Below, one piece after another: positions 1 to 64,000 of a DNA stretch of 64,000 bases. A program made the translations under genes and the position numbers. Numbering within the stretch: the stretch's first letter is position 1; every line of letters starts with the position of its first letter. Source of the stretch: Eledone cirrhosa (Eukaryota); the NCBI GenBank assembly GCA_964016885.1, contig CAXHJY010000184.1:62001-126000 (forward strand), written 5' to 3'. Below the pieces are notes generated by a model, which ran no database searches, was not told the DNA's origin, and saw only the letters and a program-made list of their open reading frames with translations.

Positions 1-3000
1 CAGTCACTACAGGACTATAGTCTTTCCCAATCACCACAGGACTATAGTCTTTCCCAGTCACTACAGGACTATAGTCTTTCCCAATCACTACAGGACTATA
101 GTCTTTCCCAGTCACTACAAGACTATAGTCTTTCCCAGTCACTACAAGACTATAGTCTTGCCCAGTCAGTCACTACAGGACTATAGTCTTTTCCAGTCAC
201 TACAGGACTATAGTTTTTCCCAGTCACTACAGGACTATAGTCTTTCCAAGTCACTACAGGACTATAGTCTTTCCCAGTCACTACAGGACTATAGTCTTTC
301 CCAGTCACTACAAGACTATAGTCTTTCCCAGTCACTACAGGATTATAGTCTTTCCCAATCACTACAGGACTATAGTCTTTCCCAGTCACTACAGGACTAT
401 AGTCTTTCCCAGTCACTCCAGGACTATAGTCTTTCCCAATCACTACAGGACTATAGTCTTTCCCAGTCACTACAGGACTATAGTCTTTCCCAGTCACTAC
501 AGGACTATAGTCTTTCTCAATCACTACAGGACTATAGTCTTTCCCAATCACTACAGGACTATAGTCTTTCCCAGTCACTACAGGACTATAGTCTTTCCCA
601 GTCACTACAGCACTATAGTCTTTCCCAGTCACTACAGGACTATAGTTTTTCCCAGTCACTACAGGACTATAGTCTTTCCCAGTCACTCCAGGACTATAGT
701 CTTTCCCAATCACTACAGGACTATAGTCTTTCCCAGTCACTACAGGACTATAGTCTTTCCCAGTCACTACAGGACTACATTCATTCCCAGTCACTACAGG
801 ACTATAGTCTTTCCCAGTCACTACAGGACTATAGTCTTTCCCAGTCACTACAGGACTATAGACTTTCCCAATCACTACAAGACTATAGTCTTTCCCAGTC
901 ACTACAGGACTATAGTCTTTCCCAGTCACTACAGGACTATAGTCTTTCCCAGTCACTACAGGACTATAGTCTTTCCCAGTCACTACAGGACTATAGTCTT
1001 TCCCAGTCACTACAGGACTATAGTCTTTCCCAGTCACTACAGGACTATAGTCTTTCCCAGTCACTACAGGACTATAGTATTTCCCAGTCACTACAGGACT
1101 ATAGTCTTTCCCAGTCACTACAGGACTATAGTCTTTCCCAGTCACTACAGGGCTATAGTCTTTCCCAGTAACTACAGGACTACAGTCTTTCCCAGTCACT
1201 ACAGGACTATAGTCTTTCCCAGTCACTACAGGACTATAGTCTTTCCCAGTCACTACAGGACTATAGTCTTTCCCAATCACTACAGGACTATAGTCTTTCC
1301 CAATCACTACAGGACTATAGTCTTTCCCAGTCACTGCAGGACTATAGTCTTTCCCAATCTCTACAGGACTATAGTCTTTCCCAGTCACTACAAGACTATA
1401 GTCTTTCCCAATCACTACAGGACTATAGTCTTTCCAAATCACTACAGGACTATAGTCTTTCCCAGTCACTACAGGACTATAGTCTTTCCCAGTCACTACA
1501 GGACTATAGTATTTCCCAGTCACTACAGGACTATAGTCTTTCCCAGTCACTACAGGACTATAGCCTTTCCCAGTCACTACAGGGCTATAGTCTTTCCCAG
1601 TCACTACATGACTACAGACTTTCCCAGTCACTACAGGACTATAGTCTTTCCCAGTCACTACAGGACTATAGTCTTTCCCAGTCACTACAGGACTATAGTC
1701 ATTCCCAATCACTACAGGACTATAGTCTTTCCCAGTCACTACAGGACTATAGTCTTTCCCAGTCACTACAAGACTATAGTCTTTCCCAGTCACTACAGGA
1801 TTATAGTCTTTCCCAATCACTACAGGACTATAGTCTTTCCCAGTCACTACAGGACTATAGTCTTTCCCAGTCACTACAGGACTATAGTCTTTCCCAATCA
1901 CTACAGGACTATAGTCTTTCCCAGTCACTACAGGACTATAGTCTTTCCCAGTCACTACAGGACTATAGTCTTTCCCAGTCACTACAGGACTATAGTCTTT
2001 CCCAGTCACTACAGGACTATAGTCTTTCCCAGTCACTACAGGACTATAGTCTTTCCCAATCACTACAGGACTATAATCTTTCCCAGTCACTACAGGACTA
2101 TAGTCTTTCCCAGTCACTACAAGACTATAGTCTTTCCCAGTCACTACAGGACTATAGTCTTTCCCAATCACTACAGGACTATAGTCTTTCCCAGTCACTA
2201 CAGGACTATAGTCTTTCCCAGTCACTACAGGACTATAGTCTTTCCCAGTCGCTACAGGACTATAGTCTTTCCCAGTCACTACAGGACTATAGTCTTTCCC
2301 AGTCACTACAGGACTATAGTCTTTCCCAGTCACTACAAGACTATAGTCTTTCCCAATCACTACAGGACTATAGTCTTTCCCAATCACTACAGGACTATAG
2401 TCTTTCCCAATCACTACAGGACTATAGTCTTTCCCAGTCACTACAGGACTATAGTCTTTCCCAGTCACTACAGGACTATAGTCTTTCCCAGTCACTACAA
2501 GACTATAGTCTTTCCCAATCACTACAGGACTATAGTCTTTCCCAGTCACTACAGGACTATAGTCTTTCCCAATCACTACAGGACTATAGTCTTTCCCAGT
2601 CACTACAAGACTATAGTCTTTCCCAATCACTACAGGACTATAGTCTTTCCCAATCACTACAGGACTATAGTCTATCCCAGTCACTACAGGACTATAGTCT
2701 TTCCCAGTCACTACAGGACTATAGTATTTCCCAGTCACTACAGGACTATAGTTTTCCCAGTCACTACAGGACTATAGTCTTTCCCAGTCACTACAGGACT
2801 ATAGTCTTTCCCAGTCACTACAGGACTATAGTCTTTCCCAGTCACTACAGGACTATAGTCTTTCCCAGTCACTACAGGACTATAGTCTTTCCCAGTCACT
2901 ACAGGACTATAGTCTTTCCCAGTCACTACAGGACTATAGTCTTTCCCAGTCACTACAAGACTATAGTCTTTCCCAATCACTACAGGACTATAGTCTTTCC

Positions 3001-6000
3001 CAATCACTACAGGACTATAGTCTTTCCCAATCACTACAGGACTATAGTCTTTCCCAGTCACTACAGGACTATAGTCTTTCCCAGTCACTACAAGACTATA
3101 GTCTTTCCCAATCACTACAGGACTATAGTCTTTCCCAATCACTACAGGACTATAGTCTTTCCCAATCACTACAAGACTATAGTCTTTCCCAGTCACTACA
3201 GGACTATAGTCTTTCCCAGTTACTACAGGACTATAGTCTTTCCCAGTCACTACAGGACTATAGTCTTTCCCAGTCACTACAGGACTATAGTCTTTCCCAG
3301 TCACTACAGGACTATAGTCTTTCCCAGTCACTACAGGACTATAGTCTTTCCCAGTCACTACAGGGCTATAGTCTTTCACAGTCACTACAGGACTATAGTC
3401 TTTCCCAATCACTACAGGACTACATTCTTTCCCAGTCACTACAGGACTATAGTCTTTCCCAGTCACTACAGGACTATAGTCTTTCCCAGTCACTACAGGA
3501 CTATAGTCTTTCCCAGTCACTACAGGACTATAGTCTTTCCCAATCACTACAGGTCTATAGTCTTTCCCAGTCACTACAGGACTACATTCTTTCCCAGTCA
3601 CTACAGGACTATAGTCTTTCCCAGTCACTACAGGACTATAGTCTTTCCCAGTCACTACAGGGCTATAGTCTTTCCCAGTCACTACAGGACTACATTCTTT
3701 CCCAGTCACTACAGGACTATAGTCTTTCCCAGTCACTACAGGACTATAGTCTTTACCAGTCACTACAGGACTATAGTCTTTCCCAGTCACTACAGGACTA
3801 TAGTCTTTCCCAATCACTACAGGACTATAGTCTTTCCCAGTCACTACAGGACTACATTCTTTCCCAGTCACTACAGGACTATAGTCTTTCCCAATCACTA
3901 CAGGACTATAGTCTTTCCCAGTCACTACAGGACTACATTCTTTCCCATTCACTACAGGACTATAGTCTTTCCCAGTCACTACAGGACTATAGTCTTTCCC
4001 AGTCACTACAGGACTATAGTCTTTCCTAGTCACTACAGGACTATAGTCTTTCCCAATCACTACAGGACTATAGTCTTTCCCAGTCACTACAGGACTACAT
4101 TCTTTCCCAGTCACTACAGGACTATAGTCTTTCCCAATCACCACAGGACTATAGTCTTTCCCAGTCACTACAGGACTATAGTCTTTCCCAATCACTACAG
4201 GACTATAGTCTTTCCCAGTCACTACAAGACTATAGTCTTTCCCAGTCACTACAAGACTATAGTCTTGCCCAGTCAGTCACTACAGGACTATAGTCTTTTC
4301 CAGTCACTACAGGACTATAGTCTTTCCCAGTCACTACAGGACTATAGTCTTTCCCAGACACTACAGGACTATAGTCTTTCCCAGTCACTACAGGACTATA
4401 GTCTTTCCCAGTCACTACAGGACTATAGTCTTTCCCAATCACTACAGGACTACATTCTTTCCCAGTCACTACAGGACTATAGACTTTCCCAGTCACTACA
4501 GGACTATAGTCTTTCCCAGTCACTACAGGACTATAGTCTTTCCCAGTCACTACAGGACTATAGTTTTTCCCAGTCACTACAGGACTATAGTCTTTCCCAA
4601 TCACTACAGGACTATAGTCTTTCCCAATCACTACAGGACTATAGTCTTTCCCAATCACTACAGGACTATAGTCTTTCCCAGTCACTACAGGACTATAGTC
4701 ATTCCTAGTCACTACAGGACTATAGTCTTTCCCAGTCACTACAGGACTACATTCTTTCCCAGTCACTACAGGACTTTAGTCTTTCCCAATCACTACAGGA
4801 CTATAGTCTTTCCCAGTCACTACAGGACTATAGTCTTTCCCAGTCACTACAGGACTATAGTCTTTCCCAATCACTACAGGACTATAGTCTTTCCCAGTCA
4901 CTACAGGACTATAGTCTTTCCCAGTCACTACAGGACTATAGTCTTTCCCAGTCACTACAGGACTATAGTCTTTCCCAGTCACTACAGGACTATAGTCTTT
5001 CCCAGTCACTACAGGACTATAGTCTTTCCCAGTCACTACAGGACTATAGTCTTTCCCAGTCACTACAGGACTATAGTCTTTCCCAGTCACTACAGGACTA
5101 TAGTCCTTCCCAGTCGCTACAGGACTATAGTCTTTCCCAATCACTACAGGACTATAGTCTTTCCCAGTCACTACAGGACTATAGTCTTTCCCAATCACTA
5201 CAGGACTATAGTCTTTCCCAGTCACTACAGGACTACATTCTTTCCCAGTCACTACAGGACTATAGTCATTCCCAGTCACTACAGGACTATAGTCTTTCCC
5301 AATCACTACAGGACTATAGTCTTTCCCAGTCACTACAGGACTACATTCTTTCCCAGTCACTACAGGACTATAGTCCTTCCCAGTCACTACAGGACTATAG
5401 TCTTTCCCAATCACCACAGGACTATAGTCTTTCCCAGTCACTACAGGACTATAGTCTTTCCCAATCACTACAGGACTATAGTCTTTCCCAGTCACTACAA
5501 GACTATAGTCTTTCCCAGTCACTACAAGACTATAGTCTTGCCCAGTCAGTCACTACAGGACTATAGTCTTTTCCAGTCACTACAGGACTATAGTCTTTCC
5601 CAGTCACTACAGGACTATAGTCTTTCCCAGTCACTACAGGACTATAGTCTTTCCCAGTCACTACAGGACTATAGTTTTTCCCAGTCACTACAGGACTATA
5701 GTCTTTTCCAATTACTACAGGACTACATTCTTTCCCAGTCACTACAGGACTATAGTCTTTCCCAGTCACTACAGGACTATAGTCTTTCCCAGTCACTACA
5801 GGACTATAGTCTTTCCCAGTCACTACAGGACTATAGTTTTTCCCAGTCACTACAGGACTATAGTCTTTCCCAATCACTACAGGACTATAGTCTTTCCCAA
5901 TCACTACAGGACAATAGTCTTTCCCAATCAATACAAGACTATAGTCTTTCCCAGTCACTACAGGACTATAGTCTTTCCCAATCACTACAGGACTATAGTC

Positions 6001-9000
6001 TTTCCCAATCACTACAGGACTATAGTCTTTCCCAGTCACTACAGGACTATAGTCTTTCCCAGTCACTACAGGACTATAGTCTTTCCCAGTTACTACAGGA
6101 CTATAGTCTTTCCCAGTCACTACAAGACTATAGTCTTTCCCAATCACTACAGGACTATAGTCTTTCCCAGTCACTACAGGACTATAGTCTTTCCCAGTCA
6201 CTACAGGACTATAGTCTTTCCCAGTCACTACAGGACTATAGTCTTTCCCAGTCACTACAGGACTATAGTCTTTCCCAATCACTACAGGACTATAGTCTTT
6301 CCCAGTCACTACAGGACTATAGTCTTTCCCAGTCACTACAAGACTATAGTCTTTCCCAGTCACTACAGGACTATAGTCTTTCCCAATCACTACAGGACTA
6401 TAGTCTTTCCCAGTCACTACAGGACTATAGTCTTTCCCAGTCACTACAGGACTATAGTCTTTCCCAGTCACTACAGGACTATAGTCTTTCCCAGTCACTA
6501 CAGGACTATAGTCTTTCCCAGTCACTGCAAGACTATAGTCTTTCCCAATCACTACAGGACTATAGTCTTTCCCAATCACTACAGGACTATAGTCTTTCCC
6601 AATCACTACAGGACTATAGTCTTTCCCAGTCACTACAGGACTATAGTCTTTCCCAGTCACTACAGGACTATAGTCTTTCCCAGTCACTACAAGACTATAG
6701 TCTTTCCCAATCACTACAGGACTATAGTCTTTCCCAGTCACTACAGGACTATAGTCTTTCCCAATCACTACAGGACTATAGTCTTTCCCAGTCACTACAA
6801 GACTATAGTCTTTCCCAATCACTACAGGACTATAGTCTTTCCCAATCACTACAGGACTATAGTCTTTCCCAGTCACTACAGGACTATAGTCTTTCCCAGT
6901 CACTATAGGACTATAGTATTTCCCAGTCACTACAGGACTATAGTCTTTCCCAGTCACTACAGGACTATAGTCTTTCCCAGTCACTACAGGGCTATAGTCT
7001 TTCCCAGTCACTACATACATACAGACTTTCCCAGTCACTACAGGACTATAGTCTTTCCCAGTCACTACAGGACTATAGTCTTTCCCAGTCACTACAGGAC
7101 TATAGTCTTTCCCAATCACTACAGGACTATAGTCTTTCCCAGTCACTACAGGACTATAGTCTTTCCCAGTCACTACAAGACTATAGTCTTTCCCAGTCAC
7201 TACAGGATTATAGTCTTTCCCAATCACTACAGGACTATAGTCTTTCCCAGTCACTACAGGACTATAGTCTTTCCCAGTCACTACAGGACTATAGTCTTTC
7301 CCAATCACTACAGGACTATAGTCTTTCCCAGTCACTACAGGACTATAGTCTTTCCCAGTCACTACAGGACTATAGTCTTTCCCAGTCACTACAGGACTAT
7401 AGTCTTTCCCAGTCACTACAGGACTATAGTCTTTCCCAATCACTACAGGACTATAGACTTTCCCAGTCACTACAGGACTATAGTCTTTCCCAGTCACTAC
7501 AAGACTATAGTCTTTCCCAGTCACTACAGGACTATAGTCTTTCCCAATCACTACAGGACTATTGTCTTTCCCAGTCACTACAGGACTATAGTCTTTCCCA
7601 GTCACTACAGGACTATAGTCTTTCCCAGTCACTACAGGACTATAGTCTTTCCCAGTCACTACAGGACTATAGTCTTTCCCAGTCACTACAGGACTATAGT
7701 TTTTCCCAGTCACTACAAGACTATAGTCTTTCCCAATCACTACAGGACTATAGTCTTTCCCAATCACTACAGGACTATAGTCTTTCCCAATCACTACAGG
7801 ACTATAGTCTTTCCCAGTCACTACAGGACTATAGTCTTTCCCAGTCACTACAAGACTATAGTCTTTCCCAATCACTACAGGACTATAGACTTTCCCAATC
7901 ACTACAGGACTATAGTCTTTCCCAATCACTACAAGACTATAGTCTTTCCCAGTCACTACAGGACTATAGTCTTTCCCAGTTACTACAGGACTATAGTCTT
8001 TCCCAGTCAATACAGGACTAACGTCTTTCCCAGTCACTACAGGACTATAGTCTTTCCCAGTCACTACAGGACTATAGTCTTTCCCAGTCACTACAGGACT
8101 ATAGTCTTTCCCAGTCACTACAGGGCTATAGTCTTTCACAGTCACTACAGGACTATAGTCTTTCCCAATCACTACAGGACTACATTCTTTCCCAGTCACT
8201 ACAGGACTATAGTCTTTCCCAGTCACTACAGGACTATAGTCTTTCCCAGTCAGTACAGGACTATAGTCTTTCCCAGTCACTACAGGACTATAGTCTTTCC
8301 CAATCACTACAGGACTATAGTCTTTCCCAGTCACTACAGGACTACATTCTTTCCCAGTCACTACAGGACTATAGTCTTTCCCAATCACTACAGGACTATA
8401 GTCTTTCCCAGTCACTACAGGACTACATTCTTTCCCAGTCACTACAGGAGTATAGTCTTTCCCAGTCACTACAGGACTATAGTCTTTCCCAGTCACTACA
8501 GGACTATAGTCTTTCCCAGTCACTACAGGACTATAGTCTATCCCAATCACTACAGGACTATAGTCTTTCCCAGTCACTACAGGACTACATTCTTTCCCAG
8601 TCACTACAGGACTATAGTCTTTCCCAATCACCACAGGACTATAGTCTTTCCCAGTCACTACAGGACTATAGTCTTTCCCAATCACTACAGGACTATAGTC
8701 TTTCCCAGTCACTACAAGACTATAGTCTTTCCCAGTCACTACAAGGCTATAGTCTTGCCCAGTCAGTCACTACAGGACTATAGACTTTTCCAGTCACTAC
8801 AGGACTGTAGTCTTTCCCAGTCACTACAGGACTATAGTCTTTCCCAGTCACTACAGGACTATAGTCTTTCCCAGTCACTACAGGACTATAGTCTTTCCCA
8901 GTCACTACAAGACTATAGTCTTTCCCAGTCACTACAGGATTATAGTCTTTCCCAATCACTACAGGACTATAGTCTTTCCCAGTCACTACAGGACTATAGT

Positions 9001-12000
9001 CTTTCCCAGTCACTCCAGGACTATAGTCTTTCCCAATCACTACAGGACTATAGTCTTTCCCAGTCACTACAGGACTATAGTCTTTCCCAGTCACTACAGG
9101 ACTATAGTCTTTCCCAAACACTACAGGACTATAGTCTTTCCCAATCACTACAGGACTATAGTCTTTCCCAGTCACTACAGGACTATAGTCTTTCCCAGTC
9201 ACTACAGCACTATAGTCTTTCCCAGTCACTACAGGACTATAGTCTTTCCCAATCACTACAGGACTATAGTCTTTCCCAGTCACTACAGGACTATAGTCTT
9301 TCCCAGTCACTACAAGACTATAGTCTTTCCCAATCACTACAGGACTATAATCTTTCCCAATCACTACAGGACTATAGTCTTTCCCAATCACTACAAGACT
9401 ATAGTCTTTCCCAGTCACTACAGGACTATAGTCTTTCCCAGTTACTACAGGACTATAGTCTTTCCCAGTCACTACTGGACTATAGTTTTCCCAGTCACTA
9501 CAGCGCTATAGTCTTTCCCAGTCACTACAGGACTATAGTCTTTCCCAGTCACTACAGGACTATAGTCTTTCCCAGTCACTACAGGGCTATAGTCTTTCCC
9601 AGTCACTACAGGACTACATTCGTTCCCAGTCACTACAGGACTATAGTCTTTCCCAGTCACTACAGGACTATAGTCTTTCCCAGTCACTACAGGACTATAG
9701 TCTTTCCCAGTCACTACAGGACTATAGTCTTTCCCAATCACTACAGGACTATAGTCTTTCCCAGTCACTACAGGACTACATTCTTTCCCAGTCACTACAG
9801 GACTATAGTCTTTCCCAATCACTACAGGACTATAGTCTTTCCCAGTCACTACAGGACTACATTCTTTCCCATTCACTACAGGACTATAGTCTTTCCCAGT
9901 CACTACAGGACTATAGTCTTTCCCAGTCACTACAGGACTATAGTCTTTCCTAGTCACTACAGGACTATAGTCTTTCCCAATCACTACAGGACTATAGTCT
10001 TTCCCAGTCACTACAGGACTACATTCTTTCCCAGTCACTACAGGACTATAGTCTTTCCCAATCACCACAGGACTATAGTCTTTCCCAGTCACTACAGGAC
10101 TATAGTCTTTCCCAATCACTACAGGACTATAGTCTTTCCCAGTCACTACAAGACTATAGTCTTTCCCAGTCACTACAAGACTATAGTCTTGCCCAGTCAG
10201 TCACTACAGGACTATAGTCTTTTCCAGTCACTACAGGACTATAGTCTTTCCCAGTCACTACAGGACTATAGTCTTTCCCAGACACTACAGGACTATAGTC
10301 TTTCCCAGTCACTACAGGACTATAGTCTTTCCCAGTCACTACAGGACTATAGTCTTTCCCAATCACTACAGGACTACATTCTTTCCCAGTCACTACAGGA
10401 CTATAGACTTTCCCAGTCACTACAGGACTATAGTCTTTCCCAGTCACTACAGGACTATAGTCTTTCCCAGTCACTACAGGACTATAGTTTTTCCCAGTCA
10501 CTACAGGACTATAGTCTTTCCCAATCACTACAGGACTATAGTCTTTCCCAATCACTACAGGACTATAGTCTTTCCCAATCACTACAGGACTATAGTCTTT
10601 CCCAGTCACTACAGGACTATAGTCATTCCTAGTCACTACAGGACTATAGTCTTTCCCAGTCACTACAGGACTACATTCTTTCCCAGTCACTACAGGACTT
10701 TAGTCTTTCCCAATCACTACAGGACTATAGTCTTTCCCAGTCACTACAGGACTATAGTCTTTCCCAGTCACTACAGGACTATAGTCTTTCCCAATCACTA
10801 CAGGACTATAGTCTTTCCCAGTCACTACAGGACTATAGTCTTTCCCAGTCACTACAGGACTATAGTCTTTCCCAGTCACTACAGGACTATAGTCTTTCCC
10901 AGTCACTACAGGACTATAGTCTTTCCCAGTCACTACAGGACTATAGTCTTTCCCAGTCACTACAGGACTATAGTCTTTCCCAGTCACTACAGGACTATAG
11001 TCTTTCCCAGTCACTACAGGACTATAGTCCTTCCCAGTCGCTACAGGACTATAGTCTTTCCCAATCACTACAGGACTATAGTCTTTCCCAGTCACTACAG
11101 GACTATAGTCTTTCCCAATCACTACAGGACTATAGTCTTTCCCAGTCACTACAGGACTACATTCTTTCCCAGTCACTACAGGACTATAGTCATTCCCAGT
11201 CACTACAGGACTATAGTCTTTCCCAATCACTACAGGACTATAGTCTTTCCCAGTCACTACAGGACTACATTCTTTCCCAGTCACTACAGGACTATAGTCC
11301 TTCCCAGTCACTACAGGACTATAGTCTTTCCCAATCACCACAGGACTATAGTCTTTCCCAGTCACTACAGGACTATAGTCTTTCCCAATCACTACAGGAC
11401 TATAGTCTTTCCCAGTCACTACAAGACTATAGTCTTTCCCAGTCACTACAAGACTATAGTCTTGCCCAGTCAGTCACTACAGGACTATAGTCTTTTCCAG
11501 TCACTACAGGACTATAGTCTTTCCCAGTCACTACAGGACTATAGTCTTTCCCAGTCACTACAGGACTATAGTCTTTCCCAGTCACTACAGGACTATAGTT
11601 TTTCCCAGTCACTACAGGACTATAGTCTTTTCCAATTACTACAGGACTACATTCTTTCCCAGTCACTACAGGACTATAGTCTTTCCCAGTCACTACAGGA
11701 CTATAGTCTTTCCCAGTCACTACAGGACTATAGTCTTTCCCAGTCACTACAGGACTATAGTTTTTCCCAGTCACTACAGGACTATAGTCTTTCCCAATTA
11801 CTACAGGACTATAGTCTTTCCCAATCACTACAGGACAATAGTCTTTCCCAATCAATACAAGACTATAGTCTTTCCCAGTCACTACAGGACTATAGTCTTT
11901 CCCAATCACTACAGGACTATAGTCTTTCCCAATCACTACAGGACTATAGTCTTTCCCAGTCACTACAGGACTATAGTCTTTCCCAGTCACTACAGGACTA

Positions 12001-15000
12001 TAGTCTTTCCCAGTTACTACAGGACTATAGTCTTTCCCAGTCACTACAAGACTATAGTCTTTCCCAATCACTACAGGACTATAGTCTTTCCCAGTCACTA
12101 CAGGACTATAGTCTTTCCCAGTCACTACAGGACTATAGTCTTTCCCAGTCACTACAGGACTATAGTCTTTCCCAGTCACTACAGGACTATAGTCTTTCCC
12201 AATCACTACAGGACTATAGTCTTTCCCAGTCACTACAGGACTATAGTCTTTCCCAGTCACTACAAGACTATAGTCTTTCCCAGTCACTACAGGACTATAG
12301 TCTTTCCCAATCACTACAGGACTATAGTCTTTCCCAGTCACTACAGGACTATAGTCTTTCCCAGTCACTACAGGACTATAGTCTTTCCCAGTCACTACAG
12401 GACTATAGTCTTTCCCAGTCACTACAGGACTATAGTCTTTCCCAGTCACTGCAAGACTATAGTCTTTCCCAATCACTACAGGACTATAGTCTTTCCCAAT
12501 CACTACAGGACTATAGTCTTTCCCAATCACTACAGGACTATAGTCTTTCCCAGTCACTACAGGACTATAGTCTTTCCCAGTCACTACAGGACTATAGTCT
12601 TTCCCAGTCACTACAAGACTATAGTCTTTCCCAATCACTACAGGACTATAGTCTTTCCCAGTCACTACAGGACTATAGTCTTTCCCAATCACTACAGGAC
12701 TATAGTCTTTCCCAGTCACTACAAGACTATAGTCTTTCCCAATCACTACAGGACTATAGTCTTTCCCAATCACTACAGGACTATAGTCTTTCCCAGTCAC
12801 TACAGGACTATAGTCTTTCCCAGTCACTATAGGACTATAGTATTTCCCAGTCACTACAGGACTATAGTCTTTCCCAGTCACTACAGGACTATAGTCTTTC
12901 CCAGTCACTACAGGGCTATAGTCTTTCCCAGTCACTACATACATACAGACTTTCCCAGTCACTACAGGACTATAGTCTTTCCCAGTCACTACAGGACTAT
13001 AGTCTTTCCCAGTCACTACAGGACTATAGTCTTTCCCAATCACTACAGGACTATAGTCTTTCCCAGTCACTACAGGACTATAGTCTTTCCCAGTCACTAC
13101 AAGACTATAGTCTTTCCCAGTCACTACAGGATTATAGTCTTTCCCAATCACTACAGGACTATAGTCTTTCCCAGTCACTACAGGACTATAGTCTTTCCCA
13201 GTCACTACAGGACTATAGTCTTTCCCAATCACTACAGGACTATAGTCTTTCCCAGTCACTACAGGACTATAGTCTTTCCCAGTCACTACAGGACTATAGT
13301 CTTTCCCAGTCACTACAGGACTATAGTCTTTCCCAGTCACTACAGGACTATAGTCTTTCCCAATCACTACAGGACTATAGACTTTCCCAGTCACTACAGG
13401 ACTATAGTCTTTCCCAGTCACTACAAGACTATAGTCTTTCCCAGTCACTACAGGACTATAGTCTTTCCCAATCACTACAGGACTATTGTCTTTCCCAGTC
13501 ACTACAGGACTATAGTCTTTCCCAGTCACTACAGGACTATAGTCTTTCCCAGTCACTACAGGACTATAGTCTTTCCCAGTCACTACAGGACTATAGTCTT
13601 TCCCAGTCACTACAGGACTATAGTTTTTCCCAGTCACTACAAGACTATAGTCTTTCCCAATCACTACAGGACTATAGTCTTTCCCAATCACTACAGGACT
13701 ATAGTCTTTCCCAATCACTACAGGACTATAGTCTTTCCCAGTCACTACAGGACTATAGTCTTTCCCAGTCACTACAAGACTATAGTCTTTCCCAATCACT
13801 ACAGGACTATAGACTTTCCCAATCACTACAGGACTATAGTCTTTCCCAATCACTACAAGACTATAGTCTTTCCCAGTCACTACAGGACTATAGTCTTTCC
13901 CAGTTACTACAGGACTATAGTCTTTCCCAGTCAATACAGGACTAACGTCTTTCCCAGTCACTACAGGACTATAGTCTTTCCCAGTCACTACAGGACTATA
14001 GTCTTTCCCAGTCACTACAGGACTATAGTCTTTCCCAGTCACTACAGGGCTATAGTCTTTCACAGTCACTACAGGACTATAGTCTTTCCCAATCACTACA
14101 GGACTACATTCTTTCCCAGTCACTACAGGACTATAGTCTTTCCCAGTCACTACAGGACTATAGTCTTTCCCAGTCAGTACAGGACTATAGTCTTTCCCAG
14201 TCACTACAGGACTATAGTCTTTCCCAATCACTACAGGACTATAGTCTTTCCCAGTCACTACAGGACTACATTCTTTCCCAGTCACTACAGGACTATAGTC
14301 TTTCCCAATCACTACAGGACTATAGTCTTTCCCAGTCACTACAGGACTACATTCTTTCCCAGTCACTACAGGAGTATAGTCTTTCCCAGTCACTACAGGA
14401 CTATAGTCTTTCCCAGTCACTACAGGACTATAGTCTTTCCCAGTCACTACAGGACTATAGTCTATCCCAATCACTACAGGACTATAGTCTTTCCCAGTCA
14501 CTACAGGACTACATTCTTTCCCAGTCACTACAGGACTATAGTCTTTCCCAATCACCACAGGACTATAGTCTTTCCCAGTCACTACAGGACTATAGTCTTT
14601 CCCAATCACTACAGGACTATAGTCTTTCCCAGTCACTACAAGACTATAGTCTTTCCCAGTCACTACAAGGCTATAGTCTTGCCCAGTCAGTCACTACAGG
14701 ACTATAGACTTTTCCAGTCACTACAGGACTGTAGTCTTTCCCAGTCACTACAGGACTATAGTCTTTCCCAGTCACTACAGGACTATAGTCTTTCCCAGTC
14801 ACTACAGGACTATAGTCTTTCCCAGTCACTACAAGACTATAGTCTTTCCCAGTCACTACAGGATTATAGTCTTTCCCAATCACTACAGGACTATAGTCTT
14901 TCCCAGTCACTACAGGACTATAGTCTTTCCCAGTCACTCCAGGACTATAGTCTTTCCCAATCACTACAGGACTATAGTCTTTCCCAGTCACTACAGGACT

Positions 15001-18000
15001 ATAGTCTTTCCCAGTCACTACAGGACTATAGTCTTTCCCAAACACTACAGGACTATAGTCTTTCCCAATCACTACAGGACTATAGTCTTTCCCAGTCACT
15101 ACAGGACTATAGTCTTTCCCAGTCACTACAGCACTATAGTCTTTCCCAGTCACTACAGGACTATAGTCTTTCCCAATCACTACAGGACTATAGTCTTTCC
15201 CAGTCACTACAGGACTATAGTCTTTCCCAGTCACTACAAGACTATAGTCTTTCCCAATCACTACAGGACTATAATCTTTCCCAATCACTACAGGACTATA
15301 GTCTTTCCCAATCACTACAAGACTATAGTCTTTCCCAGTCACTACAGGACTATAGTCTTTCCCAGTTACTACAGGACTATAGTCTTTCCCAGTCACTACT
15401 GGACTATAGTTTTCCCAGTCACTACAGCGCTATAGTCTTTCCCAGTCACTACAGGACTATAGTCTTTCCCAGTCACTACAGGACTATAGTCTTTCCCAGT
15501 CACTACAGGGCTATAGTCTTTCCCAGTCACTACAGGACTACATTCGTTCCCAGTCACTACAGGACTATAGTCTTTCCCAGTCACTACAGGACTATAGTCT
15601 TTCCCAGTCACTACAGGACTATAGTCTTTCCCAGTCACTACAGGACTATAGTCTTTCCCAATCACTACAGGACTATAGTCTTTCCCAGTCACTACAGGAC
15701 TACATTCTTTCCCAGTCACTACAGGACTATAGTCTTTCCCAATCACTACAGGACTATAGTCTTTCCCAGTCACTACAGGACTACATTCTTTCCCAGTCAC
15801 TACAGGACTATAGTCTTTCCCAGTCACTACAGGACTATAGTCTTTCCCAGTCACTACAGGACTATAGTCTTTCCCAGTCACTACAGGACTATAGTCTTTC
15901 CCAATCACTACAGGACTATAGTCTTTCCCAGTCACTACAGGACTACATTCTTTCCCAGTCACTACAGGACTATAGTCTTTCCCAATCACCACAGGACTAT
16001 AGTCTTTCCCAGTCACTACAGGACTATAGTCTTTCCCAATCACTACAGGACTATAGTCTTTCCCAGTCACTACAAGACTACATTCTTTCCCAGTCACTAC
16101 AGGACTATAGTCTTTCCCAGTGACTACAGGACTATAGTCTTTCCCAGTGACTACAGGACTATAGTCTTTCCCAGTCACTACAGGACTATAGTCTTTCCCA
16201 GTCACTACAGGACTATAGTCTTTCCCAATCACTACAGGACTATAGTCTTTCCCAATCACTACAGGACTATAGTCTTTCCCAATCACTACAGGACTATAGT
16301 CTTTCCCAGTCACTACAGGACTATAGTCATTCCCAGTCACTACAGGACTATAGTCTTTCCCAGTCACTACAGGACTACATTCTTTCCCAGTCACTACAGG
16401 ACTATAGTCTTTCCCAATCACTACAGGACTATAGTCTTTCCCAGTCACTACAGGACTATAGTCTTTCCCAGTCACTACAGGACTATAGTCTTTCCCAATC
16501 ACTACAGGACTATAGTCTTTCCCAGTCACTACAGGACAATAGTCTTTCCCAGTCACTACAGGACTATAGTCTTTCCCAGTCACTACAGGACTATAGTCTT
16601 TCCGAGTCACTACAGGACTATAGTCTTTCCCAGTCACTACAGGACTATAGTCTTTCCCAGTCACTACAGGACTATAATCTTTCCCAGTCACTACAGGACT
16701 ATAGTCTTTCCCAGTCACTACAGGACTATAGTCCTTCCCAGTCGCTACAGGACTATAGTCTTTCCCAATCACTACAGGACTATAGTCTTTCCCAGTCACT
16801 ACAGGACTATAGTCTTTCCCAATCACTACAGGACTATAGTCTTTCCCAGTCACTACAGGACTACATTCTTTCCCAGTCACTACAGGACTATAGTCTTTCC
16901 CAGTCACTACAGGACTATAGTCTTTCCCAATCACTACAGGACTATAGTCTTTCCCAGTCACTACAGGACTACATTCTTTCCCGGTCACTACAGGACTATA
17001 GTCCTTCCCAGTCACTACAGGACTATAGTCTTTCCCAATCACCACAGGACTATAGTCTTTCCCAGTCACTACAGGACTATAGTCTTTCCCAATCACTACA
17101 GGACTATAGTATTTCCCAGTCACTACAGGACTATAGTCTTTCCCAGTCACTACAGGACTATAGTCTTTCCCAGTCACTACAGGACTATAGTCTTTCCCAG
17201 TCACTACAGGACTATAGTCTTTTCCAATCACTACAGGACTACATTCTTTCCCAGTCACTACAGGACTATAGTCTTTCCCAGTCACTACAGGACTATAGTC
17301 TTTCCCAGTCACTACAGGACTATAGTCTTTCCCAGTCACTACAGGACTATAGTCTTTTCCAATCACTACAGGACTACATTCTTTCCCAGTCACTACAGGA
17401 CTATAGTCTTTCCCAGTCACTACAGGACTATAGTCTTTCCCAGTCACTACAGGACTATAGTCTTTCCCAGTCACTACAGGACTATAGTTTTTCCCAGTCA
17501 CTACAGGACTATAGTCTTTCCCAATCACTACAGGACTATAGTCTTTCCCAATCACTACAGGACTATAGTCTTTCCCAATCACTACAAGACTATAGTCTTT
17601 CCCAGTCACTACAGGACTATAGTCTTTCCCAATCACTACAGGACTATAGTCTTTCCCAATCACTACAGGACTATAGTCTTTCCCAGTCACTACAGGACTA
17701 TAGTCTTTCCCAGTCACTACAGGACTATAGTCTTTCCCAGTCACTACAGGACTATAGTCTTTCCCAGTCACTACAAGACTATAGTCTTTCCCAATCACTA
17801 CAGGACTATAGTCTTTCCCAATCACTACAGGACTATAGTCTTTCCCAGTCACTACAGGACTATAGTCTTTCCCAGTCACTACAGGACTATAGTCTTTCAC
17901 AGTCACTACAGGACTATAGTCTTTCCCAATCACTACAGGACTATAGTCTTTCCCAGTCACTACAGGACTACATTCTTTCCCAGTCACTACAGGACTATAG

Positions 18001-21000
18001 TCTTTCCCAGTCACTACAGGACTATAGTCTTTCCCAGTCACTACAGGACTATAGACTTTCCCAATCACTACAAGACTATAGTCTATCCCAGTCACTACAG
18101 GACTATAGTCTTTCCCACTCACTACAGGACTATAGTCTTTCCCAGTCACTACAGGACTATAGTCTTTCCCAGTCACTACAGGACTATAGTCTTTCCCAGT
18201 CACTACAGGACTATAGTCTTTCCCAGTCACTACAGGACTATAGTCTTTCCCAGTCACTACAGGACTATAGTATTTCCCAGTCACTACAGGACTATAGTCT
18301 TTCCCAGTCACTACAGGACTATAGTCTTTCCCAGTCACTACAGGGCTATAGTCTTTCCCAGTCACTACAGGACTACAGTCTTTCCCAGTCACTACAGGAC
18401 TATAGTCTTTCCCAGTCACTACAGGACTATAGTCTTTCGCAGTCACTACAGGACTATAGTCTTTCCCAATCACTACAGGACTATAGTCTTTCCCAATCAC
18501 TACAGGACTATAGTCTTTCCCAGGCACTGCAGGACTATAGTCTTTCCCAATCACTACAGGACTATAGTCTTTCCCAATCACTACAGGACTATAGTCTTTC
18601 CCAGTCACTACAAGACTATAGTCTTTCCCAATCACTACAGGACTATAGTCTTTCCCAATCACTACAGGACTATAGTCTTTCCCAGTCACTACAGGACTAT
18701 AGTCTTTCCCAGTCACTACAGGACTATAGTATTTCCCAGTCACTACAGGACTATAGTCTTTCCCAGTCACTACAGGACTATAGTCTTTCCCAGTCACTAC
18801 AGGGCTATAGTCTTTCCCAGTCACTACATGACTACAGACTTTCCCAGTCACTACAGGACTATAGTCTTTCCCAGTCACTACAGGACTATAGTCTTTCCCA
18901 GTCACTACAGGACTATAGTCTTTCCCAATCACTACAGGACTATAGTCTTTCCCAGTCACTACAGGACTATAGTCATTCCCAGTCACTACAAGACTATAGT
19001 CTTTCCCAGTCACTACAGGATTATAGTCTTTCCCAATCACTACAGGACTATAGTCTTTCCCAGTCACTACAGGACTATAGTCTTTCCCAGTCACTACAGG
19101 ACTATAGTCTTTCCCAATCACTACAGGACTATAGTCTTTCCCAGTCACTACAGGACTATAGACTTTCCCAGTCACTACAGGACTATAGTCTTTCCCAGTC
19201 ACTACAGGACTATAGTCTTTCCCAGTCACTACAGGACTATAGTCTTTCCCAGTCACTACAGGACTATAGTCTTTCCGAATCACTACAGGACTATAGTCTT
19301 TCCCAGTCACTACAGGACTATAGTCTTTCCCAGTCACTACAAGACTATAGTCTTTCCCAGTCACTACAGGACTATAGTCTTTCCCAATCACTACAGGACT
19401 ATAGTCTTTCCCAGTCACTACAGGACTATAGTCTTTCCCAGTCACTACAGGACTATAGTCTTTCCCAGTCACTACAGGACTATAGTCTTTCCCAGTCACT
19501 ACAGGACTATAGTCTTTCCCAGTCACTACAGGACTATAGTCTTTCCCAGTCACTACAAGACTATAGTCTTTCCCAATCACTACAGGACTATAGTCTTTCC
19601 CAATCACTACAGGACTATAGTCTTTCCCAATCACTACAGGACTATAGTCTTTCCCAGTCACTACAGGACTATAGTCTTTCCCAGTCACTACAGGACTATA
19701 GTCTTTCCCAGTCACTACAAGACTATAGTCTTTCCCAATCACTACAGGACTATAGTCTTTCCCAGTCACTACAGGACTATAGTCTTTCCCAATCACTACA
19801 GGACTATAGTCTTTCCCAGTCACTACAAGACTATAGTCTTTTCCAATCACTACAGGACTATAGTCTTTCCCAATCACTACAGGGCTATAGTCTTTCCCAG
19901 TCACTACAGGACTATAGTCTTTCCCAGTCACTACAGGACTATAGTATTTCCCAGTCACTACAGGACTATAGTCTTTCCCAGTCACTACAGGACTATAGTC
20001 TTTCCCAGTCACTACAGGGCTATAGTCTTTCCCAGTCACTACATGACTACAGACTTTACCAGTCACTACAGGACTATAGTCTTTCCCAGTCACTACAGGA
20101 CTATAGTCTTTCCCAGTCACTACAGGACTATAGTCTTTCCCAATCACTACAGGACTATAGTCTTTCCCAGTCACTACAGGACTATAGTCTTTCCCAGTCA
20201 CTACAAGACTATAGTCTTTCCCAGTCACTACAGGATTATAGTCTTTCCCAATCACTACAGGACTATAGTCTTTCCCAGTCACTACAGGACTATAGTCTTT
20301 CCCAGTCACTACAGGACTATAGTCTTTCCCAATCACTACAGGACTATAGTCTTTCCCAATCACTACAGGACTATAGTCTTTCCCAGTCACTACAGGACTA
20401 TAGTCTTTCCCAATCACTACAGGACTATAGTCTTTCCCAGTCACTACAGGACTATAGTCTTTCCCAATCACTACAGGACTATAGTCTTTCCCAGTCACTA
20501 CAGGACTACATTCTTTCACAGTCACTACAGGACTATAGTCTTTCCCAGTCACTACAGGACTATAGACTTTCCCAATCACTACAAGACTATAGTCTTTCCC
20601 AGTCACTACAGGACTATAGTATTTCCCAGTCACTACAGGACTATAGTCTTTCCCAGTCACTACAGGACTATAGTCTTTCCCAGTCACTACAGGACTATAG
20701 TCTTTCCCAGTCACTACAGGACTATAGTCTTTCCCAGTCACTACAGGACTATAGTCTTTCCCAGTCACTACAGGACTATAGTCTTTCCCAGTCACTACAA
20801 GACTATAGTCTTTCCCAATCACTACAGGACTATAGTCTTTCCCAATCACTACAGGACTATAGTCTTTCCCAATCACTACAGGACTATAGTCTTTCCCAGT
20901 CACTACAGGACTATAGTCTTTCCCAGTCACTACAGGACTATAGTCTTTCCCAGTCACTACAAGACTATAGTCTTTCCCAATCACTACAGGACTATAGTCT

Positions 21001-24000
21001 TTCCCAGTCACTACAGGACTATAGTCTTTCCCAATCACTACAGGACTATAGTCTTTCCCAGTCACTACAGGACTATAGACTTTCCCAATCACTACAAGAC
21101 TATAGTCTTTCCCAGTCACTACAGGACTATAGTTTTTCCCAGTCACTACAGGACTATAGTCTTTCCCAATCACTACAGGACTATAGTCTTTCCCAATCAC
21201 TACAGGACTATAGTCTTTCCAAGTCACTACAGGACTATAGTCTTTCCCAGTCACTACAGGACTATAGTCTTTCCCAGTCACTACAGGACTATAGTCTTTC
21301 CCAGTCACTACCGGACTATAGTCTTTCCCAATCACTACAGGACTATAGTCTTTCCCAGTCACTACAGGACTATTGTCTTTCCCAGTCACTACAGGACTAT
21401 AGTCTTTCCCAGTCACTACAGGACTATAGTCTTTCCCAGTCACTACAGGACTATAGTCTTTCCCAGTCACTACAGGACTATAGTCTTTCCCAATCACTAC
21501 AGGACTATAGTCTTTCTCAGTCACTACAGGACTATAGTCTTTCCCAGTCACTACAGGACTATAGTCTTTCCCAGTCACTACAGGACTATAGTCCTTCCCA
21601 GTCACTACAGGACTATAATCTTTCCCAATCACTACAGGACTATAGTCTTTCCCAGTCACTACAGGACTATAGTCTTTCCCAGTCACTACAGGACTATAGT
21701 CTTTCCCAGTCACTACAGGACTATAGTCTTTCCCAATCACTACAAGACTATAGTCTTTCCCAGTCACTACAGGACTATAGTCTTTCCCAATCACTACAAG
21801 ACGATAGTCTTTCCCAGTCACTACAGGACTATAGTCTTTACCAGTCACTACAAGACGATAGTCTTTCCCAATCACTACAGGACTATAGTCTTTCCCAGTC
21901 ACTACAGGACTATAGTCTCTCCCAGTCACTACAGGACTATAGTCTTTCCCAGTCACTACAGGACTATAGTCTTTCCCAATCACTACAGGACTATAGTCTT
22001 TCCCAATCACTACAGGACTATAGTCTTTCCCAGTCACTACAGGACTATAGTCTTTCCCAATCACTACAGGACTATAGTCTTTCCCAGTCACTACAGGACT
22101 ATAGTCTTTCCCAATCACTACAGGACTATAGTCTTTCCCAGTCACTACAGGACTATAGTCTTTCCCAATCACCACAGGACTATAGTCTTTCCCAATCACT
22201 ACAAGACTGTAGTCTTTCCCAGTCACTACAGGACTATAGTCTTTCCCAATCACTACAGGACTATAGTCTTTCCCAGTCACTACAGGACTATAGTCTCTCC
22301 CAGTCACTACAGGACTATAGTCTTTCCCAGTCACTACAGGACTATAGTCTTTCCCAGTCACTACAGGACTATAGTCTTTCCCAGTCACTACAGGACTATA
22401 GTCTTTCCCAATCACTACAGGACTATAGTCTTTCCCAGTCACTACAGGACTATAGTCTTTCCCAGTCACTACAGGACTATAGTTTTTCCCAGTCACTACA
22501 GGACTATAGTCTTTCCCAATCACTACAGGACTATAGTCTTTCCCAATCACTACAGGACTATAGTCTTTCCCAATCACTACAAGACTATAGTCTTTCCCAG
22601 TCACTACAGGACTATAGTCTTTCCCAATCACTACAGGACTATAGTCTTTCCCAGTCACTACAGGACTATAGTCTTTCCCAGTCACTACAGGACTATAGTC
22701 TTTCCCAGTCACTACAGGACTACATTCTTTCCCAGTCACTACAGGACTATAGTCTTTCCCAATCACTACAGGACTATAGTCTTTCCCAGTCACTACAGGA
22801 CTATAGTCTTTCCCAGTCACTACAGGACTATAGTCTTTCCCAATCACTACAGGAGTATAGTCTTTCCCAGTCACTACAGGACTATTGTCTTTCCCAGTCA
22901 CTACAGGACTATAGTCTTTCCCAGTCACTACAGGACTATAGTCTTTCCCAGTCACTACAGGACTATAGTCTTTCCCAGTCACTACAGGACTATAGTCTTT
23001 CTCAGTCACTACAGGACTATAGTCTTTCCCAGTCACTACAGGACTATAGTCTTTCCCAGTCACTACAGGACTATAGTCCTTCCCAGTCACTACAGGACTA
23101 TAGTCTTTCCCAATCACTACAGGACTATAGTCTTTTCCAGTCACTACAGGACTATAGTCTTTCCCAGTCACTACAGGACTATAGTCTTTCCCAGTCACTA
23201 CAGGACTATAGTCTTTCCTAATCACTACAAGACTATAGTCTTTCCCAGTCACTACAGGACTATAGTCTTTCCCAGTCACTACAAGACTATAGTCTTTCCC
23301 AATCACTACAGGACTATAGTCTTTCCCAGTCACTACAGGACTATAGTCTCTCCCAGTCACTACAGGACTATAGTCTTTCCCAGTCACTACAGGACTATAG
23401 TCTTTCCCAATCACTACAGGACTATAGTCTTTCCCAATCACTACAGGACTATAGTCTTTCCCAGTCACTACAGGACTATAGTCTTTCCCAATCACTACAG
23501 GACTATAGTCTTTCCCAGTCACTACAGGACTATAGTCTTTCCCAATCACTACAGGACTATAGTCTTTCCCAGTCACTACAGGACTATAGTCTTTCCCAAT
23601 CACCACAGGACTATAGTCTTTCCCAATCACTACAAGACTGTAGTCTTTCCCAGTCACTACAGGACTATAGTCTTTCCCAATCACTACAGGACTATAGTCT
23701 TTCCCAGTCACTACAGGACTATAGTCTCTCCCAGTCACTACAGGACTATAGTCTTTCCCAGTCACTACAGGACTATAGTCTTTCCCAGTCACTACAGGAC
23801 TATAGTCTTTCCCAGTCACTACAGGACTATAGTCTTTCCCAATCACTACAGGACTATAGTCTTTCCCAATCACCACAGGACTATAGTCTTTCCCAATCAC
23901 TACAGGACTATAGTCTTTCCCAGTCACTACAGGACTATAGTCTTTCCCAGTCACTACAGGACTATAGTCTTTCCCAGTCACTACAGGACTATAGTCTTTC

Positions 24001-27000
24001 GCAGTCACTACAGGACTATAGTATTTCCCAGTCACTACAGGACTATAGTCTTTCCCAGTCACTACAGGACTATAGTCTTTCCCAGTCACTACAGAGCTAT
24101 AGTCTTTCCCAGTCACTACAGGACTACAGTCTTTCCCAGTCACTACAGGACTATAGTCTTTCCCAGTCACTACAGGACTATAGTCTTTCCCAATCACTAC
24201 AGGACTACATTCTTTCCCAGTCACTACTGGACTATAGTCTTTCCCAGTCACTACAAGACTATAGTCTTTCCCAGTCAGTCACTACAGGACTATAGTCTTT
24301 CCCAGTCACTACAGGACTATAGTCTTTCCCAGTCACTACAGGACTATAGTCTTTCCCAGTCACTACAGGACTATAGTCTTTCCCAATCACTACAGGACTA
24401 TAGTCTTTCCCAGTCACTACAGGACTATAGTCTTTCCCAGTCACTACAGGACTATAGTCTTTCCCAGTCACTACAGGACTATAGTCTTTCCCAATCACTA
24501 CAAGACTATAGTCTTTCCCAGTCACTACAGGACTATAGTCTTTCCCAGTCACTACAAGACTATAGTCTTTCCCAATCACTACAGGACTATAGTCTTTCCC
24601 AGTCACTACAGGACTATAGTCTCTCCCAGTCACTACAGGACTATAGTCTTTCCCAGTCAGTACAGGACTATAGTCTTTCCCAATCACTACAGGACTATAG
24701 TCTTTCCCAATCACTACAGGACTATAGTCTTTCCCAGTCACTACAGGACTATAGTCTTTCCCAATCACTACAGGACTATAGTCTTTCCCAGTCACTACAG
24801 GACTATAGTCTTTCCCAATCACTACAGGACTATAGTCTTTCCCAGTCACTACAGGACTATAGTCTTTCCCAATCACCACAGGACTATAGTCTTTCCCAAT
24901 CACTACAAGACTGTAGTCTTTCCCAGTCACTACAGGACTATAGTCTTTCCCAATCACTACAGGACTATAGTCTTTCCCAGTCACTACAGGACTATAGTCT
25001 CTCCCAGTCACTACAGGACTATAGTCTTTCCCAGTCACTACAGGACTATAGTCTTTCCCAGTCACTACAGGACTATAGTCTTTCCCAGTCACTACAGGAC
25101 TATAGTCTTTCCCAATCACTACAGGACTATAGTCTTTCCCAATCACCACAGGACTATAGTCTTTCCCAATCACTACAGGACTATAGTCTTTCCCAGTCAC
25201 TACAGGACTATAGTCTTTCCCAGTCACTACAGGACTATAGTCTTTCCCAGTCACTACAGGACTATAGTCTTTCGCAGTCACTACAGGACAATAGTATTTC
25301 CCAGTCACTACAGGACAATAGTCTTTCCCAGTCACTACAGGACTATAGTCTTTCCCAGTCACTACAGAGTTATAGTCTTTCCCAGTCACTACAGGACTAC
25401 AGTCTTTCCCAGTCACTACAGGACTATAGTCTTTCCCAGTCACTACAGGACTATAGTCTTTCCCAATCACTACAGGACTACATTCTTTCCCAGTCACTAC
25501 AGGACTATAGTCTTTCCCAGTCACTACAGGACTATAGTCTTTCCCAGTCACTACAGGACTATAGACTTTCCCAATCACTACAGGACTATAGTCTTTCCCA
25601 GTCACTACAAGACTATAGTCTTTCCCAGTCACTACAAGACTATAGTCTTTCCCAGTCAGTCACTACAGGACTATAGTCTTTCCCAGTCACTACAGGACTA
25701 TAGTCTTTCCCAGTCACTACAGGACTATAGTCTTTCCCAGTCACTACAGGACTATAGTCTTTCCCAGTCACTACAGGACTATAGTCTTTCCCAGTCACTA
25801 CAGGACTATAGTCTTTCCCAATCACTACAGGACTACATTCTTTCCCAGTCACTACAGGACTATAGTCTTTCCCAGTCACTACAGGACTATAGTCTTTCCC
25901 AGTCACTACAGGACTATAGTCTTTCCCAGTCACTACAGGACTATAGTTTTTCCCAGTCACTACAGGACTATAGTCTTTCCCAATCACTACAGGACTATAG
26001 TCTTTCCCAATCACTACAGGACTATAGTCTTTCCCAATCACTACAAGACTATAGTCTTTCCCAGTCACTACAGGACTATAGTCTTTCCCAATCACTACAG
26101 GACTATAGTCTTTCCCAGTCACTACAGGACTATAGTCTTTCCCAGTCACTACAGGACTATAGTCTTTCCCAGTCACTACAGGACTACATTCTTTCCCAGT
26201 CACTACAGGACTATAGTCTTTCCCAATCACTACAGGACTATAGTCTTTCCCAGTCACTACAGGACTATAGTCTTTCCCAGTCACTACAGGACTATAGTCT
26301 TTCCCAGTCACTACAGGACTATAGTCTTTCCCAGTCACTACAGGACTATAGTCTTTCCCAGTCACTACAGGACTATAGTCTTTCCCAGTCACTACAGGAC
26401 TATAGTCTTTCCCAGTCACTACAGGACTATAGTCTTTCCCAGTCACTACAGGACTATAGTCTTTCCCAGTCACTACAGGACTATAGTCTTTCCCAGTCAC
26501 TACAGGACTATAGTCTTTCCCAATCACTACAGGACTATAGTCTTTCCCAATCACCACAGGACTATAGTCTTTCCCAATCACTACAGGACTATAGTCTTTC
26601 CCAATCACTACAGGACTATAGTCTTTCCCAGTCACTACAGGACTATAGTCTTTCCCAATCACCACAGGACTATAGTCTTTCACAATCACTACAAGACTGT
26701 AGTCTTTCCCAGTCACTACAGGACTATAGTCTTTCCCAGTCACTACAGGCCTATAGTCTTTCCCAGTCACTACAGGACTATAGTCTTTCCCAGTCACTAC
26801 AGGACTATAGTATTTCCCAGTCACTACAGGACTATAGTCTTTCCCAGTCACTACAGGACTATAGTCTTTCCCAGTCACTACAGAGCTATAGTCTTTCCCA
26901 GTCACTACAGGACTACAGTCTTTCCCAGTCACTACAGGACTATAGTCTTTCCCAGTCACTACAGGACTATAGTCTTTCCCAATCACTACAGGACTACATT

Positions 27001-30000
27001 CTTTCCCAGTCACTACAGGACTATAGTCTTTCCCAGTCACTACAGGACTATAGTCTTTCCCAGTCACTACAGGACTATAGTCTTTCCCAATCACTACAGG
27101 ACTATAGTATTTCCCAGTCACTACAAGACTATAGTCTTTCCCAGTCACTACAAGACTATAGTCTTTCCCAGACACTACAGGACTATAGTCTTTCCCAATC
27201 CCTACAGGACTATAGTCTTTCCCAGTCACTACAGGACTATAGTCTTTCCCAGTCACTACAGGACTATAGTCTTTCCCAGTCACTACAGGACTATAGTCTT
27301 TCCCAGTCACTACAGGACTATAGTCTTTCCCAGTCACTACAGGACTATAGTCTTTCCCAGTCACTACAGGACTATAGTCTTTCCCAGTCACTACAGGACT
27401 ATAGTCCTTCCCAGTCACTACAGGACTATAGTCTTTCCCAATCACTACAGGACTATAGTCTTTCCCAGTCACTACAGGACTATAGTCTTTCCCAGTCACT
27501 ACAGGACTATAGTCTTTCCCAGTCACTACAGGACTATAGTCTCTCCCAGTCACTACAGGACTATAGTCTTTGCCAGTCACTACAGGACTATAGTCTTTCC
27601 CAATCACTACAGGACTATAGTCTTTCCCAATCACTACAGGACTATAGTCTTTCCCAGTCACTACAGGACTATAGTCTTTCCCAATCACCACAGGACTATA
27701 GTCTTTCCCAATCACTACAGGACTATAGTCTTTCCCAGTCACTACAGGACTATAGTCTTTCCCAGTCACTACAGGACTATAGTCTTTCCCAGTCACTACA
27801 GGACTATAGTCTTTCCCAGTCACTACAGGACTATAGTCTTTCCCAGTCACTACAGGACTATAGTCTTTCCCAGTCACCACAGGACCATAGTCTTTCCCAG
27901 TCACTACAGTACTATAGTCTTTCCCAATCACTACAGGACTATAGTCTTTCCCAATCACTACAGGACTATAGTCTTTCCCAATCACTACAGGACTATAGTC
28001 TTTCCCAGACACTACAGGACTATAGTCTTTCCCAATCCCTACAGGACTATAGTCTTTCCCAGTCACTACAGGACTATAGTCTTTCCCAATCACTACAGGA
28101 CTATAGTCTTTCCCAGTCACTACAGGACTATAGTCTTTCCCAATCACCACAGGACTATAGTCTTTCCCAATCACTACAGGACTATAGTCTTTCCCAGTCA
28201 CTACAGGACTATAGTCTTTCCCAGTCACTACAGGACTATAGTCTTTCCCAATCACTACAGGACTATAGTCTTTCCCAGTCACTACAAGACCATAGTCTTT
28301 CCCAGTCACTACAAGACTATAGTCTTTCCCAGTCAGTCACTACAGGACTATAGTCTTTCCCAGTCACTACAGGACTATAGTCTTTCCCAATCACTACAGG
28401 ACTATAGTCTTTCCCAGTCACTACAGGACTATAGTCTTTCCCAATCACTACAGGACTATAGTCTTTCCCAGTCACTACAGGACTATAGTCTTTCCCAGTC
28501 ACTACAGGACTATAGTCTTTCCCAATCACTACAGGACTATAGTCTTTCCCAGTCAGTCACTACAGGACTATAGTCTTTCCCAGTCACTACAGGACTATAG
28601 TCTTTCCCAGTCACTACAGGACTATAGTCTTTCCCAGTCACTACAGGACTATAGTATTTCCCAGTCACTACAGGACTATAGTCTTTCCCAGTCACTACAG
28701 GACTATAGTCTTTCCCAGTCACTACAGAGCTATAGTCTTTCCCAGTCACTACAGGACTACAGTCTTTCCCAGTCACTACAGGACTATAGTCTTTCCCAGT
28801 CACTACAGGACTATAGTCTTTCCCAATCACTACAGGACTTCATTCTTTCCCAGTCACTACAGGAATATAGTCTTTCCCAGTCACTACAGGACTATAGTCT
28901 TTCCCAGTCACTACAGGACTATAGTCTTTCCCAATCACTACAGGACTATAGTCTTTCCCAGTCACTACAAGACTATAGTCTTTCCCAGTCACTACAAGAC
29001 TATAGTCTTTCCCAGTCAGTCACTACAGGACTATAGTCTTTCCCAGTCACTACAGGACTATAGTCTTTCCCAGTCACTACAGGACTATAGTCTTTCCCAG
29101 TCACTACAGGACTATAGTCTTTCCCAGTCACTACAGGACTATAGTCTTTCCCAGTCACTACAGGACTACATTCTTTCCCAGTCACTACAGGACTATAGTC
29201 TTTCCCAATCACTACAGGACTATAGTCTTTCCCAGTCACTACAGGACTATAGTCTTTCCCAGTCACTACAGGACTATAGTCTTTCCCAGTCACTACAGGA
29301 CTATAGTCTTTCCCAGTCACTACAGGACTATAGTCTTTCCCAGTCACTACAGGACTATAGTCTTTCCCAGTCACTACAGGACTATAGTCTTTCCCAGTCA
29401 CTACAGGACTATAGTCTTTCCCAGTCACTACAGGACTATAGTCTTTCCCAGTCACTACAGGACTATAGTCTTTCCCAGTCACTACAGGACTATAGTCTTT
29501 CCCAGTCACTACAGGACTATAGTCTTTCCCAATCACCACAGGACTATAGTCTTTCCCAATCACTACAGGACTATAGTCTTTCCCAGTCACTACAGGACTA
29601 TAGTCTTTCCCAGTCACTACAGGACTATAGTCTTTCCCAGTCACTACAGGACTATAGTCTTTCCCAGTCACTACAGGACTATAGTCTTTCCCAGTCACTA
29701 CAGGACTATAGTCTTTCCCAGTCACCACAGGACCATAGTCTTTCCCAGTCACTACAGTACTATAGTCTTTCCCAATCACTACAGGACTATAGTCTTTCCC
29801 AATCACTACAGGACTATAGTCTTTCCCAATCACTACAGGACTATAGTCTTTCCCAGACACTACAGGACTATAGTCTTTCCCAATCCCTACAGGACTATAG
29901 TCTTTCCCAGTCACTACAGGACTATAGTCTTTCCCAATCACTACAGGACTATAGTCTTTCCCAGTCACTACAGGACTATAGTCTTTCCCAATCACCACAG

Positions 30001-33000
30001 GACTATAGTCTTTCCCAATCACTACAGGACTATAGTCTTTCCCAGTCACTACAGGACTATAGTCTTTCCCAGTCACTACAGGACTATAGTCTTTCCCAAT
30101 CACTACAGGACTATAGTCTTTCCCAGTCACTACAAGACCATAGTCTTTCCCAGTCACTACAAGACTATAGTCTTTCCCAGTCAGTCACTACAGGACTATA
30201 GTCTTTCCCAGTCACTACAGGACTATAGTCTTTCCCAATCACTACAGGACTATAGTCTTTCCCAGTCACTACAGGACTATAGTCTTTCCCAATCACTACA
30301 GGACTATAGTCTTTCCCAGTCACTACAGGACTATAGTCTTTCCCAGTCACTACAGGACTATAGTCTTTCCCAATCACTACAGGACTATAGTCTTTCCCAG
30401 TCAGTCACTACAGGACTATAGTCTTTCCCAGTCACTACAGGACTATAGTCTTTCCCAGTCACTACAGGACTATAGTCTTTCCCAGTCACTACAGGACTAT
30501 AGTCTTTCCCAGTCACTACAGGACTATAGTATTTCCCAGTCACTACAGGACTATAGTCTTTCCCAGTCACTACAGGACTATAGTCTTTCCCAGTCACTAC
30601 AGAGCTATAGTCTTTCCCAGTCACTACAGGACTACAGTCTTTCCCAGTCACTACAGGACTATAGTCTTTCCCAGTCACTACAGGACTATAGTCTTTCCCA
30701 ATCACTACAGGACTACATTCTTTCCCAGTCACTACAGGAATATAGTCTTTCCCAGTCACTACAGGACTATAGTCTTTCCCAGTCACTACAGGACTATAGT
30801 CTTTCCCAATCACTACAGGACTATAGTCTTTCCCAGTCACTACAAGACTATAGTCTTTCCCAGTCACTACAAGACTATAGTCTTTCCCAGTCAGTCACTA
30901 CAGGACTATAGTCTTTCCCAGTCACTACAGGACTATAGTCTTTCCCAGTCACTACAGGACTATAGTCTTTCCCAGTCACTACAGGACTATAGTCTTTCCC
31001 AGTCACTACAGGACTATAGTCTTTCCCAGTCACTACAGGACTATAGTCTTTCCCAGTCACTACAGGACTATAGTCCTTCCCAGTCACTACAGGACTATAG
31101 TCTTTCCCAATCACTACAGGACTATAGTCTTTCCCAGTCACTACAGGACTATAGTCTTTCCCAGTCACTACAGGACTATAGTCTTTCCCAGTCACTACAG
31201 GACTATAGTCTCTCCCAGTCACTACAGGACTATAGTCTTTGCCAGTCACTACAGGACTATAGTCTTTCCCAATCACTACAGGACTATAGTCTTTCCCAAT
31301 CACTACAGGACTATAGTCTTTCCCAGTCACTACAGGACTATAGTCTTTCCCAATCACCACAGGACTATAGTCTTTCCCAATCACTACAGGACTATAGTCT
31401 TTCCCAGTCACTACAGGACTATAGTCTTTCCCAGTCACTACAGGACTATAGTCTTTCCCAGTCACTACAGGACTATAGTCTTTCCCAGTCACTACAGGAC
31501 TATAGTCTTTCCCAGTCACTACAGGACTATAGTCTTTCCCAGTCACCACAGGACCATAGTCTTTCCCAGTCACTACAGTACTATAGTCTTTCCCAATCAC
31601 TACAGGACTATAGTCTTTCCCAATCACTACAGGACTATAGTCTTTCCCAATCACTACAGGACTATAGTCTTTCCCAGACACTACAGGACTATAGTCTTTC
31701 CCAATCCCTACAGGACTATAGTCTTTCCCAGTCACTACAGGACTATAGTCTTTCCCAATCACTACAGGACTATAGTCTTTCCCAGTCACTACAGGACTAT
31801 AGTCTTTCCCAATCACCACAGGACTATAGTCTTTCCCAATCACTACAGGACTATAGTCTTTCCCAGTCACTACAGGACTATAGTCTTTCCCAGTCACTAC
31901 AGGACTATAGTCTTTCCCAATCACTACAGGACTATAGTCTTTCCCAGTCACTACAAGACCATAGTCTTTCCCAGTCACTACAAGACTATAGTCTTTCCCA
32001 GTCAGTCACTACAGGACTATAGTCTTTCCCAGTCACTACAGGACTATAGTCTTTCCCAATCACTACAGGACTATAGTCTTTCCCAGTCACTACAGGACTA
32101 TAGTCTTTCCCAATCACTACAGGACTATAGTCTTTCCCAGTCACTACAGGACTATAGTCTTTCCCAGTCACTACAGGACTATAGTCTTTCCCAATCACTA
32201 CAGGACTATAGTCCTTCCCAGTCAGTCACTACAGGACTATAGTCTTTCCCAGTCACTACAGGACTATAGTCTTTCCCAGTCACTACAGGACTATAGTCTT
32301 TCCCAGTCACTACAGGACTATAGTCTTTCCCAGTCACTACAGGACTATAGTCTTTCCCAGTCACTACAGGACTATAGTCTTTCCCAATCACTACAGGACT
32401 ACATTCTTTCCCAGTCACTACAGGACTATAGTCTTTCCCAGTCACTACAGGACTATAGTCTTTCCCAGTCACTACAGGACTATAGTCTTTCCCAGTCACT
32501 ACAGGACTATAGTTTTTCCCAGTCACTACAGGACTATAGTCTTTCCCAATCACTACAGGACTATAGTCTTTCCCAATCACTACAGGACTATAGTCTTTCC
32601 CAATCACTACAAGACTATAGTCTTTCCCAGTCACTACAGGACTATAGTCTTTCCCAATCACTACAGGACTATAGTCTTTCCCAGTCACTACAGGACTATA
32701 GTCTTTCCCAGTCACTACAGGACTATAGTCTTTCCCAGTCACTACAGGACTACATTCTTTCCCAGTCACTACAGGACTATAGTCTTTCCCAATCACTACA
32801 GGACTATAGTCTTTCCCAGCCACTACAGGACTATAGTCTTTCCCAGTCACTACAGGACTATAGTCTTTCCCAATCACTACAGGACTATAGTCTTTCCCAA
32901 TCACTACAAGACTATAGTCTTTCCCAGTCACTACAGGACTATAGTCTTTCCCAATCACTACAGGACTATAGTCTTTCCCAGTCACTACAGGACTATAGTC

Positions 33001-36000
33001 TTTCCCAGTCACTACAGGACTATAGTCTTTCCCAGTCACTACAGGACTACATTCTTTCCCAGTCACTACAGGACTATAGTCTTTCCCAATCACTACAGGA
33101 CTATAGTCTTTCCCAGTCACTACAGGACTATAGTCTTTCCCAGTCACTACAGGACTATAGTCTTTCCCAGTCACTACAGGACTATAGTCTTTCCCAGTCA
33201 CTACAGGACTATAGTCTTTCCCAGTCACTACAGGACTATATAGTCTTTCCCAGTCACTACAGGACTATAGTCTTTCCCAGTCACTACAGGACTATAGTCT
33301 TTCCCAGTCACTACAGGACTATAGTCTTTCCCAATCACCACAGGACTATAGTCTTTCCCAATCACTACAAGACTGTAGTCTTTCCCAGTCACTACAGGAC
33401 TATAGTCTTTCCCAGTCACTACAGGACTATAGTCTTTCCCAGTCACTACAGGACTATAGTCTTTCCCAGTCACTACAGGACTATAGTATTTCCCAGTCAC
33501 TACAGGACTATAGTCTTTCCCAGTCACTACAGGACTATAGTCTTTCCCAGTCACTACAGAGCTATAGTCTTTCCCAGTCACTACAGGACTACAGTCTTTC
33601 CCAGTCACTACAGGACTATAGTCTTTCCCAGTCACTACAGGACTATAGTCTTTCCCAATCACTACAGGACTACATTCTTTCCCAGTCACTACAGGAATAT
33701 AGTCTTTCCCAGTCACTACATGACTATAGTCTTTCCCAGTCACTACAGGACTATAGTCTTTCCCAATCACTACAGGACTATAGTCTTTCCCAGTCACTAC
33801 AAGACTATAGTCTTTCCCAGTCACTACAAGACTATAGTCTTTCCCAGTCAGTCACTACAGGACTATAGTCTTTCCCAGTCACTGCAGGACTATAGTCTTT
33901 GGCAGTCACTACAGGACTATAGTCTTTCCCAGTCACTACAGGACTATAGTCTTTCCCAGTCACTACAGGACTATAGTCTTTCCCAATCACTACAGGACTA
34001 TAGTCTTTCCCAGTCACTACAGGACTATAGTCCTTCCCAGTCACTACAGGACTATAGTCTTTCCCAATCACTATAGGACTATAGTCTTTCCCAGTCACTA
34101 CAGGACTATAGTCTTTCCCAGTCACTACAGGACTATAGTCTTTCCCAGTCACTACAGGACTATAGTCTCTCCCAGTCACTACAGGACTATAGTCTTTGCC
34201 AGTCACTACAGGACTATAGTCTTTCCCAATCACTACAGGACTATAGTCTTTCCCAATCACTACAGGACTATAGTCTTTCCCAGTCACTACAGGACTATAG
34301 TCTTTCCCAATCACTACAGGACTATAGTCTTTCCCAGTCACTACAGGACTATAGTCTTTCCCAATCACCACAGGACTATAGTCTTTCCCAATCACTACAG
34401 GACTATAGTCTTTCCCAGTCACTACAGGACTATAGTCTTTCCCAGTCACTACAGGACTATAGTCTTTCCCAGTCACTACAGGACTATAGTCTTTCCCAGT
34501 CACTACAGGACTATAGTCTTTCCCAGTCACTACAGGACTATAGTCTTTCCCAGTCACCACAGGACCATAGTCTTTCCCAGTCACTACAGTACTATAGTCT
34601 TTCCCAATCACTACAGGACTATAGTCTTTCCCAATCACTACAGGACTATAGTCTTTCCCAATCACTACAGGACTATAGTCTTTCCCAGACACTACAGGAC
34701 TATAGTCTTTCCCAATCCCTACAGGACTATAGTCTTTCCCAGTCACTACAGGACTATAGTCTTTCCCAATCACTACAGGACTATAGTCTTTCCCAGTCAC
34801 TACAGGACTATAGTCTTTCCCAATCACCACAGGACTATAGTCTTTCCCAATCACTACAGGACTATAGTCTTTCCCAGTCACTACAGGACTATAGTCTTTC
34901 CCAGTCACTACAGGACTATAGTCTTTCCCAATCACTACAGGACTATAGTCTTTCCCAGTCACTACAAGACCATAGTCTTTCCCAGTCACTACAAGACTAT
35001 AGTCTTTCCCAGTCAGTCACTACAGGACTATAGTCTTTCCCAGTCACTACAGGACTATAGTCTTTCCCAATCACTACAGGACTATAGTCTTTCCCAGTCA
35101 CTACAGGACTATAGTCTTTCCCCAATCACTACAGGACTATAGTCTTTCCCAGTCACTACAGGACTATAGTCTTTCCCAGTCACTACAGGACTATAGTCTT
35201 TCCCAATCACTACAGGACTATAGTCTTTCCCAGTCAGTCACTACAGGACTATAGTCTTTCCCAGTCACTACAGGACTATAGTCTTTCCCAGTCACTACAG
35301 GACTATAGTCTTTCCCAGTCACTACAGGACTATAGTCTTTCCCAGTCACTACAGGACTATAGTCTTTCCCAGTCACTACAGGACTATAGTCTTTCCCAAT
35401 CACTACAGGACTACATTCTTTCCCAGTCACTACAGGACTATAGTCTTTCCCAGTCACTACAGGACTATAGTCTTTCCCAGTCACTACAGGACTATAGTCT
35501 TTCCCAGTCACTACAGGACTATAGTTTTTCCCAGTCACTACAGGACTATAGTCTTTCCCAATCACTACAGGACTATAGTCTTTCCCAATCACTACAGGAC
35601 TATAGTCTTTCCCAATCACTACAAGACTATAGTCTTTCCCAGTCACTACAGGACTATAGTCTTTCCCAATCACTACAGGACTATAGTCTTTCCCAGTCAC
35701 TACAGGACTATAGTCTTTCCCAGTCACTACAGGACTATAGTCTTTCCCAGTCACTACAGGACTACATTCTTTCCCAGTCACTACAGGACTATAGTCTTTC
35801 CCAATCACTACAGGACTATAGTCTTTCCCAGTCACTACAGGACTATAGTCTTTCCCAGTCACTACAGGACTATAGTCTTTCCCAATCACTACAGGACTAT
35901 AGTCTTTCCCAATCACTACAAGACTATAGTCTTTCCCAGTCACTACAGGACTATAGTCTTTCCCAATCACTACAGGACTATAGTCTTTCCCAGTCACTAC

Positions 36001-39000
36001 AGGACTATAGTCTTTCCCAGTCACTACAGGACTATAGTCTTTCCCAGTCACTACAGGACTACATTCTTTCCCAGTCACTACAGGACTATAGTCTTTCCCA
36101 ATCACTACAGGACTATAGTCTTTCCCAGTCACTACAGGACTATAGTCTTTCCCAGTCACTACAGGACTATAGTCTTTCCCAGTCACTACAGGACTATAGT
36201 CTTTCCCAGTCACTACAGGACTATAGTCTTTCCCAGTCACTACAGGACTATAGTCTTTCCCAGTCACTACAGGACTATAGTCTTTCCCAGTCACTACAGG
36301 ACTATAGTCTTTTCCAGTCACTACAGGACTATAGTCTTTACCAGTCACTACAGGACTATAGTCCTTCCCAGTCACTACAGGACTATAGTCTTTCCCAATC
36401 ACTACAGGACTATAGTCTTTCCCAGTCATTACAGGACTATAGTCTTTCCCAGTCACTACAGGACTATAGTCTTTCCCAGTCACTACAGGACTATAGTCTT
36501 TCCCAATCACTACAAGACTATAGTCTTTCCCAGTCACTACAGGACTATAGTCTTTCCCAGTCACTACAAGACTATAGTCTTTCCCAATCACTACAGGACT
36601 ATAGTCTTTCCCAGTCATTACAGGACTATAGTCTTTCCCAGTCACTACAGGACTATAGTCTTTCCCAGTCACTACAGGACTATAGTCTTTCCCAATCACT
36701 ACAAGACTATAGTCTTTCCCAGTCACTACAGGACTATAGTCTTTCCCAGTCACGACAAGACTATAGTCTTTCCCAATCACTACAGGACTATAGTCTTTCC
36801 CAGTCACTACAGGACTATAGTCTTTCCCAGTCAGTCACTACAGGACTATAGTCTTTCCCAGTCACTACAAGACTATAGTCTTTCCCAGTCACTACAGGAC
36901 TATAGTCTTTCCCAGTCACTACAGGACTATAGTCTTTCCCAGTCACTACAGGACTATAGTCTCTCCCAGTCACTACAGGACTATAGTCTTTGCCAGTCAC
37001 TACAGGACTATAGTCTTTCCCAATCACTACAGGACTATAGTCTTTCCCAATCACTACAGGACTATAGTCTTTCCCAGTCACTACAGGACTATAGTCTTTC
37101 CCAATCACTACAGGACTATAGTCTTTCCCAGTCACTACAGGACTATAGTCTTTCCCAATCACCACAGGACTATAGTCTTTCCCAATCACTACAGGACTAT
37201 AGTCTTTCCCAGTCACTACAGGACTATAGTCTTTCCCAGTCACTACATGACTATAGTCTTTCCCAGTCACTACAGGACTATAGTCTTTCCCAGTCACTAC
37301 AGGACTATAGTCTTTCCCAGTCACTACAGGACTATAGTCTTTCCCAGTCACCACAGGACCATAGTCTTTCCCAATCACTACAGGACTATAGTCTTTCCCA
37401 GTCAGTCACTACAGGACTATAGTCTTTCCCAGTCACTACAGGACTATAGTCTTTCCCAGTCACTACAGGACTATAGTCTTTCCCAGTCACTACAGGACTA
37501 TAGTCTTTCCCAGTCACTACAGGACTATAGTCTTTCCCAGTCACTACAGGACTATAGTCTTTCCCAATCACTACAGGACTACATTCTTTCCCAGTCACTA
37601 CAGGACTATAGTCTTTCCCAGTCACTACAGGACTATAGTCTTTCCCAGTCACTACAGGACTATAGTCTTTCCCAGTCACTACAGGACTATAGTTTTTCCC
37701 AGTCACTACAGGACTATAGTCTTTCCCAATCACTACAGGACTATAGTCTTTCCCAATCACTACAGGACTATAGTCTTTCCCAATCACTACAAGACTATAG
37801 TCTTTCCCAGTCACTACAGGACTATAGTCTTTCCCAATCACTACAGGACTATAGTCTTTCCCAGTCACTACAGGACTATAGTCTTTCCCAGTCACTACAG
37901 GACTATAGTCTTTCCCAGTCACTACAGGACTATAGTCTTTCCCAGTCACTACAGGACTATAGTCTTTCCCAATCACTACAAGACTATAGTCTTTCCCAGT
38001 CACTACAGGACTATAGTCTTTCCCAGTCACTACAAGACTATAGTCTTTCCCAATCACTACAGGACTATAGTCTTTCCCAGTCATTACAGGACTATAGTCT
38101 TTCCCAGTCACTACAGGACTATAGTCTTTCCCAGTCACTACAGGACTATAGTCTTTCCCAATCACTACAAGACTATAGTCTTTCCCAGTCACTACAGGAC
38201 TATAGTCTTTCCCAGTCACTACAAGACTATAGTCTTTCCCAATCACTACAGGACTATAGTCTTTCCCAGTCACTACAGGACTATAGTCTTTCCCAGTCAG
38301 TCACTACAGGACTATAGTCTTTCCCAGTCACTACAAGACTATAGTCTTTCCCAGTCACTACAGGACTATAGTCTTTCCCAGTCACTACAAGACTATAGTC
38401 CTTCCCAGTCACTACAGGACTATAGTCTTTCCCAATCACTACAGGACTATAGTCTTTCCCAGTCATTACAGGACTATAGTCTTTCCCAGTCACTACAGGA
38501 CTATAGTCTTTCCCAGTCACTACAGGACTATAGTCTTTCCCAATCACTACAAGACTATAGTCTTTCCCAGTCACTACAGGACTATAGTCTTTCCCAGTCA
38601 CTACAAGACTATAGTCTTTCCCAATCACTACAGGACTATAGTCTTTCCCAGTCACTACAGGACTATAGTCTCTCCCAGTCACTACAGGACTATAGTCTTT
38701 GCCAGTCACTACAGGACTATAGTCTTTCCCAATCACTACAGGACTATAGTCTTTTCCAATCACTACAGGACTATAGTCTTTCCCAATCACTACAGGACTA
38801 TAGTCTTTTCCAATCACTACAGGACTATAGTCTTTCCCAATCACTACAGGACTACATTCTTTCCCAGTCACTACAGGACTATAGTCTTTCCCAATCACTA
38901 CAGGACTATAGTCTTTCCCAGTCACTACAGGACTATAGTCTTTCCCAGTCACTACAGGACTATAGTCTTTCCCAGTCACTACAGGACTATAGTCTTTCCC

Positions 39001-40551
39001 AGTCACTACAGGACTATAGTCTTTCCCAGTCACTACAGGACTATAGTCTTTCCCAGTCACTACAGGACTATAGTTTTTCCCAGTCACTACAGGACTATAG
39101 TCTTTCCCAATCACTACAGGACTATAGTCTTTCCCAATCACTACAGGACTATAGTCTTTCCCAATCACTACAAGACTATAGTCTTTCCCAGTCACTACAG
39201 GACTATAGTCTTTCCCAATCACTACAGGACTATAGTCTTTCCCAGTCACTACAGGACTATAGTCTTTCCCAGTCACTACAGGACTATAGTCTTTCCCAGT
39301 CACTACAGGACTACATTCTTTCCCAGTCACTACAGGACTATAGTCTTTCCCAATCACTACAGGACTATAGTCTTTCCCAGTCACTACAGGACTATAGTCT
39401 TTCCCAGTCACTACAGGACTATAGTCTTTCCCAGTCACTACAGGACTATAGTCTTTCCCAGTCACTACAGGACTATAGTCTTTCCCAGTCACTACAGGAC
39501 TATAGTCTTTCCCAGTCACTACAGGACTATAGTCTTTCCCAGTCACTACAGGACTATAGTCTTTCCCAGTCACTACAGGACTATAGTCTTTCCCAGTCAC
39601 TACAGGACTATAGTCCTTCCCAGTCACTACAGGACTATAGTCTTTCCCAATCACTACAGGACTATAGTCTTTCCCAGTCATTACAGGACTATAGTCTTTC
39701 CCAGTCACTACAGGACTATAGTCTTTCCCAGTCACTACAGGACTATAGTCTTTCCCAATCACTACAAGACTATAGTCTTTCCCAGTCACTACAGGACTAT
39801 AGTCTTTCCCAGTCACTACAAGACTATAGTCTTTCCCAATCACTACAGGACTATAGTCTTTCCCAGTCACTACAGGACTATAGTCTCTCCCAGTCACTAC
39901 AGGACTATAGTCTTTGCCAGTCACTACAGGACTATAGTCTTTCCCAATCACTACAGGACTATAGTCTTTTCCAATCACTACAGGACTATAGTCTTTCCCA
40001 ATCACTACAGGACTATAGTCTTTCCCAGTCACTACAGGACTATAGTCTTTCCCAGTCACTACAGGACCATAGTCTTTCCCAATCACTACAGGACTATAGT
40101 CTTTCCCAGTCACTACAGGACTATAGTCTTTCCCAGTCACTACAGGACTATAGTCTTTCCCAGTCACTACAGGACTATAGTCTTTCCCAGTCACTACAGG
40201 ACCATAGTCTTTCCCAATCACTACAGGACTATAGTCTTTCCCAGTCACTACAGGACTATAGTCTTTCCCAGTCACCACAGGACTATAGTCTTACCCAGTC
40301 ACCACAGGACCATAGTCTTTCCCAGTCACTACAGTACTATAGTCTTTCCCAATCACTACAGGACTATAGTCTTTCCCAGTCACTACAGGACTATAGTCTT
40401 TCCCAATCACTACAGGACCATAGTCTTTCCCAGTCACTACAGTACTATAGTCTTTCCCAATCACTACAGGACTATAGTCTTTCCCAGTCACTGCAGGACT
40501 ATAGTCTTTCCCAATCACTACAGGACTATAGTCTTTCCCAGTCACTACAGG
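1..40551. repeat. Giant 27-bp tandem minisatellite, consensus CAGTCACTACAGGACTATAGTCTTTCC, about 1500 units, continues beyond the left window edge
   Basis: Read directly: an uninterrupted 27-nt period with recurrent variants (CAAT/CAGT, CAAG/CAGG, ACTACATTC, +4 CAGT duplications). Ends abruptly at ...gtcactacagg (about 40551) against unique sequence. Each unit holds the 10-bp palindrome GACTATAGTC. Confidence 0.99.
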
Positions 40552-40799
40552 TCCTCTACTTCCATTGCCATACAATATCATATCATTCATACATATAACA
40601 TATACCAGTCATAGAAAGTAATTAACCTTTCATGAACGTTTCTGTCTCACAATTATCTTATGAAAAGTCCAGCACACTTTAGTATTAAACCGTTAATTAC
40701 TTAAATTTATAATTATATGTGATTCAATTAATTATGAAATAATCAAGAATTTGGAAGGATTTAGTCAAATAATTAGCATCTTCATTATTAAGCTGGTAT

Positions 40800-41145
40800 A
40801 AGGTGGTGGATTGGCAGTATTATTAGAGGATCAAACATGCTTTGCAGCATAGAGTTACATCCCTTTAGGCTCTGAGTTAAATTTAATCAGCTTTGCCAAC
40901 CCCCAAAATTGTTGGCTTTGTGCCATTATGAGTGGTGGATTGACAGAATCTGTAGAGTGTTGGACAACGTTTTGTGGCTTAGAGTTATGTCCCTTTACAT
41001 TCTGATTTCAAATTCCACTGAGGTTAGTTTTGCCTGTCATCCTTACAGGGTTGATAAAATAAAGTACCAGTAACATACTAGTGTCAATTATCAGCTTTCC
41101 CTTCTCCAAAAGTTGTTGGCGTTGTGCCTAAATCAGAAACCATTA
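40800..41145 (+). mobile_element. Two degenerate tRNA-derived SINE copies
   Basis: B-box-like (G)TTCAAATTCC, body GCCTgTCATCCTTACAGGGTTGATAAAATAAAGTACCAG and 3' TTGTGCCTAAAtcAGAAAC, all shared with the copies at 50687-51062. Confidence 0.7.
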
Positions 41146-41360
41146 CTAAGCTGGTATTTGGAACATAAGTAAATAAATGGTTACATAAATTACAACAGAA
41201 TGTTTTAAACTGCTTTAAACTGGAGGGGTTTTTTAAATACAGAATAAAAACAGAGGCAGTTTTGAGTAGCTTCAAAAGAATTAACCTAATGAAAAATAGT
41301 GTAAAAAATATAAAAATATATGAGATAAAAATGTGATATGAGAATGAATTTTTGTGCCAT

Positions 41361-41586
41361 GACAAAAAGCACCCAGTCCACACTGTACATGTGCTTGGCG
41401 TTAGGAAGGGCATCCAACCATAGAAACCTTGCCAGAAATCGTTCAATATGAGCAAGACACAGTCAGCCTTGTATGAATAAGACACAGCCATCTGATCAGG
41501 CTTGTCTCACAACAGGACAAGTCATTTAACCCATAGTAGCATTGAAAAATGGACATGTGATGATGATGATGATGATGATGATGATT
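41361..41586 (+). mobile_element. 3' part of a second SINE family with a (GAT)n tail
   Basis: GGCGTTAGGAAGGGCATCCAACCATAGAAACC motif and an AAATGGACAT...(GAT)n tail. A similar 3' end recurs at about 44600-44655. Confidence 0.6.
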
Positions 41587-41907
41587 GTGTAGGACAAAAT
41601 GCTTTATGGTATTTATTTCAGCTGCTTGTGCTCAGAGTAAAAATTCTGCCATGGTTAATAAACTATCAATCAAATAAGTCAGGCGAGCTCAAATCTCATT
41701 GTGGCCTATTTAATCCTTCGCCTATTTTAACACTAACAGCACCTCACTCATGGCTGTCCTTAACAGATTCCACTCTGCTAGGTTTCTGACTTCAGAGACC
41801 TTGAAAATCCTCAGGAGAGCAGCCCTTCCCTTCCTGATTAAAGGATGAACAAGAAAAACTCAAAAAATGTAAACAACAATGAAGAAGATATAACGAAAAT
41901 GTCTTAC

Positions 41908-42188
41908 TTTGTCATGTTTTTTAAAAATTTTTCTAAATCCAGTAAAATTTAAAGTTTGATAATTTTGTAAGAGAATCAAACTGAGATAAAATTCACTGAA
42001 GGCAAGTTTCAGATCATGCATCTTCCGAGTGTTAATAACTTTGGTGTTCTTCTCCTTAAATAACACATGTACACTGCCTCGTCTTCTCCGTAGAGATGTG
42101 TGGTGCAGTGCTTTCTCTTCAAGTTGTGAATATTCTTGCAGCTCTGCATTTAAGGTGGCAAATTTCCAAGTGGCTTCAGCAAATTTTT
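41908..42188 (-). CDS. XPR1: XPR1 coding exon 4: (E)KFAEATWKFATLNAEL...DLKLAFSEFYLSLILLQNYQTLNFTGFRKIFKKHDK (end of SPX domain)
   Basis: Acceptor ttttcttcacAG, donor AAA|GTAAGA, 281 nt, phase 1 to 0. Lies within ORF 41860..42243. Carries the hallmark LKLAFSEFYLSLILLQNYQxLNFTGFRKIxKKHDK with the inositol-phosphate-binding lysine cluster. The four exons total 504 nt (168 aa). Downstream core and EXS exons are not in the window. Confidence 0.97.
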
Positions 42189-42244
42189 CTGTGAAGAAAA
42201 GTGGATAGTGTAGTGTTGATAGCTTTGTTGAAAATATAGACATT

Positions 42245-42825
42245 TACATAAACATGTGGCAACGTAGAAAGTTCTGTAGACCACATATGGTAACCTAGAC
42301 AATTCTGTAGACCTCATATGGTAACAGACAATTCTGTGAGCCACATGTGGTAGCACAAGCAGTTCTGTAGATGAGATGTGGTAACCTAGGCAATTTTGTA
42401 GACCACATGTGGAAACAGGTAATTCTGTAGACCACATGTGAGTAATATAGATAGTTATTTTGAACACATGTGGGTAAAATAGATAGATGCAGGTAATGTA
42501 AATAGTTTATGTAGTCTACATGTTTGTAACACAGAGTTCTATATAATACATGTGAGTAGTATATAATACATGTGAAAGTTCTGTAGATGACGTGGGTATT
42601 GCAAACATTTATGTGGGCAAAGAAGGCAACATATAGGTAATATAGTTTTTTAGGCCCCATGTGGGTAATATAGACAGTTGTGTAGGCCACATGTGCATAG
42701 TACACAGTTGTGTAGGCCACATGTGCATAGTACACAGTTGTGTAGGCTAACTGTGGGTATGGCAGACAGCTCTGTAAGCCACATGCGGCTAATATAATTA
42801 GTTCTATACACCACATGTTAGTAAC
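42245..42825. repeat. Degenerate minisatellite of about 30 bp with a CACATGTG core (XPR1 intron 3)
   Basis: Recurrent ttctgtagaccacatgtggtaa... units at roughly 30-nt spacing. Confidence 0.8.
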
Positions 42826-43029
42826 GCAGAAGGGAATACAATTTTCTTACATAAAATAATGATGGAAAGTTTTAATTTAAATATAAACACTTTAAAAATC
42901 AAATAACTTTACATCATAGAACTAGGGCCATCTTTTTGTGGTTTGTTATCAAAAGAGCTAAGATATTGAAATTAATGATATTAGGTAGAAGATAGAGTGA
43001 ACAGGTGAAATAAACAGACTTCTACTCAC

Positions 43030-43131
43030 CTGAGAAAAATGTATTGATCTTTGTCAGTTCTTTTTCACAGAATTGGAAAAAGCTTTCATCAAATCGTGTA
43101 AAATATCTTTTGATAATAGCACTGTCAGTAA
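43030..43131 (-). CDS. XPR1: XPR1 coding exon 3: (V)[33 protein letters not shown] + 1 nt
   Basis: Acceptor caccacAG, donor CAG|GTGAGT, 102 nt, phase 1 to 1. Contains the SPX motif FFxxCEKELxKINTFxS. Confidence 0.95.
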
Positions 43132-43149
43132 CTGTGGTGAGATATCAAA

Positions 43150-43805
43150 TATATATGTTAGAGACTTCCATATATAAGATGAAGTATCATATATATACCT
43201 ACATATTTAAGACAACTGGTATACTGTTATATATAACACAGTACATCATACATTACTATATATAACACAGTATATAATACACTGCTATATATATAAGACA
43301 GTATGTTATACACTGTTATATATAATATAGTATCATATATACACTGCTATATATAATATAGTACCATATATACACTGCTATATATAATATAGTACCATAT
43401 ATACACTGCTATACATAACACAGTATATTATACACTCCTGTATATAATACAGTATGTTATATACAGGTATATATAACACACGTTATTCACACAGCTATAT
43501 ATAAGACATGCTATACATACCTATATATAAGACTTCTATATGATACCCTATATACATCTATATATATATATAAGACTTCTATATAAAACCCTATATATAA
43601 GACATGCTATACTCTTCTATAACTTTGATAGGTTTCGGCCAGTATTGGCCCAAGCCATGTCTAACTTAATAGCTCCACCTGGCTACTTAATAGCACCACC
43701 TGGCATATATATATATATATAAGACTTCTGTATAACGCCCTATATATTTCTATATATATAAGACTTCTATATAACACCCTATATATTACATTAGACTTCT
43801 ATAAA
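43150..43805. repeat. Degenerate AT-rich minisatellite of about 28-31 bp (XPR1 intron 2)
   Basis: tatataatatagtaccatatatacactgcta-type units, grading into tataagacttctatat units. Confidence 0.75.
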
Positions 43806-44913
43806 TAAATAAATGCAGACCACTTTTTGCAGAGCATTTTGCAGATACTTTCTATGAATCTTTCAAATACATTTTAATAAAATAAAATTGAAGATTTGAA
43901 GGTCAGAATTTTGATTCTCGTCTATCTTACCACAGTAAGATTTGAACATAGAACCAAAACAATAAAAATCAAATTATGTAAATAACATAGTCTGGTCTTT
44001 TACCTTCTCTATTAATTCACTAGCCATCCCTTTCCTCTACTTTCCCATAGACCCAGATAGGCTCTTTACCCCTTCCCCTTTTTTCTCTTTACTTAATTTT
44101 GCTTTTACCTTTCTTTTTCATATTTATGTAATCATTAATGGTTTTTAAGCCAACTTTTTTTGTGAAGTTATATTGTAAACTATGTAGCTAAAATCTAGGT
44201 TAATGGGACAGAGATCATTTGAAATTTAGGAGGATCAATTTTCAAGGTAACCTTTGAAAGTAAACAAATTAGGATTGGTAGCAGCTCTGGTTGTGGTAAT
44301 GAAGTGGAATAAAAAGAGAAGCTTTATAGGAAAATAGTTATAGAAAGAAGGATCACATCAATCTGTAAAGGGTTTTGCCTTTCTGCTACACAACTAGACA
44401 CAAAGCTGATTTATATGAAGATATGGTATTGTCATTTGTATCCAGTGATAGAGAGTTGGGAAGACCCTTTAATTGTGTCAAAGACATGACAAACTCTCCT
44501 ATGCACTCGAATGTGAAACCATACATTAGTGAGATGCAGACTCCCGGCCTGCCTGAGAGTTCAGTAGCCCTGCTTCACTATTGACTTGCTCTATGTAGAC
44601 TTATCCAACCCTTGCTAGCAGGAAAGTGGACATTAAAACGATGATGATGATGATGGCTACTGTATGTAGTGAAGTTGTGGTGTTTGTTATATGTAGTGGA
44701 CTTGTGGGACATGAACATACAGTGGACATGTGAGCTGTGTTGTATAGAGTAAAGTTCTAGGACAATTTCGACATAGAGAATTCATAAAAAATTGTATAAA
44801 AAGGAATTGAGAAACATTTCTGTATTATATTGTATTATAGGTGTGGGACATTTTAGAAATGTGAGAAAGAACAATTGCAGAAGCTACTTGAAAGAAGACC
44901 AACAATGGCTTAC

Positions 44914-44965
44914 CTTCAGATGAGGGAGCTTGTTCTTGTGCCTCATACAACATATTTTTCATTAC
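44914..44965 (-). CDS. XPR1: XPR1 coding exon 2: VMKNMLYEAQEQAPSSE + 1 nt
   Basis: Acceptor ctgacAG, donor G|GTAAGC, 52 nt, phase 0 to 1. Matches the XPR1 segment AFKDMLYSAQDQAPSVE. Confidence 0.93.
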
Positions 44966-45171
44966 CTGTCAGATGATATAGAATAAATCATTAATATTTC
45001 TATTTGATAACAACAGAATATGATTGTGAATACAACCGGCCAAAATGGGGTTCCTCTGAAGGGTTCCAGCTGGATGTGTGCGTCTTGTCAAATTGATTAG
45101 GTTTGTGGTTTAAACATTTAAAATATGCACAAAAAAATGCTTCTACAGATGTAAAAGTATTTTTAAAGGTA

Positions 45172-45589
45172 CTCTTGGGTCTCAAATAATAGCACCACCC
45201 ACCCACCCCTCCTGCTTTTTCTCCTTTTTTCCACCACCACCTCGCTCTTATTCCAACACCCCAGCGCCACTTATTAAATTTTGTTAAGCTATCTCCAGCG
45301 AAATTTTATTTTAAGTAGTAGCATTCCTGCAACAATTGATTTTCTTTATACATTTAAAAACATTATAAATGACAAAAATGTACATTACTAGAAATCTCAT
45401 ACGTTATAAAATAAATAGGATGTGTTGAGGTCTCAATATGTAAACTAAATGACTAATTCTGGTTTTTAAAAAATCAACAGAGACAACCTAGAAAAAATTA
45501 CCGAGTTTACACCCCACCCCGCCCCCACATATTCGACCCCCCACCCCCCACTTTTTCCAACCCCAACCCTATTACTTAGGACCCAAGAG
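45172..45589. mobile_element. MITE, Tc1/mariner-type (TA target duplication), in XPR1 coding intron 1
   Basis: TA|CTCTTGGGTCtcAAaTAATAG ... CTATTAcTTagGACCCAAGAG|TA: imperfect TIRs of about 21 bp flanked by TA on both sides. No ORF. Confidence 0.7.
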
Positions 45590-45713
45590 TAGATATTTAG
45601 CTTTATAAACAAAATAATGTGCAGTGGTGGTGGTGGTGGTGATGATGATAACGATAGAGATGATGATGATAGAGATGATGATGATGAAGTTCAGGATGAT
45701 GTGAGAACCATAC

Positions 45714-45782
45714 CTCATACTGAATATATTGCTTCCGCCACTCTGGAGTTATATGAGCGGCAAGATGCTCAACAAACTTCAT
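45714..45782 (-). CDS. XPR1: XPR1 coding exon 1 (SPX domain start): [23 protein letters not shown]
   Basis: Manual translation of the minus strand. Near-identical to the metazoan XPR1 N-terminus [23 protein letters not shown]. 69 nt, followed by donor GAG|GTATGG. A likely acceptor (tacctgcAG at 45815-45814) sits 31 nt upstream of the ATG. Confidence 0.96.
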
Positions 45783-45889
45783 GCTGGATTAACTATCTGA
45801 CAGCCGGAAATTTCTGCAGGTAATTTACAAAACAAATCAAATTATGATACAATATAGTGAAAACCTGTTCAAAGAACAACTGTTTATAA

Positions 45890-47852
45890 TAGTTTTAGAT
45901 AGAGAGACCCTACATTCCTTATTCACACTATAGTAGTTATAGAGAGACCCTACATTCCTTATTCACACTATAGTAGTTATAGAGAGACCCTACATTCCTT
46001 ATTCACACTATAGTAGTTATAGAGAGACCCTACATTCCTTATTCACACTATAGTAGTTATAGAGAGACCCTACATTCCTTATTCACACTATAGTAGTAAT
46101 AGAGAGACCCTACATTCCTTATTCACACTATAGTAGTTATAGACAGACCCTACATTCCTTATTCACACTATAGTAGTTATAGACAGACCCTACATTCCTT
46201 ATTCACACTATAGTAGTTATAGAGAGACCCTACATTCCTTATTCACACTATAGTAGTTATAGAGAGACCCTACATTCCTTATTCACACTATAGTAGTTAT
46301 AGACAGACCCTACATTCCTTATTCACACTATAGTAGTTATAGACAGACCCTACATTCCTTATTCACACTATAGTAGTTATAGACAGACCCTACATTCCTT
46401 ATTCACACTATAGTAGTTATAGACAGACCCTACATTCCTTATTCACACTATAGTAGTTATAGAGAGACCCTACATTCCTTATTCACACTATAGTAGTTAT
46501 AGACAGACCCTACATTCCTTATTCACACTATAGTAGTTATAGAGAGACCCTACATTCCTTATTCACACTATAGTAGTTATAGAGAGACCCTACATTCCTT
46601 ATTCACACTATAGTAGTTATAGACAGACCCTACATTCCTTATTCACACTATAGTAGTTATAGACAGACCCTACATTCCTTATTCACACTATAGTAGTTAT
46701 AGAGAGACCCTACATTCCTTATTCACACTATAGTAGTTATAGAGAGACCCTACATTCCTTATTCACACTATAGTAGTTATAGACAGACCCTACATTCCTT
46801 ATTCACACTATAGTAGTTATAGACAGACCCTACATATAGTAGTTATAGAGAGACCCTACATTCCTTATTCACACTATAATAGTTATAGAGAGACCCTACA
46901 TATAGTAGTTATAGAGAGACCCTACATATAATAGTTATAGAGAGACCCTACATATAATAGTTATAGAGAGACCCTACATTCCTTATTCACGCTATAATAG
47001 TTATAGAGAGACCCTACATATAGTAGTTATAGAGAGACCCTACATATAATAGTTATAGAGAGACCCTACATATAATAGTTATAGAGAGACCCTACATTCC
47101 TTATTCACGCTATAATAGTTATAGAGAGACCCTACATATAGTAGTTATAAAGAGGCTCTACATATAATAGTTATAGAGAGACCCTACATATAGTAGTTAT
47201 AGAGAGACCCTACATATAGTAGTTATAGAGAGACCCTACATATAGTACCCTACATATAGTAGTTATAGAGAGACCCTACATTCCGTGTTCACGCTATAAT
47301 AGTTATAGAGAGACCCTACATTCCTTATTCACGCTATAGTAGTTATAGAGAGACCCTACATATAGTAGTTATAGAGAGACCCTACATTCCGTGTTCACGC
47401 TATAATAGTTATAGAGAGACCCTACATATAGTAGTTATAGAGAGACCCTACATTCCTTATTCACGCTATAGTAGTTATAGAGAGACCCTACATATAGTAG
47501 TTATAGAGAGACCCTACATTCCGTGTTCACGCTATAATAGTTATAGAGAGACCCTACATATAGTAGTTATAGAGAGACCCTACATTCCTTATTCACGCTA
47601 TAGTAGTTATAGAGAGACCCTACATATAGTAGTTATAGAGAGACCCTACATTCCTTATTCACGCTATAATAGTTATAGAGAGACCCTACATTCCTTATTC
47701 ACGCTATAGTAGTTATAGAGAGACCCTACATATAGTAGTTATAGAGAGACCCTACATATAGTAGTTATAGAGAGACCCTACATTCCTTATTCACGCTATA
47801 ATAGTTATAGAGAGACCCTACATTCCGTGTTCACGCTATAATAGTTATAGAC
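45890..47852. repeat. Minisatellite with a 40-bp unit AGAGAGACCCTACATTCCTTATTCACACTATAGTAGTTAT, interspersed after about 46835 with a 26-bp deletion unit
   Basis: Read directly. The 26-bp unit lacks the 14 nt TCCTTATTCACACT. Confidence 0.98.
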
Positions 47853-48027
47853 AGAGAAACCCTGCCTTCTGTCAACCGTACTGCTTCACTGCCTTTTAGT
47901 TATTCCTGTGGAAGCAAATATGCAAGATGAAGAGGTCCATAGGCAGCTACAGAAAGATATTAAAAATCTCAGCTTTATTTGAACCTGTCTAACCTATGCC
48001 CTCAGTGCAGGTTATTTAGTATTAATA

Positions 48028-48232
48028 TAATTGTTTCTGATTTAGACATAAGGCCAGCAATTTGGGGGAGAGATGGAAGTCAATTAAATCAACCCCAGTA
48101 CATTACAGGTACTTTATTTTATCGACCCTGTAAGGATGAAAGGCAAAGCTAACCTTGGCAGGATTTGAACTCAGAACATAAAGAGACAACTATATGCTGC
48201 AAAGCCTATGCTTTCTGATTTAGGCACAAGGT
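48028..48232 (-). mobile_element. tRNA-derived SINE copy (reverse orientation)
   Basis: Reverse complement of the SINE body: ggtactttattttatcgaccctgtaaggatgaaaggcaaag...ggatttgaactcag. Confidence 0.75.
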
Positions 48233-48239
48233 CAACTCC

Positions 48240-50440
48240 ATCACGACTCCATCAAACAACCACCATCACTCTGTCAAACAGCCACCACAACCATCACCAC
48301 CACTCCATCAAACAACCACCATCACTCTATCAAACAGCCACCACAACCATCACCATCACTCCGTCAAACAACCACCATCACTCTGTCAAACAGCCACCAC
48401 AACCATCACCACCACTCCATCAAACAACCACCATCACTCTGTCAAACAGCCACCACAACCATCACCATAACTCCATCAAACAACCACCATCACTCTGTCA
48501 AACAGCCACCACAACCATCACCATAACTCCATCAAACAACCACCATCACTCTGTCAAACAGCCACCACAACCATCACCATAACTCCATCAAACAACCACC
48601 ATCACTCTGTCAAACAGCCACCACAACCATCACCATCACCACCACTCCATCAAACAACCACCATCACCATCTCAACCACCATCACCATAACTCCATCAAA
48701 CAGCCACCACCACCACCAATCCAACATACCCTTATCACCACTTCTCTAACATACTGTTACCCTCCCCTCCCCCCACTACTCCTCAATACACAACAGCCAC
48801 AATTCCCACCACCACTACAATATACAGCCACCACCCACACTACCACTTATAACACACACCACCACCACCACTACAACATACAGCCACCACCACTACCCAT
48901 ACTACTACTACTACCACCCACACCACCACAACACCATACAACCACTACCTACCACCGACACCACTACTACCACCCACACCACCACAACACCATACAACCA
49001 CTACCTACCACCACCACCGACACCACTACTACCACCACCACCACCACTACTACCACCCACACCACCACAACACCATACAACCACTACCTACCACCACCAC
49101 CACCGACACCACCACCGACAACATTACTACCACCCACACCACCACAACACCATACAACCACTACCTATCAACACCACTACTTCCACCCACACCACCACAA
49201 CACCATACAACCACTACCTACCACCACCACCGACACCACTACTACCACCACCACCACCACCACCACTACTACCACCCACACAACCACAACACCATACAAC
49301 CACTACCTACCACCACCACCGACACCACTACTACCACCACCACTACTACCACCCACACAACCACAACACCATACAACCACTACCTACCACCGCCACCACC
49401 GACACCACTACTACCACCCACACAACCACAACACCATACAACCACGACCTACCACCGCCACCACCGACACCACTACTACCACCCACACAACCACAACACC
49501 ATACAACCACTACCTACCACCGCCACCACCGACACCACTACTACCACCCACACAACCACAACACCATACAACCACTACCTAACACCACCACCACCGACAC
49601 CACTACTACCACCCACACAACCACAACACCATACAACCACTACCTATCAACACCACTACTACCACCCACACAACCACAACACCATACAACCACTACCTAC
49701 CACCACCATCACAGACACCACTACTACCACCACCGCCACCACCGACACCACTACTACCACCCACACAACCACAACACCATACAACCACTACCTAACACCA
49801 CCACCACCGACACCACCACCACCGACACCACTACTACCACCCACACAACCATAACACCATACAACCACTACCTAACACCACCACTACCACCACCACCACC
49901 ACCGACACCACTACTACCACCCACACAACCACAACACCATACAACCACTACCTATCAATACCACTACTACCACCCACACAACCACAACACCATACACCCA
50001 CTACCTAACACCACCACCGACACCACCACCACCACCGACACCACTACTACCACCCACACAACCACAACACCATACAACCACTACCTAACACCACCACTAC
50101 CACCACCACCGACACCACTACTACCACCCACACAACCACAACACCATACAACCACTACCTATCAACACCACTACTACCACCGACACAACCACAACACCAT
50201 ACAACCACTACCTAACACCACCACCGACACCACTACTACCACCCACACCACCACAACACCATACAACCACTACCTAACACCACCACTACCACCACCACCA
50301 CCACCGACACCACTACTACCACCCACACCACCACAACACCATACAACCACTACCTAACACCACCACTACCACCACCACCACCACTGACACCACTACTACC
50401 ACCCACACCATCACAACACCATACAACCACTACCTATCAA
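48240..50440. repeat. CAC/ACC-rich compound minisatellite (units of about 55-60 bp, two subtypes)
   Basis: ctccatcaaacaaccaccatcactctgtcaaacagccaccacaacc units up to about 48720, then accacaacaccatacaaccactacct...ccgacaccactact units. The + strand is almost G-free. Confidence 0.92.
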
Positions 50441-50505
50441 TTTCTTCTTCTGCTGCTCTACATACAGATTTAATCAGCGGGTATCATGCGCACATTCCAC
50501 TTTAC

Positions 50506-50626
50506 CGTGACCTACACTGGGCTGGTTTAGGGTGACAGTAAGTCCTTGAAAGGACACCACCTTCTAAGTGAAGGGTAAAAACCCTTCACCCACATTCCAA
50601 TTTGAAATAGTTCGCTGCCGAAATCT
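50506..50626 (-). other. Candidate non-coding 5'UTR exon of XPR1
   Basis: Strong minus-strand acceptor gagtttttttgtttttAG|AGATTTCGG and possible donor ACG|GTAAAG, in an island of unique sequence between repeats. No transcript evidence. Confidence 0.35.
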
Positions 50627-50686
50627 CTAAAAACAAAAAAACTCTATTTGATAAAATCGTTTGAAGCCGGAAGAACAAAACAATGA

Positions 50687-51062
50687 CAGTATCGGTAGAG
50701 GGTCGGACGCCATGCTTTGACGCATAGAGTTACGTCCTTTTACGGTCTGAGTTCAAATCCCGCCGAGGTTAACTTTGCCTTTCATCTTTACGGGGTCGAT
50801 AAAATAAAGTACCAGTAATACACTGGGTAATTGCTGGCCTTGTGCCTAAACTAGAAACAATTATTATTATTTGGCAGTATCGGTAGAGGGTCGGACGCCA
50901 TGCTTTGACGCATAGAGTTACGTCCTTTTACGGTCTGAGTTCAAATCCCGCCGAGGTTAACTTTGCCTTTCATCTTTACGGGGTCGATAAAATAAAGTAC
51001 CAGTAATACACTGAGTAATTGCTGGCCTTGTGCCAAAAATAGAAACAATTATTATTATTATT
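50687..51062 (+). mobile_element. Two near-identical tandem tRNA-derived SINE copies (188-bp period) with (TTA)n tails
   Basis: cagtatcggtagagggtcgg starts at 50687 and 50875. Internal Pol III B-box GAGTTCAAATCCC. 3' fragments of the same family at about 51299-51412, 53914-53970 and 56813-56922. Confidence 0.85.
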
Positions 51063-51721
51063 ATTGTTCATATAAGTTAATATATTATTATTTTGATGAT
51101 GCAAAATTAACAACTGGTTTTATTCTTAATTCAATTAACAACCGCTGTTATTTGCCAAGTTATTGAAGTAGACGGCAATTGTGCTCCAGAATGACCATGA
51201 TCATTTAAACATGTTTTCATTGTAGTTTGGTGTTGTATTGTAGAATATATTTAGAATAAAAACTGTCGTTAATTTTGCCATAACCTAATATTAATGTAAG
51301 TTCAAATCCCGTCGAGGTTAACTTTGCCTTTTATCCTTATGGGGGTCGATAAAATAAAGTACCAGTAATGTACTGAGAAATTGCTGGCTTTGTGCCAAAA
51401 GTAGAAATAATTAATGTAAGTTGAAAACCTAAGAATTAGTATTAAAGGGCACTACAACGCTATTAGCTGTCAGTCGAAGCAGCCGATGAAAGCAAAACAT
51501 CGTTTATTTCCGTATTACTACCACGCGTAAGTGGAGTTACTTAACTGAAAAAAAATTTTTTTTTCACGCGTTTTTATTAATTTTTTTATTAAAGCATATA
51601 GATGTAAGTGGAGTTACTTAAATGAAAATATAGGTGGCCCTTAAAAGGGCCAAATTAGAATATACCGCTACGTTTTAACAGTTTTACTAGTTACACATAC
51701 ACACACACATATATATATATA

Positions 51722-51804
51722 TACACACGGTGTCCCCTCAAAAATATATACACACTTTGATTACTTTGCTGTTGAAGTGTGTATACATTTTTTGGGACAC
51801 TGTT

Positions 51805-51808
<4 letters not shown>
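51722..51808. mobile_element. Small hairpin MITE (Tc1/mariner-like ends) within a TA microsatellite
   Basis: ggtgtcccctcaaaaatatatacacactt pairs imperfectly with aagtgtgtatacattttttgggacact. Confidence 0.5.
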
Positions 51809-51840
<32 letters not shown>

Positions 51841-52328
51841 GGGAAGGGAGAAATTTTTGGATGCTATACCTGACATAATAAAATCCAAAATACACCCCTA
51901 ACATTTGTCGGAATATCAATCACGAGAGTAGATAAATAAATATATAAATACATAAATAAGAAATGATAGAAAAGGAAAAGAAAATCCCTACATTATGTAA
52001 TATTCCCAGTCACCCCTAAATTTTCCCTAAATTTCAAAACCGGGAGGGGAAAGTCCGAGGGTTAAAATCCCAAATGATGGTACCTCAAATACTAGTGTAT
52101 CCCTTTGCATTACAGTTTAAAGCAATACATATGATCGCTTTGATGACTCTTATTCGTTTCTAAGGGTTTCGTTTTTTTCTCGTCTTTCTATCATATATAT
52201 ATATATAAAAAACCAAAATACATATATATATATATATATGTGTCAAAATCTTTCCCTCTATCTATCTCTTTCCCTCTCTGTCTATCTTTTGCCATAAAAA
52301 CGATAATGATAATCAATTCAATTAAGAA

Positions 52329-52380
<52 letters not shown>

Positions 52381-52408
52381 TATTAGTATTATTATTAAAA
52401 TTAAATAC

Positions 52409-52740
52409 CATTTATTCTGCGGCAGAGAGTTTCATCTTCTCCATCATTCGCTCCTCCAGAATCGTAGTACTAGTCGTTATTGTATGTGTGTGTTTCTGCG
52501 CATATATATATATATATGTGGTGTGTATGTGTTTGTGTGTATATGTATATATGTTTGCGATCGCCACTCTCGCCCTTCGTGAGGAGAATGGTGTGTACGT
52601 ATGTATATATATATATGTGTGTGTATGTGTGTGCTTGGAATATTTACCAATGGTTGATATATCGATGAACCTCTGATAGGCTTATACAGAATCAATGGAT
52701 CTCGTATCGGTTCCTTTCGTTCGATCACCAAGAACTACCC
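52409..52740 (-). promoter_or_regulatory. Candidate XPR1 first (non-coding) exon and promoter region
   Basis: Unique, relatively CpG-rich island. Minus-strand donor AAATG|GTATTT at 52409/52408. A CCAAT box and a DRE-like ATATCGATG lie near 52646-52668. Inference only. Confidence 0.3.
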
Positions 52741-53270
52741 ACACATTTGAATTTATAATGTAAATGGTTAAATGTTTCACAAACACTTGTACTCCCTTAC
52801 TTTAACATACCCCTCCCCCATATACACATACTATGTGGGCACTCAGTTTGCTAGAAATAACAGCCAATTCTTTCCACCTACCTTAAAAAAAAATATTAAG
52901 AAAGAACACGATGTCCGATAATGTACGTATTAGATACACCTAAAACGACGGGATGGTCGTGGCTGGAATACCGTTGATCATAATGGAATTCTGTGGTTTA
53001 GTCAAGGTTGACCTAGGGCTAAACAACAATAACGTAATCCCCAAGCAGAAAAGTCAACAAAACTCTCTTGCAACATTGTAGAGTGAATGTAAAATTTTAT
53101 AAGCTTCAGCTTTGAGAAACTACTCTCACCATTTTCCATCGATACTGGAAGTGTGAAAAGGATGCTTAATGCAATAGCATCATTTGAGTGATATAAAAAA
53201 TTTTCCCGATTTTAGAATTATTCCAATTTATCATTTTTCCGAACTTACAATGAAAAAATACGTATATACG

Positions 53271-53474
53271 GGAAAAATAGCGCCAAACTTTTCCTTTTGA
53301 AAGAATAATGTGATTTGTCACGTGATAGTACTTCTCAATATGTGTATACGTATATACGTATACACATATTTAGAGGTAATGTGTATACGTATATACGTAT
53401 ACACATATTTAGAGGTATTATCACGTGACAAATCACATTATTCTTTCAAAAGGAAACGTTTGGCGCCATTTTTC
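53271..53474. repeat. Near-perfect palindrome of about 200 bp (foldback/MITE-like) with a central tandem duplication
   Basis: gaaaaatagcgccaaacttttccttttgaaagaataatgtgatttgtcacgtgata is mirrored at 53419-53474. The centre atgtgtatacgtatatacgtatacacatatttagaggta occurs twice. Confidence 0.85.
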
Positions 53475-53596
53475 TCCAGAGAATAGCGGGAATTTCAATA
53501 AACGCAGGAGAAATGAAGAAACAGTAAATCAAAAGATAAGAAAACAGTAAGTAATATCAAATAATTATTAAAAACGTTACACGAATAATTAAGTTT

Positions 53597-53682
<86 letters not shown>

Positions 53683-54030
53683 TTTATCTGATGAAAGCGG
53701 TGGCCCATGATAAATATAGTTTCCATTTATTAATATATTATATATATATATGTATGTATGTATGTATGTAAAAAAAAAATTATCACCAATTAAATGTATT
53801 AAACTTCTGTAATACATTTGAAAATTTACATTGAGCCTTTTCTCCTTCCGGCTAGTACTTAGTACTACCATCCATATTTATAATCATATATAAGTATAAA
53901 TATTATTATTATTCAGTAATGCACTGGGTAATTGCTGGCCTTGTGCCTAAAGTAGAAACAATTATTATTACTATGTATGTATATGTATATATATAATATA
54001 AGATCAAAAGGTGGTTAAAAGAGTTCCATG

Positions 54031-54101
54031 TATTTTATTATGCGCATTTCAAAAACAAATATCATCATGCGATGACATTTGCGTTTTCGTCAGATAAAAT
54101 A
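54031..54101 (-). ncRNA. Minimal type I hammerhead ribozyme motif (mirror copy)
   Basis: Exact reverse complement of the motif at 56362-56432. Confidence 0.72.
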
Positions 54102-54269
54102 GGGAGACATGATATGAAGGTTAAAAAACACTTGTGAATAGTGCAGTTTTAAATCAACATATGAAAAGTAATTTAAGATTGATATGTGATATTGGGGCAA
54201 AAATGAGGGGGGTGGGGTGGAAAGGATGAAAAAGAGGAGATGAGAGTAAAGAATGGTGGGGGAGGAGTA

Positions 54270-55653
54270 CAGTGGCGGATTTAAGGAATAGGGCCCAGTC
54301 GGCATTGGTCAGTAAGGAGGTCCCAGAGTGAAAATTAAAGTACCTTCTTTTCGAGCGAGTATTGAAAAAGTTTTTTTTTTAATTTCCCATTTAGCTACCA
54401 ATAATCATTAAGAAGACAATTAAATTACAAGTACACTTTATTTGAAACAAACAAACAGATGTGCTGTACTGTAAACAAATAATAAAGTAATAAAGTTGTA
54501 TATATGTTAGTCTTTTACACAAATTGCTTTTACATGCGCAGAATTCTGCGAGCTTTAACAGTTGAAAAATGAGTTATAGCGTGGTCCAAGTTTACTGATT
54601 TAGTAATTTTGTTTTCAATTGCCAGCAGGGCAAAACTGGATAGCCTCTCCTGGCCCATCGTTGAACGAAGATAATTTTTTATTCTTCGTAGAACACTGAA
54701 AGAGCGTTCCGCACTTGCTATGCCAATTGGTAAAGTGAGAAATAGCCTTACCAGAATTTCAAACTCGGGAAAGACATCACACAAGTCATTGTTCAGTAAA
54801 AATTTCAGATATGGCATAACCCTACTTTGTTTTAAAGCTGCGTTTGGCTGTGAAAAGTAGAGGCCAATGAAAGAAAAGAGTTCATTTCTGAGTTCCAGTG
54901 TGAATTCATTTGGAAAGTTATCTACCAATGTTGCTACATGTGTTTTTAGTTCATCATCTGAGCATTTAGCCAGTCGATTTGGACTCAAAAATCCAAAGAT
55001 TGAAGATATTTTTTTTATTCCTTCAGTTCGGGCTCTCATCTCCCCAATCATACTATCCAGTGATTGAAAATAAATTGCAGTGCGATATCTATCTGAAGCA
55101 GTAGCTAGTCTTTCAACACCACAAACTTCACCATCCATAATCTTTCTTCTCCTTACTCGCGTTATTTTAAAATCAGCTTCAGATGCATCAAATCCCACGT
55201 CATTCCAGGCTTTCTTTGTCTGGTCCACAAATTGTTCAAATTTGTGATCGCATCTGAGTTCTTCCAATTTATCTGTTGAACGTTCAAAGCACTGTCACAA
55301 GGAATAAATCAAAAAGAAACTAAAAAAAAACCCAAGAAACTAACAAAAATATCAACAAAAAAACAAAACAATGAAACTAACAAAAACGTTTCAAATAAAT
55401 AAATAAATCTATATTTCTTTTAACGGCTAAAAAAAAGGGAATGTAAATTTGTTGGAATAGCCTCATTTCAGCAGCCAGCAGCGAAGTTATTTAGCCTCAT
55501 ATCAGCAGCGAACAGCGAAGTTATTTAGCCCTAGGCATGGAGGAGGTATTTTTGGATATCGCCCAAATTACAATTTTTTTTTTTTGCAAGCGCCCAGTCG
55601 GCAGGGGCCCAGTCGGCATTTGCCACCTTCGCCACCTGTTAAATCCGCCACTT
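54270..55653 (-). mobile_element. Internally deleted hAT-superfamily DNA transposon (1384 bp)
   Basis: TIRs CAGTGGCGGATTTAA / TTAAATCCGCCACTt (terminal base mismatched). Perfect 8-bp TSD GAGGAGTA at 54262-54269 and 55654-55661. Subterminal GCCCAGTCGGCA motifs at both ends. Confidence 0.95.
54530..55267 (-). pseudogene. C-terminal fragment of a hAT transposase (ZMYM1/Tip100-like) with the hAT dimerization domain
   Basis: FPEFEILVRLFLTLPIGIASAERSFSVLRRIKNYLRSTMGQERLSSFALLAIE is the typical hATC motif. The N-terminal DNA-binding and most catalytic regions are missing, and there is no true ATG start. Confidence 0.9.
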
Positions 55654-56361
55654 GAGGAGTATAATAAGGAAGGATGAGATAGGAGAGATGGGTGATAGAG
55701 AGAGAGAGATAGCTTTTATAACTGAGAAAAATATATTGTTTTACAGAGAGAGGTTAAAAAGCCGTTGGAAGATAATATATAAATTAAAAGAATTTAAAAA
55801 TTAATGAAAAGAAAAAATTAAGGTTTGTATATTGAAGGGTTTAATAATATGTGCGATGAAAAGAAATTGTTAATATATATTAAGAATAATGTTAAATTAA
55901 GGTTTAACACATTATTAAACCCTTCAATATACAAACTTTAATTTAACATTATTCTTAATATATATTAACAATTTCTTTTCATCGCACATATTATTAAACT
56001 CTTCAATATACAAACCTTAATTTAACATTATTCTTAATTTTTTTCTTTTCATTAATTTTCAAATTCTTTTCATTTATATATTATCTTCCAACGGCTTTTT
56101 AACCTCTCTCTCTGTAAAACAATATATTTTTCTCAGTTATAAAGGCTATCTCTCTCTTTCTATCACCCATCTCTCTTCCTATCTCATCCTTCCTTATTAT
56201 ACTCCTCCCCCTCCATTCTTTACTCTCATCTCCTCCTCTTTTTCATCCCCCCCCCCTCATTTTTTTCCCAATATCACATATCAATCTTGAATTACTTTTC
56301 ATAAGTTGATTTAAAACTGCACTATTCACAAGTGTTTTTTAACCTTCATATCATGTCTCCC

Positions 56362-56432
56362 TATTTTATCTGACGAAAACGCAAATGTCATCGCATGATG
56401 ATATTTGTTTTTGAAATGCGCATAATAAAATA
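56362..56432 (+). ncRNA. Minimal type I hammerhead ribozyme motif
   Basis: Order of elements: stem I UAUUUUAU, core CUGACGA, stem II aaacgcaaaugucauc-gcau-gaugauauuuguuuuu, core GAAA, palindromic stem III UGCGCA, UA cleavage site (AUA triplet), stem I' AUAAAAUA. Confidence 0.75.
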
Positions 56433-56551
56433 CATGGAACTCTTTTAACCATCTTTTGATCTTATTATTTATACTCCAGTCCCACAAACTGTAGAGTGGT
56501 ACTTATCCGATATCTGCATTGCTCTTTATTGTACTACAATAAAACTCACCT

Positions 56552-56608
<57 letters not shown>

Positions 56609-56640
56609 TATTTTATTATACTTATTTCGAAGACATATGT

Positions 56641-56771
56641 CATTTGTATAATATCTGCCCTACGTGTTTTCTTCCGACAAAAATCCATGCAAGATGTAAA
56701 TATCCGTTGATATGAGATATTCGTTGATATCCATTGATATGAGAACACGTAGGGCAGATGTTATACAAATG
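56641..56771. mobile_element. 131-bp hairpin element (MITE-like) with inverted ends of about 31 bp
   Basis: catttgtataatatctgccctacgtgttttc ... gagaacacgtagggcagatgttatacaaatg. Confidence 0.6.
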
Positions 56772-57272
56772 AAATGGGCAAATGATACCGTCTTTCTTGT
56801 TTATTATTATAACCCACCGAGGTTAACTTTGCCTTTCATCCTTATGGGGTCGATAAAATAAAGTAGCAGTAATACACTGGGTAATTGCTGGCCTTGTGCC
56901 AAAGTAGAAACAATTATTATAATAAAACTCCGGATAAACATAAACTGTTGATATTAAACTTATGAAAGAGTCGGCAAATTTTCAATCAACCAACTTTCCT
57001 TAGTTGAATAAATATATGTATGTATATATAGACGTATTTTTTCTTTAATATTGCAACATTAAAGGAATATATCCTTCTGAAAGAATCGCGAGCAATTTAT
57101 AATGTTATTTAAGCATTGGTAATTATTTATGTATATATTTAAAACATATTTGCTGTTATTCTACTGTAAATATATTATATATACGCAAATAATGAATCTG
57201 TATATTAAAACATCGTTGTATTATTCAATCAGTTTATTGAACAACTAGAATGCTCATCGTCAAGTACTTTAT

Positions 57273-57443
57273 ACATATATATATATATGTGTGTGTGTGT
57301 GTATGTATGTATGAATCTATATATATGTGTGTGTATGTATATATGTGTGTATGTATATGTGTGTATGTATATGTGTGTGTATGTATATATGTGTGTATGC
57401 ATATGTGTGTGTATGCATATGTGTGTATGTATATATATGTGTG

Positions 57444-57474
<31 letters not shown>

Positions 57475-57662
57475 GAAGATAAATTAACGGAGCCATAGAG
57501 TCGCGTTATTCCCTGTAAATTATGTGCTCAAAGGGAAAGGAATCCTATACATATTGTATATGTATATATATATATGCATGTATATATGTATTTGTATATA
57601 TGTATATGTGTGTATGTATGTATGTATGTATATATATATGCATGTGTATATATATATATAGA
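57273..57662. repeat. TA/TG microsatellite tracts; pure (TA)n runs also at about 52335-52380, 53597-53678 and 56553-56602
   Basis: Read directly. Confidence 0.95.
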
Positions 57663-57727
57663 TGTAATCTGAATTTTATAGATGTAATCTGAATAGTATG
57701 TTAGAATATTAAGTGTTAAGTGTTAAT

Positions 57728-57766
57728 TGAACAAGTACTTTCATGCTTTCGCAATCTTCAAGTTCA
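57728..57766 (-). ncRNA. Degenerate minimal hammerhead motif in the PLE 3' repeat (core UUGAAGA)
   Basis: UGAAC-UUGAAGA-uUGC GAAA GCAu-GAAA-GUAC-UU-GUUCA. The first core C is mutated and the palindromic stem III is intact. Confidence 0.5.
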
Positions 57767-58053
57767 TATTCTGTGGTGACAGTCAAGTTTGCAATTTTCA
57801 ACTGTAATGAGATGGGTAAATTTTGTGCCTTATATACAGAGAAAAGCGGCTACAGAATGCTATATTTTGCAAACTGTATTTCGACCAATTGGTGTGTAGT
57901 TTCACTGGATTACTGAAGCTGATTGGTTTAGGCGTCATGGTTGGTTGAGCATGTCTAACGACTTCTATTTGGCTCTATCCAAAGCATCAATTGTTTTGCT
58001 ATTTTTAGAAATGATGTAAATAGCATTTTCTAGGGTTTTTATACCCCTAAGAA

Positions 58054-58344
58054 TTATAATTGTTCATTTAGCTTGGGTTGGAATTTATCAATAAAATTCT
58101 TTTCTTTGATTTTTCTCTTGATTTCACTTGGCCTGTGTAATTTGTAGAATGGAAATATAAATATTTTCTGACCACATGTTGCTAGATGGTTACTCAGGGG
58201 TATCTGACGGACATTTGGGTCTCTGATTTGCTGTCGGTGCACCCGTGCACGTTCCGATAGTGCATTTCCAGTTTGACCGACATATAGTTCTTCACAATTC
58301 GGGCATTTAATGCAGTAAATTAGATTTCTGCTTTTGTAGTTCAT
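58054..58344 (-). pseudogene. GIY-YIG endonuclease domain fragment of a Penelope-like element
   Basis: NLIYCIKCPNCEELYVGQTG...RARVH...H...E..FIDKFQPKLN: xIYxxxCxxC...YVGxT, RxxxH and a terminal PxLN, as in PLE GIY-YIG domains. The RT is absent. Confidence 0.9.
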
Positions 58345-58650
58345 ATTTGCATTTGGGAATATTTTTCAAAATTCCAACCCAAACTAAATGAACAATAATA
58401 ATTCTTAGGGGTATAAAACCCTAGAAAATGCTATTTTCATCATTTCTAAAAATAGCAAAACAATTGATGCTTTGAATAGATGCCAAATAGAAGTTGTTAG
58501 ACATGCCCAACCAACCGTGATGCCTAAACCAATCAGCTTCAGTAATCCAGTGAAACTACACATGTAGCCGCTTTTCACTGTATATAAGGCACAAAATTTA
58601 CCCATCTCATTACAGTTGAAAATTGTAAACTTGACTGTCACCACAGAATA

Positions 58651-58689
58651 TGAACCTGAAGATTGCGAAAGCATGAAATTACTTGTTCA
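58651..58689 (+). ncRNA. Degenerate minimal hammerhead motif in the inverted PLE repeat (core CUGAAGA)
   Basis: UGAAC-CUGAAGA-uUGC GAAA GCAu-GAAA-UUAC-UU-GUUCA. The core is intact and the stem III palindrome is mutated. Confidence 0.5.
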
Positions 58690-59114
58690 ATTAAAACTTA
58701 ACACTTAATATTCTACCATACTATTTCATTCTAATACCATTATAATTTTAAAGGATTGTAAATAAAACGAGTAAATCAGACAAAGTTGTAAAAGTCTGAG
58801 AGATTGGCTACATATGTTTTATATATATATTTTTTTTGTTTAGATGGAAGACAAAACAAAGAAGATGAATACAAAGATGAATACAAAGATGAAGATAAAG
58901 ATGAAGAACCTCACTGCACCGCACTGCACAACACCACACTGCACAACACCACACTGCACCGCACCACATCACACCACACCCCATAAAAATAATACAACAC
59001 TACACCACACTACTCCACTCCACATAAAAACACACCACAACACACCACACTACTCCACTCCACATAAAAACACACCACAACACACCACTCCACACACACC
59101 ACATAACACCCAAC

Positions 59115-60156
59115 ATTTTTTCCTCATCTTTTTTTCATGTGTTATCAACTAATCCGAACTCCAAGATGTTTGTTATTGACTCTCTCTTCATGGAAAACTT
59201 AGGTGGATGCACTTCTCTCATTTAACCCCAGAGTTTTCTCATGTTATCAACGAATATGACCTCCAAACCAGTTGGAAATGATTAGTTGTTCTAGGGAAAA
59301 GGAGGGGTAAAGCAGGTGGAAAAGCCATTGTCGTTTTGTAGATATATACCCTAATGATTTTTCTTCGGTCTCCTTTTCAGTGCTATCAACTAATCTGACC
59401 TTTTAGTTGCTCTGAATCAATTTTTTTTTTCTGGGATTTGGAAACTAAATTAAACATAAAATTAAATCTAGCCCCAACCCTAAATCTAAACCAAACCAAG
59501 CTAAATGTAAACCCTAAACATTACCCCAACCATAAAACTAAACCCTAAACATTACCCCAACCCTAAAACTAAACCCTAAACTTTACCCCAAACCTAAAGC
59601 TAAACCCTAAACTTTACCCCAAACCTAAAGCTAAACTCTAAACTTTACCCCAAACCTAAAGCTAAACCCTAAACTTTACCCCAACCCTAAAACTAAACCC
59701 TAAACATTACCCCAACCCTAAACCTAACCCAGGGAAATAAGTTGATTGGAAGCATCTAGGAGGTCAGATTAATTAATAGCACAGGAAATAGCATAGGAAA
59801 TAGCATAGGAAATAGCATAGGAAATAGCATAGGAAATAGCACAGGAAATTAATAGCACAGGAAATATACCGAAAATGATTAAGTCCCACAACATGTGAGT
59901 GGGGTGTAGATCTGTAAAACTCTTCCCCTCTCCCTCTCCTCTTTCTCCAAAGCTAGTTGTTTTTGACTGGTTTGGAAGTCATATTCACTGATAACGCATG
60001 AAAATAGAATCAAAGAGAAAATTCCGAGTAAGCAGGGGTTATCCGGGTGAAGGGGGAACCACCTCACCCCGCCGTTTTCCTGGGGGGAGAAAGTCGGTTT
60101 CAAGCATCTTGGAGATTGGATTAGTTGATAGCACATGAAAAATAGGAGGAAAAAAT
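59115..60156. mobile_element. Non-autonomous foldback-like element with long degenerate inverted arms around a telomere-like 31-bp tandem repeat (59509-59730)
   Basis: ttcatgtgttatcaactaatccgaactccaagatg versus catcttggagattggattagttgatagcacatgaa, plus further mirrored blocks. Central unit aaaccctaaactttaccccaaacctaaagct. Confidence 0.65.
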
Positions 60157-60159
60157 TTC

Positions 60160-60470
60160 ACATCACATCACACCACATCACATCTCGTCTCGTCTCATTT
60201 CACCATGCCATGCCACATTTCATCACATCACATTTCACCACATCACATCACATTTCACCACGCCACGCCACATCACATCACATGCCATCACACCACATGC
60301 TACCACACTACATCCCACCACACTCCACTACACCATATCCCACACCCTACATTGAACTACACCACACCACTGTCCACTACACTAAACCACACTCCACTAC
60401 ACTACACCACACCACTGTCCACTACACTAAACCGCACACCACACTACACTACACCACACCACACCACTCT
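60160..60470. repeat. Degenerate (CACAY/CACCA)n pentamer low-complexity tract; similar tracts at about 58910-59110, 60765-60835 and 61690-61805
   Basis: Read directly. Confidence 0.85.
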
Positions 60471-61360
60471 CTATTCGACTGTTTTCTATTTCGTAGGTAT
60501 GTCCAGTTACAGTAAGAGAAAGAAAGTTATTTCAAAGGATCTGAGTAAGTAAACACTTCATTGACCATCATTTTAAGCAGAATCTGTGTAGTTTTAAATT
60601 GACCTTTTCATATGATTACACTTCAGTCTTAACTTAACCACCTGTAGATGGATGCTACACGTAATGTTAAAATTAGTTAAACACTGTTTCCCCCTTCTCA
60701 TCACATGTGGATGCTACATGTGTATTGTTAACATTAATCTAACGTTGTCCTCCTCCCCCGCCTCACCATATCATACCACACCACATCACACCATGTTGTA
60801 CCACACCAGACCACATAACACCATGCTATACCATATATATATATATGAGCTCCCCACTCGTTATATTAACTGTATCTCCTCGGTGTTTCGTGAAAGTCTG
60901 AGAGATCAGCTATATATTTGTTTACAATTTTTGTTTATATTTAGATGGAAAAGAAGAAAAAGACGACGAAGCAGATGACTAAAATGAAAATGAAAATGAC
61001 AACAAAGACAAAGAAGACACGGGAAACGAAGATGACGAAAAGAAGTATGATCTCAGTTCAGTCTAAACCTAATGATTTATAGATATGATCTTAGTTCAGC
61101 CTTAACCTAATGACCTGCAGATACGATCTATTTAGGTTTAACTTAAACATTCAAAGATATTTGTATATACTTTTGTTGATGTTTGACATTGTATTTTAGT
61201 TATGAAATAGCTTATAAGCTACATTATAGGATCACAGTGCATGAGCACACTGCTCTTTAAATTAACTTTATCTCCTCAGCACTTTGTAAAGTCTGAGAGA
61301 TAGGCAACATATATGTTTTACATTCTTTGTTTTTGGTATTTAGATGGCAGCGGAGAAGAT

Positions 61361-61616
61361 AAAGGCACAGAAGAAGTCAAAAGCACAGAAGAAGTCAAAG
61401 GCACAGAAGAAGTCAAAGGCACAGAAGCAGTCAAAGGCACAGAAGCAGTCAAAGGCACAGAAGCAGTCAAAGGCACAGAAGCAGTCAAAGGCACAGAAGC
61501 AGTCAAAGGCACAGAAGCAGTCAAAAGCACAGAAGAAGTCAAAGGCACAGAAGCAGTCAAAGGCACAGAAGCAGCTAAAGGCACAGAAGAAGACAAAGGC
61601 ACAGAAGAAGACAAAG
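61361..61616 (+). repeat. 18-bp minisatellite AAAGGCACAGAAG(C/A)AGTC, about 14 copies
   Basis: Read directly. Reads (KGTEAV)n in one frame. Confidence 0.95.
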
Positions 61617-61899
61617 AAAATGAACAAGAACAATTATTATTACTATTATTATTGTTATTATTATTTGAATTATTATAATCAAACTAAGCCACACTACATC
61701 AACCTATACCATACCACACCACACTGACAAACATTATAACCATACCACATTATCCAACACCACACTACGAAACACTATACTTTACCACACTATATCACAC
61801 CACTCAAGTTAGAGAGGATCAACTTTTTTCCTGGAAAGTAGAAAACCTAACTTTAAGCTAAAACCGAACTTTAAAAATAACACTTGCACTCACACATGC

Positions 61900-64000
61900 T
61901 CTAACAGTGAACTTAGCGCTAACATGAAAACTAACACAAAGACTAACCTGAACACTAACACTAAAACTGACACGAACACTAACCTGAACACCAGCACTAA
62001 AACTAACACTACCGTAAACACTAACCTGAACACTTACACTAAAACTAACATTAGCACGAACACTAGCACTAAAACTAACACTACCATAAACACTAACACT
62101 GACCTGAGCACTAACACTAAAAGTAACACTAACACAAACACTAATCTGAAAACTGATACTAACCAGAAAACTAAGCTAACATTAACTTCAACACTAACAC
62201 AAATATTAACACAAAAACAAACAGTAACGCAATCTCTAACACTAACCTCAACACTAAAACTAACATTAACTTGAACACTAACATAAACACTAATGCTAAC
62301 ATTAACGCTAACCTTAACACAAAAACAAAGACTAACGCTAACACAATCACTAACACTAATGGAAACATCAAACACTAATGCTAACAGAGATACTAACACA
62401 AATATTAACACAAAAACAAATACTAACACTAAACTTAACACTAAAACTAACATTAACCTTAACACTAAAACTAACATTAACTTGAACACTAACACTAACC
62501 TGAACACTTACACTGAAACTAACACTACCACAAATACTAACACTGACCTGAGCACTAACACTAAAAGTAACACTAACACAAACACTAATCTGAAAACTGA
62601 TACTAACCAGAAAACTAAGCTAACATTAACTTCAACACTAAAATAAACACTAACGCTAACAGAGATACCAACACAAATATTAACACAAAAACAAACACTA
62701 ACGCAATCTCTAACACTAACATTAACTTGAACACTAACATAAACACTAATGCTAACACTAACAGAAATACTAATGCTAACATTAACCTTAACACAAAAAC
62801 AAAGACTAACGCTAACACAATCTCTAACACTAATGGAAACATCAAACACTAATGCTAACAGAGATACTAACACAAAAACAAATACTAACACTAACACAAT
62901 CTCTAACACTAACTTGAACACTAACACTAACCTGAAAACTAACACAAACACTCATGCTAACACTAACAGAAATACTAATGCTAACATTAACACAAAAACA
63001 AAGACTAACGCTAACACAATCACTAACACTAATGGAAACATCAATCACTAATGCTAACAGAGATACTAACACAAATATTAACACAAAAACAAACACTAAC
63101 CTTAACACTAAAACTAACATTAACACTTAAACTAACACTACCATAAACAGTAACACTAACACTGATCTGAGCACTAACAGTAACACTAACACTACCATAA
63201 AAACTAACACTAACACTAACCAGAAAACTAAGCTAACATTAACCTCAACACTAAAACTAACACTACCGTAAACACTAACACTAACCTGAGCACTGACATT
63301 AACACGAACATTAACCTGAACACTAAAACTAACACTACCATAAACCACTAACCTGAGCACTAACATTAAAAGTAACACGAGCCCTAACCTGAAAACTAAG
63401 TCAACATTAACCTGAACACTAACACTAACAAAAATGCTAACACTAATACAAAATCAAACACTAACGCCAACGCCAACGCTGACACTGACGAAGATGGCTA
63501 TGCTGGCACAAACGCTAGTGCAAATGTTGACACAATCGCTTACGCTGACAAACACTAACGTGAATACTGATGCAGGTGCAAAGGCGAATGCGGACAAAGA
63601 CTCTGACGCACACGTTGATGTAAATGCTACCCAGACTCTAACGCTGACACTGATATAAAAAAAGCAAATGCAGACACTAATGCAAACAGACGCAAAAGTT
63701 GATCCAGATGTTAAAGCAAACGCAAACGATGACAGCGATGCTAATGTGAACCTTAATGCAGGCGTAAACATTGACGTAGAAGCTAAAGGAAACACTAATG
63801 AAAATGCTGACGCAGACGCTGACACAGACACAGACACACGTTAACACAGATGCTAACGTAAACACTGACGCAGATGCTAATATAAACGCTGACACAGATG
63901 CTAACATAAACGCTGACGCTGATGTAGATGTGAATACAGACACTGACACAGACGTAGAAGCTAACACACACGCTGACACAGACACTAATGTAAGCGCTGA
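61900..64000. repeat. Degenerate hexamer array (ACTAAC)n grading into (GCTGAC/ACAGAC)n, with an internal block duplicated 444 bp apart
   Basis: 6-nt periodicity throughout. The block actgacctgagcactaacactaaaagtaac...ttcaacactaa occurs at 62098 and 62542. Confidence 0.9.

What the first reader, a model, noticed from the sequence alone, without database searches (positions are those of the whole stretch)
53998..56465. Foldback structure with two identical outward-facing minimal hammerhead ribozymes
Seen: each arm ends in a complete type I hammerhead (CUGACGA, GAAA, AUA site, 8-bp stem I, long stem II, and the palindrome UGCGCA in place of stem III). The 71-nt motif is identical in both arms, while the flanks differ by several substitutions and indels. 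Known: Penelope-like elements and related non-autonomous retrozymes carry minimal type I hammerheads with a palindromic stem III that cleave as dimers. Inference: this is an ORF-less PLE terminal-repeat or retrozyme-like unit. A transcript from either strand would be a long hairpin with a potential self-cleavage site near its 3' end, close to the putative XPR1 promoter.
Basis: partly seen in the sequence, partly recalled or inferred. Interest (0 to 1): 0.72.

Follow-up and report, generated by a model that had tools for sequence, protein, structure and literature searches.

The report
Mirrored Penelope retrotransposon ends with hammerheads
This is an ordinary truncated insertion of a very abundant jumping gene: two mirror-image copies of its tail end, each carrying the element's hammerhead RNA motif, later split by a second transposon, and the predicted hairpin would bury the ribozymes rather than let them cut.

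Summary
Both hammerhead motifs are real and identical. They are the 3' pseudo-LTR ends of a high-copy Penelope-like retrotransposon (PLE), not an ORF-less retrozyme. Other copies carry a 798-codon RT-endonuclease ORF between two such hammerheads. It shows most Hydra-clade marks, and its predicted fold is closest to telomerase RT. The motif class has 42,528 genomic matches (reversed control 0). Outward-facing pairs are routine: 23 of 99 neighbouring matches. The 1.38-kb middle is a later hAT insertion with an 8-bp duplication; a paralogous locus shows the empty site. Without it the insertion is a 1.17-kb foldback in (TA)n, with the PLE tail on one arm only. Both arms share four rare variants, so one template likely gave both. 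Stem II covaries across subfamilies, so the family keeps the ribozyme. At this locus each transcript holds one sense copy, predicted fully paired to its antisense arm. The XPR1 link looks incidental: the block is a segmental duplicate, 8.2 kb from a truncated gene copy. Such opposite-strand pairs are already published. The scan noted similar two-armed insertions elsewhere in this genome.

The parts
53998..54269 (-). Left arm, outer part: 3' end (pLTR) of the PLE, short terminus, no tail, abutting TA-rich DNA
54031..54101 (-). Type I hammerhead motif, predicted cut after 54039
54262..54269 (+). 8-bp target-site duplication of the hAT element, left copy (GAGGAGTA)
   Evidence: single copy at the empty site in L045
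54270..55653 (-). Non-autonomous hAT DNA transposon, 15-bp terminal inverted repeats (1 mismatch), transposase C-terminal fragment at 54533-55294
   Evidence: PF05699 E 2.1e-9; dispersed 95-99% copies; ends
55654..55661 (+). 8-bp target-site duplication, right copy
55662..55905 (-). Left arm, inner part: PLE 3' UTR, 5'-truncated within a 79-bp repeat
55907..56465 (+). Right arm: PLE 3' UTR/pLTR, 5'-truncated within the 79-bp repeat; head-to-head junction at 55905-55907
56362..56432 (+). Type I hammerhead motif, predicted cut after 56424; palindrome AUGCGCAU at 56416-56423
56466..56555 (+). PLE tail (about 90 nt); in full-length copies this sequence leads from the 5' hammerhead toward the ATG
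56556..56602 (.). (TA)n target microsatellite

Best explanation
The feature is a head-to-head pair of 5'-truncated 3' ends of an abundant Penelope-like retrotransposon, likely of the Hydra clade and likely made in one insertion event, later interrupted by a hAT transposon, and its two hammerheads are predicted to be inactive passengers here. Shown: the arms are the 3' UTR/pLTR of an ORF-bearing family; they sit in (TA)n; one arm has the tail and the other does not; both share rare variants; the hAT came later. Inferred mechanism: the element's endonuclease cut (TA)n on both strands. Its reverse transcriptase primed from both free ends on one RNA, or on RNAs from one donor, starting at two fixed sites about 40 and 130 nt downstream of the ribozyme cut site. 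Both cDNAs stopped early in the 79-bp repeat and were joined. The template must have spanned the cut site, so it was uncut or re-ligated. In tandem full-length copies the hammerheads are co-oriented 3.55-3.71 kb apart. There they would likely cut as a dimer through the palindrome, or with protein help, 219 nt upstream of the ATG. The surrounding block was then segmentally duplicated, and one version came to lie upstream of XPR1.
For: Family: 1309 candidates for a 171-nt probe, 40 scored, best 98-100%. ORFs of 798+ codons; in L052 and L053 one lies between two co-oriented hammerheads. Arms match L052 at 87-90%, and tblastn finds no ORF remnant in the window. ORF motifs YRDD, DKT, CxCX5C, CxxC and CxH present, CCHH absent, as defined for Hydra. 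Model pLDDT 81.6; top five Foldseek hits are TERT or Candida telomerase chains, best E 1.7e-8. Architecture: 23 of 99 adjacent motif pairs face outward within 6 kb, against 7 inward and 9 same-strand. 16 of those 23 have identical motifs (read by eye). The tail is on exactly one arm in 13 of 15 outward pairs from 64 loci (one of the 15 is a paralogue of this insertion). Four variants rare in 17 dispersed copies occur in both arms of all four paralogous loci compared; one truncated arm covers only three of them. The hAT empty site is in L045. Folding: duplex with the antisense arm -110.3 kcal/mol against -11.2 for the hammerhead fold, and 71 of 71 bases paired to the other arm. Literature: inverted 5'-truncated copies and one-sided tails (PMC8557442; PMC3846280); opposite-strand hammerhead pairs (PMC4209133); two RT start sites, both-strand extension and uncut RNA as the main substrate in vitro (PMC11167929).
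Against: The ORF itself has no Pfam hit (only 3 of 36 aligned proteins hit GIY-YIG), and the PDB sequence search found nothing meaningful. TM-scores to TERT are low (0.28/0.36). The Hydra RWK motif reads RWI, and the unit is longer than the usual <3 kb. No tree with labelled references was built. Shared variants also fit a DNA-level inverted duplication or self-priming. The folding is an equilibrium prediction. No target-site duplication can be resolved in (TA)n.
Confidence: 0.88

Rival explanations
1. Same PLE identity, but the second arm arose by self-priming or template switching during reverse transcription, or by a later DNA-level inverted duplication, not by priming from both ends of a break.
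For: Arms share rare variants. Some short pairs have palindromic junctions (L011). PMC3846280 interprets junction palindromes as self-priming (passage).
Against: The arms end at two different fixed termini, with the tail on one side in 13 of 15 pairs. A plain copy would not be expected to choose the family's second terminus. Most junctions are asymmetric.
Confidence: 0.3
2. A non-autonomous retrozyme or MITE-like unit that moves as this foldback and replicates through a self-cleaved RNA.
For: No ORF in the window. The foldback occurs at several loci. 12 of 23 outward pairs have motif starts only 143-198 nt apart, so a short recurrent form exists in the family.
Against: The other copies of this foldback that were fetched share kilobases of flank, so they are segmental duplicates. 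There is no tandem array of co-oriented monomers. Arm lengths vary continuously up to whole ORFs.
Confidence: 0.05
3. The hairpin or ribozyme has been co-opted to regulate XPR1, for example by cleaving or folding the pre-mRNA if the promoter lies further upstream.
For: SPX exons lie 8-12 kb away on the minus strand. An acceptor-like site before the ATG leaves the promoter position open. The block also sits upstream of the only EXS-bearing gene found.
Against: At that gene (C5:19.33 Mb) 1 kb of the foldback is deleted and one palindrome base is changed. A paralogue has a core change at U16.1 (L045). The block also occurs where no SPX exon was seen at the expected place (L118). The window's gene copy is cut off by a 27-bp satellite.
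Confidence: 0.03

Closest known systems
Hydra-clade Penelope-like elements, including Hydra-1_Obim of Octopus bimaculoides (Craig et al. 2021, PMC8557442; passages, section 11 and parts of the supplement seen)
   Same: Single ORF with RT then C-terminal endonuclease; DKT, CxCX5C, CxxC/CxH, no CCHH; sense hammerhead in the 3' end; (TA)n targets; 5'-truncated inverted copies (Penelope-13_HM is listed with a hammerhead on both strands).
   Different: Longer unit (3.55-3.71 kb) with an Asn-rich linker and a 79-bp repeat in the 3' UTR; RWI for RWK; 36-nt stem II with a conserved C-pyrimidine mismatch and an even 8-nt palindrome. Its hammerhead and protein differ by eye from Hydra-1_Obim, so it is a different family.
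[quoted passage not shown]
   Same: Type I topology, long helix II, palindromic helix III, thousands of dispersed copies, and pairs on opposite strands about 100-700 bp apart attributed to truncated PLEs.
   Different: A-U rather than the usual G10.1-C11.1 closing pair, and an 8-bp stem I. The spacing here is stretched to 2.3 kb by the hAT insert.
Poseidon PAc of Anolis (Frangieh et al. 2024, PMC11167929; parts 1-2 of 4 read)
   Same: Two fixed 3' termini defining a tail, AT-rich targets, ends downstream of the ribozyme cut site.
   Different: Different clade. Here the tail is about 90 nt and lies wholly in the 5' UTR, and the ATG is 219 nt after the cut site rather than inside the ribozyme.
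Metazoan non-LTR retrozymes (bioRxiv 10.64898/2026.07.22.740005, part 1 of 5 read; PMC7229834 seen only in the search listing)
   Same: Non-coding stretch with a type I hammerhead of PLE origin.
   Different: Retrozymes are head-to-tail tandem monomers. Here there is one copy per strand, head-to-head, continuous with an ORF-bearing element in other copies.

Membership tests
EN+ Penelope-like element | Single ORF with telomerase-like RT | tested here: met
   In other copies of the family: 798-aa ORF, YRDD, TERT best fold match E 1.7e-8. No Pfam RT hit. Absent from the window itself.
EN+ Penelope-like element | C-terminal GIY-YIG endonuclease | tested here: inconclusive
   Motifs LIYEC...YFGST...FKARLYNH seen; Pfam GIY-YIG hits only 3 of 36 aligned proteins, not this ORF.
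EN+ Penelope-like element | pLTRs in partial tandem, inverted 5'-truncated copies, one-sided tail | tested here: met
   L052 and L053 tandem; 23 of 99 outward pairs; tail on one arm in 13 of 15.
EN+ Penelope-like element | Sense hammerhead in the pLTR | tested here: met
Hydra clade | DKT in place of DKG; CxCX5C linker; CxxC and CxH; no CCHH | tested here: met
   Positions 123, 657, 757 and 785; CCHH pattern absent.
Hydra clade | N-terminal RWK motif | tested here: inconclusive
   RWI at 37: RW kept, K replaced.
Hydra clade | (TA)n insertion preference | tested here: met
   Ends run into (TA)n in most copies printed.
Hydra clade | Generally shorter than 3 kb (a tendency in the paper, not a strict criterion) | tested here: not met
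   Hammerhead-to-hammerhead 3,709 and 3,550 nt.
Hydra clade | Groups with Hydra in an RT tree | not testable with these tools
   Labelled reference proteins were visible only in a paper supplement and were compared by eye.
Type I hammerhead ribozyme | Complete core C3-A9, G12-A14, A15.1-U16.1, H17 | tested here: met
   core invariant in 32 of 32 aligned variants apart from position 7, but the core was part of the search pattern.
Type I hammerhead ribozyme | Stems supported by covariation | tested here: met
   Stem II (free in the pattern): 4 of 4 alignable pairs change on both sides, 96.9% of cells paired. The 32 rows fall into about four subfamilies, so independent events are few. Stems I and III were fixed by the pattern and are no test.
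Type I hammerhead ribozyme | Rfam hammerhead model match | tested here: not met
   None at E<=1; the long stem II is the likely cause (inference).
Type I hammerhead ribozyme | Self-cleavage | not testable with these tools
   Needs an in-vitro assay or RNA end data.
Non-LTR retrozyme | Head-to-tail tandem of at least two hammerhead-bearing non-coding monomers | tested here: not met
   One motif of this family per strand in the window, head-to-head.
hAT transposon (inner insert) | Short terminal inverted repeats, 8-bp target duplication, hAT transposase homology | tested here: met

The most novel reading that the evidence does not exclude
This locus is one of likely thousands of two-armed insertions that record a Hydra-type PLE reverse-transcribing one uncut or circular RNA from both ends of a (TA)n break, at two fixed start sites 90 nt apart. 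With open full-length ORFs in the same genome and a ribozyme whose stem II covaries across subfamilies, the family would be a ready system to test how PLEs integrate and why they keep a ribozyme that their templates have not used.
Probability: 0.45. Interest if true: 0.42.

Novelty: new member of a known kind. Interest (0 to 1): 0.18.

Why it matters
The locus itself is a decayed repeat with no sign of a host role, so it matters little. The family has modest value. It extends a recently named PLE clade with a very high-copy cephalopod member that has open ORFs, a long-stem hammerhead variant that Rfam misses, and many paired arms on which the integration mechanism can be tested statistically. 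That the host is an octopus-type cephalopod is inferred from a recalled SINE and from the only named homologue (Argonauta hians).

Tried and rejected
Rfam scan: no hammerhead hit; the miRNA hits are low-complexity hairpins below threshold. Pfam and PDB sequence searches with the ORF gave no direct hit. Expression: no RNA holder listed. The four runs laid were contigs of unknown kind from one study and cannot show ends or strand, so they are no evidence either way. ADAR editing of the arms: rejected. The right arm has 2 A>G among 15 changes and the left arm 3 T>C (A>G on the + strand) among 11; C>T leads in both. Selection on the ribozymes at this locus: not supported. The window's arms differ at 0 of 71 ribozyme bases against 7 of 146 flank bases, but paralogues carry ribozyme changes and identical motifs are the norm in young pairs. 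A perfectly symmetric junction: found in at most 1 of 9 close pairs printed (L011 by eye). Earlier notes by sequence: none. A paper on this family: the search 'penelope, octopus, hammerhead' listed four papers, of which only PMC8557442 is relevant; Repbase and Dfam could not be searched. The pair count used a strict pattern and missed some pairs seen by BLAST (L010, L028, L035, L036).

Full report
Observation. The two motifs exist as described: + strand 56362-56432 and - strand 54101-54031, identical over 71 nt within a 147-nt identical run. The outer arms are 240 nt and 95% complementary. Rfam does not detect them. A tight pattern for this motif class matches 21,446 + 21,082 places in the 3.0-Gb genome, against 0 for the reversed control.

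True anatomy. The middle, 54270-55653, has 15-bp inverted ends, an 8-bp duplication and a hAT dimerisation domain (E 2.1e-9), and it occurs as dispersed 95-99% copies. A paralogous locus, L045, has the same flanks and a single copy of the 8-mer, so the hAT came later. Removing it leaves a foldback of about 1.17 kb with its junction at 55905-55907, inside a 79-bp repeat. The left arm ends in TA-rich DNA about 40 nt past the cut site. The right arm carries about 90 nt more, to about 56555, and then (TA)n.

Family. A 171-nt probe gave 1309 candidates; the 40 scored gave best matches of 98-100%. Copies share the 3' end and vary at the 5' end, many with an inverted partner. Upstream lies an ORF; 5 of 96 scored matches had frames of 808-816 codons. 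In L052 and L053 it sits between two co-oriented hammerheads 3,709 and 3,550 nt apart, and in L052 the ATG is 219 nt after the upstream cut site. The window's tail is the sequence between that hammerhead and the ATG. The arms match L052 at 87-90%, and no ORF remnant is in the window. The protein has YRDD, DKT, CxCX5C, CxxC and CxH, and no CCHH. These are the marks given for the Hydra clade, along with (TA)n targeting (PMC8557442 section 11). RWK reads RWI. Pfam misses the ORF, and so does a PDB sequence search. The AlphaFold model (pLDDT 81.6) finds telomerase RT first (E 1.7e-8, low TM-scores). 37 homologues of 28-41% identity were found; the one named entry is from Argonauta hians. An Octopus Hydra family is listed in the paper's supplement with a different hammerhead.

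The arrangement is ordinary. Among the first 100 listed motifs, 23 of 99 neighbours face outward within 6 kb, 7 face inward and 9 are co-oriented. By eye, 16 of the 23 have identical motifs and 22 are of one subfamily. In 64 fetched loci, 13 of 15 outward pairs have the tail on exactly one arm (one pair is a paralogue, and the pattern missed some pairs). Inverted truncated copies with one-sided tails are the described PLE pattern (PMC8557442, passages; PMC3846280, passages). Opposite-strand hammerhead pairs were reported in 2014 (PMC4209133).

Is the ribozyme real? At family level it probably is. Stem II was unconstrained in my search, yet all 4 alignable pairs show double changes and 96.9% of cells pair (32 sequences, about four subfamilies). 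A C-pyrimidine mismatch is kept at the fourth position. Two copies co-fold through the 8-bp palindrome at -44.9 kcal/mol, against -15.8 for each monomer's best fold; the monomeric hammerhead fold is -11.2. Published PLE ribozymes cut weakly, as dimers or with protein. At this locus each strand has one sense copy, transcribed after its antisense partner. The duplex is -110.3 kcal/mol, and the minimum-energy fold of the 2.57-kb region pairs 71 of 71 bases with the other arm on both strands. Paralogous copies carry ribozyme changes, one at U16.1.

Mechanism (inferred). Both arms of all four paralogous loci compared share four variants that are rare in 17 dispersed copies (one truncated arm covers three). 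One donor therefore likely templated both arms. Their 3' ends fall at the family's two fixed termini, both downstream of the cut site, so the template spanned an uncut or re-ligated ribozyme. This fits the in-vitro behaviour of an anole PLE: two internal start sites, extension on both strands, and uncut RNA as the main substrate (PMC11167929). I favour priming from both ends of a break in (TA)n, followed by joining of two truncated cDNAs; self-priming or later duplication remains possible. Earlier scan notes on other repeats in this genome reach a similar reading. They are unchecked and are not counted as support.

Context. SPX-domain exons lie at 45606-45788, 43025-43144 and 41863-42243 on the minus strand (the two short ones are below the Pfam cut-off). 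A 27-bp satellite follows, so this XPR1-like copy is a 5' fragment. EXS exons were found only at C5:19.28-19.29 Mb. The ATG is 8.2 kb from the foldback and has an acceptor-like site before it, so the promoter is unplaced. The block holding the foldback occurs four times on this contig and also at C5:19.33, C5:12.49, 12.84 and 13.06, C3:260.67, C3:335.6 and C4:84.05 Mb. A further match at C5:12.67 Mb was not fetched. Next to the EXS-bearing gene 1 kb of the foldback is deleted, and at C5:12.84 no SPX exon was seen at the expected place. A role at XPR1 is unsupported, though untested with RNA.

Verdict. Real motifs, a known kind of element and a known arrangement. This is a family not found in the papers searched, with modest value as a test system. 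Interest 0.18.

Noticed in passing
window 57692-58725: A second, unrelated PLE foldback. A GIY-YIG fragment with C/H residues lies at 58057-58365 (-) (PF01541 E 1.9e-7). A short type I hammerhead is at 58656-58684 (+); the opposite-arm copy has C3 changed to U.
   Followed up: partly
G000:C1, first 15 Mb; L010, L011, L061, L085, L088, L097: 12 of 23 outward pairs have motif starts 143-198 nt apart, and many arms begin about 63 nt upstream of the hammerhead (window about 56301). This may be a defined RNA 5' end or a short non-autonomous form.
   Followed up: partly
L045:2100-3280 and L005:450-1230: In the hAT-free paralogues the 79-bp unit at the foldback centre has expanded to about 10-14 tandem copies; in L045 a Gypsy-like element also sits inside.
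   Followed up: no
window 1-40551: 27-bp satellite, about 1,500 copies, 95% matches, cutting off the XPR1-like gene after its third SPX exon.
   Followed up: partly
G000:C211 (118, 287, 420, 595 kb) and C5:12.49-13.06 Mb: Large repeats spaced 133-219 kb apart; the unplaced contig may be a duplicated array or an alternative haplotype.
   Followed up: partly
L054, L060, L062, L066, L068, L070; one search list: Several other hammerhead families lie next to these elements. At least three related subfamilies share stem I and the core but have unrelated, compensated stem II sequences.
   Followed up: partly
window 53272-53474: 96-nt inverted repeat with an internal 39-nt direct repeat, probably a small MITE-like element; source of the sub-threshold miRNA hits.
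   Followed up: no
window 50687-51059, 51300-51420, 53914-53968, 56813-56920: Copies of an abundant SINE-like repeat, recalled as octopus-type (name from memory, not tested).
   Followed up: no
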